DNA from: Deferribacteres bacterium
Lineage (GTDB): Bacteria; Zhuqueibacterota; Zhuqueibacteria; Zhuqueibacterales; Geothermadaptataceae
DNA length: 64,000 nt
Direction: 5' to 3'
NCBI GenBank assembly: GCA_020633655.1
Contig: JACKDF010000002.1
Coordinates: 75,895 to 139,894, forward strand
Shown here: positions 1 to 64,000 of the stretch, piece by piece
Numbering within the stretch: position 1 is the first letter of the stretch
Layout: every line of letters starts with the position of its first letter
Notes under the pieces: generated by a model
Seen by the model: only the letters and a program-made list of their open reading frames with translations
What the model was told of the DNA's origin: nothing
Database searches by the model: none
Translations under genes and position numbers: made by a program

Positions 1-100
1 TGCAGGCAGGCTCAACGTCCGGTTTATCCCATTTTCGACAGCATCGACGGGGTCTAAATCCTGTCTGTGTTTGTATTGCACAACAATAAAAGGAATTCCA

Positions 101-580
101 ATGAATTTGAAGGAAAAAATAGTTAGTCTGAATCAGGCAATTAAAATTCGTGCCCAATGGAAAGCGGCGAATGAAAAAGTCGTTTTTACCAACGGGTGTT
201 TTGATATTTTACATCCTGGGCACGTTTTATATTTAAATGAAGCGCGTTTGATGGGTGATCATATGATTCTCGGTCTTAATACGGACGCCTCGGTGAAACG
301 CTTGAAAGGACCGACGCGACCGATTCAATCAGAAAACGATCGTGCCATTGTTGCATCCGGCTTATGGGCCATCGATCTCATCGTCTTGTTCGATGAGGAC
401 ACCCCTTTTAATCTGATCACAACTTTAATGCCCGATGTGCTTGTAAAAGGCGGCGATTATACCTTCGATACCATCGTCGGAGCGCCGGAAGTAGCCGCTG
501 CCGGTGGTGAAGTACGAACCATCGATTTTGTCGAAGGAAAATCAACAACACGTATAATATCTAAAATGACAGAAAAGTAG
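101..580 (+). CDS. hldC: D-glycero-beta-D-manno-heptose 1-phosphate adenylyltransferase (stand-alone RfaE/HldE domain II, cytidylyltransferase fold)
   Basis: ORF 71..580. NGCFDILHPGH nucleotidyltransferase motif, LNTDASVKRLKG and VKGGDY are collinear with the C-terminal half of E. coli HldE. The ATG at 101 (MNLKEK) is preferred over the TTG at 71. Confidence 0.85.
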   Translation: MNLKEKIVSLNQAIKIRAQWKAANEKVVFTNGCFDILHPGHVLYLNEARLMGDHMILGLNTDASVKRLKGPTRPIQSENDRAIVASGLWAIDLIVLFDEDTPFNLITTLMPDVLVKGGDYTFDTIVGAPEVAAAGGEVRTIDFVEGKSTTRIISKMTEK

Positions 581-640
581 CCGGAATACCGAAGTAAGTA
601 TTATAGCACTCGGAAAAATTCCGCTTTGCAAAGTGAAATA

Positions 641-705
641 GAAACCCTGAACCCTGTAACCTTTAACTTGTAACCTGAAACCTCAAACCCAAAGCCCGAA
701 ACCTC
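641..705 (+). repeat. About 9 tandem degenerate heptamers (consensus GWAACCT) filling the leader directly up to the hldA ATG
   Basis: gaaaccct gaaccct gtaacct ttaactt gtaacct gaaacct caaaccc aaagccc gaaacct c-ATG. Confidence 0.85.
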
Positions 706-1722
706 ATGACACCAGAAAAATTGAATTCTCTTTTCGATCGAATAAAAGAAACACGTATCGCCGTAATCGGTGATTTCTGCCTTGATGTTTATTGGGAAAT
801 TGACATGTCGACCTCAGAAATTTCCATCGAGACCGGCCTGCCAACTTACCCTGTTCGAACGCAACGATATTCCCTCGGTGGTGCTGGAAATGTTGTTGCA
901 AATCTCGCAGCCCTTGGAGTGAAAGAAATTTCCGCTTTTGCCGTCCTTGGCCATGATATGTTTGCTAGCGAATTGCTTGCCCAGCTAAATCAATTCGGGG
1001 TGAATTTAAAAGGTATCCAATTTCAAAACGTGGAGTGGGATACGCCTGTTTACATTAAACGGATTCGCGATGGCAAAGAACGCAGTCGAATTGATTTCAG
1101 TAATTTCAATAGGTTGCAGGACGCAGTGGCGGAGAAGATTATCGTGGCACTGCAAAAAAATTTGGCACACTTTGACATTGTTATTGTCAATCAACAACTC
1201 ATTCATGGATTGCACTCGCCTCACTTTCGACAGCTTCTCGCGGCGCTCATCAAAACGAATAAAGAAAAATTATTTTTGCTGGACAGCCGTGATTGCGGAA
1301 ATGATTATGATGGAAGCATCCGGAAAATAAATGAGCATGAAGCCATGAGTTTATGCGGGGAGCAGGCTGCGCCAGATACAAAAATCAGCGAACAAAAAGT
1401 CACAGAAGCAGCTAGAGAATTAGCAAAACGCTGGCAGGAAGTTTTTTTTATAACGCGTGGGGAAAATGGCCTTTTTGTTGTGGATAATGACACCGTAACC
1501 GAAATACCAGCCGTTATCGTGCAGGGGGAAGTTGATACTGTTGGCGCTGGTGATACAATGCTTGCTGCTATTGCAGCTACACTGGCAGCGGGCGGGAGTT
1601 TTCAGGATGCAGGTGAGTTAGGGGCACTTGCTACAGCGATCACCGTAAAAAAACTCCATCAGTGCGGGACAGCATCACCGCAGGAAATAAAGGTATTGCA
1701 GGAGACGCAAGGCGTTGTTTAA
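706..1722 (+). CDS. hldA: D-glycero-beta-D-manno-heptose 7-phosphate kinase (stand-alone RfaE/HldE domain I, PfkB/ribokinase fold)
   Basis: IAVIGDFCLDVYW, GGAGNVVANLAALG and the C-terminal DTVGAGDTMLAAIAATLAAG motif are collinear with the N-terminal half of E. coli HldE. Confidence 0.8.
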   Translation: MTPEKLNSLFDRIKETRIAVIGDFCLDVYWEIDMSTSEISIETGLPTYPVRTQRYSLGGAGNVVANLAALGVKEISAFAVLGHDMFASELLAQLNQFGVNLKGIQFQNVEWDTPVYIKRIRDGKERSRIDFSNFNRLQDAVAEKIIVALQKNLAHFDIVIVNQQLIHGLHSPHFRQLLAALIKTNKEKLFLLDSRDCGNDYDGSIRKINEHEAMSLCGEQAAPDTKISEQKVTEAARELAKRWQEVFFITRGENGLFVVDNDTVTEIPAVIVQGEVDTVGAGDTMLAAIAATLAAGGSFQDAGELGALATAITVKKLHQCGTASPQEIKVLQETQGVV

Positions 1723-1824
1723 CAAGTGTGTCGAAATGCATGCAACCGGTCGGTCCTTCTCTGATACATCTATTCTAAAAATTCACCAATTACGTACCTA
1801 ATCCTAAAAGAATACGAATTTATT

Positions 1825-2757
1825 ATGGCATCTATATTTGATAAATTTCCCGGCCGCCAGGGCCTGCTTGAAAAACCAGTTGTTGTAGAAAACACAAATG
1901 GTAATGTAATTATTGTGCGCGAATTTGATCGCAGCGCCTTATCTGTCGGTCTTTTTGATTTCGACGGAACTATTTCAGATGAACGTGTGGGTTGGCCAAA
2001 TCTGATGGTGGCTAGCAATATGGCTTTTCTCATCGCTTTGTCCTCGCCGCAACTACCCCATAAAACTGCAGAAAAAATGGTGATTGAAGATATCGAAAAA
2101 ACCATTGGTATTCCGACTTACATGCAGATGAAACGCTTGCGCACCATGATCGAAAACAGCGGTTATACCGGCCAGGAACTGGATCCGAAAATGTTCAAGG
2201 ATGCTTACAATGATGCACTCGTCAGTATGGTTGCCAGCCGTCGTGCAAAACTTGGAACCGGTGAAATGACACGCGATGATTTGCTCATTCCCGGCGCTGC
2301 CGAACTGTTACCGCAATTGCAAAAAAAGCTGCCCAAGGGCATATATCTCGCCAGCGGCACCGATGAGACCGCAGTAATGGAAAGCGTCGAAGAACTCGGT
2401 TTTTCGAAATATTTCCCCCGGGAGCGTATTGTTGGCGCGGGCACCCTGGCGCCGGAAAAGGATGCCAAGGAAGCGGTGATCAACAATATGCTGCACAATA
2501 AAGGCATTCGCGGGGAGGAATTGTTGACGTTTGGTGATGGCTTCCCCGAGGTTTTGTATACACATCTCGCTGGCGGAGTCGCTGTGGGTGTTGTGAGCCG
2601 GGACAAGAGCCATTACGAGCACCAGGGGCATTTTACGATTGAGCAAAAGGAACAGCGGCTCATAAACGCCGGTGCCCATATCATCGTGCGAAATCCTTTT
2701 GAAAATGTGCAGTTACTGCTTGAGACGATCTTTACGGGACATGACGTTCGGAACTAA
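1825..2757 (+). CDS. HAD-superfamily hydrolase (phosphatase-like), substrate unknown
   Basis: FDFDGTISD (DxDGT motif I), LASGTDE (motif II) and FGDG near the C-terminus. At 310 aa it is longer than GmhB, so it is not assigned as gmhB. Confidence 0.6.
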   Translation: MASIFDKFPGRQGLLEKPVVVENTNGNVIIVREFDRSALSVGLFDFDGTISDERVGWPNLMVASNMAFLIALSSPQLPHKTAEKMVIEDIEKTIGIPTYMQMKRLRTMIENSGYTGQELDPKMFKDAYNDALVSMVASRRAKLGTGEMTRDDLLIPGAAELLPQLQKKLPKGIYLASGTDETAVMESVEELGFSKYFPRERIVGAGTLAPEKDAKEAVINNMLHNKGIRGEELLTFGDGFPEVLYTHLAGGVAVGVVSRDKSHYEHQGHFTIEQKEQRLINAGAHIIVRNPFENVQLLLETIFTGHDVRN

Positions 2758-5566
2758 TTTATTTGGAGAACCACCCTTGAAAAACAAAAAAACGTTGCAC
2801 GTCATCAGCAATTCTCACTGGGACCGGGAATGGGGGTATCCCTTCGAAGAAACCCGTCTTCTTCTTTTAGATTTTGTCGATGAACTCCTCGATTTGCTGG
2901 ATAACGATCCCGATTTCCAGTCGTTCACTTTCGATTCGCAAATGCTGGCGCTGCTTGACTATCTTGAATTGCGTCCGGAAAATCTTGATCGGGTAGAGAA
3001 GCATGTGCGCAGTGGCAGGCTTATTATCGGTCCGTGGTATTCGCTGCCGGAAGAATATCTCGTTAATGGCGAGTCGCTGGTGCGCAATCTCATCGTCGGG
3101 CATCGCAAAGCGTCGGAGTTTGGCGCGGTGTCGAAAATCGGCTACACGCCGTTCAGTTATGGCCAAACTTCTCAAATAGCCCAGATTTACAACGGGTTTG
3201 GCATCGATACGATTATCTTTTATCGCGGTATCAACACGCCGAAAAGCGAATTTTTACTGGAAGGCCCGGACGGCTCACGACTTCTCGGCATGCGCTTCGG
3301 TTGCCTGAGCCGTTTCAGCTACTATTTTTACATCTACCGCCAGGTACGTTATGGCATGGACAGAGATGACTGGTTCTACCGCTGGGATCGCGGTGCCGCA
3401 CCCTTCCGCATGGCTAACGATTCCCGGCCGCGGGAGCATTATTACATTCTCAACGATCAGAAAAAACAGTGGAATACGGACATTATCCCCGAACAAATAA
3501 AGCAACTCATCGCGGATGAATCGGAACATTTCACCACCAGCCACATCGCCTGCATGCAGGGATTCGATGCATCTAATCCGGACCCGAAAGAATCGGACTT
3601 GATTAAACTGTGCCAGCAAGCGGCGCCGGAACATGAAATCAAACTGTCCAATTTGAGTGATTATATGAATGCCATGCGTGCGGAAATCGGAGAGTTGGAA
3701 CCGTTGACTGGCGAAAGCCGTGATCCCGGTGCAGTCGGTAAATGGACGCATTTGTACGGCGATGTCATCAGTGCCCGCACCCGCTTGAAACTCGCCAACC
3801 ATCGGGCTGAGCTGGATATTCAGCGATGCGCTGAACCGTGGAGCGCCATCGGCGCCTGGACTGGTGGACAATATTATCGCACCGCACTCGAACGTGCCTG
3901 GATTTTATTGCTGAAAAACCATCCGCACGACACCCTCACCGGTGGGGGAATTGACCAGATGGAAAAAGATTCGCTTTTCCGTGCGGACCAGATCAACATC
4001 ATTTCCCAGGGCGTGATGCGTCGCGGTATGCAGCAGGTACAGCGGCAAATCAATAACGGTGATTTAACCGAAAAAGACAGTGTGTTAACCGTGTTCAATT
4101 CGACGCCCTTTCCACGGCAGGGCGTTATCTCAGCATTGGTTGATATGCCCGCCGAAACAGGATTTGAGGCATTCAGCATTTGTTCACCGCAAGGTGAGCG
4201 AAAGGAAATGCAGGTGAAAAGTGAATTTCCTTTTGGCACCCTTATTCGCAATCTACAGGACATTTCCCTCGAATTGCGCTCGCAGCGGGTGCATTGCCAT
4301 TTCGAGACCGATGCTATTCCGGCCTTTGGCTACAAAACCTACCATCTGGTGCGCGAGCAGAAAAACGCCTTCGTTCCCGGTTCGATTCTGCAAGAAACCA
4401 ATGTTCTGGAAAACGAAAACCTGCGCGCAAAATTCAACAGCGATGGCACTCTTGATCTAACCCACAAAAAGAGCGGCCACACTTTCACCGGGTTGCATTT
4501 TCTCGAAGACAGTGGCGAAGCCGGGCATTCGTGGATTCACAAAAAACCGGATACCAATCAGATCATCACCTCTCATGGCTGTGCATCGACGATTTCGGTG
4601 GAAGAAGCCGGGCCACTGCTTGCCACGATTCGCATCGACTATCACATGCACATTCCCGTCGGCATTGAAAATGCGATGAATGCACAGGACCGCAGTGAAT
4701 TTCGCAATGATGTGCGCCGCAGCAGCGTAATGCGCACGCTCGTAGTCAGCAGCTATTTCACCCTGCGCAAAGGCGCCCAGCGTCTCGATGTTACAACCAA
4801 ACTCAACAACACCTGCCGTGATCACCGCTTGCGTGTCGTTTTTCCTACCCGACTCGAAACCGATGCCACACACGCTGAAATCAGCTACGATGTGGTGGCC
4901 CGCGACATTCACGTCAAAGAAGGCAATGCCTACTACGGCAAAGAAAATCCAACCTATCCCATGCACCGCTTTGTCGATATGACCGACGGCAAAATCGGGC
5001 TGGCTGTGCTCAACACAGGCATCCGTGAATACGAGGCCATGGATACAACAGACAGACCGCTGGCAATCACTTTATTGCGTGCTTTTGTCTATCGCAACTG
5101 CCCGGTTATCGGCCGCTATGAGGTGCATCCGGAAATGGAACTGGCACAATGCCCCGGGGAGTTGGAATGGACGTACGCGCTCTATCCCCACGAAGGCGAC
5201 TGGCATAATGGCGTCTACCAACAGGCGGAAGATTTAAACATGCCTTTGGAAGTCGCACAAGCTGGCGCGCAACCCGGGACGTTGCCAAAGGAAGCGAGCT
5301 TTTTCGAGTTGCAAGGCGACAACCTGCAATTTTCTGCGCTCAAACAAGCGGAAGACCGGCCTGACTCATGGATAGTACGAGTGTTCAATCCGACAGATTC
5401 TCCGGTAAACGGCAACCTCACATTCATGCAGGAAGTGAAGTCAGCCTGGTTGTGTAATCTGAACGAAGAGCGACAGCATGAAGTGGAGGTAGCATCACAC
5501 AGCATTCCCTTAACTATTGCGAAGAAAAAAATCGAGACGATTGAATTTGTGTTAAAAAATAAATAG
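2741..5566 (+). CDS. Glycoside hydrolase family 38 (MngB-like alpha-mannosidase / mannosylglycerate hydrolase family)
   Basis: HVISNSHWDREWGYPFEE, GRLIIGPWYSLPEEYLVNGESLVRNL and IGYTPFSYGQTSQIAQIYNGFGIDTIIFYRG closely parallel the N-terminus of E. coli MngB. The start at ATG 2741 (MTFGTN) overlaps the upstream stop by 17 nt; the ORF-track start at 2672 is probably an extension. Confidence 0.85.
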   Translation: MTFGTNLFGEPPLKNKKTLHVISNSHWDREWGYPFEETRLLLLDFVDELLDLLDNDPDFQSFTFDSQMLALLDYLELRPENLDRVEKHVRSGRLIIGPWYSLPEEYLVNGESLVRNLIVGHRKASEFGAVSKIGYTPFSYGQTSQIAQIYNGFGIDTIIFYRGINTPKSEFLLEGPDGSRLLGMRFGCLSRFSYYFYIYRQVRYGMDRDDWFYRWDRGAAPFRMANDSRPREHYYILNDQKKQWNTDIIPEQIKQLIADESEHFTTSHIACMQGFDASNPDPKESDLIKLCQQAAPEHEIKLSNLSDYMNAMRAEIGELEPLTGESRDPGAVGKWTHLYGDVISARTRLKLANHRAELDIQRCAEPWSAIGAWTGGQYYRTALERAWILLLKNHPHDTLTGGGIDQMEKDSLFRADQINIISQGVMRRGMQQVQRQINNGDLTEKDSVLTVFNSTPFPRQGVISALVDMPAETGFEAFSICSPQGERKEMQVKSEFPFGTLIRNLQDISLELRSQRVHCHFETDAIPAFGYKTYHLVREQKNAFVPGSILQETNVLENENLRAKFNSDGTLDLTHKKSGHTFTGLHFLEDSGEAGHSWIHKKPDTNQIITSHGCASTISVEEAGPLLATIRIDYHMHIPVGIENAMNAQDRSEFRNDVRRSSVMRTLVVSSYFTLRKGAQRLDVTTKLNNTCRDHRLRVVFPTRLETDATHAEISYDVVARDIHVKEGNAYYGKENPTYPMHRFVDMTDGKIGLAVLNTGIREYEAMDTTDRPLAITLLRAFVYRNCPVIGRYEVHPEMELAQCPGELEWTYALYPHEGDWHNGVYQQAEDLNMPLEVAQAGAQPGTLPKEASFFELQGDNLQFSALKQAEDRPDSWIVRVFNPTDSPVNGNLTFMQEVKSAWLCNLNEERQHEVEVASHSIPLTIAKKKIETIEFVLKNK

Positions 5567-5729
5567 ACTTGCTTACCTATGACCGATGGGGGCTGAGTCA
5601 AAATATGATTTATTGAGCGTAACTCGACATTTATGTCGAAAGCTTAGCCTCAAAAATGAGCGACATGAATGTCGCGTTACGTCTTTTGGCTAAGCCCCCA
5701 TCCGTACCCGATTTAGTGGGAAAGTACGG

Positions 5730-5769
5730 GAATTCGCCAGAATTCGGGTTCGTGAATTCTGGCGAATTC
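5730..5769. repeat. Perfect 16-bp inverted repeat (gaattcgccagaattc / gaattctggcgaattc, 8-nt loop) carrying four GAATTC sites, 15 nt upstream of the 5785 start codon
   Basis: Read directly from the sequence. It is part of a heavily self-complementary intergenic region at 5567..5784. Confidence 0.9.
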
Positions 5770-5784
5770 AGCTACGGAGAACGA

Positions 5785-6339
5785 ATGAAAATTTCTGTCT
5801 ACATAGCCACAAGTCTCGACGGATTCATCGCCCGTAAAAACGGTGATTTGGACTGGCTGCCCGGTTCGGACGGCCAGGGTGACCATTCTGAAGATTATGG
5901 TTATGCAAAATTTATCGAAACCATCGATATGCTGGTGATGGGGCGCAATACGTTTGAAAAAGTGCTGTTGTTTGGTCAGTGGCCTTACGGGGACAGACGG
6001 TGCGTTGTGTTAACATCCCGGGATTTAACGATTCCTGAAAACATGGCTGCACACGCCCTCGCGCGCAATGCACAACCCAAAGAATTGATCAGCGAACTGG
6101 AGGAGATGGGCGTGCAGCGCGTCTGGCTCGATGGGGGCAAAACAATTCAGCATTTTCTCCGTGAAGGATGGGTGGATGAACTGATAATCACCCGCGTGCC
6201 CGTTCTCATTGGCAACGGGATTCCACTTTTTGGTCATACTTTAAATGATATAAACTTACAGCATATTGAAACCGTTTCATTTGAAAGCGGATTTGTGCAG
6301 AGTCGGTATGCTTTTGTGAGAAAACCAGAAGTAAATTGA
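5785..6339 (+). CDS. Dihydrofolate reductase-like / RibD C-terminal domain family protein
   Basis: MKISVYIATSLDGFIARKNGDLDWL ... VMGRNTF ... LDGGKTIQHFL ... DELIITRVPVLIGNGIPLF is typical of the RibD_C family. ATG 5785 with the GGAGA RBS is preferred over ORF-track start 5656. Confidence 0.75.
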   Translation: MKISVYIATSLDGFIARKNGDLDWLPGSDGQGDHSEDYGYAKFIETIDMLVMGRNTFEKVLLFGQWPYGDRRCVVLTSRDLTIPENMAAHALARNAQPKELISELEEMGVQRVWLDGGKTIQHFLREGWVDELIITRVPVLIGNGIPLFGHTLNDINLQHIETVSFESGFVQSRYAFVRKPEVN

Positions 6340-6457
6340 AGTGAATAAGCGTTTAACCAGGTGCGACGCACTTTCTTCCAATAGGCCTGCTAATTTTTGA
6401 TGATGTCTGGAAATTTCGGTATGAAATGCGTCGCACCTTTTATGGAGAGAGCGAATT

Positions 6458-7567
6458 ATGAAAAAGTCAATTTCTGTATTAGGCAAGTTTGTAATTGGTT
6501 TTTTAGTCGGGTTCATTATTTTTCGATTCATATCCTGCACACCCGAAACGAAAACGGCGGACAAGAAAATGCATGAAAGTGTACTGAAATCTGAATTTGT
6601 TTTTGAGCTGGAAAATGCGCCAACACCGGAATGCCATGCATCGACAGTCGCTGAGTCGAAAGAAGGCCTGGTAGCAGCCTGGTTTGCCGGCACAAAGGAA
6701 AAAAACAAAGACGTCGGTATCTGGGTTTCACGTCTGGAAGGGACGAACTGGACGGCGCCGGTTGAAGTCGTGAATGGGGTGCAGGACGATGGCACACGTT
6801 ACCCGTGCTGGAACCCGGTTCTGTTTCAGCCTGAAGACCATTCTCTGATGCTTTTCTACAAAGTCGGCCCAAGCCCGCGGGAATGGTGGGGCATGCTGGT
6901 CACTTCAGACGATGGTGGCAAAACATGGTCCGCACCAGAAAAACTACCTGAAGGCATACTTGGCCCAATCAAAAATAAACCTGTGCAACTGGCCAACGGC
7001 GATTTACTTTGTCCCACAAGTACCGAGCACGACGGCTGGAGAGTGCAAATTGAGCGTACAGCGGATTTCGGTAAAACATGGACGACAACGGGTGATTTGA
7101 ATGACGGTAAAGAAATCGGCGCAATTCAACCATCGATATTATTCCATGCAGATAGTCAATTGCAAATCCTGTGCAGGACGAAAAACGAATTTATCTCCGA
7201 AAGCTGGTCCAATGACAATGGCGAAACCTGGAGCCCGATGACGATGACAGACCTGCCAAATCCCAACTCCGGTATAGACGCAGTCACATTGAAAGATGGC
7301 CGCCAACTTCTCATTTACAATCCAACAAACGGCGATTGGGGCGCTCGCGTGCCGTTGAGCGTGGCGATTTCACCCGATGGCAAAAAATGGACACGCGTCT
7401 TCGACCTGGAACCGGTAACGAACCCTGATACCGTGGACGATGAAGAGTATTCCTATCCGGGCGTTATTCAGACTGCGGATGGATTGGTGCATATTGTGTA
7501 TACCTGGAATCGTAAATCTGTGCGGCATGTTGTGCTCGATCCGGCGAAGTTGGAGGGTGTTGAATAA
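6458..7567 (+). CDS. BNR/Asp-box exo-alpha-sialidase-like glycosidase with N-terminal membrane anchor or signal
   Basis: Asp-box motifs SDDGGKTW, ADFGKTW, SNDNGETW and SPDGKKW. The C-terminal YSYPGVIQTADGLVHIVYTW is typical of the BNR-repeat-like sialidase domain. Hydrophobic N-terminus. Confidence 0.7.
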   Translation: MKKSISVLGKFVIGFLVGFIIFRFISCTPETKTADKKMHESVLKSEFVFELENAPTPECHASTVAESKEGLVAAWFAGTKEKNKDVGIWVSRLEGTNWTAPVEVVNGVQDDGTRYPCWNPVLFQPEDHSLMLFYKVGPSPREWWGMLVTSDDGGKTWSAPEKLPEGILGPIKNKPVQLANGDLLCPTSTEHDGWRVQIERTADFGKTWTTTGDLNDGKEIGAIQPSILFHADSQLQILCRTKNEFISESWSNDNGETWSPMTMTDLPNPNSGIDAVTLKDGRQLLIYNPTNGDWGARVPLSVAISPDGKKWTRVFDLEPVTNPDTVDDEEYSYPGVIQTADGLVHIVYTWNRKSVRHVVLDPAKLEGVE

Positions 7568-7700
7568 GTTTTTTTGAACACAGATGGGACGGATGAAGCG
7601 GATTGGTTTTGTACCGGGAAAGAATTGAGTTGTTGAGGTTTTTTGCGATACTCAAATAATCTGGGGTGGTGTCAAAAATCGTATAAAAAATTGAAAAAAA

Positions 7701-7729
7701 CTCTGACAGGGTTCCGAACCCTGTCAGAG
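7701..7729. repeat. Hairpin repeat family D copy 1 (ctctgacaggg-ttccgaa-ccctgtcagag)
   Basis: 11-bp perfect stem. A near-identical hairpin occurs at 26788..26816. Confidence 0.85.
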
Positions 7730-7759
7730 TTGGCACTACTCAATTTCAGGATGAACCGT

Positions 7760-9082
7760 ATGAAAAAAATACTCCTATTGTTCGGCGTTATTTTTCTTTC
7801 TCATCCGTCCTTACTAGCCCAGCAATGGCGCCTTGTCGGACTGGATGGAAGAAAAGTGAATGAAATTAAATCAGATCCACAAGATGCAAGTATACTTTAT
7901 GCAAGCTGCACTAGCAGCATCACAAATGGAAACAAAGGCGGCTTATACAAAAGCACAGATGGCGGAGCTACCTGGGAAGTTCTAATTGATGATAATATCA
8001 AGTATTTTGCGATTCATCCAGACAGCTCAAATATCATGTATGCTTGCCGTGGGTATCGTGTTTTCAAAACGACCGACGGCTGGAAAAACTGGTTTTATGC
8101 TGATTCCGGAGCTTATGATGTAACAAAGCCTTCAGACATGTTTGGCCCACTGGTTATTAACCCTGATAATCCTGATGAGTTGCTCATGTCAAAAACTACG
8201 GGTGCTTTTTGGCCAACCAGGATTTTGTACAAAAGCGAAGATGGTGGTAGTAACTGGAGGGAACTGGCGTTCCCTCCTCATGGTGCTTCTGCTATGGTAG
8301 CGGATCCGTTTCTTGAAAACACAGTATACGCTGGAGACAAAGCGACCATCTATGCATATAAAAGTACCGATTTTGGAGAGAGTTGGGAGCAATGGCAGGA
8401 CCCGGGATCAGATGGACGCGATGTAGAAGATATAGGAGTCGTATCCATAGATTCGATTATCTATCATTTTATGGTACGTGGCCTATCGGGATTTTTCATT
8501 TCTCAAGATGGGGGAAAAACGTGGGTACAAAATAATTCTGGTCTTCCACATGGTAGTATACTTACAAAAGTATGTACAGGAATATCTTCAATTTTTATAA
8601 TAAGACGGAAATTAGCTTCAAGTGAATCGGGGATTTATGAAAGTCAAATTAAAAAAATAAGTTGGAAGGTCGTTGGGAATGACTATGATTTTCAAGGCCT
8701 TGGCGTTGTTGCTTTGTACTATTCGTCTTATTTTAATAAGCTGTTCGCAGGAACCGACAATGGATTATATACCTACGATCCGACCCTGAATATAAAATCA
8801 AATGCAACTTCGGCTCTTTCATTCTTTTCATTAAAACAAAATCACCCCAATCCATTTCGTGAGACCACAACCATAGAATACGAACTCACTCGCCCGGCAC
8901 ATGTCGTATTGGATTTATTCGATATAACAGGAAAAAGAATCAAACGTATGGTGAATGCACAAAAAACACAGGGAATTCATAATGTGAACTTTTCAGCAGA
9001 CCAACTCAGCGCAGGCGTTTATTTTTATAGAATAGTCGTAGATTCAGTTTCGGAAATAAAGAAACTTTTGGTACTCAAATAA
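7760..9082 (+). CDS. Secreted Asp-box (BNR/sortilin-like) beta-propeller protein with T9SS C-terminal sorting domain; paralogue 1 of 3
   Basis: Signal peptide MKKILLLFGVIFLSHPSLLAQQW. Asp-boxes STDGGATW, SEDGGSNW, STDFGESW and SQDGGKTW. C-terminal QNHPNPFRETTTIEYEL...GVYFYRIV...KKLLVLK. The start at 7760 was chosen by homology to the two paralogues. Confidence 0.75.
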   Translation: MKKILLLFGVIFLSHPSLLAQQWRLVGLDGRKVNEIKSDPQDASILYASCTSSITNGNKGGLYKSTDGGATWEVLIDDNIKYFAIHPDSSNIMYACRGYRVFKTTDGWKNWFYADSGAYDVTKPSDMFGPLVINPDNPDELLMSKTTGAFWPTRILYKSEDGGSNWRELAFPPHGASAMVADPFLENTVYAGDKATIYAYKSTDFGESWEQWQDPGSDGRDVEDIGVVSIDSIIYHFMVRGLSGFFISQDGGKTWVQNNSGLPHGSILTKVCTGISSIFIIRRKLASSESGIYESQIKKISWKVVGNDYDFQGLGVVALYYSSYFNKLFAGTDNGLYTYDPTLNIKSNATSALSFFSLKQNHPNPFRETTTIEYELTRPAHVVLDLFDITGKRIKRMVNAQKTQGIHNVNFSADQLSAGVYFYRIVVDSVSEIKKLLVLK

Positions 9083-9104
9083 TTCTAATTTCAGGAGGAA
9101 TCGT

Positions 9105-18614: not shown

Positions 18615-20324
18615 ATGGAAGCCCAAAAATTACCCAATGCACCGGACAAAGCGGTTTTGCCGGTTATCGGTGTATTCGCTACCTGTGATCCACGGATCGA
18701 TAAGGATTCGCGCCAGAGAGCACAAAATATCGTTAAAATGGCAGCGGATATACTTGCGAAAAATGTGAAATCTGTTGATCAGCAACCAATTCCTGTGGTT
18801 TATAGTGATGTGTTGGTGGATGGTGAAAAGGAAGCCGATACCGTTGCACGTCAATTTAAAGACAAAGGTGTTTCATCCATCGTTTGTGTGCCGGATACCT
18901 GGGCCTTCCCACAGCTGACCGTGCTCAGTTTATTGAGCCATTTCCCTTCGGATACACCGTTTAATATGACCTGTGGCAATTCCGGTCCACGACCTGGTGT
19001 GGTTTTTACGCATGCGGTTTCCGGGGCTATCTCACAGTATGGCGGGTTGGTACATATCAACGTCGGCAACTGGCCGGATACCGGGTTGAATCCGGTGATG
19101 AGTGAAAAAACCGCAAAGGACCTCATCGATTGGGCTTATGCTGCCATCACCTACCAGGGTTTGAAAGGCCGCCGGGTTGTTGTGTTTGGCCATGATTCCA
19201 TGGGAATGGAGACTGCCCTCGCGAACGTGCTGCCGATTCGCAACCAGTTCGGCATCGAAATAACACGCCTGGATATGAAACTGCTCGCAGACATGCTGCA
19301 GAAAAAAGCTTATGATGAAGGGGAGTTAAAGCAATTGCGCAGCTGGCTGGATGAATCTGTTGGTGGTGGGATCGAACTGCATAACACTGAACAGGAAAAG
19401 AAGTTTAACGACAGCCTGGCCATGTATCTCATTATGCGCGATTTGATGAAAGATTTGAATGCGGTGGGTGGTGGTTTTATGAGCCAGCTTGAATGGGGTT
19501 CCGACCACCGTGGTTTACCATTACCGGTCGCCGATACCATGGAATCGCTCTTCAATTCGACTTTTGACCATAACGGTCGCAAGGCACCTCTGCCTTTTGC
19601 CACCGAGGCCGATGTGCAAGGTTTGTTGACTATGCTGTTTATGACGCATCTCTCTGCTGGAAATCCACCATTGTTCATGGATTTTCGTAAAGTATGGGAG
19701 GACTGGGAAATCGCCGATTTGGCTGAAAAATTAGGCATTAAGCTTTTCGGCAGCACCTTGTGGGAAAAACGCGGTTTTGTCGATGGTGATAATTCAGGCT
19801 CCGCAGCTTTTGACTGGGCAGCAAAACCGGGCGCAAGTATCGAAGAAATCATGAAAGGAATTCATTTACCGCAGGCTGATCTGGGTTATTTCCCGGGTGG
19901 CGGAAACTCGGTTACATTTTTTTCTCCGGGAGGTATTGAAGGCATCGCAGCTCGGTTGGCCTATAGTTCGCTGTCCGGCATGTATTCGATGATTTGGGAC
20001 GAAGCAGAAACACAGGAATTACCCCAGAAATTGGCGCAGGCGGTTGCTGATACCTCGACGCCCATCTGGCCGCACACCTTCGTAACACCCAAGCATGCGA
20101 CAATGACGGAGTACAAACAATTTGCCCCGGCAAACCATTTTCATATGACATGGAATCTCAGCGCAGCACGCTTTCAATACTGGATGGATTTGGCAAATGT
20201 ACTGTCCGTTACCCCATGGCAGGCGATGCCGTCGTTCCGGGAAGGTATCGATCGGCCGCAACCGCTGCTGTATTTGGTGAACGGTGGTGAAGATACGACG
20301 AAACGTTTGCGTCGTCGTGGGTAA
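18615..20324 (+). CDS. L-fucose isomerase family aldose-ketose isomerase (FucI-like)
   Basis: The length and collinear blocks match E. coli FucI: an N-terminal PVIGVF...DPR block, ATEADVQGLLTMLFM...FMDFRKVW versus ATENDSLNGVAMLM...FADVRTYW, and WPHTF versus WPTTW. Substrate is not assignable. Confidence 0.65.
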   Translation: MEAQKLPNAPDKAVLPVIGVFATCDPRIDKDSRQRAQNIVKMAADILAKNVKSVDQQPIPVVYSDVLVDGEKEADTVARQFKDKGVSSIVCVPDTWAFPQLTVLSLLSHFPSDTPFNMTCGNSGPRPGVVFTHAVSGAISQYGGLVHINVGNWPDTGLNPVMSEKTAKDLIDWAYAAITYQGLKGRRVVVFGHDSMGMETALANVLPIRNQFGIEITRLDMKLLADMLQKKAYDEGELKQLRSWLDESVGGGIELHNTEQEKKFNDSLAMYLIMRDLMKDLNAVGGGFMSQLEWGSDHRGLPLPVADTMESLFNSTFDHNGRKAPLPFATEADVQGLLTMLFMTHLSAGNPPLFMDFRKVWEDWEIADLAEKLGIKLFGSTLWEKRGFVDGDNSGSAAFDWAAKPGASIEEIMKGIHLPQADLGYFPGGGNSVTFFSPGGIEGIAARLAYSSLSGMYSMIWDEAETQELPQKLAQAVADTSTPIWPHTFVTPKHATMTEYKQFAPANHFHMTWNLSAARFQYWMDLANVLSVTPWQAMPSFREGIDRPQPLLYLVNGGEDTTKRLRRRG

Positions 20325-20623
20325 TTTTGCCGTGTTAATTTCACGAGGGAAAATAAATCCTTGGAAATAGGATAAAAAATGTTCTCGTTCCGGTAGGATA
20401 ACTCGTATTTGCTATGGCGATTTGCATTAATTTTGTTTAATAATTTCGTCGCTGGACGTCATGCCGTATTCGATGTTTTTTATCGAATTACGGCATCTCC
20501 CCGTTCTCGGTAGGCTCTTGGATATTCCGGTACGCTGAAAAACAAGCGACCAGAATGACTGACCTCGAATATTACTTTTGCAAATTAATATACGTGTGAT
20601 TAGTAACTACTCAATCTGATTTG

Positions 20624-20739
20624 GAGAGAAATGGTCCCTGAGCCTGTAGAAGGGCCCATTTCTCTCATGATGTAGCGCTGCTCCCGCTTCGACAAGCTCA
20701 GCGTCCGCTAGTGGCTGAATAGTTAGTGCGATTCAGCCA
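20624..20739. repeat. Composite hairpin cluster (family E motif: ctgagcctgtagaaggg / cttcgacaagctcagcg)
   Basis: gagagaaatgg...ccatttctctc stem (20624..20666), the imperfect inverted pair named above, and the tggctgaat...attcagcca stem (20712..20739). Confidence 0.75.
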
Positions 20740-20772
20740 TATTTTCACAAACTCACAAAACCAGGAGTTTGG

Positions 20773-23166
20773 ATGCAAAAAAGTACCAAAATCATTCTTG
20801 CGCTTCTTTTTTTTGTTTTTATTGTTGGCGGTGCAATTGGTATACTCAGCTATATATTGATCAATAAATCACTGCCGCAATACGAAGGAGAAGTGAATTT
20901 CCCGGCTCTCAATACACCTGCGGAAGTTCTCTGGGATCAATTTGCCGTACCGCATATTAAAGCGCAGGACGATCTGGATTTGTTTCGAGTGCTTGGTTAT
21001 GTGCATGCTCAGGAGCGCTTGTGGCAGATGGATTTTTTTCGCAGGGCAGGGGAAGGGCAATTGAGTGAGATATTTGGCACCGATGCGCTGGCAACCGATA
21101 AACTCATGCGTACCTGGGGATTGAAAAACATCGCACGTATGACCGTCGATAGCCTGTCCGAAGAATCCCGCAAAGTTCTGACAGCCTATTGTGAAGGAGT
21201 CAATCATTTCATTGAGAGCAACACAGCACGTCTTCCCATAGAATTTTCCTTGCTCGGTTACAAACCACGTTCCTGGGAACCTATCGATACCATCACCATT
21301 CAAAAAGTCGTCGCGATGCGGTTGAGCCAGGCGTGGCATGTGGAATTGACATTTTACCAGATTGCGCAAAAATTTGGCCTGCAGGCAGCTTTGGAGCTGT
21401 TTCCGGATTATCCACATTCCACTGGAAACTTTGGCCTGGATTCGGGTGAAAAAACACAAATCGTTGCCAGTACACAAACAGCTATTGCGGAGGCAGCCAG
21501 GTTTGCTGACTGGATCGACCAGTCAGCCGTGAGCAATAGCTGGGTGGTATCGGGAACAAAAAGCCCCAGTGGTAAACCCATTTTAGCCAATGATCCACAT
21601 CTTGAATTAAGCGCACCCTGTTTTTGGTTCGAGGCCCACCTGAGTTCCCCTTCCTATGATGTCGCTGGCATGTCGATTCCCGGTATTCCCGGTATTGTCA
21701 TTGGACATAACAACGCAATTGCCTGGGGATTCACCAATGGCATGATCGATGACGTCGATTTTTATTTTGAGAAAATAAATCCACAGGACAAGGATAGTTA
21801 TTGGCGCGCAAATGGTTATCAGAAGTTTGTTTTTTCTGCAGAAAAAATCGACGTCAAGGGAGAAATGGACCCGGTTTTCCTCGATGTTCGCACCAGCGAT
21901 ATCGGCCCGGTTGTATCGGATATTCATCCGCTAACCGAGGCTGATTCCATCGCCATAAGCATGCGTTGGACTGGCGCTGCCTTCTCCGACGATCTTTTGG
22001 CGATACTACAACTGAACCGTGCCCAAAACAGGACTGATTTCAGTACAGCATTACAGCATTTTGGTGCGCCATGCCAGAACGTTTCTTACGCCGACACCAG
22101 CGGTACGATCGGATTTCATATGGCTGGCCTCATTCCCATCCGCCGTGATAAAAAGAGTGATCTTCTCTATAATGCGTGGGAAAACCGGGGCGATTGGTTG
22201 CGATACATCCCCTGGGACCGAATGCCGCAACAATGGAATCCGGGCGAACAGTTCGTTGTCAATGCAAATCATAATGTTGCAGGAGCACGCTTTCCCTGGT
22301 ATTTAACGAATGCCTGGGAGCCGGACAGCCGTGCGCGTCGCATCACGCAATTACTGCAATCGAAGGATAAATTTAATGTCGATGATTTCCAGAAAATGCA
22401 AATGGATGAGAAATCTTTGCATGCGGCGGATATCATTAATGAGTTTAAAAAATACATCCATCCGGATGATTTGAAAGAGGAAAACCAGCAAATCTGGCAA
22501 TTGCTTATGGAATGGCATGGAGAGATGAACACCGTCAGCGCTGGTGCGACAATCTTTGAAAACCTGGTCATTCAGTTGTTGCAGGAAGCTTTACAGGATC
22601 AGCTTGAGCCGGTGTTGTATCAGGAATTTATGCGTCGAACCAACATTCCTGTACGTGCATTGGAAAGTTTGATCACCAAACCAAACGCAATTTGGTGGGA
22701 TGACAGCACTACGGAGGAAAAGGAAAAACTACCGGAAATTCTCTTACGTGCATTTGAACGTATGTGTGACAAACTCAGGCAGCAAGGCGATGGTCCAGGA
22801 TTCTGGGAATGGGGACAAATGCACCGTGTTACCATGCGTCATCCTATCGGCCAGCTCCCGCCGTTCGATTATATTTTCGATCGCGGCGAATACAATATCG
22901 GTGGATCGGCAAGCACGATCAGCAAAGCAGAGTACCGGTTTACAAAACCATTCGCTGTGGATGTTGGCGCTTCCATGCGTCAGATTGTCGATCTCGCACA
23001 ACCGAATGTAGCCCACACCATTGTCCCCGGCGGCCAATCTGGTCAGCCTTTCTCTGACCATTATGACGATCAGATTGCCATGTGGCGGCAGGGGAAATAT
23101 AAATCCGTGTCACTTTTGCAGGACAGCCTTTCTGTGGAAGGGTTCAGGGTGCAGCGGTTTCGGTAG
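20773..23166 (+). CDS. Penicillin acylase family Ntn-hydrolase (peptidase S45; penicillin/cephalosporin/AHL acylase-like)
   Basis: Signal/anchor at the N-terminus. GYVHAQERLWQMDF. The autoprocessing nucleophile context is SNSWVVSGTKSPSGKPILANDPHL. 797 aa. Confidence 0.8.
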   Translation: MQKSTKIILALLFFVFIVGGAIGILSYILINKSLPQYEGEVNFPALNTPAEVLWDQFAVPHIKAQDDLDLFRVLGYVHAQERLWQMDFFRRAGEGQLSEIFGTDALATDKLMRTWGLKNIARMTVDSLSEESRKVLTAYCEGVNHFIESNTARLPIEFSLLGYKPRSWEPIDTITIQKVVAMRLSQAWHVELTFYQIAQKFGLQAALELFPDYPHSTGNFGLDSGEKTQIVASTQTAIAEAARFADWIDQSAVSNSWVVSGTKSPSGKPILANDPHLELSAPCFWFEAHLSSPSYDVAGMSIPGIPGIVIGHNNAIAWGFTNGMIDDVDFYFEKINPQDKDSYWRANGYQKFVFSAEKIDVKGEMDPVFLDVRTSDIGPVVSDIHPLTEADSIAISMRWTGAAFSDDLLAILQLNRAQNRTDFSTALQHFGAPCQNVSYADTSGTIGFHMAGLIPIRRDKKSDLLYNAWENRGDWLRYIPWDRMPQQWNPGEQFVVNANHNVAGARFPWYLTNAWEPDSRARRITQLLQSKDKFNVDDFQKMQMDEKSLHAADIINEFKKYIHPDDLKEENQQIWQLLMEWHGEMNTVSAGATIFENLVIQLLQEALQDQLEPVLYQEFMRRTNIPVRALESLITKPNAIWWDDSTTEEKEKLPEILLRAFERMCDKLRQQGDGPGFWEWGQMHRVTMRHPIGQLPPFDYIFDRGEYNIGGSASTISKAEYRFTKPFAVDVGASMRQIVDLAQPNVAHTIVPGGQSGQPFSDHYDDQIAMWRQGKYKSVSLLQDSLSVEGFRVQRFR

Positions 23167-23228
23167 GATTGTGTGTTTGATCAGCAATTCCACAAGCGTG
23201 GATAAATAATAGCTTTCAGTTATAAAAT

Positions 23229-23867
23229 TTATTTTGGCTCTTCAAATTGAAAACCAGTCACCTTTTTTCCCGCTTTGATGAGGCTTTTATCAAAGGTTGC
23301 GAATTTATTGATGGCTTGTGACTTTGATAAATGCAATGCGTCAGCAAAATCAGGTTCCGATTTGTGCCATTGATGCGCATTCTGTACTAAAAGTTGATCT
23401 TCCACAACGACATTTGCAAGGCCAAAGAGAGATTCAAAGGCCTCAATAATTTCTAGTGGATTAAACTTGCAGGCGTAACGAAGCACCCATTCAGTTTCTA
23501 ATAGAACAGTTGTTGTTATGTATATAATCTCTCGTGCAAATAACGATTTTGCTTTGGCGAATTGCGTTCGGTCATCTGCCTTCAGGAAACGGACTATCAC
23601 ATTTGTATCAACAGAGGTCATTTTTCTCCATAGCTCATTTATAATCGCACCTTCCATTTCTTCGAGAGTAATTGGCTTGCCTGAATATCTCAAAATACCA
23701 ACCACCTGCTCAAGTTTTGTCTCCTTGAAAAGCTGGGCAGGTTTTAACAAGATGCCATCGCCTGTATCGATGATGGCCAGTTCTTGTCCGATTTCCCATT
23801 TATAAATATCCCGTAGATTTTTAGGAATGATCACTTGCCCTTTGCTGGACATTTTTGTTTTCTGCAT
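23229..23867 (-). CDS. In-frame fusion of an AbrB/MazE/SpoVT-type antitoxin domain (aa 1-82) and a PIN-domain (VapC-like) toxin (aa 83-212)
   Basis: N-terminal SSKGQVIIPKNLRDIYKWEIGQELAIIDTGDGILLKP (SpoVT/AbrB swapped-hairpin). From M83: VDTNVIVRFL, TTTVLLETEWVL, DFADALHL and FATFDKSL (PIN acidic residues). An internal GGAGA lies 3 nt before the ATG at 23621. Confidence 0.7.
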   Translation of the reverse strand: MQKTKMSSKGQVIIPKNLRDIYKWEIGQELAIIDTGDGILLKPAQLFKETKLEQVVGILRYSGKPITLEEMEGAIINELWRKMTSVDTNVIVRFLKADDRTQFAKAKSLFAREIIYITTTVLLETEWVLRYACKFNPLEIIEAFESLFGLANVVVEDQLLVQNAHQWHKSEPDFADALHLSKSQAINKFATFDKSLIKAGKKVTGFQFEEPK

Positions 23868-24228
23868 TTATACTTCGTTTAATGAAGTAAGACTTTTGTA
23901 ATAAAATAATGTATTGACCGTAAATTAATACATGGTTTTGTAATTTTTAGCCTATAACGAATACGGTTGAACGCGAACAATGAATTTATTTCAATAATAC
24001 AAAATGCACGAATCTCTTTCATTGGGAAACTGCTGACCGATATATCGGACAAGTGCATCTAATTGACAATTGATTAAATTTTTGGACGCCAGGTTTGCTC
24101 GAAACAGGGAAATCCTCTATATACCAATCATGAATCCGTTGATTCAAAGGATGATTAACAGGACATTTCCAGCAACAGAAACGAGGATGAATCAACGGCG
24201 TTGGAACATGAAAAACATGGAGAATACA

Positions 24229-24579
24229 ATGAAATTACTGCAAACGGTCATTCACGAAATCGAATCTGCCTCTGAGCTCGATAAAATCATTAATGAGAAC
24301 GACAATGTTATGGTATGCTGTGGCCGTATGGGGCCAATGTGTGTACCGGTTTACGATACAATGGAAGAACTCGAAGAAGAACGCCCGAACATTAAATTTT
24401 ATTCGATGGCATTTGATACACCGGAAGCCACACCCATTCGCACCGCACCTATGTGCCGGAATTTTATGGGCTTGCCATTTACAGTTTACTACAAAAACGG
24501 CGAAATGGTCGAGGCGACTTCCAGTATCCAAAACAGAAACCAGATTACCACAATCCTTGATAAACATTTTAGCGAATAA
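24229..24579 (+). CDS. Thioredoxin-fold protein with an atypical active-site region (CCGRMGPMC in place of WCGPC)
   Basis: Collinear with thioredoxin (LPFTVYYKNGEMV = cis-Pro/beta4 region). ATG 24229 is preceded by a GGAGA RBS and gives 116 aa; ORF-track start 24070 (TTG) is an unlikely extension. Confidence 0.65.
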   Translation: MKLLQTVIHEIESASELDKIINENDNVMVCCGRMGPMCVPVYDTMEELEEERPNIKFYSMAFDTPEATPIRTAPMCRNFMGLPFTVYYKNGEMVEATSSIQNRNQITTILDKHFSE

Positions 24580-24587
24580 ACAGACCA

Positions 24588-25514
24588 ATGGATGAAATAT
24601 ATGATGTAATGATTTTGGGTGCCGGCGCGGCTGGTTTAACCGCAGGCATCTATTCATCCCGGGCAAAATTAAACACCCTTATTCTCAACGATGGCGCTAT
24701 TGGCGGGCAGCTGGTGCTTACCAATGAAATCGCCAATTATCCGGGAGTGGAGACAACCAAAGGCTTTGTCCTGGCGAATACGATGAAAAAACAGGCCAAG
24801 GACTTTGGGTGCAAAATAAAATCAAACATAAAAGTAGCTGAGTATCACCTCGAGGGGGATGTGAAAAGTGTAAAGCTCGACGATGGTCGAGAGTTTCATG
24901 CCCGCAGCGTCATTCTCGCACCCGGTGGTCGTCCCCGTTCCCTGAATATCCCCGGTGAAGACGAATTCAAAGGGACGGGCGTATCCTATTGTTCCACGTG
25001 CGATGGTGAATTTTTTACAGACAAGGAATTGATCGTTGTCGGTGGAGGGAATTCTGCTTTGGAAGAAGCGGTGGCATTGACAAAGTATGCGACAAAAATC
25101 ACAATCGTGCACCAATTCGATCACTTCCAGGCATTTGAGCATGCCGTGCGTGAAGCGAAAAACAATCCCAAAATCAATTTCGTTATGGAATCAGAACCGC
25201 GTGCTTTTTTCGGCGAGGAGAAATTGAATCGTGTTAAGGTGGAGCACTTGCCGACAGGCGAAACATCGGAAATAAATGTTGATGGTGTCTTCATATTTGT
25301 TGGTTATCTGCCCAACACGGAATCGCTGAAAGGACATGTGCAGTTGAATGAGCGCAACGAAATTGTGGTTGACACGGAAATGAAAACGAATGTGCCGGGT
25401 GTTTTCGCCGCCGGCGACTGCATAGTGAAGCGTTACCGCCAGGTAACGACGGCTGTGGCAGACGGAACAATTGCAGCGTTGAGCGTTGCAGAATATATAA
25501 GAAATGCAAAATAG
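24588..25514 (+). CDS. Low-Mr thioredoxin-reductase-family flavoprotein lacking the NADPH HRRxxxR motif
   Basis: FAD motif ILGAGAAGLTAG, redox CSTCDGEFF, second Rossmann motif GGGNSALEEA, and AAGDC near the C-terminus. The HRRDGFR position reads HQFDHFQ. Confidence 0.8.
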   Translation: MDEIYDVMILGAGAAGLTAGIYSSRAKLNTLILNDGAIGGQLVLTNEIANYPGVETTKGFVLANTMKKQAKDFGCKIKSNIKVAEYHLEGDVKSVKLDDGREFHARSVILAPGGRPRSLNIPGEDEFKGTGVSYCSTCDGEFFTDKELIVVGGGNSALEEAVALTKYATKITIVHQFDHFQAFEHAVREAKNNPKINFVMESEPRAFFGEEKLNRVKVEHLPTGETSEINVDGVFIFVGYLPNTESLKGHVQLNERNEIVVDTEMKTNVPGVFAAGDCIVKRYRQVTTAVADGTIAALSVAEYIRNAK

Positions 25515-25530
25515 GGTATTCGTCGGCTTT

Positions 25531-25616
25531 TCTTGCAATACATCTTGCGATACACGATTTGAACGATGGGCAGTGGATATCCCCTGCCTAATCTTTGTGT
25601 TTATGAGTTAAGCAGG
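25531..25616 (+). repeat. Palindromic intergenic repeat family A, copy 2 (left arm degenerate)
   Basis: gatgggcagtggatatcccctgcctaatctttgtgtttatgagttaagcagg. Confidence 0.8.
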
Positions 25617-25811
25617 TAAGGTTCAATGAGAAAAGCGATAGCCTCGTTCCCAGATATCTTATTTTTTATGCGATATTTATTACATTCAACTGCAGTTACT
25701 TTTTTGTGTCATCGATAGTGATTTTGCCAGGAGGCAGAATTGATCTTCGTAAGACAGAGTTGATAAAACCCCCGGGTTCCGTAGAATACAAATTAAATAA
25801 AGACAACGACC

Positions 25812-26762
25812 ATGAAAGAAAGACTTCAATTTTTTCCAATTACAATTTTTGCCATAATTATGGGACTTTCGGGATTAACGATTGTCTTTGGCAAGTTTTA
25901 TCACATGCAATGGTTACCGAAAATTTTCTATGATAGTCTTTTGTTCTTTACAACCGGCTTGTTTCTCTTTTTTCTCTTCACTTATGGCCGCAAAGCAATC
26001 GTCTATTTTGAAGAAGTCAAGAAGGATTTCCATCATAAAATACGGATAAATTTCTTCTCGGCTATTTCAATATCTTTTATTCTGCTATCCATAGCTTTTA
26101 TGACGTATTGGCCATTTCTCTCGCTCATTCTGTGGTGGGTGGGGGTCGTGCTGCATACGATTTTTATGCTTTACACACTGAGCTTTTGGATACGTGATAA
26201 TTTTGAGATTCATGCGATGAATCCCGCCTGGTTTATTCCCATAGTTGGCAATATCCTGGTGCCGGTTGCCGGGGTGGAATACCTGCCCAAGGCATTTTCA
26301 TTTTTCTATTTTTCTGTTGGCTTTTTCTTCTGGATCATCCTTTTTACGATTTTCTTGTACCGGGCTATTTTTCATCATCAGTTGCCACAAAAATTTATCC
26401 CGACGCTTTTTATCCTTATAGCACCGCCGGCAGTTGGTTTTATCGCCTACATTCGCATTGCGCAAAGCTGGGATAGTTTTGCTGTTTTTATGCTGTTCAT
26501 CGCCTACTTTTTTGTCGCACTGCTCCTGTTTTTATATGATAGCTTTAAGAATCTCAAATTTTTTATTTCCTGGTGGGCATTTACATTCCCGATGATGGCA
26601 ATAACCCTGGCCTCCGTCGTGGCCTATCAGGTTTCGAGTATTGTTCTCTATAAATACTTGTCTTTTGTGATGTTCGTTTTCGCCTTGTTTACGATTCTAT
26701 TCGTCGCGTGGAAGACCATGGAGAAAGTACTTCAAGGCGAGATTTGTGTGAATGAAGATTAA
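25812..26762 (+). CDS. TehA / SLAC1-family (C4-dicarboxylate/malic acid/tellurite-resistance type) anion channel-transporter
   Basis: About 10 hydrophobic helices, 316 aa. The N-terminal FFPITIFAIIMGLSGL and WFIPIVGNILVP are typical of this family. Confidence 0.65.
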   Translation: MKERLQFFPITIFAIIMGLSGLTIVFGKFYHMQWLPKIFYDSLLFFTTGLFLFFLFTYGRKAIVYFEEVKKDFHHKIRINFFSAISISFILLSIAFMTYWPFLSLILWWVGVVLHTIFMLYTLSFWIRDNFEIHAMNPAWFIPIVGNILVPVAGVEYLPKAFSFFYFSVGFFFWIILFTIFLYRAIFHHQLPQKFIPTLFILIAPPAVGFIAYIRIAQSWDSFAVFMLFIAYFFVALLLFLYDSFKNLKFFISWWAFTFPMMAITLASVVAYQVSSIVLYKYLSFVMFVFALFTILFVAWKTMEKVLQGEICVNED

Positions 26763-26787
26763 TTTTAAATGAGATAAGTAGCATCTA

Positions 26788-26816
26788 CTCTGACAGGTTT
26801 TTAAACCCTGTCAGAG
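26788..26816. repeat. Hairpin repeat family D copy 2 (ctctgacagg-tttttaaa-cctgtcagag)
   Basis: Same stem sequence as 7701..7729. Confidence 0.85.
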
Positions 26817-26851
26817 CTGACTCTACTGGCAAAATAGAAAAGGCATTAAAA

Positions 26852-27358
26852 ATGAAAACAAAAATAATAGTCATAGCATCGGTGATTCTCGGATTTGTCC
26901 TCGGAATCTTTTTTTCAGGTGTGGTTCTCTCAGTTTCCTCGGGAGAGATGATGGTCAAAGAATTTAAAAGTCCCTATGATTTTGACAAAACAGTCGAAGT
27001 TGTCGCCCAACGCATTAATACAAAAAGCGGTTGGCATGTTACCGACATCATCGATCAGAATAAAGCGGTAACGGAAAATGGTGGTTTCGATATCGGCAAT
27101 TTCAAAATCATTAAATATTGCCACGGCGCTTATTCAGCGAAAATGTTACAAGCCGACGACAGAAAAATTATCGGCACGATGATGCCGAAATCCTTTGCGG
27201 TTTATGAAAAAACAGACGGGCAGGTGTTCGTTGCCACAATGAATGGTGCGATTATGGGAAAGCTTTTTGGTGGCGAAACCGAGAAGCTGATTGAAGAAGT
27301 TTCCCTCGAAGTGGAAGACATGATGCGTTTTATTAATCTTAAATATACGTTGTTTTAA
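26852..27358 (+). CDS. DUF302-domain protein with N-terminal transmembrane anchor
   Basis: SPYDFDKTVEVVAQRI...GWHV...D...KIIKYCH...MP..FAVYE pattern typical of DUF302. Confidence 0.6.
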   Translation: MKTKIIVIASVILGFVLGIFFSGVVLSVSSGEMMVKEFKSPYDFDKTVEVVAQRINTKSGWHVTDIIDQNKAVTENGGFDIGNFKIIKYCHGAYSAKMLQADDRKIIGTMMPKSFAVYEKTDGQVFVATMNGAIMGKLFGGETEKLIEEVSLEVEDMMRFINLKYTLF

Positions 27359-27408
27359 TAGAAATTTTAAATAAATTTCATGATGCAAAAGTAAAGGAAG
27401 TAAGTAAC

Positions 27409-27999
27409 ATGATTGAATGGATTAAAACTGGATCAGACTTTGATCAGATACAAGCAAAACAGGACGATCTGGATATCCTGTTTTTTTATGGTGATTTTTC
27501 CGATGCGGCTAAACGTGCATTAACAGAACTGGAAGAATTTGCCAAAGAAAACGACAAAACTAAAATTTACGGAGTCGACGTAGCTAAAAACAAAGATGTG
27601 CACAAGCACCTCGGCGTTAAAAGTGTGCCCACCGTAGTGATGATGCAAAAGGGTAAGGTCAGTGAAACCATTGAAGGCGTGCAAAGCGCACAATATTATG
27701 CTCGCGCCTTCACCGGTGCAAGTCCAGCGTTGCGCAAAGCCTCCACTGGTTCCGACAAGTCTGCTGCACCACGTGTGGTGGTTTACAGCACACCGACCTG
27801 TCCGGCATGCAATAACGCCAAAGCCCATTTTCGCCGCAAAGGCGTGCGCTTCCGCGACGTGGATGTATCCCGGGATCAGTCGGCAGCCGATGCTATGGTG
27901 AGCCGCAGTGGACAGATGGGGGTACCGCAAATTGATATCAACGGCCAGCTCATCGTTGGATTTGACCAGGCTCGAATTGATCGCTTATTGAATATTTAA
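27409..27999 (+). CDS. Fusion of a redox-inactive thioredoxin-fold domain with a C-terminal glutaredoxin-like (NrdH/YruB-type, CPAC) domain
   Basis: N-terminal Trx-like fold with FSDAAK in place of WCGPCK. C-terminal VVVYSTPTCPACNNAKAHFRRKGVRFRDVDVS...GVPQIDINGQLIVGFD. Confidence 0.7.
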   Translation: MIEWIKTGSDFDQIQAKQDDLDILFFYGDFSDAAKRALTELEEFAKENDKTKIYGVDVAKNKDVHKHLGVKSVPTVVMMQKGKVSETIEGVQSAQYYARAFTGASPALRKASTGSDKSAAPRVVVYSTPTCPACNNAKAHFRRKGVRFRDVDVSRDQSAADAMVSRSGQMGVPQIDINGQLIVGFDQARIDRLLNI

Positions 28000-28015
28000 T
28001 AGTGGAGATGACAAG

Positions 28016-28300
28016 ATGAAAATCAAACCGATTAACGGACGTATACTGATTCAACCAGTTGAAAAACAAAGCACCACTGCAGGTGGTATATATATTCCGG
28101 ATACGGCAAAAGAAAAAGTATACGAAGGGAAAATTATCGATATGCCAAAAGATGTTTCCGATGAAGTAGTGGTTGGTGATATCGTGGTATACAAAGAATA
28201 CAGCGGTTCGGAAATTACCATCGAAGGTGAGAAGTATCTGCTGGTTACTGTTGATGATCTACTGGCAAAATACGTTACAACAGATGAGATTCCGGATTAA
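28016..28300 (+). CDS. groES: Co-chaperonin GroES (Cpn10) homologue, not followed by groEL
   Basis: MKIKPINGRILIQPVEKQSTTAGGIYIPDTAKEK...VGDIVVYKEYSGSEI..EGEKYLLV..DDLLA is collinear with Cpn10, including the mobile loop. Confidence 0.85.
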   Translation: MKIKPINGRILIQPVEKQSTTAGGIYIPDTAKEKVYEGKIIDMPKDVSDEVVVGDIVVYKEYSGSEITIEGEKYLLVTVDDLLAKYVTTDEIPD

Positions 28301-28350
28301 GGTTGTTTGTTTTTTTTAGCTGAAAAATAAATCGAATGATTTATTTTAAA

Positions 28351-28378
28351 AGCCCTGTATTTGCAGGGCTTTTTGTTT
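28351..28378 (+). terminator. Rho-independent terminator after groES
   Basis: agccctg-tatttg-cagggct followed by tttttgtttt. Confidence 0.8.
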
Positions 28379-29102
28379 TGTATATGATCCCGGGGCCCAT
28401 AGTTTAAGCTCAAATTTTCCAGGGGAAAATCGTCCTACATTTCCGTTGCAATTGGGAAAAAATTCCGTTTATTGGTACATACAATCCCCTTCACTTTGTT
28501 TTGAAATGTGTAAAAGTGTGAAGCAACCAGGATGCATGACAAGGACACTGCAATGCCTGATTTCACCGATTCTACTGCCCAATTTTCGAAACCTTGCAAC
28601 GATAGCCTCCTTGCCATTCTCAGTCATACTTTTCGATTCGTAATGAATTTTAAAAATTTCAAGTAAATGAAGTTCAAAAAGAGAAAAAAATCCCGCCCTG
28701 ATTCCATCGTTCGTTTTAATAATTATCTCTGGAAAAAAATATTTTCCCCCTGGCCATAACCATTTTAGCCTGCATTACCTAATCCATCGGGATTTGTTGG
28801 GATACCCAGGCAAATTCTGAATATTTATTCAAAGCAGGCATACATACCACACTTTCCTGATTATTTTTGATTCTTGTTTATTTGCATGATCGTCATTTTG
28901 CTTCGCCGGCCTTCGGCTCGGCAAGCTTTTGGCCAAAACGAAGTTCTGTGGAAGCAAAATCCACCTTTGTCAACCTCAACTATTTATAGATTCTTGATTT
29001 CAATATAGTGGAACGACAAAAAAAGCATTTCCGGATGGATACAAATATTTGATTTTTTATAACCTAATCGTTTAAAATAAAGAAATATAAAGGAGTATAA
29101 AA

Positions 29103-30236
29103 ATGGCGAATGGAGATAAAAAAGCAGATCTCGCTGGCCCTGGTGTCAGCACCTATGAAGAAGTTGAAAAAGTCTTACCAATTGACTATAACCCCTTGCT
29201 CCCCCCTTTAAAACGAATGGATGCACTCTACACCGTAAAACAGTATATCGAAGACAATCTTTGCAAAGAGCTCAATCTGCACATGGTGCAAGTACCGCTC
29301 ATCGTTGATACCGATAGTGGCGTGAACGACTATCTTGACCGCGATGGCTCACGCACACCCGTTGATTTTGAGTGCGGATTGGGACTGGAGAAAAAGATAA
29401 AAGCGCAGGTTGTACAGGCTGCGACGAAATGGAAACGGGTTGCGCTCAAGCAATTCGACTGCAATGTGGGCGAGGGAATTTGTACGGATATGAAAGCCGT
29501 GCGCAAGGATTATTTCCTCGACCATGACCATTCCAGTTATGTTGACCAGTGGGACTGGGAGCGGGTGATGACCGCCGATCAGCGCAATCTGGATTTTCTG
29601 AAAGACGTGGTCAGGAAAATTTGGAAAGTGATTTACGGCGCCGGAGAATATGCAAAGGAAAAATTCCCGGAATTGGCTACGGATAAATACCCTGCATTTC
29701 CCGAAGAGCTCACTTTTCTGCATGCCGAAGAAATTCTGGAGAAGTATCCCGATCTGCCGCGCAAACAGCGCGAAACGCAAATCCTGCAGGACTATCCGGC
29801 TGTTTTCATTATTGGCATTGGCAGTGTTCTCAAGGATGGTTATCCCCACGAAATGCGTGCTGCCGATTATGACGACTGGATCACGCCAACAATTACAAAA
29901 AATGGCGACCAGTATTATGGTCTCAATGGCGATATACTGGTTTGGAATCCAGTCACGCAGCGCCGCCATGAGTTGACGTCAATGGGGATTCGTGTCACCA
30001 AAGATACTTTGCAGAAGCAACTGCACATAACAAACCAACTCGATTTTCTGAAATTGCCCTACCACCAGGCGATATTGAACGACGAGATTCCCTTGAGTAT
30101 CGGCGGTGGTATCGGCCAGTCGCGGACCTACATGTATCTTCTCCGTACCGCCCACCTCGGTGAAGTCAGCGTCACGGTGTGGCCAAAGATTTTGAAAGAG
30201 ATTTGTGCGAAGAAGAACATTCGTGTGCTTGAGTAG
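29103..30236 (+). CDS. asnA: Aspartate--ammonia ligase (asparagine synthetase A)
   Basis: SSYVDQWDWERVM, GLNGDILVWNPV, ELTSMGIRV and IGGGIGQSR match E. coli AsnA block by block. Confidence 0.9.
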   Translation: MANGDKKADLAGPGVSTYEEVEKVLPIDYNPLLPPLKRMDALYTVKQYIEDNLCKELNLHMVQVPLIVDTDSGVNDYLDRDGSRTPVDFECGLGLEKKIKAQVVQAATKWKRVALKQFDCNVGEGICTDMKAVRKDYFLDHDHSSYVDQWDWERVMTADQRNLDFLKDVVRKIWKVIYGAGEYAKEKFPELATDKYPAFPEELTFLHAEEILEKYPDLPRKQRETQILQDYPAVFIIGIGSVLKDGYPHEMRAADYDDWITPTITKNGDQYYGLNGDILVWNPVTQRRHELTSMGIRVTKDTLQKQLHITNQLDFLKLPYHQAILNDEIPLSIGGGIGQSRTYMYLLRTAHLGEVSVTVWPKILKEICAKKNIRVLE

Positions 30237-30253
30237 GACTGTAAGGCTTTCCT

Positions 30254-30278
30254 CGCGGCCACGGTCATCGTGGCTGCG
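30254..30278. repeat. Hairpin family B copy (cgcggccacg-gtcat-cgtggctgcg), terminator-like, downstream of asnA
   Basis: 10-bp stem with one G-U position and the shared core GCCACGG/CCGTGGC. Confidence 0.75.
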
Positions 30279-30664
30279 TTTGCATGACACTCTGCAGCCT
30301 AGCTGACGAGTAATATTTCTATTGCAATTCTTAGACAGAATGTTTATTGATAAAGACAATTCATTTTATACAGGGACGAATTGTTTTTCCATGGGTGGAA
30401 AATACAGGATGTTTGCCGGGGTTATTTGCAATGTTCGGTTTTCTTCACTCGTTACGCTTCTCTTTTCTGCATATCTCAGTAAACTCACTTGATCACTCTC
30501 ATTTATTTTCCAAATCGAAAATTAGAATTAACTGCATGGCCCTCTTATTGGTCACCATGGATTTTGCGCTTTATTTCAACTGGATAAAATTTTAGAAACG
30601 GAATTCTATTAAAAACCATTACAAGGAACGTTTTTTACAACTTTTTTTAAGTGAGGAGGCATTT

Positions 30665-33600
30665 ATGTGGCGTTCATTTGGAAGTTTAGTATTTCAAAGA
30701 TTTCGGTCATTTTCGCTAATTGTTTTCATTTTCTTGATGAGTTCAATTTCGGCATACAGCCAAAGCACTACAATTTATTATGAAGATTGGGAAGATGGCG
30801 TTGGACGATGGTTTGCAAGTAATGGAGTTTGGGAAGTTGGTATTCCATCCATTGGACCTGATAGTGCCCATTCAGGTCAAAAATGTGCAGCTACTATTTT
30901 GGATGGGAATTATCCAAGTAATGCAAATACTCGATTAGAAAGTCCAATTAGTCCTGTAATTTCACTACCAAGCATAAATTCCAATGAAAAAATACAATTA
31001 AAATTCTGGCACTGGTTTAGAAATTCAGACGACAAAGGCGAATTACAAATTTCGGTCGATGGATCGGATTGGCAAACAATTTCGAAACGACCTTTTCAAG
31101 GCACAAGCTACTGTTGGACACAATTCGTTGCAGACCTTTCAGAGTATGCAGGCTCAACAATTCGCCTTGGATTTTCTTTTTCCTCAGGTAATTATTACTC
31201 AGACAATGGCTGGTATATCGATGATATTCTTATTGAGAAAAAACAAGTCAAGTTTCAAAATCCAGAAGATTTCGAAACCGGAGTGGGGGATTGGAGTGCC
31301 GATAATGGTCTCTGGGAAGTTGGTATACCGACAAATGGGCCGCCTGCCACGCATTCTGGTCAGAATTGTATTGGGACTGTATTGGATAAAAATTATCCGG
31401 AAAATGCTGCTACCCGATTGATTAGTCCCCCGACGATATTGCCTATAGTTTCCCCAGGAGAAAAAATACAATTAAAATTCTGGCACTGGTTTAGAAATTC
31501 AGACGACAAAGGCGAATTACAAATTTCGGTCGATGGATCGGATTGGCAAACAATTTCGAAACGACCTTTTCAAGGCACAAGCTACTGTTGGACACAATTC
31601 GTTGCAGACCTTTCAGAGTATGCAGGCTCAACAATTCGCCTTGGATTTTCTTTTTCCTCAGGTAATTATTACTCAGACAATGGCTGGTATATCGATGATA
31701 TTCTTATTGAGAAAAAACAAGTCAAGTTTCAAAATCCAGAAGATTTCGAAACCGGAGTGGGGGATTGGAGTGCCGATAATGGTCTCTGGGAAGTTGGTAT
31801 ACCGACAAATGGGCCGCCTGCCACGCATTCTGGTCAGAATTGTATTGGGACTGTATTGGATAAAAATTATCCGGAAAATGCTGCTACCCGATTGATTAGT
31901 CCCCAAATTACTCTTAAACATAAACAAGGGGAGATTCCCATTCTATATTTCTGGCATTGGTTTAGATTAAGTGATGATCAGGGCTATGTTCAATTATCTG
32001 TTAATGGAGGGCCTTGGCGTACAGTTGCTGGACCTTTTAGTGGTAAGAGTGATGTGTGGTCACAAGCACCTCCTGTGGAACTTTCAACATATATTGATTC
32101 AACTGTAAGTATAGCGTTCTCTTTTTTCTCAGGTAATTATTATTCAGACAATGGCTGGTATATCGACGACATTAGAATCGAAGGAATAGATACGACATCA
32201 TATCGTCTTGACTTCATCACCCTCACCTACCAGCAAATTGATGCGTCCAATTTTTGCGATTCGTCAAAAGTGCATTCTTACGTCACGGTATCTGACAGCA
32301 GCGGTAATGCCCTGTCAGATCTTGGTGTGAATAATTTCTCAGTGAAAGAAGATGGCGAGGTGCAAAGTCCGATCACGGTGGAACACATCGGCGCAACTCA
32401 GCAACCAATTTCGGTGGCAATGGTTCTGGACCGCAGCAGTAGTATGGCGGGGCAGCCTCTGGTCGATGCAAAAAATGCGGCGATTGATTTTGTTCACAAA
32501 ATGGCAGATCACGATATGGGAGCGGTCATTAGTTTTGCGGCGGATGTTGTCGTTGATCAGGAATTTACAACCGACAAAGATTTGCTTGTTACTGCCATTG
32601 AGGCCATTAGCAATAGTGAATCAACCCACCACTATGACGGCCTCATGGAGGCGATCAATCAATGCGGCCCGTTGACTGGGAGAAAAGCAATAATTACATT
32701 GACAGACGGCAAGGATGGTAGCAGTGTCACAACCATCGATTCGTGCATCGCCGCTGCACAAAAAGCGCAACTACCCATTTTCACCATTGGTTTGCTTGGC
32801 GGATCAGGTATTGATGAGGAAGCTCTGAAAAAGATTGCAAGCGAAACAGGTGGCCTCTACTATTTTTCACCTTCATCTGAAAAATTGGCTTATATCTACA
32901 ATGTAATTGCTGAGCATATTCTGCAAAACCAGTACAAAATCACCTACTCCCCACGCAATACAAATGGTGATGGTGTAACCTCACGACTTGTTGAAATAAC
33001 GGCTTCATATAATGGGTCAACAGATTCAAAATCCAAAAGCTACATACCGGCGCCGTGTGATACTCTCGTTCCTTTCTACCCAATTACAGTGAGTGATACG
33101 ATACCGCCAAGCCAAAGATTCTGGCTTGATTTAAAAGTGGGCAAAGAGAATCAGCAAGTAAATGATTTATTTGGCATCGCGTTCAAATTGAAATACGACG
33201 AAAATGTTCTCATTTTTCACACAATAAAGGAGGATGAATTTATTGGCAATGATCCAGTGAGTCATTTTGAAGCGGATTCAATTTCCGGTATAATTGCCAG
33301 TGGAGTTTCACGTAAAGCCGGTTCAGGAGGTGTGAATGGTTTTGGCACCGTCGTAAAAGCCGAGTTTGAAGTCAGAAAGAATATCGCCGATGGAACGGTT
33401 GCATGGTTTGAATTGTTGGATGTCTATGCCATCAATTCCCAGGGTGTAGAAATTCGTCTGGATACATTACAATACAAAATCGTTGTTAGCAGTTGTCTCA
33501 CAACGTGGCCGGGAGATGCCAATAATGATGGTTTTGTCGATGAAAAGGATGTGCTGCCGATCGGATTTTTCTGGCATACAAGCGGAAATGAATCTCCCTG

Positions 33601-34504
33601 CCGGCAGGCGGCACCCTTCGAATGGCAACCATGCTGCTGTGTACCCTGGACGCCTACTGCTGCAACCTATGCGAACAGTAACGGTGATGGCATCATTGAC
33701 GAAAAAGATGTACTGGCATTGGGAATGAATTGGCATAAAGCTCATTCCATTTCAAAAAAACGTAGCGCTACGTCTTTGGCCTTTGATTCCGACAGTATGC
33801 TTATCGATATCCCAAACACGCTGCAAAAGGGACAGGAAATCGATATCAGAATCAGTGTACCGGAAACGAAAGATTTATTTGGTTTCTCCTTTAAGGCGCA
33901 ATTTGCAAACTATGAATTTCTGGAATTTCTTCAAATAAAGCCTGGTGGTTTTCTGGGAGGTAATTTGATATCCTTTGGCGATATTGATATAGAAAATGGG
34001 ATCGCATCTTTGGGACAAACGAAAAAATCGGGTGCAGCAGGAGCAAATGGATCAGGGTGTGTCGCAATTATTTTGTTGAAAGTTAAAGACACCGCACCGG
34101 AAAATTTCCGAATAAAGGTACATGTCACTGATATTACTGCAAATGATTCACAAGGCACAAGATTGGCATACAATGATGCAACTGTATACTTTACGAGTGT
34201 AAATTATCAGGCAATTCAATTGCCAACCAAGTTCGCTCTTGAACAAAATTATCCAAATCCTTTCAATCCGGAAACGACAATTTCCTATCAATTGCCACGT
34301 GCAACGAATGTGAAATTAATCGTGTTGAATTCAGTAGGACAACATGTCCGAACGCTTGTGGCGGAAGAAAAATCTGCTGGTCGGCATATAGTTCGGTGGA
34401 ATGGACTGAACGGCCTTGGCCGAAAGGTATCGAGTGGCATCTATTTTTACCAACTTGAAGCCGGTGAGTTCACCCAAATGAAAAAAATGATTCTACTTCA
34501 ATAA
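30665..34504 (+). CDS. Giant secreted multidomain protein: 3 MAM/jelly-roll-like N-terminal domains, vWA domain, cohesin-like / dockerin / cohesin-like modules, T9SS C-terminal sorting domain
   Basis: Signal peptide. Three 158-aa modules (W-VG-P-----HSG--C--T-LD-NYP-NA-TRL-SP ... FWHWF ... GNYYSDNGWYIDDI). MIDAS DRSSSM ... LTDGKDG. Dockerin loops GDANNDGFVDEKDV and NSNGDGIIDEKDV. C-terminal QNYPNPFNPETTISYQLP...GIYFYQL...KKMILLQ. Confidence 0.8.
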   Translation: MWRSFGSLVFQRFRSFSLIVFIFLMSSISAYSQSTTIYYEDWEDGVGRWFASNGVWEVGIPSIGPDSAHSGQKCAATILDGNYPSNANTRLESPISPVISLPSINSNEKIQLKFWHWFRNSDDKGELQISVDGSDWQTISKRPFQGTSYCWTQFVADLSEYAGSTIRLGFSFSSGNYYSDNGWYIDDILIEKKQVKFQNPEDFETGVGDWSADNGLWEVGIPTNGPPATHSGQNCIGTVLDKNYPENAATRLISPPTILPIVSPGEKIQLKFWHWFRNSDDKGELQISVDGSDWQTISKRPFQGTSYCWTQFVADLSEYAGSTIRLGFSFSSGNYYSDNGWYIDDILIEKKQVKFQNPEDFETGVGDWSADNGLWEVGIPTNGPPATHSGQNCIGTVLDKNYPENAATRLISPQITLKHKQGEIPILYFWHWFRLSDDQGYVQLSVNGGPWRTVAGPFSGKSDVWSQAPPVELSTYIDSTVSIAFSFFSGNYYSDNGWYIDDIRIEGIDTTSYRLDFITLTYQQIDASNFCDSSKVHSYVTVSDSSGNALSDLGVNNFSVKEDGEVQSPITVEHIGATQQPISVAMVLDRSSSMAGQPLVDAKNAAIDFVHKMADHDMGAVISFAADVVVDQEFTTDKDLLVTAIEAISNSESTHHYDGLMEAINQCGPLTGRKAIITLTDGKDGSSVTTIDSCIAAAQKAQLPIFTIGLLGGSGIDEEALKKIASETGGLYYFSPSSEKLAYIYNVIAEHILQNQYKITYSPRNTNGDGVTSRLVEITASYNGSTDSKSKSYIPAPCDTLVPFYPITVSDTIPPSQRFWLDLKVGKENQQVNDLFGIAFKLKYDENVLIFHTIKEDEFIGNDPVSHFEADSISGIIASGVSRKAGSGGVNGFGTVVKAEFEVRKNIADGTVAWFELLDVYAINSQGVEIRLDTLQYKIVVSSCLTTWPGDANNDGFVDEKDVLPIGFFWHTSGNESPCRQAAPFEWQPCCCVPWTPTAATYANSNGDGIIDEKDVLALGMNWHKAHSISKKRSATSLAFDSDSMLIDIPNTLQKGQEIDIRISVPETKDLFGFSFKAQFANYEFLEFLQIKPGGFLGGNLISFGDIDIENGIASLGQTKKSGAAGANGSGCVAIILLKVKDTAPENFRIKVHVTDITANDSQGTRLAYNDATVYFTSVNYQAIQLPTKFALEQNYPNPFNPETTISYQLPRATNVKLIVLNSVGQHVRTLVAEEKSAGRHIVRWNGLNGLGRKVSSGIYFYQLEAGEFTQMKKMILLQ
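30986..31904 (+). repeat. Perfect intragenic tandem duplication: two identical 445-bp copies (30986..31430 and 31460..31904), period 474 bp
   Basis: The two stretches read identically base for base in the listing. The identical off-frame ORFs at 31059..31421 and 31533..31895 in the ORF track confirm this. Confidence 0.9.
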
Positions 34505-34558
34505 CATCAAATGACTTCATAAGGCTTTTGCAAGCTGGGTAGTTCCTGCTTCTATCTG

Positions 34559-34593
34559 TCCCTCCCAGCCATAATCCTTGTGGCTGCGAGGGA
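34559..34593. repeat. Hairpin family B-like copy (tccctcccagcca-taatcct-tggctgcgaggga) between convergent genes, followed by a T-run
   Basis: 13-nt arms with one mismatch. It sits between the stop at 34504 (+) and the stop at 34605 (-), so it is probably a bidirectional terminator. Confidence 0.7.
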
Positions 34594-34604
34594 GATTATT
34601 TTTG

Positions 34605-35954
34605 TCACGAATTATCCAGTTTGTACTTTCGCATTTTTTTCCAAAGGGTTGCTCGATCGATCTCCATCATTTCAGCAGCGATTTGCTTCTTCCCTTTGGC
34701 CAGCACAAGATTCTTTTCAATAAACTCTTTCTCGTTTTGTTCAAGGAATTCCTTCAGGCTTCCAGTTTGTGATCGAAGTTGATCGTCCCGAGCATCTGAA
34801 TAAAGGGCGGTGAATATTGTCTCCTGATCTATTGTGAGTGCTTTTGTGAAAATAACCGCTTTCTCTATCAAATTTTCGAGTGCGCGAACGTTTCCCGGCC
34901 ATTTCTCGCTCATGATTAGATTCATTGCCTGAGGCGAAAATCCGGTAATCCTTTTATTGTATTTTTCACTGAACCTCATTCGAAAAAAATCTGCGAGAAG
35001 TGGAATATCGAGCTGGCGTGCCCGTAACGGAGGAATTTCCAGTTCAATTACACGAAGTCGGTGAAAAAGGTCCTCCCTGAAAGTACCATTTGCTACACGT
35101 CCCGCTAAATTTTGATTTGTCGCCGCAATTATTCTAACATCCACCGTTTGGATTTGAGTTGCACCGATTTTCTCAATTTCGCCATCCTGAAGAACGCGCA
35201 GTAATTTTGCCTGCGCCTGCAAGTTTAATTCTGCGATTTCATCAAGAAAGAGCGTCCCGTTATGCGCTAACTCAAACTTCCCGGTTTGATGCATGTAGGC
35301 GCCCGAGAAGCTTCCTTTTACGTGGCCAAAAAAAATACTTTCGATTAATGTTTCGGGAATCGCAGCGCAGTTCACTTTGATGTAGGGTTTGCCCGCACGA
35401 TTGCTATTGAAGTGAATTGCGCGGGCAACGAGTTCTTTACCTGTTCCGGTTTCACCATAAATCAATACTTTCGCATCCGTTGGGGCAATGGTTTTAATTT
35501 GATGAAAAATGGATTGCATCCCCTCGCTTTCACCAATCATTTGAAACTGCTTTTGTAGTTCATCTAAAAGTGTATGTTTCTCTTCCTGCCAGGATTTTTT
35601 AGCGATGGCATTTTGGACAGTCACAAGAAGACGGTCTGTTTCGACACCTTTTTCCAGAAAATCATACGCCCCTATTTTAATTGCCTTGACGGCAATTGCA
35701 AGAGAGCTTTGACCTGAAATCATGATGACCGGCACGTGCGGTTTTAGCCGAATTATTTGATCAAGAAGAGAAATTCCATCAATCCCAGGCATTTTGACAT
35801 CAAGCAAGATACAATCGTAGTTGTTACGATCAATTAGTTCGATCGCTGCTGTGGGATTATTACTGGTTTCTACGCGATATTTTCTGTGTTGCAGCAATCC
35901 GGAAACTATATCCAAAAAATGTGTATCATCATCAACGGCCAAAATACTATACAT
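34605..35954 (-). CDS. Sigma-54-dependent response regulator (NtrC family: receiver + AAA+ + Fis-type HTH)
   Basis: Receiver ILLDVKMPGIDG. Walker A GETGTGKE. GAFTGA-equivalent loop GSFSGA. ESIFFGH. C-terminal HTH KKQIAAEMMEIDRATLWKKMRKY. Confidence 0.9.
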   Translation of the reverse strand: MYSILAVDDDTHFLDIVSGLLQHRKYRVETSNNPTAAIELIDRNNYDCILLDVKMPGIDGISLLDQIIRLKPHVPVIMISGQSSLAIAVKAIKIGAYDFLEKGVETDRLLVTVQNAIAKKSWQEEKHTLLDELQKQFQMIGESEGMQSIFHQIKTIAPTDAKVLIYGETGTGKELVARAIHFNSNRAGKPYIKVNCAAIPETLIESIFFGHVKGSFSGAYMHQTGKFELAHNGTLFLDEIAELNLQAQAKLLRVLQDGEIEKIGATQIQTVDVRIIAATNQNLAGRVANGTFREDLFHRLRVIELEIPPLRARQLDIPLLADFFRMRFSEKYNKRITGFSPQAMNLIMSEKWPGNVRALENLIEKAVIFTKALTIDQETIFTALYSDARDDQLRSQTGSLKEFLEQNEKEFIEKNLVLAKGKKQIAAEMMEIDRATLWKKMRKYKLDNS

Positions 35955-35970
35955 TCATATATCCTTACTT

Positions 35971-38469
35971 TCAGTTATCATTTGAAATGTGGCGACCTTT
36001 GGAATGGATCGGTAGTGTTATTTCAAAGACAGTTCCATTTTCCGTTTTACTTTCAACGCTCAGTTTTCCATTGTGCTGGTTTACGATTTGTTTGGCAAAA
36101 AGCAATCCCATTCCGGAACCTTCCGGTTTTGTACTATAGTTCGGTTCAAAGATTTTTTCGAGCTGGGCCGGAGTGATGCCGTGCCCGGTATCTTCTACAC
36201 GAATTAATATGTACTGGTCTGGCATCCCAGCCAAATTTTGAAGCGTATTAACCTGAATCGTAATTTTGCCTTTCCCATCTAACGCATCAATTGCATTTTC
36301 AATGAGTATATGCATGAGAAGCTCGATTTGCCTTTTATCCCATGCGGCCATTCTATATTTGGTCATAAAGATCAAATTAATTTTCAGGTTTTCTGTTACA
36401 AACGCCTTAAAATGATCGATGCACTCAGAAAGCAGGTTCTCAATATGCACTGGCTTGAGGTTTATCTCCGCCAAGTCCGTGAATTTCGAAAAATTCTTGC
36501 TGATGCTGATAATCCTTCTGATTTCTGAATTAGCGACTTCAATTTCATTCTGCAGTTTATCCGCAATTGCGGGTGATTCATCCATGAGTTGCAAATATAT
36601 AGTCTGTAATTTAATCTGCACTCCAGCCAGGGGATTTTTGATATCGTGCACCATACGCCGAACGTTGCGTTGCCAGTTTTGTTGCCGCTCCAAAAGGACT
36701 TGTTCTGTGTTGTCACGTATCTCAATCAAATAAGCATTTCCAAACTGCGAGATGTTCAGGAGGGGTGTTATAGTGATACTGCCTATAAAACTCGATGAAG
36801 CGCTGGAAAACGAGATAGTCTCATTTATTTGTCTGGATTCTTTCAAGGCAAGGTGAATAAGTTCGCAGATTTCTTTGCGCTCCTGCAACAGTGAAAAGAC
36901 ATCCTGTTCAGTTTCGGAGTGCTTCGCAAGCATTAATGTTTGTTCGACTTTATGATTTATTGTGAGAATCCGGCCTTTGTTGTTAATGAGTAATATGGCA
37001 TTGTCAGATTCTTTCAGTGAAAAGCGGAAGTAGGCAAAGTAGATGCGGAGGCGAATAAAAACAAGCTGCAGAGCGTAGAGCATTGACGAGTAAAGAACGA
37101 CCTGAAGAATAAACAACGGCCACAACCATGCATGCATAAAAGAAGGATTCAATTTGGTTAAATAGGAATATTTCGATGTGTTTAAAGCAATTTCATCCTG
37201 CTCTCCGGGTGTCTTTTTCAAGCTGATACGATCAAGCTTTTCACCGTCCTCCATTTCGAAAGAAGCAATTTTTTCCATCTTATCATTCATGAAGTAGACG
37301 TTGTTTCCCGCGAGATAGTAAAAATTGCTTTTCCCATCGTTATCAATATCAACGGTTTCACTCAAGGTTTTCGTTTCATCAATTAAGATGCAATCCAGCA
37401 CAACCAGGTTGGTATCAATGGTGAGTTTTTTTGACAGCTGCCATCCTTTGGAATAAACCTGTCCGCGTCTTTTTTCATCGAATTTGAAAACATCCGTCGT
37501 ATAGCCATTTAATTTTTTTTCAGCAACTATATGGAAATACTTGTCCAGTTTCAAAATTTCTGTATTCCGGTCTGCCTGTGTTGCGATGAGATAAACAAAT
37601 GGATTTGGTTTAAAATCACCCGGAGTAAATTTGATCCCGCCAAACGTCCCTTCCTTTTTCATGGAATACAATAAGTCAAGTTGCTGATTGAAAACAAAAA
37701 ACCAGGAAAAAGCATCGCTATATTTTACCGAGTCGGGAAAATTGCTTGTTGCGCTGGTCCCGATTAGAATTTCATCTTTCCCATCAGCATTTAGATCAAA
37801 CATATCTGAGTAACCCAACGCAGCATTGAACCGGAATTCATTTATAAGCGCGTGCTTTTTCAGATCAAATTCGAATATTCCCCTTGGTTTGAGCGAGCGC
37901 CCTGAAAAAATTGTAAAAAATAATGACATTGGTTTGTCCGGTGAATACAAAGCATGAATCCTTCCAATATCCCAATTCTTCTGTGTATTGTGTTCCCGTC
38001 CATGAAGTACAAACGTATCAAAAATCTCTCTTTTTGCTGGATCCGTAATGTCAATTATTGAAAGAAAAAGCGAATCCCTGCCTTGGGTCCACACGATAAG
38101 CTCATCAATTTGGTCTTCCGTTACATCCAGAAATTGCAGATGGTGAATCAGAATACTGTCCTGCAGATACCACTGATTGATGAGTCTTTCACCACCGGAA
38201 TTTACATTGATATAATATGTATCCTGCGGGCGTGGATGGTTATAGATTTCAATGCGCTCGCTGCTACCGTCGTTATCTAAATCCCTGTATAAAACCTGTG
38301 AAATACGCGCAACTGGTATTTTGGGTTCACTGAGTACAAATTCATACTGCAACGTATTCACAGAAAACCAGGCAGTGATGGTGATTGCGCACGTTAGAGC
38401 AAGTAGGAAAACGATAATCCGGGTTTTTGTTAAAGCAGACTTCATTGACAGTACGGCATCCTGTGGCAT
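35971..38469 (-). CDS. Sensor histidine kinase with a large extracytoplasmic FG-GAP/VCBS-like (DxDxDG) domain, TM, PAS-like, HisKA and HATPase_c
   Basis: N-terminal TM. Periplasmic DLDNDGSSE, DLNADGKDE and DIDNDGKSN loops. Second TM (LWPLFILQVVLYSSMLYAL). H-box HDIKNPLAGV. N/G boxes ENAIDAL, EDTGHGI and GSGMGL. Confidence 0.85.
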   Translation of the reverse strand: MPQDAVLSMKSALTKTRIIVFLLALTCAITITAWFSVNTLQYEFVLSEPKIPVARISQVLYRDLDNDGSSERIEIYNHPRPQDTYYINVNSGGERLINQWYLQDSILIHHLQFLDVTEDQIDELIVWTQGRDSLFLSIIDITDPAKREIFDTFVLHGREHNTQKNWDIGRIHALYSPDKPMSLFFTIFSGRSLKPRGIFEFDLKKHALINEFRFNAALGYSDMFDLNADGKDEILIGTSATSNFPDSVKYSDAFSWFFVFNQQLDLLYSMKKEGTFGGIKFTPGDFKPNPFVYLIATQADRNTEILKLDKYFHIVAEKKLNGYTTDVFKFDEKRRGQVYSKGWQLSKKLTIDTNLVVLDCILIDETKTLSETVDIDNDGKSNFYYLAGNNVYFMNDKMEKIASFEMEDGEKLDRISLKKTPGEQDEIALNTSKYSYLTKLNPSFMHAWLWPLFILQVVLYSSMLYALQLVFIRLRIYFAYFRFSLKESDNAILLINNKGRILTINHKVEQTLMLAKHSETEQDVFSLLQERKEICELIHLALKESRQINETISFSSASSSFIGSITITPLLNISQFGNAYLIEIRDNTEQVLLERQQNWQRNVRRMVHDIKNPLAGVQIKLQTIYLQLMDESPAIADKLQNEIEVANSEIRRIISISKNFSKFTDLAEINLKPVHIENLLSECIDHFKAFVTENLKINLIFMTKYRMAAWDKRQIELLMHILIENAIDALDGKGKITIQVNTLQNLAGMPDQYILIRVEDTGHGITPAQLEKIFEPNYSTKPEGSGMGLLFAKQIVNQHNGKLSVESKTENGTVFEITLPIHSKGRHISNDN

Positions 38470-38588
38470 TTATTTAAACTTGGAGGAACGGACATCTGCG
38501 AATTGCGGACAAACAAATGTAACGTATCCAAACATAAATCCAAACGTGAAGTTACGCTCGCGGACCGGTTTTATCCGGTGCCATACCT

Positions 38589-38602
38589 TTGCCAAATGGC
38601 AA
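38589..38602. promoter_or_regulatory. Palindrome TTGCCA-AA-TGGCAA, candidate enhancer (UAS) site about 80 bp upstream of the candidate sigma-54 promoter
   Basis: Perfect 6+2+6 inverted repeat in the divergent intergenic region. Its function is purely inferred. Confidence 0.2.
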
Positions 38603-38677
38603 CGTTCACACATTAAAACGTTGTCGTTTGGAGACGTTTTTTTCTTGGGTCATAACCGGATTGTGCAGAGGTTGGCA

Positions 38678-38693
38678 TGGCACAGTAGTTGTG
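38678..38693 (+). promoter_or_regulatory. Candidate sigma-54 (-24/-12) promoter TGGCAC-agtag-TTGTg
   Basis: Matches TGGCAC-N5-TTGC at 9 of 10 conserved positions with correct spacing. It lies in the divergent region next to the NtrC-family regulator operon. Confidence 0.35.
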
Positions 38694-38703
38694 TATTCAG
38701 AAG

Positions 38704-38838
38704 AATTGATTTCCTGATGAAATCACAAGTTCCAGCCCGGCGATTCCCTGAGGGGAGGAATTGCCGGGACTTGCTTGAATCGGCTAAAAGGAGCCGACCA
38801 CACAGGTAAATCCTAAGCGTGATCAGGATTACCTTTTT
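38704..38838 (+). ncRNA. Candidate structured leader or small RNA downstream of the sigma-54-like promoter (three hairpins, the last followed by T5)
   Basis: Hairpins at 38708..38724 (gatttc/gaaatc), 38736..38768 (cccggcgattcc/ggaattgccggg, 12 bp with one G-U) and 38805..38833 (ggtaaatcct/aggattacc), followed by ttttt. No expression evidence. Confidence 0.25.
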
Positions 38839-38898
38839 CATATAAATAAAATCATTCTACATCGCTACTCAACCGGAACTCCATAAAAGGAGAAAAAA

Positions 38899-39984
38899 AT
38901 GAAAAAACTACTCGCTATTGTATTTGTTTCTGCCCTCGTTTTTCTAACCAGCTGTGATAAAAAAACGCCTATAGCTCCCGACAATGAATACCAATCAACA
39001 AATAAACAAGTCCTGTTGAAATCCACAGCAGATTTAAATTTAGGGTGTTTGGTTTTTGGTCCGACCATCTTCGAAAGATACACCGGAAAACCGGAAACAG
39101 AAGTCATTGAATTTTCATTACAAAACATGACATCAAGTTATCTAATTATATTGACAAATGGCGATCAATCTAAAAATTCAAAGGTTTCGAGTTGTACTGT
39201 TGTTATCAACGATGAAACAATAATTTCTACAAACGAACTAAATAAAAACGTAGATAAACTAGAAAAAGAAATAAGCCTTGATTTTGAAAATGAAATTAGT
39301 GTCCAGGTTAATGGGAAACCGGGAAGTTTTTTAACCATAACAATTTACGAAATATCTTCCTGTCCATGCTCTTTAACTGATATAGATGGCAATGTTTATG
39401 CAACAATTCAAATTGGAGATCAATGCTGGATGATTGAAAATCTAAGAGTAACCCATTACCGCAACGGCGAAGCAATTCCTAACTTAACCAGTAATTCTGA
39501 TTGGAGCAATACTTCTTCAGGAGCATACTGTGCCTATGGTAACGACAATGCATACATCAGTCAATATGGACTGCTGTACAATGCCTACGCCGTCGAAGAC
39601 AGCAGGAATATTGCGCCTGAAGGCTGGCATGTGGCAACAGACGCAGAATGGAAAGAACTGGAAAGTTATCTCGGAATTTCTGCAACAGATTTGGATATGA
39701 TTGGATGGCGTGGTACAGATGAAGGGGATAAAATAAAATCAGAAACAGGTTGGAATGCCGGCGGAAATGGAACGAATGAAAGTGGTTTTACTGCAATACC
39801 AGCTGGCTATCGCAATCGATTTGGTACCTTTAAAAATTTAGGTAATGTGGCGGATTTCTGGACTGCAACTGAAAACGATATGAGTACATCCTGGGCAAGA
39901 GAATTGTATTATTCGCATTCAGAAGTATACCGAACCTACGGCAGCAAACCAAATGGTTTTAGTGTGCGACTTGTTCGCGACTAA
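38899..39984 (+). CDS. Lipoprotein with C-terminal Fibrobacter succinogenes major paralogous (FISUMP) domain
   Basis: Lipobox LTSC. DIDGNVYATIQIGDQCWMIENLRVTHYRNGEAIP ... GLLYNAYAV ... IAPEGWHVATDAEWKELESYLG ... GFSVRLVRD is the classic FISUMP signature. Confidence 0.8.
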   Translation: MKKLLAIVFVSALVFLTSCDKKTPIAPDNEYQSTNKQVLLKSTADLNLGCLVFGPTIFERYTGKPETEVIEFSLQNMTSSYLIILTNGDQSKNSKVSSCTVVINDETIISTNELNKNVDKLEKEISLDFENEISVQVNGKPGSFLTITIYEISSCPCSLTDIDGNVYATIQIGDQCWMIENLRVTHYRNGEAIPNLTSNSDWSNTSSGAYCAYGNDNAYISQYGLLYNAYAVEDSRNIAPEGWHVATDAEWKELESYLGISATDLDMIGWRGTDEGDKIKSETGWNAGGNGTNESGFTAIPAGYRNRFGTFKNLGNVADFWTATENDMSTSWARELYYSHSEVYRTYGSKPNGFSVRLVRD

Positions 39985-39994
39985 CTTTTACTCA

Positions 39995-40023
39995 CTTACA
40001 GCCATGGCGACCGTGGCTGTAAG
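39995..40023. repeat. Hairpin family B copy (cttacagccatgg-cga-ccgtggctgtaag) downstream of the FISUMP gene
   Basis: 13-bp stem with one mismatch and the shared GCCATGG/CCGTGGC core. Confidence 0.75.
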
Positions 40024-40137
40024 ATGCCAATTTTAAGCGGTTAAATTAATCTGTTACAACCAGATTCGATAACAAATATCATTTATTTTTTGAAAAGGGT
40101 AAAATTTCATTAAATCTTGGGCAACACGGAGGAATAG

Positions 40138-43100
40138 ATGATCTTCAGGCGCACTGCATTTTACTTAACAATTCTATTGACCGTAGGAAACTTCGCAAAT
40201 TTATCCGCCAAAACAATCTCACTTGCCGACAGTCTCTTCAAAGCGAATGTCTACTCGGCAACCGGAGAGAACTGGACAACAATACAATCAAATCTTGTTC
40301 CCAGCTATTTCGGTTGGGAAAATCCAGCCGGTTCGGCTCTTTTCATTAAGGAGTTTCAACCTGTAGGCGGCGTTCTCAAAGAATGCCTGAGTCAACACCC
40401 GGAATGGAATCCCGTTATCGCGGCGACTGTTGCTGAATTTCAGGTTGAAAATCCACGCACGTTCTCAACATATTATGGATTTGGGGATGGCCAGATCGAA
40501 GGTGATGCCCGGTTTATCATTCAGGTATTGCATAACAGCATTTACACAACACTTTTGGATTCACTTGTAGCCGACAGCAACAATTGGCGGTATTTCGTCG
40601 GTGATTTATCGGCATGGAATACGGAATCCGTCACTTTGCGGCTGATCATCGAGCCGATAGATGATCCAAATGACGATTGGGCGCGGTGGGGAAACCCATC
40701 GGTTATCACAGAAGGCCAGCATCCGGCTTATCTGTCTGCCGCGTACACAAATTTAAGCACAACCTGTTCCTATCCCATCAATGATCCCCTGCTTATTGGC
40801 TTAAACAATGTTCGGCATGTCAATTTTCACCCCAATCCATTCGGGAATAACGAGCCGGTACTTGCTGTGACAAACTACTTGCAGAATGGTACCGTCCATT
40901 TAATGGTAAAATCAGCAACAGAAAATACATTTGAGATAAAATGGACAGCCCCACTTTTTCAGAATTATGGTGGAAAAGATACACCCCGCTACGTCTTGTT
41001 CGGTGATTTAGATAATGACGGCATCATCGAAATTATCTATCCGTTAAACGACCTTGGCATTCTCATTTATGAATGGGATGGTATACCCGGAAGCTACAAC
41101 TTTGGTTCGAGTCCGTCCCAGATCATCCAGGAACCTACACTTCTCACACAAATTCATGGCCGGGTCGAGTATATCGCTCATACGGATATTGACAATGATG
41201 GTATGAATGAATTGCTCTTTCCCTATGACCAGGAGGCGTTTGCAGGCAACGATGATCTCGAGTGTTTTTATATTGTCAGCGCCAACGGGAACTGGTCAAC
41301 GAACAATGCAGGGAATTCGTCCCTCAATCGTGAATTCCAAATGCAAAGAGCCTACCGTCTCGAATACGGTATGGGTGGCAGTCCCTTTGCGATGATTCCT
41401 GCAGATTTTGACGGGGACGGTCAAAAAGAAGTGCTGATCCACAATTGGAATTTCAAGAACATTACTATTTTACAAGTAACAGGACCGGACACTTACCAAT
41501 TGGCATCGACCGAAAATGGCAAACAGCATTTGTATTTAACCGAACCCAATGATGATGTCGCATTGTTTGGTGGCATGGCTTGTGATATCGATAACGATGG
41601 CCGGGATGAAATTTACCTCCCCACCACAACACCCAATTGGAGTACGCACGAAAATGACGGTATCGTGCATATGATTTCCTATGATGGTAACCAATCGTTA
41701 AACGAGATTGATGAATCAAATGTGGTAACGTTGAATTTAGGTAGTGTTAGTGATGATAGATATCTTTTAGGTTTTGGGACCGGTGATATTGACAATGATG
41801 GCAAACCCAACATATATTTTTCTGCTAAGGGCGGCATATTTTTAGTGTCTGCCGAATTTCAAGGCGGAAATAAAAAAAATCAAAACAACTGGCTATTTGA
41901 AAGACTGTTTATCGGGAGTCCAACGGGTACCGAATCGGGTTTTGCAATAATCGAAGATAAATTTGGTAACCGGGATTCCGTTGCACACTATTTTGGCGGC
42001 AACATCTCAAAAATTCATGCCAATTACACTGACTTTGATAACGATGGTTACGAAGATATTATCGTGCCCTATCAGGGATTTTCTCAAAATGTGGAGTATG
42101 CAGAAAGTGTTTGGGATTCGCAATCGGGAGAGTATATAACCTCCCGATATACATCGCCAAATGATAAAAGGTGGTCAATTCGTTTACTGGAGGCGAAAAC
42201 GCCCTATACCAAATCGCTGCATGTCATTTCTCCAAATGGAAGCGATTTTTTTGAACCGGATCACGCGCATGGTATCGCCTGGAACGCCTCATTTATCGAC
42301 AGTATTCTGATCGAGTACAGCGATGACGCCGGTTCCAACTGGCACACCATCGTTTCCTCATTTCCGGCACGAGAAAGACATTTCAGGTGGATGGTTCCAT
42401 CGGGAATTGCTTCCGAAAACTGCCTGGTGCGAATCACATCCCTCGAACCTTCCGGTTTAACAGATGCGAGTGACAATCCTTTTACGATTATCGAAAACAC
42501 GGCACCGACAATAACCTTTCCGGCATTATCAGATACCATATCGCCGGGCAATGCCTATACTTTCACACCCGGCATTGAAGACACTGAGCAGGAAGATGTG
42601 CAGTTAACCATCCTGGAAGCACCGGCGTGGTTAGCTGTTGTTGATAATCTAAGCCTGAGTGGTACACCTGGCAATTCCGGAAGCGGGGAGTTCAGCATTG
42701 CATTTCGTGCGGATGATCAATATGGCGGCGTTACAGATACCTCCTTTATTCTGACAGTTTTGAATAACCAGCCACCCATTCCGATAACGGATCTTCAGTT
42801 GATTGAAGAACCGGAAGAAACGACTTTATGGTTAAAATGGACAGCCCCCGGTTCAAATTGGGATCAGGGTGATGCGACTAGTTATGATTTGCGATACAGC
42901 GAATCACCTATTACGGAAAGTAATTTTAGCAGTGCGCCGGAAATCAATTTTTTGACTTCTCCCGTTAGCCCCTGGCCGTATGCGCTTCCCAATAGTGCAG
43001 GATTTCCTGACAGTGTTCAGGTCACAGGCCTGCAGAGCTCGACACGATACTATTTCGCTATAAAGTCAATCAACAACAAGGGACAAGAGTCGGCTATTTC

Positions 43101-44133
43101 GAATGTTTTAAGTGTAATTACGGCAGGAACACAGAGCAATTTTCCACCTGAAGTGATTACACATGGCGCCAGTTCTGCCGTGATAAATGAGGCCTATAAC
43201 TACAATACGACGAACAAAGCGCTGGCTGTTGGCTCTGATCCAATCATCTGGTCGAAAATTAAAGGCCCGGATGGACTTCTAATAAATTCGGATGGCTCGA
43301 TAAACTGGACGCCGACGGAACTCGACGCATCAAATGGTTCCTTGCTTTATATCATTCGGGCGTCAAACACTTTTGGCAGCGCGGATGATAGTGTCACCGT
43401 TGCTTTTTCCACAAACAATAAAACAGAAACGGTAACATCTTCGACATCAGCGCAATTCCTCGATTTCTCAGAATCCGGGGCCACCATGCCTGATTTTGCG
43501 AATAATTCTGATTTATCGGGTGCGATTACTGTAAGTGAAATCGACACGATCCCTGAGAATCCTGGAAGTACACCAGACTTCGACTTTGGAAATCAGTACT
43601 GGGTCATCGATTCCTCAGTGCCGGATAACACATTTTCCACAACCCTCGTTTTTTATTACGATGAAAATCAGCTGGGCGATATTTCCGAAAATGAACTCAT
43701 CATTGCGCATCGCGAAAATGAAGAAGTGGAATGGACTGTATATCCTGCACAACAAAAAAACACGGATCAAAATACAATAACTTTATTGAACGTTCATCAA
43801 TTCTCGATGTTTTCCACCGCTGATAATTTATTGGCTACGTCGGTTATGAATGAATTATCAGTGATTTCTTCGGATTTTTATTTATACCAAAATTATCCCA
43901 ACCCTTTCAATCCGGTGACAACAATTGCATTCGAAATTGCCGAACCGCAAATTGTCATTGTAAAAATCTATAATATCCAGGGGAGATTGATCAAAACGCT
44001 GGTGAATCAGGAAAAAGCAGCAGGTAGACACCGAATCATTTTCGATGGTGCCAATCTGGTGTCCGGAATTTATTTTTACAGCGTTCAGGCAGGGCAATAT
44101 ATTGCGACGAAAAAAATGCTACTGGTGAAGTGA
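40138..44133 (+). CDS. Giant secreted FG-GAP/VCBS-repeat protein with Ig-like and fibronectin-III-like modules and T9SS C-terminal sorting domain
   Basis: Signal peptide. DxDxDG loops DLDNDGIIE, DIDNDGMNE, DFDGDGQKE, DIDNDGRDE, DIDNDGKPN and DFDNDGYED. Putative Ig module PAWLAVVDNLSLSGTPGNSGSGEF. C-terminal QNYPNPFNPVTTIAFEIA...GIYFYSV...KKMLLVK. Confidence 0.8.
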   Translation: MIFRRTAFYLTILLTVGNFANLSAKTISLADSLFKANVYSATGENWTTIQSNLVPSYFGWENPAGSALFIKEFQPVGGVLKECLSQHPEWNPVIAATVAEFQVENPRTFSTYYGFGDGQIEGDARFIIQVLHNSIYTTLLDSLVADSNNWRYFVGDLSAWNTESVTLRLIIEPIDDPNDDWARWGNPSVITEGQHPAYLSAAYTNLSTTCSYPINDPLLIGLNNVRHVNFHPNPFGNNEPVLAVTNYLQNGTVHLMVKSATENTFEIKWTAPLFQNYGGKDTPRYVLFGDLDNDGIIEIIYPLNDLGILIYEWDGIPGSYNFGSSPSQIIQEPTLLTQIHGRVEYIAHTDIDNDGMNELLFPYDQEAFAGNDDLECFYIVSANGNWSTNNAGNSSLNREFQMQRAYRLEYGMGGSPFAMIPADFDGDGQKEVLIHNWNFKNITILQVTGPDTYQLASTENGKQHLYLTEPNDDVALFGGMACDIDNDGRDEIYLPTTTPNWSTHENDGIVHMISYDGNQSLNEIDESNVVTLNLGSVSDDRYLLGFGTGDIDNDGKPNIYFSAKGGIFLVSAEFQGGNKKNQNNWLFERLFIGSPTGTESGFAIIEDKFGNRDSVAHYFGGNISKIHANYTDFDNDGYEDIIVPYQGFSQNVEYAESVWDSQSGEYITSRYTSPNDKRWSIRLLEAKTPYTKSLHVISPNGSDFFEPDHAHGIAWNASFIDSILIEYSDDAGSNWHTIVSSFPARERHFRWMVPSGIASENCLVRITSLEPSGLTDASDNPFTIIENTAPTITFPALSDTISPGNAYTFTPGIEDTEQEDVQLTILEAPAWLAVVDNLSLSGTPGNSGSGEFSIAFRADDQYGGVTDTSFILTVLNNQPPIPITDLQLIEEPEETTLWLKWTAPGSNWDQGDATSYDLRYSESPITESNFSSAPEINFLTSPVSPWPYALPNSAGFPDSVQVTGLQSSTRYYFAIKSINNKGQESAISNVLSVITAGTQSNFPPEVITHGASSAVINEAYNYNTTNKALAVGSDPIIWSKIKGPDGLLINSDGSINWTPTELDASNGSLLYIIRASNTFGSADDSVTVAFSTNNKTETVTSSTSAQFLDFSESGATMPDFANNSDLSGAITVSEIDTIPENPGSTPDFDFGNQYWVIDSSVPDNTFSTTLVFYYDENQLGDISENELIIAHRENEEVEWTVYPAQQKNTDQNTITLLNVHQFSMFSTADNLLATSVMNELSVISSDFYLYQNYPNPFNPVTTIAFEIAEPQIVIVKIYNIQGRLIKTLVNQEKAAGRHRIIFDGANLVSGIYFYSVQAGQYIATKKMLLVK

Positions 44134-44200
44134 AAAATTGATATACGTGAGTCGATGCAAGAAAAATTGAAGACAAAATGAATGAATTTATGATCTAATC

Positions 44201-44286
44201 CGAAGGCGTTCCGCCGAGCGGAATACACATTTTCGTCGGCGGGACGCCTTCGCTCTATCACTTGCGGCCACGGTCACCGTGGTCGC
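44201..44286. repeat. Two consecutive GC-rich hairpins: cgaaggcgttccgccg/cggcgggacgccttcg (16-bp stem) and a family B copy gcggccacgg-tca-ccgtggtcgc
   Basis: Read directly from the sequence, downstream of the 40138..44133 gene. Confidence 0.8.
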
Positions 44287-44493
44287 ATTCATATGACGCT
44301 CAGGGTCCCTACTTATATCCTCAATATACACATCTCGAATTTGGCCAAATTAATTACTAAATACTTGCGGATACTTTTATTTACATTGGATAAAGATTCA
44401 AATGTTGTAGAAGAGACGATATATGGCTATTTTCTCGCTCTCATAAAATTGTGATTTTCACAACGATAGTTTTGCTTATTTAAGGAGAAGCAT

Positions 44494-46038
44494 GTGAAAA
44501 AAGCCATTATTTTGATCCTGTTCCTGCCCGTTATTTCACTTAGCCAACCGAAATTCTACAATATCACAAACTACGGCGCAACAGGCGACGGCACAACGTT
44601 CAACACGGAAGCCATTAACGCAACAATCCATGCAGCATCCGAAAACGGTGGCGGCACGGTGTATTTTCCAGCTGGCGATTTTTTGTCGTACACAATTCAC
44701 CTGCAAAGTAACATCACCCTTTATCTCGATCAGGGTGCGCGATTGATCGGCGCTAAAGAAAAAAACGGTGTCGGCTATGATGCTCCCGAAGAAGATGCCT
44801 GGTTTAAAAAATATCAGGATTTCGGGCACAACTACTGGCGAAACAGCCTGCTTTACGGCGATAGCCTGCACGATGTCGCCATCCTCGGCAATGGCATGAT
44901 CTGGGGCAAAGGGTTATACACCCACGATAAGCCGGACATCAAAGGCGCCGGCAACAAGGCCATCGCCCTGAAAAACTGCCGCAATGTCACCATCCGCGAT
45001 ATTTCCATTTTGCACGGCGGCCACTTCTGCATACTCGCCACCGGCGTCGACAATCTCACCATTGACAACGTGCGCGCCGATGCCGACCGTGACGCCTTTG
45101 ACATCGACTGCTGTAAAAATGTAGCGATTTCCAACTGCATCATCAATTCTCCCACTGACGATGGCTTATGCCTGAAGTCGTCCTACGCCCTCGGTTATGC
45201 CCGTGCTACCGAGAACGTGACCATCACCAATTGCCAGGTCTACGGCTTTGACCACGGGACATTAATGGACGGCACTTTCAAGTCCGACTTCCTCGACGAA
45301 GCACCGGATGCAGGACACTGCATTACCGGTCGCTTGAAAATGGGCACGGAATCCAACGGTGGCTTTAAAAATATTGTCGTCTCCAACTGCGTCTTCCAGC
45401 GCTCACGCGGACTGGCCATCGAAACAGCGGACGGTGGGGTAATTGAAGATATTCTCATCGACAACGTCTCCATGCGAGATGTCACCGATACACCATTTTT
45501 CATTCGTCTCAACGCCCGTATGCGCGGCCCCGAAGGCACGCCAGTCGGTGTTTGCCGTCGCATCACCCTTAGCAATCTGAATGTCTACGATGTGGGCGGA
45601 CGACCGAAATCGCCTGAACTGGGAGCCGGAATGGTGATGGGTATTCCCGGGCATTACATCGAAGATTTGACTTTATCGAATATTCGCATTTACTTCCGTG
45701 CCGGCGCCGGCAAGGATGCGGTTGATATGGAAGTACCGCAAAACATCGACATGTACCCCGATCCCTATCGCTGGCATTCGATGCCAGCTTATGGTATCTA
45801 TTTCCGCTATGTCAAAGGGCTGAAAGTGAAGGATGTTGTCTTCCGTTACATGAACACAGACGAGCGTCCGGCTTTTGTTTTGGATGACGTGCACGACGCT
45901 GAATTTTACCACATTGATGCGCAAAAAATCGATGGCGCACCGCTTTTTCTCCTTAACAATGTCAGTGAGGCTGCTTTTCACCAGGTTCGTGGCATACAGG
46001 ATATGAGGTTAGACAAGGTGGAGCGACAGGAATTTTAA
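44494..46038 (+). CDS. Glycoside hydrolase family 28 (polygalacturonase-like, parallel beta-helix)
   Basis: Signal peptide. YNITNYGATGDGTTFNTEAINATIHAAS..GGGTVYFPAGDFLS is the typical GH28 N-terminal cap. Repeated beta-helix rungs with NC/DG/DxD motifs. GTG start 5 nt after AGGAGA. Confidence 0.75.
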   Translation: MKKAIILILFLPVISLSQPKFYNITNYGATGDGTTFNTEAINATIHAASENGGGTVYFPAGDFLSYTIHLQSNITLYLDQGARLIGAKEKNGVGYDAPEEDAWFKKYQDFGHNYWRNSLLYGDSLHDVAILGNGMIWGKGLYTHDKPDIKGAGNKAIALKNCRNVTIRDISILHGGHFCILATGVDNLTIDNVRADADRDAFDIDCCKNVAISNCIINSPTDDGLCLKSSYALGYARATENVTITNCQVYGFDHGTLMDGTFKSDFLDEAPDAGHCITGRLKMGTESNGGFKNIVVSNCVFQRSRGLAIETADGGVIEDILIDNVSMRDVTDTPFFIRLNARMRGPEGTPVGVCRRITLSNLNVYDVGGRPKSPELGAGMVMGIPGHYIEDLTLSNIRIYFRAGAGKDAVDMEVPQNIDMYPDPYRWHSMPAYGIYFRYVKGLKVKDVVFRYMNTDERPAFVLDDVHDAEFYHIDAQKIDGAPLFLLNNVSEAAFHQVRGIQDMRLDKVERQEF

Positions 46039-46173
46039 ACTTGTGAATATTAAATGTGCTAAGAAAAATTGCAGTTTTATTTGACTTCATCCTGCTTTCA
46101 ACATACATTCCTGCCATCACAAAATGGGATGCTTTCGATTTTTACTATTTCATCTTAAAAAGGACATGACACA

Positions 46174-47622
46174 GTGGAACAGTCGTTCGCTTTAGTCGAA
46201 AATTTACTTCTCAAAAAACAACAGCGGTTTACCGATTTTGAAGCCTCGCGCATAACCGGCGTTGCCATTGATCAGGTGAAGGATGCGTTGGAAAAATTGC
46301 TGGAAAAATATGTTTGTCGTATGCAGGTAACCGAAAACGGGGATCTTATTTATGATTTCGGTCCAAAGCCACGCCGTCGCGGTGAAAAAACGGCCGCGGA
46401 AATTTTGCAGGCAATTGGCGACTGGTTATGGAAGGTTTTCACGGTGTTGTTTAAAATCTGGTTAACCGTGACGCTTTTGGTTTATTTTGTTATTTTCGTC
46501 ATTCTGATCATCCTGCTGATCGTCGCAAGCAGCTCGCAACGGGATTCGAAAAGCCGGGGATCGTCATCCATCAGGTTTTCCGGTGGTGGTGGTATTCCGA
46601 TCTTCGATATTTTGTGGTCAATTTTTCGCTGGCGCACAATTACCGGTGGTATAGTGCGACGAAACGATCGTCGAGGATACCATTATAATGCCTACGAACC
46701 GCATCAGGCTGTTCTGAAAAAAGACAAAAAAAATCTGGTTGCTTCGGTGCACGATTTCGTGTTTGGCCCGCCGCGCGTCGATATCGATCCCCTGCAAAAT
46801 GAACGTGAAGTGGCGGCATTTCTCGAAACCAACAAAGGTATTCTTGTGTCAGCAGATCTCGAGGCGTTAGCAGGACTCAATTGCGCACAGGCCGAATATG
46901 CTTTGACCGACTACCTGATTCGTTTTGAAGGGGATGTCGACGTCTCGGAAAACGGTGCTGTCTATGGCAAGTTCGAGCGGATTTTACGTGGTGTGGAGGA
47001 TACAGATGGTGAAATCATTTATTATTGGAATGAATATGAGCCGGAATACCACACGACTGGAAACACACCGCAGCGGAATTTTTTTATTGCACTTATGAAT
47101 GGTGTCAACCTGCTGGTTTCCTATTCGGTGATGCGCGGCAATTTCGATATGCTCAGTGATGCCGATTTTAACGGTTTGGCGGGTGCATTTGTACAGATTA
47201 TTCTCGATCATCAACTGCTTTTTGGTGGCATTCCTTTTGTTTTTTCGATTTTATTCTTTTTAGTCCCCCTGGTCCGGTGGCTGAAAATTCGCAGATTGCG
47301 CCAGCAACGGCATAAAAACAACATTCGCAAGCGCCTGTATAAAGTTATCTTTAGCAACGCCGGTACTCCCCAATCTGCTGAAAATATTGTTGCGAAGGTT
47401 AACCATTCTGGCGTTGAAGAAACGCTTGCCGACAAAACCATTTCGACATTCATGGATGAACTGGTACTGGATCTCAATGGTGAAACCGTGATTTCCGAGG
47501 ATGCAAAAATTCAGTACCATTTCCCCCGCATCAGCCTCGAGCAAAAGGAAGCAGTCGCGTTGCGCTCACGCTCGAAGATGAATCGGGATCTGGGTGACGT
47601 GGTTTTTGATACGGATAAATAG
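46174..47622 (+). CDS. Multi-pass membrane protein of unknown function with three internally repeated soluble modules
   Basis: The only long ORF here. Hydrophobic segments at about aa 85-120 and 300-370. Three modules end in VTENGDLIYDF, VSENGAVYGKF and ISEDAKIQYHF. The GTG start is uncertain. Confidence 0.55.
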   Translation: MEQSFALVENLLLKKQQRFTDFEASRITGVAIDQVKDALEKLLEKYVCRMQVTENGDLIYDFGPKPRRRGEKTAAEILQAIGDWLWKVFTVLFKIWLTVTLLVYFVIFVILIILLIVASSSQRDSKSRGSSSIRFSGGGGIPIFDILWSIFRWRTITGGIVRRNDRRGYHYNAYEPHQAVLKKDKKNLVASVHDFVFGPPRVDIDPLQNEREVAAFLETNKGILVSADLEALAGLNCAQAEYALTDYLIRFEGDVDVSENGAVYGKFERILRGVEDTDGEIIYYWNEYEPEYHTTGNTPQRNFFIALMNGVNLLVSYSVMRGNFDMLSDADFNGLAGAFVQIILDHQLLFGGIPFVFSILFFLVPLVRWLKIRRLRQQRHKNNIRKRLYKVIFSNAGTPQSAENIVAKVNHSGVEETLADKTISTFMDELVLDLNGETVISEDAKIQYHFPRISLEQKEAVALRSRSKMNRDLGDVVFDTDK

Positions 47623-47746
47623 GATAATGCAGTACCAGCTTCCATATTGAAGAAGTCGAATGATTGAAAAATCAGGAAGGGGATCGTACGATGTTGGAAG
47701 TGCCAAAGTCGCATAAAAAAATGAAAAGTCTAAAAATTTTCATGTT

Positions 47747-47815
47747 AGCAGGCCACAAGGGCCTCGGCTACAGGATTTTATGTTTCAGATAATCGTAACC
47801 TTGCCCCTTGTGGAC
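47747..47815. repeat. Repeat family C copy (agcaggccacaagggcctcggctac ... gccccttgtgg)
   Basis: Nearly identical to the unit at 18469..18493, with an inverted partner about 45 nt downstream. Confidence 0.8.
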
Positions 47816-47823
47816 AAAAAACT

Positions 47824-48465
47824 ATGGAGAAAATTATGATACCGCCCGCCTTCCGTAAGGCAAAATGGATAAATCCACCAAAGGATTTCACCATCGCTGA
47901 ACAATTCATTAAAATAACAACGGATCCAAATACCGATTTTTGGCAGCGAACCTACTATGGTTTTCGGAATGACAACGCTCCGGCATTGCTCGTTGATAGT
48001 GATGAAAATTTTACGTTTACGACGCGTGTTTCCTTTGCATACCAAACGAAATACGACCAATGCGGTGTTGCGATTTTTGTGGATTCAAACAACTGGTTCA
48101 AGGCTTCAATCGAATACGAAAGTCATGAATTTTCCCGTCTGGGCAGCGTTGTGACCAACCTCGGTTATTCCGACTGGGCAACAACGGATATTGCGACGCC
48201 GGGTGAAGTGTGGTACCGCCTAAACCGTCGTGGACCGGACTTCCTCATCGAATCCTCTATCGACGGAGCAGTATTTCAACAGATGCGCATTTTTCATCTC
48301 CACAAACTGGGTGAGACAACGGAGCACATGGGGAAACACAATCCACCGCTTCCACCTGAAATGCCTGTTCGTTTTGGTCTGTATGCTTGCAGTCCGTTAG
48401 AATCCTCCTTCACTGCGATTTTTGATAAAATGCGACTGGAAGAATGCCAGTGGCAGGCTCATTAG
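47824..48465 (+). CDS. DUF1349-family protein (concanavalin-A-like lectin/glucanase fold)
   Basis: W-NPP, TDFWQRTYYGFRNDNAPALL, and the length and pattern are typical of DUF1349. Confidence 0.6.
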   Translation: MEKIMIPPAFRKAKWINPPKDFTIAEQFIKITTDPNTDFWQRTYYGFRNDNAPALLVDSDENFTFTTRVSFAYQTKYDQCGVAIFVDSNNWFKASIEYESHEFSRLGSVVTNLGYSDWATTDIATPGEVWYRLNRRGPDFLIESSIDGAVFQQMRIFHLHKLGETTEHMGKHNPPLPPEMPVRFGLYACSPLESSFTAIFDKMRLEECQWQAH

Positions 48466-48662
48466 TAGCGGATGTTGGTTTTTAAAGGGTAAAGACACAG
48501 GATAAATCAATCGCAAATCGATTGCAATTCAACATTTTTAAGTAAAAGAACACGTACAAGTTTGTAGTAATGGCTTTAGCCTTTTTCAATTAGAGAGACT
48601 AAAGTCTTGTTTATCACAATTGTAAGGACTGATGTTGATTTGCGATTGCTTTCGTAAGCTTG

Positions 48663-49814
48663 TTACTTCTTCTTTCCCTCCAAAACAAGTTTATCATTTG
48701 GCGGCAATTCAGGAAATGGATTGTGTGGCTCAAGCTGGTACCAGTAAGCGACAGAAGCCAGATCGTCCTGCAAGGGCAGATAATGACCGGTGGAATCCCA
48801 ACCTATGCTCTGTATCATCACCCTCAAATCGCTATCGAAACGAATTGGATCCGTAATGTGCCAGCGGTATTGTCCGAATGCATCAATCAGGTCACCGATT
48901 TTTTCGTCAATCTGATAAAAACCGGTGTAGGGGCTGCTGAATTCACTATAAACCATTCTGCCGTCGATCTCACGGTCGTCGTAGCCGTAGGAACCGCAAA
49001 AATAATCTTCTTCTCCAGTACCACAAATCGTTGGAAAATCCTTGTCGCCATCCATATAAAACTTGATTTCGCCTTCTCCCCACCAGCCGGGACTGCGTGC
49101 GCCGTGGGCAAGGTAAGTCCCAACGTATTGCCCTTTGCCTTTGATGCCATCAACAATTGTGTAGACATCTTTAAATGGCAGACGATTGACACGGCGAAAC
49201 TGTGCATGAAAATAAGCTGTAGCATCATCGACCTCTTGCAAAGTATAATCGATGGAATAGTACAACGTTGCTCTTTTGCTGTTTTTATTTTCCATGGTGA
49301 CTTTGCATTTTTTGCGGAAAGGCATTTGCCAGTAGGAGTTAAATCCACTGCGAGGATTGACACAAATAGCCAGGGAGCTGATCCGTGGTTCATTTTTCAT
49401 GCCCCAGCCGGCAGCAAAAAAATCCCCAACGGGCACTTCGATGGAGGGTTCTTCTTCATCATCCCAATAAAAACGTAAAATCATCAGACGGTAGTCGCCA
49501 ACCGGGGTCATCCATATATGGTTGATGACACCCGGGCCGGTGATTTCACCCAGTGTGAATGTTTCTCCAGGCTGAATTCGAATATAGGGATTCACCTTCC
49601 AGGTTTGCCCCAAATTTTCTGCTGCGCGGGCTGCCGTGCCTTCTTTTAACGTTGCCATGCCTCCTTTACCTTTTTCCCCCGTGAAATTTTCCGGACTAAT
49701 CGAACGGGTTTGCGCTTTGTTCAGCTCGTAAAGGTTCTGCATGGCATTTCCCTGGGCGAACAGATTGAATTGGAGTACAAAACCGGATAAAATCAGATAA
49801 AACAGTAAACGCAT
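48663..49814 (-). CDS. DUF2961 / glycoside hydrolase family 172-like protein, secreted
   Basis: Signal peptide. GPGVINHIWMT, RFYWDDEEEPSIEVPVGDFF and GEGEIKFYMDGD match the DUF2961 signature. Confidence 0.7.
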   Translation of the reverse strand: MRLLFYLILSGFVLQFNLFAQGNAMQNLYELNKAQTRSISPENFTGEKGKGGMATLKEGTAARAAENLGQTWKVNPYIRIQPGETFTLGEITGPGVINHIWMTPVGDYRLMILRFYWDDEEEPSIEVPVGDFFAAGWGMKNEPRISSLAICVNPRSGFNSYWQMPFRKKCKVTMENKNSKRATLYYSIDYTLQEVDDATAYFHAQFRRVNRLPFKDVYTIVDGIKGKGQYVGTYLAHGARSPGWWGEGEIKFYMDGDKDFPTICGTGEEDYFCGSYGYDDREIDGRMVYSEFSSPYTGFYQIDEKIGDLIDAFGQYRWHITDPIRFDSDLRVMIQSIGWDSTGHYLPLQDDLASVAYWYQLEPHNPFPELPPNDKLVLEGKKK

Positions 49815-49841
49815 AAAACACTCCTCACATTTGGTTGTTCA

Positions 49842-49921
49842 CCTGCTTTCTTCATGCGCTGTGTTGTATTCGTGAGGCAGGAGTATTCCCCGCCTGATCC
49901 TGGTGTTAATGAATTAAGCAG
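49842..49921 (+). repeat. Palindromic intergenic repeat family A, copy 3
   Basis: cctgctttcttcat...gaggcaggagtattccccgcctgatcctggtgttaatgaattaagcag. Confidence 0.8.
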
Positions 49922-50051
49922 TTCAATCTTACTTTTTATATAAAAGTGCATGGATTTATAAAAAATGTCGATCTACTTGAGATGCCCAGGGTAATGGAAA
50001 ATTCAATTACATCAGCACCATTTTCGACTTTATTATTCTTATGGAGAACTT

Positions 50052-51011
50052 ATGGCTACCGAAACAGAAATTCTTTTGGAAACAGGAACCAATGAACTGG
50101 AACTTATTGAGTTTTTGTTAAAATATCCAGATGAATATGGAAATATGATTGTGCAATCGTTCGGAATTAACGTTGCAAAGGTTCGGGAGATCATTCGGAT
50201 ACCAAAAATTACAAAGCTGCCGAGTCAACATCCCGCAATTCTCGGCATTTTTAAACTGCGTGATGAACTTATACCTGTGCTGAATTTGGCAGATTGGCTT
50301 TATCACTATGATCATCGGGATGAAAAACAGAAGCTTATTGTCACCGAATTCAACACCATAAAAGTTGGTTTTATCGTTCATGATGTCAACCGAATTCATC
50401 GCTTGTCGTGGCAGGAGGTGGAGTCACCGGACAGCATAAATGAAATGGATATCGATAATTCTTCCATCATCGGTATAATAAAAATGGAGCAGAAAATTAT
50501 ACTCATGCTGGATATCGAAAAAATTCTCGCGGAGATTAATCCACAACTGAGTCTCAATGCGATGCATAATGAATTGTTAAATCCAGCCACGGAGCGAAAA
50601 ATACTTCTGGCGGAAGATTCCGTTACCATTCGCGCCATGTTGACAGAAAAACTTACCTCTGCCGGATACAAGATCACGTCGTTTCACAATGGTTTGTCTG
50701 CCTGGGAACATCTGGAAGAATTGGCTTCGAGCACGCGTGATATGGATTCGATATTTGCGTCCTATGATGTAGTGATTACCGACATTGAAATGCCACAAAT
50801 GGATGGCTACAGTTTGACGAAGAAAATAAAAAGCCATCCTTTGCTTTCCGGTTTGCCGGTGGTCATTTTTTCTTCGATGATTACTGACGATGCCCGGCAT
50901 AAAGGCGAGTCTGTGGGGGCGGATGCGCAATACTCCAAACCGCAAATCGACAGCATTTTGGAAGGGATGGAGAAAATAATTCAACAGAGAGATGAGAAAA
51001 TATCAACCTGA
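50052..51011 (+). CDS. cheV: Chemotaxis coupling protein CheV (CheW-like domain + receiver domain)
   Basis: GTNELELIEFLL and FGINVAKVREIIR (CheW-like), followed by receiver ILLAEDS ... VITDIEMPQMDG ... SKP. Confidence 0.85.
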   Translation: MATETEILLETGTNELELIEFLLKYPDEYGNMIVQSFGINVAKVREIIRIPKITKLPSQHPAILGIFKLRDELIPVLNLADWLYHYDHRDEKQKLIVTEFNTIKVGFIVHDVNRIHRLSWQEVESPDSINEMDIDNSSIIGIIKMEQKIILMLDIEKILAEINPQLSLNAMHNELLNPATERKILLAEDSVTIRAMLTEKLTSAGYKITSFHNGLSAWEHLEELASSTRDMDSIFASYDVVITDIEMPQMDGYSLTKKIKSHPLLSGLPVVIFSSMITDDARHKGESVGADAQYSKPQIDSILEGMEKIIQQRDEKIST

Positions 51012-51163
51012 CAAATTTTTTCCGGAACATTTCATTTCCCGCAGGGGTTAATAATTTAAACTTTGAACGAGTTTTACTTATACTTCTCCTCCTCAGCAAA
51101 GAAGGTCTGTTTCAGACCTTCTTTGCTTTTTATACCAACCTTGAATATTTTCTCAAAGTTAAT

Positions 51164-51214
51164 GATGGGCAGGGATGTCTCCTGCGCAATCCCGTGATTT
51201 ATGAATAAAGCACG
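51164..51214 (+). repeat. Palindromic intergenic repeat family A, copy 4 (left outer arm missing, centre degenerate)
   Basis: gatgggcagggatgtctcctgcgcaatcccgtgatttatgaataaagcacg. Confidence 0.7.
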
Positions 51215-51467
51215 TTTTAACAGCCTTAAGTATTTTAATCTCTAATTTTCTCTTGTATATTTTTTAATGAATGGTCATCTTTGACAGATCTATTTAAATA
51301 CTGTCTGATTTTTCGATAAATTTTGTTAACCCGAATCCTGATGAGCCTGCCGAAATACCCGATTCCACGCTCGAATTAGGGCCCTTCGGCAGGCTCAGGG
51401 TCCGAATTTGTGTGCTCTTCAACAGTCTCCTCAGGATTTGCCCGACTCATTTCCGGAAGGAAAATTT

Positions 51468-53948
51468 ATGCTTTCCTCTATTCGACGTGCTGTAGTTATC
51501 ATAACAACCGTTTCCCTTTGCCAAAATTTTCTGTATGCACAAAACAAACCTATGGATGCAGCGGAATTGTATAGTGCACTACAGAAACTGAATAAACTCG
51601 GCAGTGTGCTGTATTTTGCAGCCCATCCGGATGATGAAAACAATGCTTTGCTTGCCTACTTTGCCCGGGAGATGAATTTACGCACAGGCTATCTTTCGCT
51701 AACACGTGGCGATGGCGGACAGAATCTCATCGGGAACGAAAAAGGTGCTCTCATTGGTCTTATTCGTACACAGGAATTGCTAAAGGCACGAGGCATGGAG
51801 GGGGCGGAACAATTTTTCAGTCGCGCTATCGATTTTGGCTATACCAAGAGTGAAAAGGAAACACTGGAATTTTGGGACCATGAAAAAGTGCTCGCCGACG
51901 CAGTTTTCGTCATTCGACAGTTTCGCCCGGATATTATCGTCACCCGATTTCCGACCACTGGCGAAGGCGGTCACGGACAACACACGGCCTCTGCCATTAT
52001 AGCCGAAGAAGCTTTCGAAGCAGCCGGTGATTTCGACCGATTTCCGGAGCAGTTGCCGTACGTCTCGCCCTGGCAACCGAAGCGGCTGTTTTGGAATGCA
52101 TGGGAACAAGCATTGCTCGCCAAAGGCATCGACGCATCCGAGACACCTGTGCTGGATGTCGGTATCTACAATTCCACTTTGGGAAAATCTTATACGGAAC
52201 TGGGTGCAGAGAGTCGCAGCGAGCACAAAAGCCAGGCGATGGGCACAGCAAAACATTTTGGTGAATACCCCAATTACTTCGTCCAGCTTAAAGGCTTGCC
52301 CGTCCGTCGCGATCTTTTTGATGATATCGACACCTCCTGGCGGCGTATTCCCGGCGGGGAAAAGGTAGAATTGCATATTCAGAACGCATTGTCGAAATTT
52401 GATCCGCAGAATCGGCAGGCCATGCTGCCGGATTTGTTGACTGCTTACAAGGCAATGCAAGACTTGGGAAAATCCACCTGGTTGGATTATAAAAAAGACG
52501 CGCTTGCGGGTATCATTCGTGAATGTGCCGGCTTGCATTTTGCAGCCTTTGCCAGCGACTTTGCCATTGTGCCTGGTGGTGAAATCGCGATAACCGCAAT
52601 GGCCGTTGCACGCTGTGATTATCAAATAAATCTCGAAAAAGCTGAAATGCTGCAGCCCTCCGTTGAATTTACTGCACAAACGGTCTTGTCCAAAAACACT
52701 CCTTACACGCAACAGAGGCATATTACAATACCCGAAAATATGCCGTATTCGCAGCCTTACTGGTTGGCAGAAATTCCACAAGCCGGTGTTTACACGGTGG
52801 AAGACCAGGCTTTAATCGGGCAACCGCAATTGCCGTCGTGGTTGCAGATGCGTTTCGTTTTTACGATTGACGGAACCGAAATTCCCTATACGAAACCTGT
52901 GCAGTACAAATGGCTGGATCAGCGCGATGGCGAAAAATTCGGTGATGTTGTCGTGGTGCCACCGGTCACTGTGCAGTTCGATGAAAAAGTCCATGTCTTT
53001 TCCACCGCCGATCCTGCTGAAATCCGGGTTACCGTGAAATCGAATGTGGCACAAGCAACAGGTGAGGTAAAACTCGTGGCTCCTGCGAAGTGGCAGGTTT
53101 CTTCAGGCCAGAAGTTTGATCTTGCTGCAAAATATGCGGAACAGAGTTTTCTTTTCACGGTTCAGCCCCCGCACGCTGCCGATATCGCCACCATCAGTGC
53201 GATTGCTTTTTTTCAGGGACAACAATATAACAGGACGCAAATAACCATCGATTACGAGCACATTCCTGTTCAAACCGTACTTCAAGCTGCCGAGCTGAAA
53301 AACGTTCGTGTGCCGCTGGAAAGACGCAAAAAGCTGTTGGGTTATATCGCCGGGGCCGGGGATGAAATTCCTGCCAACCTGCGCTCTATCGGTTATGAGG
53401 TCACCATGCTCAGTGAAACCGATTTGGAGAAAACTGATCTCAGCCAGTTTGATGCGATCATTGCCGGTGTGCGGGTTTATAATACACGTCCGGAATTAAA
53501 ACAAAAAAATACGCGCCTGATGGATTATGTCAAAAATGGCGGGACCTACGTTGTGCAGTACAACACCAGCTACGCACTTGTCACCGAGGCTATCGGGCCA
53601 TACCCCATTACGCTTTCCCACGACCGCATCACCCTGGAAGACGCGCCAATGGCGTTTCTCGATAAAGAGCATCCGGTTTTTAATCGACCAAATAAAATCA
53701 CCAGCGAGGATTTTTCCGGTTGGGTGCAGGAACGCGGTCTCTATTTTCCAAACAAATGGGATACACACTATCAACCACTTCTTGCCGGAAATGATCCGGG
53801 GGAAGCACCGACAAAAGGCAGCCTCCTGTATTCTGCGTATGGTAAAGGCGTTTTTATTTACACAGGTTTATCTTTTTTTCGGGAATTACCAGCCGGCGTA
53901 CCGGGGGCCTATCGATTGTTTGTCAATTTGATAGAGGCTGCAAAGTGA
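51468..53948 (+). CDS. PIG-L/LmbE-family deacetylase fused to a large C-terminal region (ThuA/class-I-amidotransferase-like end), secreted
   Basis: Signal peptide. AAHPDDENNALLAYF ... LTRGDGGQN ... HGQH zinc-site motifs. ATG 51468 after GGAAGG is preferred over ORF-track start 51408. Confidence 0.75.
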   Translation: MLSSIRRAVVIITTVSLCQNFLYAQNKPMDAAELYSALQKLNKLGSVLYFAAHPDDENNALLAYFAREMNLRTGYLSLTRGDGGQNLIGNEKGALIGLIRTQELLKARGMEGAEQFFSRAIDFGYTKSEKETLEFWDHEKVLADAVFVIRQFRPDIIVTRFPTTGEGGHGQHTASAIIAEEAFEAAGDFDRFPEQLPYVSPWQPKRLFWNAWEQALLAKGIDASETPVLDVGIYNSTLGKSYTELGAESRSEHKSQAMGTAKHFGEYPNYFVQLKGLPVRRDLFDDIDTSWRRIPGGEKVELHIQNALSKFDPQNRQAMLPDLLTAYKAMQDLGKSTWLDYKKDALAGIIRECAGLHFAAFASDFAIVPGGEIAITAMAVARCDYQINLEKAEMLQPSVEFTAQTVLSKNTPYTQQRHITIPENMPYSQPYWLAEIPQAGVYTVEDQALIGQPQLPSWLQMRFVFTIDGTEIPYTKPVQYKWLDQRDGEKFGDVVVVPPVTVQFDEKVHVFSTADPAEIRVTVKSNVAQATGEVKLVAPAKWQVSSGQKFDLAAKYAEQSFLFTVQPPHAADIATISAIAFFQGQQYNRTQITIDYEHIPVQTVLQAAELKNVRVPLERRKKLLGYIAGAGDEIPANLRSIGYEVTMLSETDLEKTDLSQFDAIIAGVRVYNTRPELKQKNTRLMDYVKNGGTYVVQYNTSYALVTEAIGPYPITLSHDRITLEDAPMAFLDKEHPVFNRPNKITSEDFSGWVQERGLYFPNKWDTHYQPLLAGNDPGEAPTKGSLLYSAYGKGVFIYTGLSFFRELPAGVPGAYRLFVNLIEAAK

Positions 53949-54184
53949 AATAGTAATCAGGCGGTATTGGTCGCGTGAAAATTTTGGCTTGATGCATAAA
54001 TTTCCCCGGCATCAGCACAGTGGATACAGACTCATTAAAAGGATATCAAACCTTTCTAAATGTATTCAGACACAGGGGCAATAAAAAACTCGCAGGTTAG
54101 CCTTATTGCGTGTACCAATTAATAATTCACCAACGAATTCCCACCTTTATACAAACAAAATCACAAACCTGGAGGGAGTATTTC

Positions 54185-55216
54185 ATGCGCAAATACTGGT
54201 TCTGCGTATTTCTTGTCGTCATTTCCTTTATTAACCAATGTTTTTCTCAAAATGCCACCGCCCGATTTTTACTGTGGCAGCCCTCAGCGCGTTCGATCGC
54301 TATGGGTGGCGCCGGTGTGGCACTGACTGACAACGCCTTCGCACCGTATTACAATCCCGCATTACTGGGCGTGCAAACGACCCATTACCAGGCAGCGGGG
54401 TCCTTTGGCCGGCCGTATCCGTTCATGCATAATACGGTTTATTCTTTTATGGGAGTCACGCTACCAATTCCCAATATCGGTGTACTGGCACTTTCGACAA
54501 ATCGTTATTGGATTGAACGCCAAGCGATTACAGGTGGTTATATACCAAGCCCAACAGGACTGACCGTGGAAGAAAATTCGTTTTTAAATCCTACACATTG
54601 GGATATAAAAATTGCATTTGGTACAGAACTAAATGATAACTTATCAATTGGTGGTTCTATGGCGTTGCAACGAATCAATTTCATGGAATATGGTAATAAA
54701 AAGCAGCATGCAAATGAATTACTGCTTGGTTTTGGAATTTTGTATCAAAATCTATTTCCACAATTGAGTTTTTTGATTGATGAAGCATTGCTAAAAGAAA
54801 AGAAAAATATCAAAAGAGGAATTCAACTTGGATTAGGAATGAACAATGTCGGACCTAAAATAAGTGTTATAGATCCACAAGACAATGACCATCCTCCGAC
54901 ATATGTAACTCTCGGATTTGCATATGCACCTTTATTTACTCCCCACTTCACTCTGTCCATTCTATCCGATTTTGAAAAACAATTTTTTAATGACGCAATA
55001 CTGGATTATATCCATTGGGGTCAGGAAGCGATTCTTTTCAGTGTATTAGCCTTCAGGGCTGGATACTTCATGGATACCTGCGAACCACATACATCTTACA
55101 AGACCATTGGAGCAGGATTGATTACAAAATATGCTTCGTTTAACATCGCCCGATATAATCGCAGTTTACAATCAACGTGGCATTTTGATATCACATTTGC
55201 AATGGAGTTAAAATGA
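54185..55216 (+). CDS. PorV/PorQ-like outer-membrane beta-barrel protein
   Basis: Signal peptide ending CFSQ. ARSIAMGGAGVALTDNAFAPYYNPALLG matches the G-RA-GMGGA--A--D---A--YNPA-L signature. Alternating amphipathic strands with an aromatic-rich C-terminus. ATG 54185 after GGAGGGA. Confidence 0.55.
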   Translation: MRKYWFCVFLVVISFINQCFSQNATARFLLWQPSARSIAMGGAGVALTDNAFAPYYNPALLGVQTTHYQAAGSFGRPYPFMHNTVYSFMGVTLPIPNIGVLALSTNRYWIERQAITGGYIPSPTGLTVEENSFLNPTHWDIKIAFGTELNDNLSIGGSMALQRINFMEYGNKKQHANELLLGFGILYQNLFPQLSFLIDEALLKEKKNIKRGIQLGLGMNNVGPKISVIDPQDNDHPPTYVTLGFAYAPLFTPHFTLSILSDFEKQFFNDAILDYIHWGQEAILFSVLAFRAGYFMDTCEPHTSYKTIGAGLITKYASFNIARYNRSLQSTWHFDITFAMELK

Positions 55217-55617
55217 AATCAAAACATTTTCTTCCCATAATAATCATGGTTTTGTCCTGCGTTTCAATTTCCTGTTCAGATGATATCTACAGCTCTGGCT
55301 ATATTAAAGATGGAAACGAACTTGAAGTAAAAGAAGACATCCCGTTCCGGCTCTCACAAAATAATCCAAATCCATTTACCATTGAGACTTATATCTCGTT
55401 TACTACCAATCAAAACATGCATTATAAATTGGAAGTATTTACGGAAGATTGGCAACGAGTCGCTTTACTATTAGATGATACGCTAAACACAGGCTCCCAC
55501 AGATGCAGGTTTGAGAGGCAAGGTGATAAAGGGAATGAATTACCAAGTGGCGACTATTACTATACATTATCAGCTAATGGAATTACACAAGTAAAAGCTA
55601 TGAAGCTGGTAAAATAG
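55213..55617 (+). CDS. Small lipoprotein consisting essentially of a T9SS-type C-terminal domain only
   Basis: Start overlaps the upstream stop (ATGA). Lipobox-like VLSC/ISC. QNNPNPFTIETYISF ... GDYYYTL ... KAMKLVK. About 35 aa lie between the signal and the sorting-domain homology. Confidence 0.6.
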   Translation: MKSKHFLPIIIMVLSCVSISCSDDIYSSGYIKDGNELEVKEDIPFRLSQNNPNPFTIETYISFTTNQNMHYKLEVFTEDWQRVALLLDDTLNTGSHRCRFERQGDKGNELPSGDYYYTLSANGITQVKAMKLVK

Positions 55618-55861
55618 CTATGCACGATCCATTGAAATTTGTCTCGCATTTCATTGACTCACAACTCTATTCTTAATAAGCATGCAAAAGACGGCTTAAT
55701 CTCTTTATTGGAGCATTGCGAGGATTCCAAAACATCACCCATCCTGCAATCCCGCCGTGCTCTATTTCCTTTCACCCCACCTGAAATCAGTTGCACTTTC
55801 CCATCAAAATAGATATTTTCTCTTAACTTCGGAACTGCTATTCGTTCATAGGAGAGAACCC

Positions 55862-57631
55862 ATGCCAAAGCGTTTCTTCTTTTTCTTATTTATAAATCTC
55901 ATTCTGGTAAATTGCCACATGGATAAACCGTACAAAGCTGAAATTCCCGCCAATTTTTCATTTATTCTCGATAATACTGATGAAGGTATCCGGGAAAAAT
56001 GGTATCAAACCCCGCCCGCGGAAAACCTGCGCACACCATTTTCTGCCGATCTGAAACAATTGTCTGAAAAAGGCGCCGGCTGGTATTTTACGGAATTCCA
56101 CATTCCACCTCTGCCGGATCCCAGACTGGTACTGGTTTTTGAATTGCTCGATGGTAAGGCAGAAATCTGGGTAAACGGACGATATGTGGGGCATGACCAG
56201 GGCGTGGGAAAAAAATTTGCGTTGAATATTTCCAGCGGTGCCCGTCAGGGATTAAACCAACTCACGTTGCGCATTCAAAAAAACGAAGTCCCGGGACAGA
56301 TTAACGGCAAAATTTATCTTGAACGCTATGATGAGAAGATCCATCATATCAAAGGCGACCTGCACCAGTCCCTTGCCCGCACCAGCGAGCCATGGGTAAA
56401 GAATGCAGTAATTTATGAAATATTTGTTCGCAGTTTTTCACCCGAAGGCACATTTAAAGGCGTTGAAAAACAACTGCCGCGTTTGAAAAAAATGGGTGTT
56501 TCGATCCTCTGGCTTATGCCAATTCATCCTGTTGGCATGAAGAATCGCAAGGGCAGGCTGGGTTCGCCCTATGCGGTGCAGGATTATTATGCTGTAAATC
56601 CACGATTCGGCACCATGGACGATTTTAAGGATTTGGTGAATGCAACGCATGAGCTTGGCATGCACATCGTTATCGATATGGTTGCCAATCACACAGCCTG
56701 GGATGGCCCCATGATTGAAAAGCACCCGGAATGGTGCAGCAAAAATTCCGAAGGCAAAATAACCCATCCCGAGGGTACCGATTGGACCGACGTCGCTGAT
56801 CTCAACTATGATGTGCCGGAGTTACGGCTCTACATGAGTGATATGCTCGCCTGGTGGGTGCGGGAAATGGATATCGACGGTTTCCGTTGCGACGTTGCGG
56901 AAATGGTGCCGCTGGATTTTTGGGAGGCGGTGCGCAGCGAACTGGATTTAATCAAACCCGTCTTCATGCTGGCCGAAGGGGCAAAACCGGAATTGCTGAT
57001 GCATGCCTTTGATATGACGTATTCCTGGACGGTTTTTCGTGCAGCCCGGCAGGTGTTTGAGCACGATTTCCCCGCGGATCGTCTGGTTTTTGCTGAGACC
57101 AGCGAACGCAACAAATTCCCGCAAAACAGCCTTATCATGCATTTTACCACCAATCATGATGAAAATGCCTGGCAAGCACCGGCGCCGGAGATGTACGGCG
57201 AACAGGGTATGAAAGCAGCAGCCGTCCTGACGTTCACTTTCCCAGGTGTGCCGCTCATTTACAACGGACAGGAAACCAGCAACGAAAAACGCTTGAAATT
57301 GTTCGAAGCTGTGAAAATTGACTGGTCGCGCGATCCTCAGCAAATGCGGGAGTTTTACACCGAGATGACGCAAATCCGGCAGAATTATGATGTCCTTCGT
57401 GAGGGTACGATTCACTATGTTGCCACAGGTGCCGAGAGCGATGTTGTTGCGTTCTACCGCATCCTCGATGTGCAAAAAATGCTGATAGTCGTCAACGTTC
57501 GCAACGAGACTGTGGCTTTCAGTTTACCAGAACAAAAACAGCAAATGCATGCCATTTCAGGAAATATGCAAACGGAGGGCAGTTCGTATTCTTTGCCGCC
57601 GTTCGGCTACTTTATTGCAGAGATCCGTTAG
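55862..57631 (+). CDS. GH13 alpha-amylase-family glycosidase with an N-terminal galactose-binding-like domain
   Basis: VIYEIFVRSFS, GMHIVIDMVANH, DGFRCDVAEMVP (nucleophile region), MLAEG, FTTNHDE. ATG 55862 after AGGAGA. Confidence 0.85.
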   Translation: MPKRFFFFLFINLILVNCHMDKPYKAEIPANFSFILDNTDEGIREKWYQTPPAENLRTPFSADLKQLSEKGAGWYFTEFHIPPLPDPRLVLVFELLDGKAEIWVNGRYVGHDQGVGKKFALNISSGARQGLNQLTLRIQKNEVPGQINGKIYLERYDEKIHHIKGDLHQSLARTSEPWVKNAVIYEIFVRSFSPEGTFKGVEKQLPRLKKMGVSILWLMPIHPVGMKNRKGRLGSPYAVQDYYAVNPRFGTMDDFKDLVNATHELGMHIVIDMVANHTAWDGPMIEKHPEWCSKNSEGKITHPEGTDWTDVADLNYDVPELRLYMSDMLAWWVREMDIDGFRCDVAEMVPLDFWEAVRSELDLIKPVFMLAEGAKPELLMHAFDMTYSWTVFRAARQVFEHDFPADRLVFAETSERNKFPQNSLIMHFTTNHDENAWQAPAPEMYGEQGMKAAAVLTFTFPGVPLIYNGQETSNEKRLKLFEAVKIDWSRDPQQMREFYTEMTQIRQNYDVLREGTIHYVATGAESDVVAFYRILDVQKMLIVVNVRNETVAFSLPEQKQQMHAISGNMQTEGSSYSLPPFGYFIAEIR

Positions 57632-57666
57632 TTCAATTGAAAAATTTATGAGAAGGAGAAAAGGCG

Positions 57667-59802
57667 ATGTCCTTTCACTATTTTTCCCCAAGATATTTTC
57701 GCATGATTATCTTTTTTCTTCTTATTCTGATTATTGGGTGTTCCGACATGAAAAAAGACATCAAACCGCCTGTTGCAGAGAAAATACCACAAGAACTTAC
57801 AATCCACAACGACACTCGAATCGATGATTATTTCTGGCTTAGCGACCGCGATAATCCAAAGGTTATCGACTATCTCGAAGCGGAAAATGCCTATACGGAA
57901 ACGATGCTTGGTCATACCAAAAAATTGCAGGAAAAATTATACGATGAAATTGTAGGTCGCATCAAACAGACGGATGAATCCGTGCCTTATCGCAAGAATG
58001 GTTTTTATTACTATAATCGCTATGAGGACGGAAAAGAATACCCGATCTATTGCCGCAAGCAGGGAACGATGGAAGCGGAAGAGCAGATCATGCTTGATGT
58101 TAATGAGATGGCGCAAGGTCATGATTATATTGCTGTTTCCGGGCGAAACGTGAGTCAGAATAACAAACTTGTTGCTTTTGGTGTCGATACGGTAAGCCGC
58201 AGGAGATACACAATCCATTTCAAAAACCTCGAAACCGGTGAAATTCTGGCTGATCGAATTCCAAACACAACAGGAAGTGTTGCATGGGCAAACGATAACG
58301 TAACAGTTTTTTATACCTTGAAAGACACGGTCACCCTGCGATCGTACAAAATTATGAAACACAAGTTGGGAACCAGTGCTGAGGACGACCGCATGGTTTT
58401 CCATGAGGCGGATGATACGTTTGACGCCCATGTGTGGAAATCAAAGTCCGGGCGATATATCATGATTGGATCGTTCCAAACCCTTTCGACGGAGTACCGA
58501 TTTGTGGATGCCGATCACCCCGAAAATGATTTTAAACTCATCCAGCCGCGTGAGAGAGATCTGGAGTATCATGCCATGGATTTCGGCGATCAATTTTATA
58601 TTCGCACAAATCGCGAGGCAAAAAATTTTAAATTAGTGAAAACCCCCATTAAAACACCGCGCAAAGAATACTGGCAGGATATCATCCCTCACCGTGCTGA
58701 TGTGCTCCTTGAAAATGTGGAGATTTTTAAAAATTATCTTGTTACCAAAGAACGTAAAAATGGCCTTCCGGAGCTGCGAATCATAAAATGGCAGGATTGG
58801 AGTGAGCATTATCTGGATTTTGGAGAAGCCACATATACCGCAAATATTTCTACAAATCCCGAATTTGACACCGACATTCTCCGTTACAGCTACAGTTCAC
58901 TCACAACGCCAAATTCAACTTTTGATTACGACATGGCATCGCGGGAAAAAACTTTGATGAAACAGCAGGAAGTCGTCGGTGATTTTTCAGCGGATAACTA
59001 TATTTCCGAGAGACTTTATGCCAAATCTCGTGATGGCGTGGAAGTGCCAATTTCTCTTGTGTACAGAAAAGACAGGAAAAAGGACACCGGAAATCCGCTG
59101 CTGCTCTATGGCTATGGTTCCTATGGTTATAGTGTGGAACCTTACTTCAACTCTGTGCGATTGAGCCTGCTCGATCGTGGTTTTATTTACGCAATGGCTC
59201 ATGTACGCGGTGGCGAAGAAATGGGGCGGCAGTGGTATGAAGACGGCAAACTTTTGAAAAAGAAAAACACCTTCAACGACTTTATTGATTGTGCTCAGCA
59301 CCTGATTCTTTTCGGGTATACCAACACGGACATGCTCTTCGCGCAGGGCGGGAGTGCCGGCGGTTTGCTTATGGGCGCAGTTGTCAATATGCGTCCGGAT
59401 TTGTGGAAAGGCGTTATAGCCGCAGTGCCATGGGTCGATGTGGTCACAACCATGCTGGATGACACCATTCCCTTGACAACCAGTGAATACGACGAATGGG
59501 GCAATCCGAACAACAAAGAGTATTACGATTACATGCTGTCGTACTCGCCTTACGATAATGTAGAAGCGAAAGATTATCCAGCCATGCTCGTCACTACGGG
59601 ATTGCATGACTCGCAAGTGCAGTATTTTGAGCCGACAAAATGGGTGGCAAAACTGCGTGCTATGAAAACGGATAATAATGTGCTGGTACTGGATTGTGAT
59701 ATGGGTTCCGGGCATGGGGGAGCATCGGGCCGCTTCAAACGCTATAAAAGAACCGCTCTTGAGTATGCGTTTATGTTTGATTTGCTTGGGATAAAACAAT
59801 AA
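57667..59802 (+). CDS. ptrB: Oligopeptidase B / protease II (prolyl oligopeptidase family S9A), lipoprotein signal
   Basis: DDYFWLSDRDNPKVIDYLEAENAYTE, GGSAGGLLMG (Ser), and C-terminal GHGG. Lipobox IIGCS. Confidence 0.8.
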   Translation: MSFHYFSPRYFRMIIFFLLILIIGCSDMKKDIKPPVAEKIPQELTIHNDTRIDDYFWLSDRDNPKVIDYLEAENAYTETMLGHTKKLQEKLYDEIVGRIKQTDESVPYRKNGFYYYNRYEDGKEYPIYCRKQGTMEAEEQIMLDVNEMAQGHDYIAVSGRNVSQNNKLVAFGVDTVSRRRYTIHFKNLETGEILADRIPNTTGSVAWANDNVTVFYTLKDTVTLRSYKIMKHKLGTSAEDDRMVFHEADDTFDAHVWKSKSGRYIMIGSFQTLSTEYRFVDADHPENDFKLIQPRERDLEYHAMDFGDQFYIRTNREAKNFKLVKTPIKTPRKEYWQDIIPHRADVLLENVEIFKNYLVTKERKNGLPELRIIKWQDWSEHYLDFGEATYTANISTNPEFDTDILRYSYSSLTTPNSTFDYDMASREKTLMKQQEVVGDFSADNYISERLYAKSRDGVEVPISLVYRKDRKKDTGNPLLLYGYGSYGYSVEPYFNSVRLSLLDRGFIYAMAHVRGGEEMGRQWYEDGKLLKKKNTFNDFIDCAQHLILFGYTNTDMLFAQGGSAGGLLMGAVVNMRPDLWKGVIAAVPWVDVVTTMLDDTIPLTTSEYDEWGNPNNKEYYDYMLSYSPYDNVEAKDYPAMLVTTGLHDSQVQYFEPTKWVAKLRAMKTDNNVLVLDCDMGSGHGGASGRFKRYKRTALEYAFMFDLLGIKQ

Positions 59803-59843
59803 GTAGTAAAAATTCTTTGGTGCATGGATTCTTTGATATTTAA

Positions 59844-59926
59844 CATGCTTTATTCATACAATGCTCAAGTTGAAAGATGGGCAGGGGATATCCCATGCCC
59901 AATCTCGTGGTTTATGAATAAACCAG
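59844..59926 (+). repeat. Palindromic intergenic repeat family A, copy 5
   Basis: catgctttattcat...gatgggcaggggatatcccatgcccaatctcgtggtttatgaataaaccagg. Confidence 0.85.
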
Positions 59927-60039
59927 GTTAAATGAAGTGAAGAAGTGCTGTCCGCAGTGTTGCAGTGAATTTGTGAAACACGGGATAGACTATAACACTG
60001 TGGGTAGCCTAAATAAATTCAAATGAGGAGAGAGAGCTA

Positions 60040-62247
60040 ATGGCGAAAAACAAAACTGTATGGGTGGTTGGTTTATTTTTGTTGACATCTTGTCTATTCT
60101 TTTTACCACAAACTCATGCCCAGGTCAGGGGACAAAAATTATATGATCTGCTGAGTAATCGTAGAAAAATGAGTACTCTGGTGAAATTCGACGGCATTCG
60201 AAGCGTGTGGTGGGCACCGGATGGTGTATCTTATATTGCTTTTGAAGACAGTACATTCAAGCGTGTCGATGCCGCAAGTGGTGAAAAAACGGATTACTTT
60301 GACGACACACAAATAATCGAACAATACAATCTGATTACGGGGGAAGATACACAAAAATTACCCTTCACTGAATTCTCCTTTGTTCATGAAAATTCAAAAA
60401 TCCAGTTTACAAATAAAAACCGGGCATTCTTTTATGATTTGAAATCCGGCGAATTGAAAGCATTTTTAAGAGAACGGCCTATTCAAGGCGTACGCGGGCA
60501 TGTCTACTATGAAGTGTACTCCAATGATTTGCAAAACCGGGCCTATACCCGCGATTACAATTTGTACTACAAAGATACGCACGATGTCGAACACGTATTG
60601 ACAACCGGTGGTCATGAAGATTTGCGCAAAGGATTTCCGGATTGGGTTTATCCGGAGGAACTGGATCAGTACGAGGCATTCTGGTGGTCGCCTAACTCGG
60701 ATAAAATTGCATACATGCAATTTGATGAAAGTCCGGTGTTTAAATACCCCATCGTCCATGATATCGAGCCAAAGCCGGAACTCGAGATGGAGAGTTACCC
60801 AAAGGCTGGGGAGAACAATCCCATCATTAAATTCTTCATCGTCGATATCAAAACGGGGAAAACGATCGAGGTTGATACTGGTGATTTGATCGACGTTTAT
60901 CTCATGCGCGGCCAATGGTCGAGCGATGGCAAGGAATTTTACTACCAGCGACTGAATCGCCTGCAAAACAAACTCGAACTTTTTGCTGCCAATCCCGAAA
61001 CCGGTAAATCGCGACTTATTTTTACAGAAACCGAAGATTGCTACATCAATCTTGATTATGACATGCGTTTCATTAGAAATGGCACGCAATTTTTATGGAC
61101 CTCAGAGAAGAGTGGTTTCAAAGAAATCTACCTTTACGATATTTCGGGCAAACTTGTAAAGCAATTGACAAAACACAAGCTGCCGGTTAATGAAATAGTC
61201 GGTGTCGATGAAGAGAATGGTTGGGTTTATTTCACGGGCTTTGAGAACCGGGGCCTTGAAAGTCATCTTTATCGTGTTCAGTTGAATGGCAAAGATTTTA
61301 CGAGATTAACCAAAGAAGCAGGCAGTCACCGAATTGATCTATCGCCAGGTGGCAAGTTTTACACGGATTCTTTTTCTTCCTTTGAATCTCCTGCGCAAGT
61401 CGCTATTTATAGTGGTGAAGGCACACTAATCCGCGTTATCGGAGAAACAACGGTGAGTGATGAATTTACCGCACTCAATTTGCAAAAACCGGAACATGTC
61501 GTTTTCAAAGCTGCCGATGGTACAACCGAACTTGACGGTATGATTTACAAACCAGCGCATTTCGATCCCAATAAAAAATACCCGTTAATTATGTCGGTTT
61601 ACGGTGGTCCCGGGTCGCGGATGATTCGCGATATGTACATGATGAACAGTCGTTCACAAACTCTGGCACAACTTGGTTTTATCGTGATGAGTATCGATCA
61701 TCGTGGTGTGTCACAGCGTGGCAAGGCTTTTGAGACACAAATGTACATGAAATTAGGGCAGATCGAAGTCGATGACCATGCTCAGGCTGTGAAGTGGATA
61801 AGCCAGCGCCCCTATGTCGACTCTACCCGAGTCGGGATTTATGGCCACTCCTACGGCGGTTATCTCACTGTCATGGCTTTGCTCAAAAAACCGGATGTCT
61901 TTCACGTTGGTGTTTCCGGCGCGCCGGTGACCGACTGGCGAAATTATGATACGATTTACACCGAACGCTACATGCGCCGACCTAAGGACAATCCTGATGG
62001 TTACGAGAAAAACTCGGCCATGAATTTCGTCGATGGACTTAAGGGCAAACTATCCATTCATCATGGCGCCGTGGATGATAATGTTCATCCGGGCAATTCA
62101 GTGCAATTGCTTTATGCGCTACTCAAGAAAAACAAAAAGTTTGATTTCATGCTTTATCCGGAACAAAGACACGGCATTCGATTCCCGCGCTACTACGAAG
62201 CGATTGTTGAGTATTTCGTTGAACATTTGAAGCCGGAAGTGTTATAG
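60040..62247 (+). CDS. Dipeptidyl-peptidase IV family serine peptidase (S9B)
   Basis: DPP-IV N-terminal propeller motifs (DWVYPEEL, WWSPNSDKIAYMQFDES), GHSYGGYLT (Ser), and C-terminal HGAVDDNVH. Confidence 0.85.
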   Translation: MAKNKTVWVVGLFLLTSCLFFLPQTHAQVRGQKLYDLLSNRRKMSTLVKFDGIRSVWWAPDGVSYIAFEDSTFKRVDAASGEKTDYFDDTQIIEQYNLITGEDTQKLPFTEFSFVHENSKIQFTNKNRAFFYDLKSGELKAFLRERPIQGVRGHVYYEVYSNDLQNRAYTRDYNLYYKDTHDVEHVLTTGGHEDLRKGFPDWVYPEELDQYEAFWWSPNSDKIAYMQFDESPVFKYPIVHDIEPKPELEMESYPKAGENNPIIKFFIVDIKTGKTIEVDTGDLIDVYLMRGQWSSDGKEFYYQRLNRLQNKLELFAANPETGKSRLIFTETEDCYINLDYDMRFIRNGTQFLWTSEKSGFKEIYLYDISGKLVKQLTKHKLPVNEIVGVDEENGWVYFTGFENRGLESHLYRVQLNGKDFTRLTKEAGSHRIDLSPGGKFYTDSFSSFESPAQVAIYSGEGTLIRVIGETTVSDEFTALNLQKPEHVVFKAADGTTELDGMIYKPAHFDPNKKYPLIMSVYGGPGSRMIRDMYMMNSRSQTLAQLGFIVMSIDHRGVSQRGKAFETQMYMKLGQIEVDDHAQAVKWISQRPYVDSTRVGIYGHSYGGYLTVMALLKKPDVFHVGVSGAPVTDWRNYDTIYTERYMRRPKDNPDGYEKNSAMNFVDGLKGKLSIHHGAVDDNVHPGNSVQLLYALLKKNKKFDFMLYPEQRHGIRFPRYYEAIVEYFVEHLKPEVL

Positions 62248-62336
62248 ATTTTGATCTCGGACCACGAAACACATTAACCACACGAAAATTTTCGTGCATA
62301 TAGCGTGTTTCGTGGTTCCAATATAGTCCTCACTCC

Positions 62337-63779
62337 ATGAATTTATCCTCAACCAATTTAACCCCGAATATCCTCTGCATCAATCCATGGATTGTCGATT
62401 TTGCAGCCTATGATTTTTGGAGCAAGCCGCTGGGATTGCTCTACATTGCGGCACTTTTACGGCACCGAGGGTTGCATGTTGATTTTATCGATTGCCTCGA
62501 CCGCTGGCATCCTGCACTTTTGCATTTACAGGGCAGAAATAATCCAAAACGAAGAAAAGGCGGCATCGGCCCTTTTCATCGCGAAGTGATCGAGAAACCG
62601 GATTGCCTGCAGTTTATGCCAAGGAACTATGCACGATACGGATTGCCGGAAAAGATTTTTATTTCAGATTTAAAAAATCGCCCTCGTCCGAAGGTGATTT
62701 TAGTAACCTCGATCATGACGTATTGGTATCCCGGTGTTAAACGTGTGGTGGAATTATGTCGGGAAATCCATCCCGGTGTACCCATTGTGCTGGGTGGAAT
62801 TTATTCAACGCTTATGCCGGACCACGCACGTCGGGTGATCCAGCCTGATATGTTGATACCGGGACATGATGCAACCGAGTTGCTTCGTTTACTCGCTCAG
62901 TTATTTCAATTGCCTGAATTAGAATCGAATCCACCTGCAACATTGGACGATTATCCTTATCCGGCTTTCGATTTGTTGAATGGTTTGAATTATATCGTTT
63001 TAATGGCCACACGCGGTTGTCCCCTGACATGTTCTTTTTGCGCTACACATCAATTGAGTGGGTATGCGCTGCGTGATCCACAATCTGTTGTTCGCGAAAT
63101 GCTTTCACAATCGCAAAGGTATGCAACACCGCATATCGCCTTTTATGATGATGCCTTGTTGATGCAACCTGAAATTCATATCAAACCAATCCTGCGCCAG
63201 CTTGCATATAAAAAATCTACACTGCAATTACATACCCCCAATGGGCTGCACGCCCGCTTCATCGATGAAGAGCTGGCAGAACTGATGTATCGCACAAATT
63301 TTCGTACGATTCGCTTAAGTCTGGAGTCCGTTGTCAAAGAACGCTTGCGTGATATCCATAACAAAATAACACCGGGCGAAATGACAACAGCCGTACAAAA
63401 TCTCGTTCGCGCCGGTTATTCAGCTCACGAGGTCGAAACGTATATCATTATGGCATTGCCAGGTCAGAAAGTCAAAGAAGTGGTGGAAACGATTTGTTAT
63501 GCTCATAGTCTTGGCGTGCGTATTCGTTTGAGTGCATACAGCCCGATCCCCGGAACATTGGATTATGACCGCGCAATTGCCAATGGACTTTTCCCAGAAA
63601 ATGCAGATCCGTTGCTGACGAATAATTCTATCGTGCCCTTGTACAGGACAAAAGAAGCCTATCTGCGCTATCAAAACTTAAGTCGATTTACACATTGGTT
63701 AAATGAAAAAGCAGGGAAAAAGGAGCGAATAACAGAAGCAGAGGCGAAAGGGATTTACTGGAATCGATACGCGCTTTGA
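62337..63779 (+). CDS. B12-binding-domain radical SAM protein
   Basis: N-terminal Rossmann-like B12-binding region (LCINPWIVDFAAYDFWSKPLGLLYIAALLR). CPLTCSFC = the CxxxCxxC radical SAM cluster motif. Confidence 0.75.
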   Translation: MNLSSTNLTPNILCINPWIVDFAAYDFWSKPLGLLYIAALLRHRGLHVDFIDCLDRWHPALLHLQGRNNPKRRKGGIGPFHREVIEKPDCLQFMPRNYARYGLPEKIFISDLKNRPRPKVILVTSIMTYWYPGVKRVVELCREIHPGVPIVLGGIYSTLMPDHARRVIQPDMLIPGHDATELLRLLAQLFQLPELESNPPATLDDYPYPAFDLLNGLNYIVLMATRGCPLTCSFCATHQLSGYALRDPQSVVREMLSQSQRYATPHIAFYDDALLMQPEIHIKPILRQLAYKKSTLQLHTPNGLHARFIDEELAELMYRTNFRTIRLSLESVVKERLRDIHNKITPGEMTTAVQNLVRAGYSAHEVETYIIMALPGQKVKEVVETICYAHSLGVRIRLSAYSPIPGTLDYDRAIANGLFPENADPLLTNNSIVPLYRTKEAYLRYQNLSRFTHWLNEKAGKKERITEAEAKGIYWNRYAL

Positions 63780-63815
63780 AAATATTGTAAAAAGAGAGCG
63801 AGGGCATAGTTCTGA

Positions 63816-64000
63816 TTAATCAGTTTTTGGGATCGAATTCACTCCTTCCTCTACAGTAGTAAATGCCGGCGTTTGATTATGGCAGGATAAACAATCCCTG
63901 GACCGTACATCCGCTTTGCCATTTATATGCAAAACATTATTAATGATTTTATTGGTGCTGCTGACAACATCACTGTGGCATAAATGGCATCTATCATTTT
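63816..64000 (-). CDS. 3' end of a c-type (multi)haem cytochrome gene, truncated by the window edge
   Basis: My own translation of the minus strand gives ...NDRCHLCHSDVVSSTNKIINNVLHINGKADVRSRDCLSCHNQTPAFTTVEEGVNSIPKTD*, with two CxxCH motifs and a stop at 63816..63818. It is absent from the ORF track (no in-window Met; only 60 sense codons in the window). Confidence 0.5.
   Translation of the reverse strand, partial: NDRCHLCHSDVVSSTNKIINNVLHINGKADVRSRDCLSCHNQTPAFTTVEEGVNSIPKTD

What the first reader, a model, noticed from the sequence alone, without database searches (positions are those of the whole stretch)
24229..28378. Unusual redox cluster: atypical Trx, NADPH-motif-less TrxR, TehA/SLAC1 channel, DUF302, Trx-Grx fusion and orphan GroES
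- **Gene set:** six same-strand genes ending in one clean intrinsic terminator.
  - a thioredoxin-fold protein whose active site reads CCGRMGPMC;
  - a TrxR homologue without HRRxxxR;
  - a TehA/SLAC1-type anion channel;
  - a membrane-anchored DUF302 protein;
  - a protein fusing a CxxC-less Trx fold to a CPAC glutaredoxin-like domain;
  - a GroES homologue.
- **Spacing:** the first two genes are 8 nt apart and the last three are 50 and 16 nt apart. The TehA gene is set off on both sides by palindromic repeats: family A copy 2 upstream and family D copy 2 downstream.
- **Interpretation:** I know of no described pathway combining these parts. The composition suggests handling of a reactive anion (tellurite, selenite, sulfite or similar) coupled to a dedicated disulfide relay. 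That remains speculation.
Basis: partly seen in the sequence, partly recalled or inferred. Interest (0 to 1): 0.7.

Follow-up and report, generated by a model that had tools for sequence, protein, structure and literature searches.

The report
Modular thiol-redox stress operon, GroES-linked
The six genes are real and form three conserved gene pairs: an unusual thioredoxin-like protein with its reductase, an anion channel with a DUF302 protein, and a glutaredoxin fusion with a stripped-down GroES. Anaerobic bacteria combine these pairs in different ways, most likely as a defence against oxidative damage to proteins.

Summary

The six genes are not one fixed pathway. They are three conserved two-gene modules.
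- **A, p1+p2.** A Trx-fold protein with C-x6-C (CGRMGPMC) sits next to a low-MW TrxR that keeps GGGNSALEE but has HQFDxFQAF in place of HRRxxxR. The two are adjacent in 68 of 73 genome loci, mostly Bacteroidota. The usual layout is Crp/Fnr< NifX-like, p1, p2, OsmC, Trx.
- **B, p3+p4.** SLAC1/TehA is followed by a membrane-anchored DUF302 protein. This held in 5 of 5 look-ups, in three of them without module A nearby.
- **C, p5+p6.** A CxxC-less Trx domain is tethered to a YruB/NrdH-type Grx domain, followed by a Cpn10 paralogue. The pair is adjacent in 73 of 77 metagenome loci, mostly without module A. The GroES copy is therefore not an orphan. It keeps the GroEL-binding mobile loop, always lacks the roof hairpin, and has a conserved C-terminal tail.

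Other genomes carry all six genes in a different module order.

The best reading is an accretion of stress modules around a dedicated non-NADPH thioredoxin system. Oxyanion handling remains possible only for module B. No biochemical characterisation was found.

The parts
24229..24579 (+). p1: atypical thioredoxin-fold protein. Its active-site loop reads C31-G-R-M-G-P-M-C38 (C-x6-C), with additional C30 and C76.
   Evidence: No Pfam hit. AF2 gives pLDDT 94 with a Trx fold. Foldseek top hits are thioredoxins at TM 0.75-0.84 and 15-25% identity. C31, G32-C38 and C76 are invariant in 14 orthologues. The family is compact: 153 representatives at 50% clustering among 1.84e9 proteins.
24588..25514 (+). 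p2: low-molecular-weight thioredoxin-reductase-type flavoprotein. It has CSTC and GGGNSALEE, and HQFDHFQAF replaces HRRxxxR.
   Evidence: Among orthologues, HQFDxFQAF occurs in 72 of 74, GGGNSALEE in 73 of 74, and CATCDG plus (D/E)FF are kept. It lies directly downstream of p1 in 68 of 73 loci that have room.
25568..25589 (.). Palindrome of family A in the 297-nt gap between p2 and p3.
   Evidence: three copies in the window, none expected by chance; the hairpin has no clear T run.
25812..26762 (+). p3: TehA/SLAC1-family (TDT) anion channel or transporter.
   Evidence: PF03595 at 6.5e-50 and TIGR00816 at 3.6e-43. PDB relatives by sequence are SLAH3, SLAH1, SLAC1 and H. influenzae TehA.
26777..26827 (.). 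51-nt hairpin between p3 and p4. Its core is the family D palindrome, which has a second copy at 7699-7731.
   Evidence: -24.1 kcal/mol, z -4.7, no T run.
26852..27358 (+). p4: DUF302 protein with an N-terminal membrane anchor. By the positive-inside rule the domain probably faces the periplasm (inferred).
   Evidence: PF03625 at 7.5e-10. No solved relative by sequence. SLAC1 lies immediately upstream in all five looked-up loci, with a 22-59 nt gap.
27409..27999 (+). p5: redox-inactive Trx-fold domain (1-103), flexible linker (104-117) and a YruB/NrdH-type glutaredoxin-fold domain with C131-P-A-C134.
   Evidence: TIGR02196 at 101 bits, above its 88.55 cut-off. Alignment A3 shows no CxxC in the N-domain of any member, with H65, P74, G90, Y97, C131 and C134 invariant. 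AF2 shows two domains, a linker with pLDDT below 50 and pTM 0.52. The N-domain matches thioredoxins at TM 0.85-0.90.
28016..28300 (+). p6: Cpn10/GroES paralogue. The mobile loop is kept, the roof hairpin is deleted, and there is an extra conserved C-terminal tail.
   Evidence: PF00166 at 5e-22, but below every NCBIfam GroES cut-off. Alignment of 87 unique family members against three canonical GroES sequences. It lies directly downstream of p5 in 73 of 77 loci.
28348..28383 (+). Intrinsic-terminator-like hairpin plus T run that ends the cluster.

Best explanation
The cluster is a mosaic thiol-redox and proteostasis stress operon built from three conserved two-gene modules.

**Module A (p1+p2)** is a dedicated thioredoxin-type system.
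- p2 is an FAD/CxxC flavoprotein that still has the pyrophosphate-binding GGGxxAxE motif.
- It has lost the Arg cluster that binds the 2'-phosphate of NADPH. It most likely takes electrons from NADH. This is inferred; another donor is possible.
- p2 passes electrons through its C(S/A)TC dithiol to its cognate partner p1, which would cycle a C31-C38 disulfide.

**Module C (p5+p6)** is the likely client or effector.
- The NrdH/YruB-type CPAC domain of p5 is the kind of Grx-fold redoxin that TrxR-type enzymes reduce, rather than glutathione.
- It is tethered to a redox-dead Trx-fold domain that could hold substrate proteins.
- Its obligate partner p6 keeps the GroEL-binding mobile loop. Together they would couple disulfide reduction to chaperonin-assisted refolding of oxidised proteins.

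**Module B (p3+p4)** pairs a TehA/SLAC1 anion channel with a periplasm-facing DUF302 protein. It is a separate cargo that moves an unidentified small anion during the same stress.

**Shown:** the gene content, the motifs, the folds, the adjacency statistics, and the variable combination of modules.

**Inferred:** the electron donor, the direction of the relay, GroEL binding by p6, the transported anion, and the nature of the stress.
For: **Module A**
- p2 follows p1 in 68 of 73 genome loci.
Matches include the isolates Mariniphaga anaerophila, Marinilabilia salmonicolor, Draconibacterium species and Anaerophaga thermohalophila.
- Both proteins are unusually conserved, at roughly 65-83% identity across Bacteroidota families.
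- p2 orthologues keep GGGNSALEE, CATCDG and FF, and carry HQFDxFQAF.
- p1 has a Trx fold.

**Genes that recur next to module A**
- The commonest architecture is Crp/Fnr< NifX-like, p1, p2, OsmC, Trx (15 loci).
- Counts among 81 loci: Crp/Fnr 60, NifX-like 42, Trx 36, OsmC 33, p5/p6 12, p3/p4 8.

**All six genes elsewhere**
- L043 and L176 carry them in the order p1, p2, p5, p6, p3, p4, followed by OsmC.
- A diverged pair (48-50% identity, HQFDELQAE) lies after p5-p6 in L106.
- Classical HRR-type TrxRs follow p5-p6 in L109 and L122. A further TrxR-like gene follows in L116, where the motif could not be read.

**Module C**
- Adjacency holds in 73 of 77 loci across 36-57% identity.
- The GroES mobile loop T..GI..PD.A.EK is conserved in the family.
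- In one locus, groEL lies immediately upstream of p5-p6 (L149).

**Precedents**
- NADH-dependent DvTR3 works with a non-canonical Trx3, and TaTR, which lacks HRRxxxR, uses NADH (PMC5627308, PMC6262447).
- CnoX is a Trx-fold redox plug-in of GroEL/ES (bioRxiv 10.1101/2022.05.03.490446).

**Module B near antioxidant genes**
- SLAC1-DUF302 sits beside OsmC, a peroxiredoxin, ferritin, hemerythrin and divergent Crp/Fnr genes.
Against: - There is no biochemical or expression evidence of any kind.
- The window lacks the Crp/Fnr regulator, the OsmC and the Trx seen in relatives.
- The window also lacks the operator-like palindrome found upstream of many relatives' operons.
- A 297-nt gap carrying a hairpin and a promoter-like site (25760-25787) separates p2 from p3. 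Co-transcription of all six genes is therefore unproven.
- Because relatives often also encode a canonical WCGPC Trx, p1 need not be the main substrate of p2.
- In the wider p1 family the second Cys is often Ser, so a dithiol mechanism is not universal.
- NADH use is inferred from motifs only. DvTRi and FFTR show that such enzymes may use other donors.
- p6 has no Cys, and no physical link to p5 or GroEL has been shown.
Confidence: 0.55

Rival explanations
1. The whole cluster is one pathway for a reactive oxyanion such as tellurite, selenite, sulfite or arsenite. The TehA-like channel moves the anion and the disulfide relay reduces it or repairs thiols damaged by it.
For: - p3 belongs to the TehA/TDT family.
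- Some relatives carry a class I SAM methyltransferase in the same operon, with weak TehB and ArsM similarity.
- One p5-p6 locus (L091) lies among ArsP, ArsR-type HTH, methyltransferase and MerA-like genes.
- DUF302 genes occur in sox clusters of sulfur oxidisers (PMC5037610).
Against: - p3-p4 accompany p1-p2 in only about 8 of 81 loci, whereas OsmC and Trx are four times commoner.
- p5-p6 occur mostly without any TehA gene.
- p3-p4 occur alone under a Crp/Fnr regulator.
- There is no TehB or ArsM-like gene in the window.
- The methyltransferase's best matches are generic or UbiE-like.
Confidence: 0.15
2. p1 is not the substrate of p2. It is an obligate accessory subunit: an electron-input, regulatory or specificity module. 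The real substrates are the canonical Trx or the Grx domain encoded alongside.
For: - p1-p2 adjacency is near-universal and both proteins are unusually conserved, as expected for a tight complex.
- A WCGPC Trx is co-encoded in 36 of 81 loci.
- The canonical CxxC geometry is absent, and the N-terminal half cannot be aligned to E. coli Trx even profile-to-sequence.
- The second Cys is replaced by Ser in many distant relatives.
Against: - C31, C38 and C76 are invariant in the clade that sits next to p2.
- p2 keeps the FF Trx-docking residues.
- p1 has a plain Trx fold with a cis-Pro loop.
- Some genomes have p1 without an adjacent p2 (for example L080, L084 and L086).
Confidence: 0.15
3. The three modules are functionally independent. 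They are neighbours only because stress genes accrete and travel together by horizontal transfer, so no electron or substrate passes between them.
For: - Each pair occurs alone.
- Module order varies.
- In the window, p1-p4 are 76-82% identical to Bacteroidota proteins, although the host is labelled KSB1 or Deferribacteres.
- By contrast p5-p6 resemble the Bacteroidota versions at only 37-47% and are closest (54-67%) to proteins from other metagenomic lineages. This indicates a chimeric origin.
- A 297-nt gap and repeat palindromes sit at the module borders.
Against: - The A+C combination recurs in lineages whose p1-p2 are only 48-66% identical to the window's (L093, L106, L138, L144).
- p5-p6 are also found next to unrelated classical TrxRs.
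- The genes share one strand, and gaps are short in most relatives (for example 10 nt between p2 and p3 in L001).
Confidence: 0.15

Closest known systems
Desulfovibrio vulgaris DvTR3/DvTrx3, an NADH-preferring TrxR with a dedicated non-canonical thioredoxin, and the wider set of low-MW TrxRs lacking HRRxxxR (TaTR NADH, MjTR F420, FFTR ferredoxin, DvTRi unknown donor) (PMC5627308, PMC6262447, PMC10880999)
   Same: - p2 is a low-MW TrxR scaffold with a CxxC.
- The 2'-phosphate Arg cluster is lost.
- It is genetically paired with an atypical Trx-fold partner.
- It occurs in anaerobes.
   Different: - The motif is HQFDxFQAF, not the TQ/NGK of TRi.
- GGGxxAxE and FF are kept, unlike FFTR and TR3.
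- By sequence p2 is closest to classical NTRs: 2q7v at 248 bits against FFTR 6gna at 112 bits.
- The partner has C-x6-C instead of CxxC.
- The distribution is mainly Bacteroidota and other FCB lineages.
Clostridium pasteurianum Cp34/Cp9/Cp20: an NADH-dependent TrxR-like protein, a YruB-type glutaredoxin-like protein and a peroxiredoxin (Reynolds, Meyer and Poole 2002; recalled from my own knowledge, not read here)
   Same: - A TrxR-like flavoprotein works with a Grx-fold CPxC redoxin of the YruB family. The p5 C-domain passes TIGR02196.
- The system feeds a thiol peroxidase. Relatives of this cluster encode OsmC.
   Different: - Here the Grx domain is fused to a redox-dead Trx domain and coupled to a GroES paralogue.
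- An extra Trx-fold protein (p1) is present.
- There is no peroxidase in the window.
CnoX (YbbN) chaperedoxin, a redox quality-control plug-in of GroEL/ES (bioRxiv 10.1101/2022.05.03.490446; PMC6282202)
   Same: - A thioredoxin-fold protein without a classical CxxC is functionally tied to the chaperonin system to rescue oxidised clients.
- YbbN (3qou) appears among the structural matches of p5.
   Different: - p5 has no TPR domain and no CnoX C-terminal helix.
- The link here is genetic, to a GroES paralogue, and is not a shown binding to GroEL.
- p5 carries an active Grx domain.
Phage T4 Gp31, a co-chaperonin lacking the GroES roof hairpin (Hunt et al. 1997; recalled from my own knowledge)
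   Same: A Cpn10-fold co-chaperonin that retains the mobile loop and has no roof beta-hairpin.
   Different: - p6 is cellular and much closer in sequence to bacterial GroES.
- Its mobile loop is of normal length.
- It has an added conserved C-terminal tail.
- It is always encoded next to a redoxin.
Haemophilus influenzae TehA, plant SLAC1/SLAH channels, and the E. coli TehAB tellurite-resistance pair
   Same: p3 is a full-length PF03595 member of bacterial TehA size (316 aa).
   Different: - The partner is a membrane-anchored DUF302 protein, not the TehB methyltransferase.
- The substrate is unknown.

Membership tests
Low-MW NADPH-thioredoxin reductase (TIGR01292 / classical NTR) | FAD-binding fold and a CxxC redox centre in the pyridine-nucleotide domain | tested here: met
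   Pyr_redox_2 at 1.7e-54. The motif is CSTCDG, and CATCDG in 70 of 74 orthologues.
Low-MW NADPH-thioredoxin reductase (TIGR01292 / classical NTR) | GGGxxAxE pyrophosphate-binding motif | tested here: met
   GGGNSALEE occurs in the window and in 73 of 74 orthologues.
Low-MW NADPH-thioredoxin reductase (TIGR01292 / classical NTR) | VxxxHRRDxxRA 2'-phosphate-binding motif | tested here: not met
   The window reads ITIVHQFDHFQA, and HQFDxFQAF is conserved in 72 of 74 orthologues.
Low-MW NADPH-thioredoxin reductase (TIGR01292 / classical NTR) | Score above the curated family cut-off | tested here: inconclusive
   345.4 bits against a cut-off of 343.45, so it only just passes. NCBI names it thioredoxin-disulfide reductase.
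Ferredoxin-dependent flavin TrxR (FFTR, Clostridia) | Absence of both NAD(P)H motifs and clustering with clostridial FFTRs | tested here: not met
   The GGG motif is retained. FFTR structures 6gna and 6gnc score 112 bits, against 248 bits for classical NTR 2q7v.
DvTRi-type NAD(P)H-independent TrxR | Conserved TQ/NGK motif replacing HRRD, with a degenerate PP motif (PMC5627308) | tested here: not met
   The motif is HQFD and the PP motif is intact.
Thioredoxin (PF00085 / TIGR01068) | Trx fold with a cis-Pro loop | tested here: met
   AF2 pLDDT is 94. Foldseek gives TM 0.75-0.84 to thioredoxins. The GLP83 cis-Pro region aligns to E. coli Trx.
Thioredoxin (PF00085 / TIGR01068) | WCGPC (CxxC) active site and a score above the family cut-off | tested here: not met
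   The motif is CGRMGPMC. There is no Pfam hit, and TIGR01068 scores 17 bits against 96.8.
TehA/SLAC1 (PF03595, TDT family) | Full-length match above the Pfam gathering score | tested here: met
   170.6 bits against 27.9, covering residues 8-302. It is below the NCBIfam TehA equivalog cut-off (119.5 against 342), so it is a family member rather than a TehA orthologue.
E. coli TehAB tellurite resistance | An adjacent TehB SAM-methyltransferase partner | tested here: not met
   There is no methyltransferase in the cluster. The partner is DUF302.
DUF302 (PF03625) | Domain match above the gathering score | tested here: met
   39 bits against 23.
YruB/NrdH-type glutaredoxin-like redoxin (TIGR02196) | Grx fold with CxxC and a score above the cut-off | tested here: met
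   The C-domain (122-195) scores 101.2 bits against 88.55. C131 and C134 are invariant.
YruB/NrdH-type glutaredoxin-like redoxin (TIGR02196) | Reduction by a TrxR-type enzyme rather than by glutathione | not testable with these tools
   This needs an enzyme assay. Only genomic adjacency to TrxR-type genes was seen.
Protein disulfide oxidoreductase (PDO, TIGR02187) | Two Trx-fold units packed into one compact protein, with a score above the cut-off | tested here: not met
   31.9 bits against 185. AF2 shows two independent domains joined by a disordered linker, with pTM 0.52.
GroES co-chaperonin (Cpn10, PF00166) | Cpn10 fold or domain and a GroEL-binding mobile loop | tested here: met
   PF00166 scores 78 bits against 21. 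The mobile-loop consensus T..GI..PD.A.EK is conserved across 87 sequences.
GroES co-chaperonin (Cpn10, PF00166) | Roof beta-hairpin, a score above the GroES equivalog cut-offs, and a groES-groEL operon | tested here: not met
   - A 9-residue roof deletion occurs in all family members.
- The best NCBIfam score is 81.9 against 109.
- There is no groEL next to p6 in the window or in more than 150 loci, except L149.
GroES co-chaperonin (Cpn10, PF00166) | Heptamer formation and binding to GroEL | not testable with these tools
   This needs biochemistry or multimer modelling.
CnoX/YbbN chaperedoxin | A Trx domain fused to a TPR domain, with a GroEL-binding C-terminal helix | tested here: not met
   There is no TPR Pfam hit, and the C-terminal half is a Grx domain. 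The analogy is functional only.

The most novel reading that the evidence does not exclude
The p5-p6 pair is a previously unrecognised redox co-chaperonin system.
- p6 is a roofless GroES paralogue that caps GroEL.
- Its obligate partner p5 holds clients with a dead Trx domain and reduces their aberrant disulfides with the tethered Grx domain.
- p5 is recharged by a dedicated non-NADPH TrxR and its C-x6-C Trx-like partner.

This would be a cellular counterpart of the CnoX plug-in, built into the lid rather than the ring.
Probability: 0.2. Interest if true: 0.8.

Novelty: new variant of a known kind. Interest (0 to 1): 0.55.

Why it matters
**A missed branch of alternative thioredoxin systems.** These systems are known in anaerobes from a few models such as Desulfovibrio, Clostridia and archaea. 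This cluster points to a widespread and uncharacterised one.
- It occurs in Bacteroidota and other FCB bacteria.
- It has its own diagnostic motifs: CGRMGPMC in p1 and HQFDxFQAF in p2.
- Databases currently label the proteins generically, as 'thioredoxin family protein' and 'thioredoxin-disulfide reductase'.
- It occurs in culturable species, so it can be tested directly.

**A possible redox input to chaperonin function.** A distinct GroES subfamily is coupled almost obligatorily to a Trx-Grx fusion, across several named lineages. This would broaden the idea of redox quality control of chaperonin substrates, so far known from CnoX.

**A lead for two poorly understood families.** The fixed SLAC1-DUF302 pairing gives DUF302 and bacterial TehA-like channels a concrete partner and a stress context to test.

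Tried and rejected
**Classifications rejected**
- FFTR and DvTRi membership for p2 was rejected on motifs and on similarity.
- PDO-type architecture for p5 was rejected. The AF2 model has a flexible linker and TIGR02187 scores far below its cut-off.

**Hypotheses that gained no support**
- p1 as an Fe-S (thioredoxin-like ferredoxin) protein using its four Cys. C30 is not conserved and C38 is often Ser in the wider family. The Foldseek hits listed are thioredoxins and Trx fusion constructs. I could not measure Cys geometry because model coordinates are not exposed.
- Shared regulation. I found an operator-like palindrome, A[AG]CTGAAAnnTTTCAG[TC]T, about 99 nt upstream of the first gene in many Marinilabiliales-type loci (40 of 81 at up to 4 mismatches). 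It is absent upstream of p1 in the window. It is also absent from the stand-alone SLAC1-DUF302 loci and from several A+C loci. It therefore cannot be used to tie the modules into one regulon.

**Analyses that led nowhere**
- Mapping the p1 active site onto E. coli Trx by profile alignment. Only the C-terminal half aligns.
- Literature searches for the Grx+GroES pairing, roofless GroES paralogues, DUF302 function, and the p1/p2 motifs. Nothing specific turned up. One search failed on syntax.
- Searching the window for groEL, canonical groES or Trx, OsmC and Crp. None were found.

**Caveats on the statistics**
- Genome loci were retrieved through the CGRMGPMC and PVY[DE]xMEEL patterns, so they are biased toward the Bacteroidota clade.
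- Only the 80 best of at least 585 matches were examined.
- Neighbour calling used stop-to-stop ORFs plus BLASTP, not a gene caller.

Full report
**1. What is in the sequence**

Between 24229 and 28383 the + strand carries six ORFs.

| Gene | Coordinates | Content |
|---|---|---|
| p1 | 24229-24579 | No Pfam hit and only marginal thioredoxin NCBIfam hits; sequence VMVCCGRMGPMC |
| p2 | 24588-25514 | Low-MW TrxR-type flavoprotein; TIGR01292 345.4 bits against a cut-off of 343.45 |
| p3 | 25812-26762 | SLAC1/TehA, 6.5e-50 |
| p4 | 26852-27358 | DUF302 behind an N-terminal hydrophobic anchor |
| p5 | 27409-27999 | Thioredoxin domain without CxxC, plus a YruB-type glutaredoxin domain with CPAC |
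| p6 | 28016-28300 | Cpn10, 5e-22 |

- In p2, aligned to the classical Deinococcus enzyme 2q7v, the window reads GGGNSALEE...ITIVHQFDHFQA where the classical enzyme has GGGDAAVEE...VTVIHRRDTLRA.
- The gaps between genes are 8, 297, 89, 50 and 16 nt.
- A terminator-like hairpin with a T run follows at 28348-28373.
- The palindromes that flank p3 are real. They belong to short repeat families with other copies in the window.
- The flanking genes look unrelated: fucose-isomerase-like, penicillin amidase, an AbrB/MazE-PIN fusion, and AsnA.
- The window matches a MAG labelled 'Deferribacteres bacterium' or 'candidate division KSB1 bacterium'. There p2 is annotated as thioredoxin-disulfide reductase.

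**2. The neighbourhood is conserved, but as three pairs**

*Module A (p1+p2).*
Nearly all are Bacteroidota, including cultured Mariniphaga, Marinilabilia, Draconibacterium, Maribellus and Anaerophaga.
- In 81 distinct loci, p2 lies directly downstream of p1 in 68 of the 73 that have room.
- The p2 orthologues carry HQFDxFQAF in 72 of 74 cases and GGGNSALEE in 73 of 74. They also carry CATCDG and (D/E)FF.
- The commonest architecture is a divergent Crp/Fnr-family regulator followed by a small NifX/NifB-like protein (PF02579), p1, p2, an OsmC-family protein and a membrane-anchored WCGPC thioredoxin.
- p5+p6 follow p2 in 12 loci and p3+p4 in 8.
- L043 and L176 have all six genes in the order p1, p2, p5, p6, p3, p4. 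In L176 they are followed by OsmC.

*Module C (p5+p6).*
- p5 relatives are annotated 'glutaredoxin-like YruB-family protein'. The few named sources include Thermodesulfobacteriota, Syntrophaceae, Myxococcales and Bacteroidales.
- In 82 loci retrieved through p5, a p6 homologue lies on the same strand directly downstream in 73 of the 77 that have room. p5 identities range from 36 to 57%.
- Most of these loci have no p1 or p2.
- Some have p1-p2 (L093, L138, L141, L144, L164), a diverged p1-p2 (L106), or a classical HRR-type TrxR (L109, L122). L116 also has a TrxR-like gene after p5-p6, but its motif could not be read.
- The 'orphan' GroES is therefore the fixed partner of the Trx-Grx fusion.

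*Module B (p3+p4).*
- All five look-ups of p4 relatives show a SLAC1 gene immediately upstream.
- In three of them there is no p1-p2 in the locus, but there is a divergent Crp/Fnr gene (L174, L177, L178). L175 has neither and sits next to OsmC.
- Neighbouring genes include OsmC, a peroxiredoxin, ferritin and hemerythrin.

**3. What the parts look like**

- **p1.** It models confidently (pLDDT 94) as a thioredoxin fold, and its nearest solved structures are thioredoxins. Sequence methods barely see the relationship. A search of 1.84 billion representatives returns only 153 proteins and does not pull in ordinary thioredoxins. hhalign aligns only the cis-Pro half to E. coli Trx.
- **p1 cysteines.** In the clade that sits beside p2, C31, the whole GRMGPMC38 stretch and C76 are invariant. 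In distant relatives the second Cys is often Ser.
- **p5.** It models as two independent domains joined by a disordered linker. The N-domain superposes on thioredoxins at 1.2-1.7 A but never has a CxxC. The C-domain has invariant C131 and C134.
- **p6.** Aligned with 86 family members and three canonical GroES proteins, it keeps the GroEL-binding mobile loop. It lacks the nine-residue roof hairpin in every member and has an extra conserved tail (LAK-x-V-x-x-D-x-I). It has essentially no cysteine.
- **p6 and groEL.** No groEL lies near p6 in the window or in the fetched loci. The one exception is L149, where the 3' end of groEL immediately precedes p5-p6.

**4. Most likely mechanism**

*Shown*
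- Three conserved pairs exist.
- They combine in variable ways with OsmC, Trx and a Crp/Fnr regulator.
- The motifs and folds are as described above.

*Inferred*
- **p2 electron donor.** p2 still binds a dinucleotide, because GGGxxAxE is intact, but it cannot bind the 2'-phosphate. It probably uses NADH, as do T. acidophilum TR and DvTR3, which also lack HRRxxxR (PMC6262447, PMC5627308).
- **The relay.** p2 reduces p1 (C31-C38), or the NrdH/YruB-type CPAC domain of p5, or both. Redoxins of that type are classically reduced by TrxR-type enzymes; this is established knowledge for NrdH and Cp9, which I did not read here.
- **Proteostasis link.** p5, with its dead Trx domain, and the GroES paralogue connect thiol repair to chaperonin folding. 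This is analogous in logic to CnoX on GroEL (bioRxiv 10.1101/2022.05.03.490446).
- **Module B.** p3-p4 move an unidentified anion.
- **The stress.** The recurrent company of OsmC, Trx, peroxiredoxin, ferritin and Crp/Fnr points to oxidative, peroxide or disulfide stress in anaerobes. I put about 0.55 on this overall picture.

**5. Rivals**

It has only weak support: TehA family membership, occasional methyltransferases with faint TehB or ArsM similarity, and one p5-p6 locus inside an ars-like island. The low frequency of p3-p4 among p1-p2 loci counts against it.
- **p1 as an accessory subunit.** This cannot be excluded.
- **Independent modules brought together by transfer.** This has real support in this window. 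p1-p4 are 76-82% identical to Bacteroidota proteins in a genome labelled KSB1, while p5-p6 are of a different lineage type. The regulator and the operator-like palindrome of the relatives are missing. A 297-nt gap with a hairpin and a promoter-like site separates p2 from p3. Co-transcription of all six genes is therefore unproven.

**6. Comparison with known systems and novelty**

- p2 is a low-MW TrxR by fold, CxxC and PP motif, but it fails the defining HRRxxxR feature. It is neither an FFTR nor a TRi by their motifs.
- p1 has the thioredoxin fold but fails the defining active site.
- p6 is a Cpn10-family protein. It fails the GroES equivalog cut-offs, lacks the roof hairpin and lacks the groEL context.
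- p5 passes the YruB family test for its C-domain. It is neither a PDO nor a CnoX.
- Alternative TrxR systems with dedicated redoxins are a known kind, so I rate the whole as a new variant of a known kind.
- The least anticipated element is the near-obligatory pairing of a roofless GroES subfamily with a Trx-Grx fusion. I found no description of it.

**7. Verdict**

- Interest is 0.55. The cluster points to a widespread, testable and uncharacterised redox system and to a possible redox co-chaperonin. Every functional statement beyond gene content and conservation is inference.

Noticed in passing
window 15010-15031, 25568-25589, 59879-59900; and 7699-7731, 26788-26816: There are two families of short perfect or near-perfect palindromes: GGGCAGGGGATATCCCCTGCCC (three copies) and CTCTGACAGG-N9-CCTGTCAGAG (two copies). 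The copies inside the cluster lie in intergenic gaps. They look like REP-type elements or protein-binding sites, and none is expected by chance. Their function is unknown.
   Followed up: partly
window 30665-34504, internal repeat around 31059-31895: The 1279-aa ORF downstream ends in a motif (NYPNPFNPETTISY) that resembles a secretion-sorting domain. It contains an exact tandem duplication of about 474 nt. Identical alternative-frame ORFs at 31059-31421 and 31533-31895, and a repeated protein segment of about 158 aa, are visible.
   Followed up: no
window 23229-23867 (- strand): A single 212-aa ORF fuses an AbrB/MazE-type antitoxin domain to a PIN toxin domain. It lies directly upstream of the cluster, where relatives have a Crp/Fnr regulator.
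   Followed up: partly
related loci, e.g. L030, L034, L038, L054 (about 99 nt upstream of the first operon gene): The palindrome A[AG]CTGAAAnnTTTCAG[TC]T sits at a nearly fixed distance upstream of the NifX-like/p1 operon in many Marinilabiliales-type genomes that carry the divergent Crp/Fnr gene. It occurs in 40 of 81 loci at up to 4 mismatches and is a candidate operator. It is absent in the window and in several other lineages.
   Followed up: partly
L149:2-1354: In one metagenomic contig the 3' end of a groEL gene, with its GGM tail, lies about 80 nt upstream of p5-p6. This is the only physical groEL linkage seen among more than 150 loci.
   Followed up: partly
window 24229-27358 versus 27409-28300: p1-p4 are 76-82% identical to Bacteroidota orthologues, although the host MAG is labelled KSB1 or Deferribacteres. 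p5-p6 are only 37-47% identical to the Bacteroidota versions and are closest to proteins from other, mostly unnamed, metagenomic lineages. This suggests horizontal acquisition and a chimeric assembly of the cluster.
   Followed up: partly
related loci L176, L178: DUF1847 and a small PF02579 (NifX/NifB-like) protein recur in the same operons. The PF02579 protein resembles the C-terminal domain of the Fe-S carrier MrpORP. Their role in this redox context is unexplained.
   Followed up: no

Follow-up and report, generated by a model that had tools for sequence, protein, structure and literature searches.

A putative sigma-54 circuit linking an FG-GAP-type propeller kinase to surface-protein genes in a Calditrichota genome

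Layout of the locus and its surface-protein genes

The locus lies in a 64,000-nucleotide window, the whole stretch of DNA analysed, of a Calditrichota genome. It contains five ORFs, and their positions and strand arrangement, with one divergent and one convergent junction, are those stated in the earlier note. The genes and features, with the evidence for each, are the following.

30665–34504, + strand: vWA/cohesin/choice-of-anchor-J T9SS giant, convergent with the regulator gene (Pfam/NCBIfam)
34605–35954, − strand: NtrC-family response regulator (bacterial enhancer-binding protein; REC, sigma-54 AAA+, Fis-type HTH)
35971–38469, − strand: sensor histidine kinase (Pfam HisKA/HATPase_c, AlphaFold, translation)
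38508–38563, no strand: conserved block of ~55 nt (pairwise alignment of spacers)
38589–38631, no strand: candidate enhancer (UAS), a palindrome and a degenerate copy (repeat search, sister-genome comparison)
38678–38693, + strand: sigma-54 (−24/−12) promoter TGGCAC-AGTAG-TTGTG (pattern match, PWM, conservation)
38704–38898, + strand: structured 5′ leader or possible sRNA (RNA fold, conservation)
38899–39984, + strand: FISUMP-domain lipoprotein gene (Pfam Fib_succ_major, lipobox LTSC)
39995–40023, + strand: hairpin with a 10-bp stem, 3′ of the FISUMP stop codon (direct reading of the sequence)
40138–44133, + strand: 1331-aa T9SS cargo protein, the FG-GAP giant (Pfam/NCBIfam)

The first gene after the sigma-54 promoter encodes the FISUMP lipoprotein (Fib_succ_major, 1.2e-51). 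This gene is a lineage-specific insertion; no such protein is found elsewhere in the taxonomic family (nine further genomes), and the gene is absent between kinase and giant in the corresponding locus of the sister genome (L001). The FG-GAP giant is composed of a unique N-terminal domain, an FG-GAP propeller (residues ~230–690; FG-GAP_3, 1.5e-13), He_PIG and fn3 domains and a C-terminal sorting domain (Por_Secre_tail). A loop count confirms that it carries six calcium loops of the same repeat type as the kinase ectodomain.

The second giant, with VWA, Cohesin and Por_Secre_tail domains, is convergent with the two-component system, as the earlier note had it, while the tie to the system implied there falls away. 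The 428 bp upstream of it lack a TGGCA-type sigma-54 site, no conservation connects it with the system, and nothing ties it to the module, of which it is a mere neighbour. The divergent vWA protein of another family locus (L002), tested as an orthologue, is not homologous to it.

Sensor kinase and regulator

The kinase is composed of a first membrane helix (TM1, residues ~17–37), a periplasmic beta-propeller (residues 38–446), a second membrane helix (TM2, ~447–470), a PAS-like domain (491–586), a DHp domain with His608 and a CA domain (to 821). The catalytic part matches Pfam HATPase_c at 3.1e-23 and HisKA at 3.7e-4, the latter under the gathering score, and the motif HDIKNPL is invariant across the sensor family. 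The ectodomain between the two helices (nt 37132–38358) spans ~409 aa rather than the 430 aa first claimed. AlphaFold predicts the full-length kinase with a pLDDT of 80.7. A Foldseek search with this model gave kinase cores only, and we therefore refolded the ectodomain alone, which yields an all-beta model of ~30 strands (pLDDT 86, pTM 0.85). The isolated ectodomain matches 7-bladed propellers with probability 1.0 (TM 0.4–0.55), the blade number being that of the matched structures, and ITFG2 in KICSTOR is among the matches.

Three D-x-[DN]-x-D-G loops are located at residues 63, 225 and 374, and a fourth, degenerate loop (DVTEDQIDE) lies near residue 115. At least three loops of this type occur in just 19 of the 4095 host ORFs; the presence of two such ORFs 1.7 kb apart is beyond chance, though the count is post hoc. 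Pfam FG-GAP_3 scores 22.5 bits on this kinase, under the cut-off of 26.9, and a genome scan with PF13517 does not recover it. The assignment of the ectodomain to the FG-GAP type, made in the earlier note together with the calcium loops, nevertheless stands, because FG-GAP_3 is hit at E ≤ 0.01 in 17 of 18 relatives of the kinase (1.3e-13 in the best case) and Pfam FG-GAP in 10 of the 18, because the predicted fold is a propeller, and because profile comparison points the same way. Specifically, an HMM of the sensor family finds six FG-GAP proteins of the host genome, and the closest solved sequences by profile are YesX, YesW, a PL11 protein, CRTAC1 and ITFG2.

The regulator matches Response_reg (7.6e-29), Sigma54_activat (5.4e-69), AAA_lid_14 and HTH_8 (1.1e-6), with Asp52 at the phosphoacceptor position of REC and GETGTGKE as Walker A. 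The L1 loop, which contacts sigma-54, reads GSFSGA at the GAFTGA position in both the host and the sister genome; in other partner regulators of the sensor family it reads GAFTGA (10), GSFTGA (3) or GAFSGA (1). The host genome encodes rpoN (Sigma54_DBD 2e-61, G000:C56) and ~30 enhancer-binding proteins. By predicted domains, rpoN and the promoter described below, the pair resembles an NtrB/NtrC-type sigma-54 two-component system.

Promoter, palindromes and leader in the divergent spacer

The divergent spacer contains a sigma-54 promoter, TGGCAC-N5-TTGT, that points to the FISUMP and giant genes and lies 221 nt before the FISUMP ATG. In host upstream regions, TGGCA-N6-TTGC occurs 29 times and TGGCA-N6-TTGT 28 times; wrong spacings give 3 and 2 for the former and 4 and 3 for the latter. 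TTGT is thus as common as TTGC at −12 in this genome, which helps to predict sigma-54 regulons in Calditrichota, and the class TGGCAY-N5-TTGY is enriched ~8–10-fold at the correct spacing. The enrichment is visible only when counting is limited to upstream regions, a whole-genome count of TGGCAC-N5-TTGC showing none (12 versus 15 and 17 at wrong spacings). The promoter has a PWM score of 17.9, the training-set median being 19.9, and 8 of 56 predicted sigma-54 promoters genome-wide stand before a T9SS cargo gene.

Approximately 85 bp upstream of the promoter is a perfect palindrome, TTGCCAAATGGCAA (38589–38602), followed by a degenerate copy at 38617–38631; their centres lie ~108 and ~80 nt before the predicted start of transcription. 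The pattern TTGCC-N4-GGCAA is found 17 times in the 5.5 Mb of the host genome, and of these copies only the palindrome at 38589–38602 is intergenic. In the sister genome the spacer is 82% identical, the kinase proteins being 73–75% identical, and the promoter (TGGCATAGTAGTTGTG), the palindromes (TTGCCGATTGGCAA and TTGCCAATTGACAA) and leader hairpins H1 and H2 are all kept. The sister-genome promoter faces the giant orthologue directly.

On the kinase side of the spacer, the block at 38508–38563 is identical in the sister genome at all but two bases and contains the direct repeat TCCAAAC-N5-TCCAAAC; it is possibly the promoter/operator of the kinase operon. A Bacteroidetes-type promoter for this operon within the block, TTTG-N19-TAnnTTTG, was considered and dropped because motif and spacing are not enriched genome-wide. 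TTGAC-N18-TAnnnT is enriched in the host (77 versus 26 on the opposite strand). A weak sigma-70-like match (9 of 12 positions) lies 48 nt upstream of the giant ATG, and a search for an alternative promoter of the FISUMP gene found no convincing one.

The leader (38704–38898) folds at −57.7 kcal/mol (z = −3.5) into hairpins H1 (38707–38725), H2 (core 38736–38768), H3 (38780–38797) and H4 (38804–38834), the last followed by UUUUUC (TTTTTC in DNA). Since terminator-like hairpins occur in the leader, the transcript may end before the coding genes, and an sRNA or attenuator is conceivable. Specifically, the promoter would make only a short, terminator-ended sRNA of ~70–135 nt that acts in trans or attenuates, and the FISUMP and giant genes would rely on promoters of their own. 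The strong fold and the TTTTTC after H4 favour this, as does the sister genome, where H1 and H2 are kept despite a different downstream gene and TTTTGCTT comes after H2. One G-U pair of H2 is replaced by G-C in that genome. The start codons, furthermore, lie 195–250 nt from the predicted transcription start, far above the 57–97 nt in relatives. Arguing the other way, Rfam gives no match to the leader at E ≤ 1 over 34–45 kb, a terminator scan flags neither H2 nor H4 in the window, and other loci of the sensor family have a sigma-54 site directly before a cargo gene with no hairpin. A DNA search of 29 genomes of the order finds the leader in the sister genome only, and two sequences are too few for covariation. 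Together with the lack of a convincing alternative FISUMP promoter, these observations make an sRNA as the only product unlikely, although it is the strongest competitor of the circuit described below.

Downstream of the FISUMP gene, the hairpin with stem arms CTTACAGCCA...TGGCTGTAAG is likewise unflagged by the terminator scan. Either a terminator or a REP-like element could account for it, and co-transcription of the giant is uncertain for that reason.

Gene neighbourhood, proposed circuit and comparison with known systems

The sensor family comprises 746 cluster representatives and is unnamed. An NtrC-type regulator adjoins the kinase in nearly every locus whose contig is long enough, and 13 of the 26 family loci have a T9SS-CTD gene no more than two genes away from the pair, with varying cargo types. 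Such genes make up 16 of 83 neighbours (19%), about five-fold above their share of host ORFs (at least 152 of 4095, 3.7%). In L043, L050 and L051, T9SS cargo genes are immediately preceded by sigma-54 sites. Inspection of L002, L003 and L005 by eye yielded near-matches with two mismatches only, which we do not claim as sites. A second homologue search, with an alignment of full-length kinases, was swamped by generic kinases, and a metagenome locus search with the kinase found no further orthologues. Literature searches turned up neither a paper on sensor kinases of the FG-GAP type nor one describing T9SS cargo of Calditrichota under sigma-54 control.

The check on co-occurrence of kinase, NtrC regulator, FISUMP and FG-GAP genes that the earlier note called for came out largely negative: the kinase/regulator pair is kept, the giant accompanies it only in the sister genome (G139), and FISUMP accompanies it in none. 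In loci L001 and L060 the giant orthologue is 85–86% identical and directly divergent from the kinase. The host and the sister genome belong to the same genus, so the synteny amounts to one evolutionary event. More distant relatives of the giant (33–40% identity) occur in seven other genomes, none of them next to a kinase, a regulator or a sigma-54 site.

The restricted synteny, the abundance of T9SS cargo genes and the half of family loci that have none within two genes would suit a fortuitous adjacency, in which the two-component system controls distant genes and plays no role in the expression of its neighbours. This is improbable, given that the promoter points to the surface-protein genes, that the palindrome recurs in no other intergenic region, that promoter, palindrome and giant are kept together in the sister genome, and that cargo genes are over-represented beside the pair.

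The earlier note also took the sensor ectodomain for a paralogue of the giant's propeller, with the kinase monitoring the giant's ligand or the giant itself. Both proteins have FG-GAP-type propellers with DxDxDG loops, a combination found in only ~17–19 of the 4095 ORFs, their orthologues co-occur in the host and G139 only, and hhalign aligns them over ~290–306 columns at 96% probability. However, when host proteins are compared by hhalign, the match to the giant (95.3%, 2e-8) ranks second, behind C12_404455 (96.1%, 3e-9), an unlinked protein ~290 kb away, and the sensor-family HMM places the giant third among host FG-GAP proteins (3e-7 versus 4e-10 and 5e-9). Identity over the aligned columns is 17%, BLASTP between ectodomain and giant finds the calcium loops only, and a genome-wide protein search with the ectodomain does not retrieve the giant. 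Since an unlinked FG-GAP protein matches equally well or better, the sensor is not a specific copy of the giant. With no FG-GAP neighbour in any other of the 26 family loci, where the cargo consists of proteases, esterases, glycosidases and lectin-like proteins, and no two-component system adjoining the giant's relatives elsewhere, this explanation is the least probable of all.

We therefore favour, with a probability of roughly 0.6, a self-contained module in which the propeller kinase/NtrC pair would drive sigma-54 transcription towards the FISUMP and FG-GAP giant genes. The part of the original proposal that survives is this local drive, to which the promoter, the unique palindrome, their conservation in the sister genome and rpoN all point; the monitoring of the giant or its ligand does not. 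The kinase propeller would sense a periplasmic or surface-derived ligand, possibly an extracellular-polymer fragment, or a glycan or protein bound in a calcium-dependent manner. The signal would pass via TM2 and the PAS-like domain to the DHp/CA core, with autophosphorylation on His608, and the phosphate would move to Asp52 of the co-transcribed regulator. The regulator would then bind the tandem palindromes TTGCC-N4-GGCAA, and its AAA+ ring would open the sigma-54 promoter. The transcript would run through the structured leader into the FISUMP gene and probably reach the giant by read-through; the sister genome has no FISUMP insertion, and there the first gene after the promoter is the giant. 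Several features count against this circuit, namely the terminator-like H2 and H4 with the further hairpin before the giant, the −12 element TTGT in place of the textbook TTGC (though equally common in the host), the GSFSGA loop in place of GAFTGA, kinase–giant synteny in just one other genome, and the sigma-70-like match before the giant.

Little is known of the control of T9SS-exported proteins in Calditrichota and their relatives. The locus offers a testable circuit of one sensor, one regulator, one genome-unique candidate enhancer site and one sigma-54 promoter, and it draws attention to a large family of propeller-type sensor kinases, so far uncharacterised, that recurs beside secreted proteases, esterases and glycosidases. 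The propeller's ligand would reveal what these sediment bacteria sense before making costly giant surface proteins. More tentatively, propeller-kinase/NtrC pairs might form a phylum-wide layer (hundreds of unnamed Calditrichota clusters, plus one or more named members in Ignavibacteriales), with each paralogue sensing one extracellular substrate and turning on its own T9SS hydrolase or adhesin via sigma-54, with the conserved terminator-containing leader or sRNA as a second checkpoint here. If true, the logic would be analogous to that of polysaccharide-utilisation loci (PULs), built from other parts.

Sigma-54-dependent sRNA genes stand beside the operon of their activator in qrr1-luxO and glmY-glrK. 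The present locus is arranged likewise: next to a regulator operon, a sigma-54 promoter preceded by candidate activator sites leads into a short RNA that folds strongly and ends in a terminator-like structure. Similarity in sequence is not expected, and Rfam gives no match; same-strand protein genes directly follow the RNA here, and it may be their leader.

Compared with the NtrB/NtrC class (AtoS/AtoC, ZraS/ZraR, GlrK/GlrR), the locus has the same single operon of a HisKA/HATPase kinase followed by a REC-AAA+-HTH_8 regulator, its best NCBIfam matches are AtoS/AtoC, NtrC and ZraR, and a −24/−12 promoter with upstream palindromes lies in the adjoining spacer. The regulator's nearest NCBIfam families (AtoC/NtrC/ZraR) each score under the equivalog cut-off, and for kinase and regulator alike the scores are far under it (AtoS, for example, 155 bits versus 646), so the pair is orthologous to no named system. 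The sensor, moreover, is a ~409-aa beta-propeller instead of a PAS/Cache, ZraP-linked or four-helix periplasmic domain, and T9SS-secreted surface proteins and surface lipoproteins appear to form the output.

In Bacteroides hybrid PUL systems (e.g. BT4663), beta-propeller sensor kinases with Reg_prop/Y_Y_Y periplasmic repeats and a fused REC-AraC output are encoded beside the secreted or surface proteins they control. Likenesses are the periplasmic beta-propeller on a kinase whose gene adjoins such proteins and the many paralogues per phylum, each beside different cargo. Here, however, the propeller is of FG-GAP type, with Reg_prop/Y_Y_Y absent by Pfam, kinase and regulator are separate, the output is NtrC/sigma-54 instead of a fused AraC domain, and the neighbourhood (28–52 kb) contains no SusC/SusD pair. 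With the FG-GAP/VCBS propellers of integrin alpha, ITFG2, CRTAC1 and the PL11 lyases YesW and YesX, the ectodomain shares DxDxDG calcium loops between blades and the profile matches given above; it differs in having only three canonical loops and a score under the Pfam threshold, and in serving as the input domain of a histidine kinase.

A predicted sigma-54 promoter facing surface-protein genes

The five open reading frames of the locus have the positions and identities proposed in the earlier note: coordinates matched, and Pfam and NCBIfam agree. The window lies on contig C12 of a Calditrichota genome (G000), and the nearest public proteins are named Calditrichaeota or Calditrichia.

30665-34504, + strand: vWA giant, 1279 aa, with choice-of-anchor-J, vWA, cohesin and Por_Secre_tail domains (Pfam, NCBIfam)
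34605-35954, − strand: regulator with REC, Sigma54_activat and HTH_8 domains (Pfam, NCBIfam)
35971-38469, − strand: kinase with a HisKA/HATPase_c core (Pfam, NCBIfam)
38678-38693, + strand: predicted sigma-54 promoter TGGCACAGTAGTTGTG, TGGCA-N6-TTGY class
38899-39984, + strand: FISUMP-domain lipoprotein (Pfam, NCBIfam)
40138-44133, + strand: FG-GAP giant, 1331 aa, with FG-GAP_3, He_PIG, fn3 and Por_Secre_tail domains (Pfam, NCBIfam)

The vWA giant carries two letter-for-letter identical modules of ~150 aa (window 30986-31904, translated as KIQLKFWHWFRNSDDKGELQISVDG...), the result of an in-frame tandem duplication that is very recent.

The sequence evidence for a predicted local sigma-54 circuit aimed at surface-protein genes is good. 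The genome contains rpoN and ~30 enhancer-binding proteins, and a whole-genome count of the textbook sigma-54 pattern shows no enrichment. In upstream regions, TGGCA-N6-TTGC occurs 29 times, versus 3 and 2 times at spacings one base off, and TGGCA-N6-TTGT occurs 28 times, versus 4 and 3. TTGT is thus about as frequent as TTGC at the correct spacing, indicating that the −12 element in this genome is TTGY. The promoter at 38678-38693 scores 17.9 with a position weight matrix trained without this site, against a training-set median of 19.9. A perfect palindrome, TTGCCAAATGGCAA, lies ~85 bp upstream of it, followed 28 bp later by a degenerate second copy; TTGCC-N4-GGCAA sites number 17 in 5.5 Mb, and TTGCCAAATGGCAA is the sole intergenic one. 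The divergent spacer is 82% identical between the window and the sister genome G139, which belongs to the same genus and keeps the promoter (TGGCATAGTAGTTGTG), the two palindromes, a ~55-nt near-invariant block and two downstream hairpins.

The ~55-nt block by the kinase start (38508-38563) differs from G139 at two bases and is more conserved than coding DNA. It contains a direct repeat, TCCAAAC-N5-TCCAAAC, flanked by GTAAC...GTTAC; its reading as a Bacteroidetes-type promoter was tested and rejected.

The predicted transcript starts near 38704, 195 nt before the FISUMP ATG, with a leader that folds into four hairpins, H1 to H4 (−57.7 kcal/mol, z −3.5). G139 retains H1 and H2, with a G-C pair in place of a G-U pair in the window's H2. 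TTTTGCTT follows H2 in G139, and TTTTTC follows H4 in the window. The leader matches no Rfam family, and a search of the order found no third copy beyond those of the window and G139. Judged from its sequence and fold, the region may be a regulated leader or a separate sRNA. A hairpin with a 10-bp stem follows the FISUMP stop codon, so that for the window transcription of the giant from this promoter is only an inference. Hairpins with a GCCACGG/CCGTGGC-like core lie 3′ of consecutive genes at 39995-40023 and 30255-30278, and are either REP-like elements or terminators.

Neighbours of the kinase in related genomes

Among the 167 phylum genomes searched, only G139 (contig QQUM01000305) has a true kinase orthologue, with 73-75% identity; the next closest relative, on metagenome contig L002, has 47-54%. 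The kinase-giant pairing is kept in G139, where the giant orthologue (85-86% identical) is directly divergent from the kinase with no FISUMP gene between them; both orthologues are missing from a further two near-complete genomes of this genus. The other nine genomes of the taxonomic family have no FISUMP proteins, so the FISUMP gene seems to have been inserted recently, separating the giant from the promoter. The window's own genome encodes three proteins with a FISUMP domain (window 38899-39984, C4:123443-124015 and C1:537032-537622), which, with none in the rest of the family, suggests recent acquisition and spread within the lineage. The FISUMP protein and the vWA giant are not conserved partners of the two-component system. 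Seven other genomes encode propellers related to the giant's (33-40% identity); these lie in a conserved setting of another kind, which lacks a kinase, a regulator and a sigma-54 site.

In the sensor family, the relatives of this kinase's ectodomain, 26 loci were compared, and an NtrC-type regulator adjoins the kinase in nearly all of those with enough contig. A gene for a protein with a type IX secretion (T9SS) sorting domain lies within two genes of the kinase/regulator pair in 13 of the 26, and such genes make up 16 of 83 neighbours versus 3.7% of ORFs genome-wide, ratios that are indicative only, as related genomes are not independent. This cargo comprises a C10 peptidase, a PETase-like esterase, GH16 with CBM4_9, MAM/InhA-like, beta-helix, Kelch/dockerin, GH3 and GH43 proteins and a heparinase-like protein; none of the cargo in the other loci is FG-GAP. 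Sigma-54 sites precede T9SS cargo genes by 68-97 nt in two relatives (L050, L051), and one lies upstream of a C10-peptidase giant in a third (L043). Of the 56 sigma-54 promoters predicted in the window's own genome, 8 (~14%) precede a T9SS cargo gene, versus a 3.7% background. The output of the kinase/regulator pair is likely T9SS cargo.

Two propeller-sensor kinases are directly adjacent in L006 (5351-10719), followed by a single NtrC-type regulator; two are split by small ORFs in L042 (G154:C35), with the regulator upstream, and two lie near each other in G153:C962, which hints at sensing by heteromers or with two inputs. At L049 3619 and L055 10249 the kinase and regulator genes have a canonical sigma-54 site, TGGCAC-N5-TTGCA, between them, suggesting that the regulator activates its own expression in those lineages; the window has no site of this type between the two genes.

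The propeller sensor and its relation to the giant

The kinase loops DLDNDGSSE, DLNADGKDE and DIDNDGKSN are present as described, as are six such loops in the giant; at least three calcium loops are found in 19 of 4095 ORFs. The kinase scores 22.5 bits against Pfam FG-GAP_3, below the 26.9 threshold, and is missing from the PF13517 genome scan, which lists ~17 FG-GAP proteins. Among 18 aligned family members, 17 match FG-GAP_3 and 10 match FG-GAP.

AlphaFold, given a 19-row alignment (A3), models the ectodomain as all-beta (pLDDT 86, pTM 0.85), and the full-length model runs TM1, propeller, TM2, PAS-like domain, DHp and CA. Foldseek retrieves seven-bladed propellers, including ITFG2, with probability 1.0 and moderate TM-scores (0.4-0.55); by sequence profile, the nearest solved proteins are the PL11 lyases YesW/YesX, CRTAC1 and ITFG2. 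Invariant positions include the PRG motif (195-197), N243, D252 and loop 225-233. Ectodomain relatives occur in 75 of the 167 phylum genomes, and nearly all of them belong to open frames 800-900 aa long. The ectodomain matches 746 cluster representatives (50% identity) at E <= 1e-3 and 250 at E <= 1e-10; none of ten looked up has a functional name.

Two further ~1300-aa proteins, both outside the window, have FG-GAP calcium loops as well as a kinase core (G000:C15:9727-13593, − strand; G000:C12:193101-197039, + strand). Both resemble 1080-aa VCBS/UnbV_ASPIC/GAF kinases of Calditrichia (P0042-P0045), so the phylum has at least two architectures in which an FG-GAP propeller feeds a kinase.

All tests run speak against the sensor being a specific paralogue of the neighbouring giant. 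BLASTP between the two gives only short alignments around the loops (best E 0.001), and a genome-wide ectodomain search returns only the kinase and a single kinase fragment from a different contig, not the giant. With the sensor-family HMM, the giant ranks third in the genome (3e-7), behind two unlinked FG-GAP proteins (4e-10 and 5e-9). An hhalign comparison aligns ~290-306 columns of sensor and giant at 96% probability, and scores the unlinked protein C12_404455 the same (96.1%, 3e-9, versus 95.3%, 2e-8, for the giant). As the giant is no closer than unlinked FG-GAP proteins, the propellers are members of one superfamily and not the products of a recent duplication, and the idea of a sensor that mirrors its target is unsupported. 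The earlier interpretation is thus half right, its local sigma-54 circuit toward surface-protein genes being the half that stands. The system is an NtrB/NtrC-type pair, a well-known kind, with an uncharacterised propeller input.
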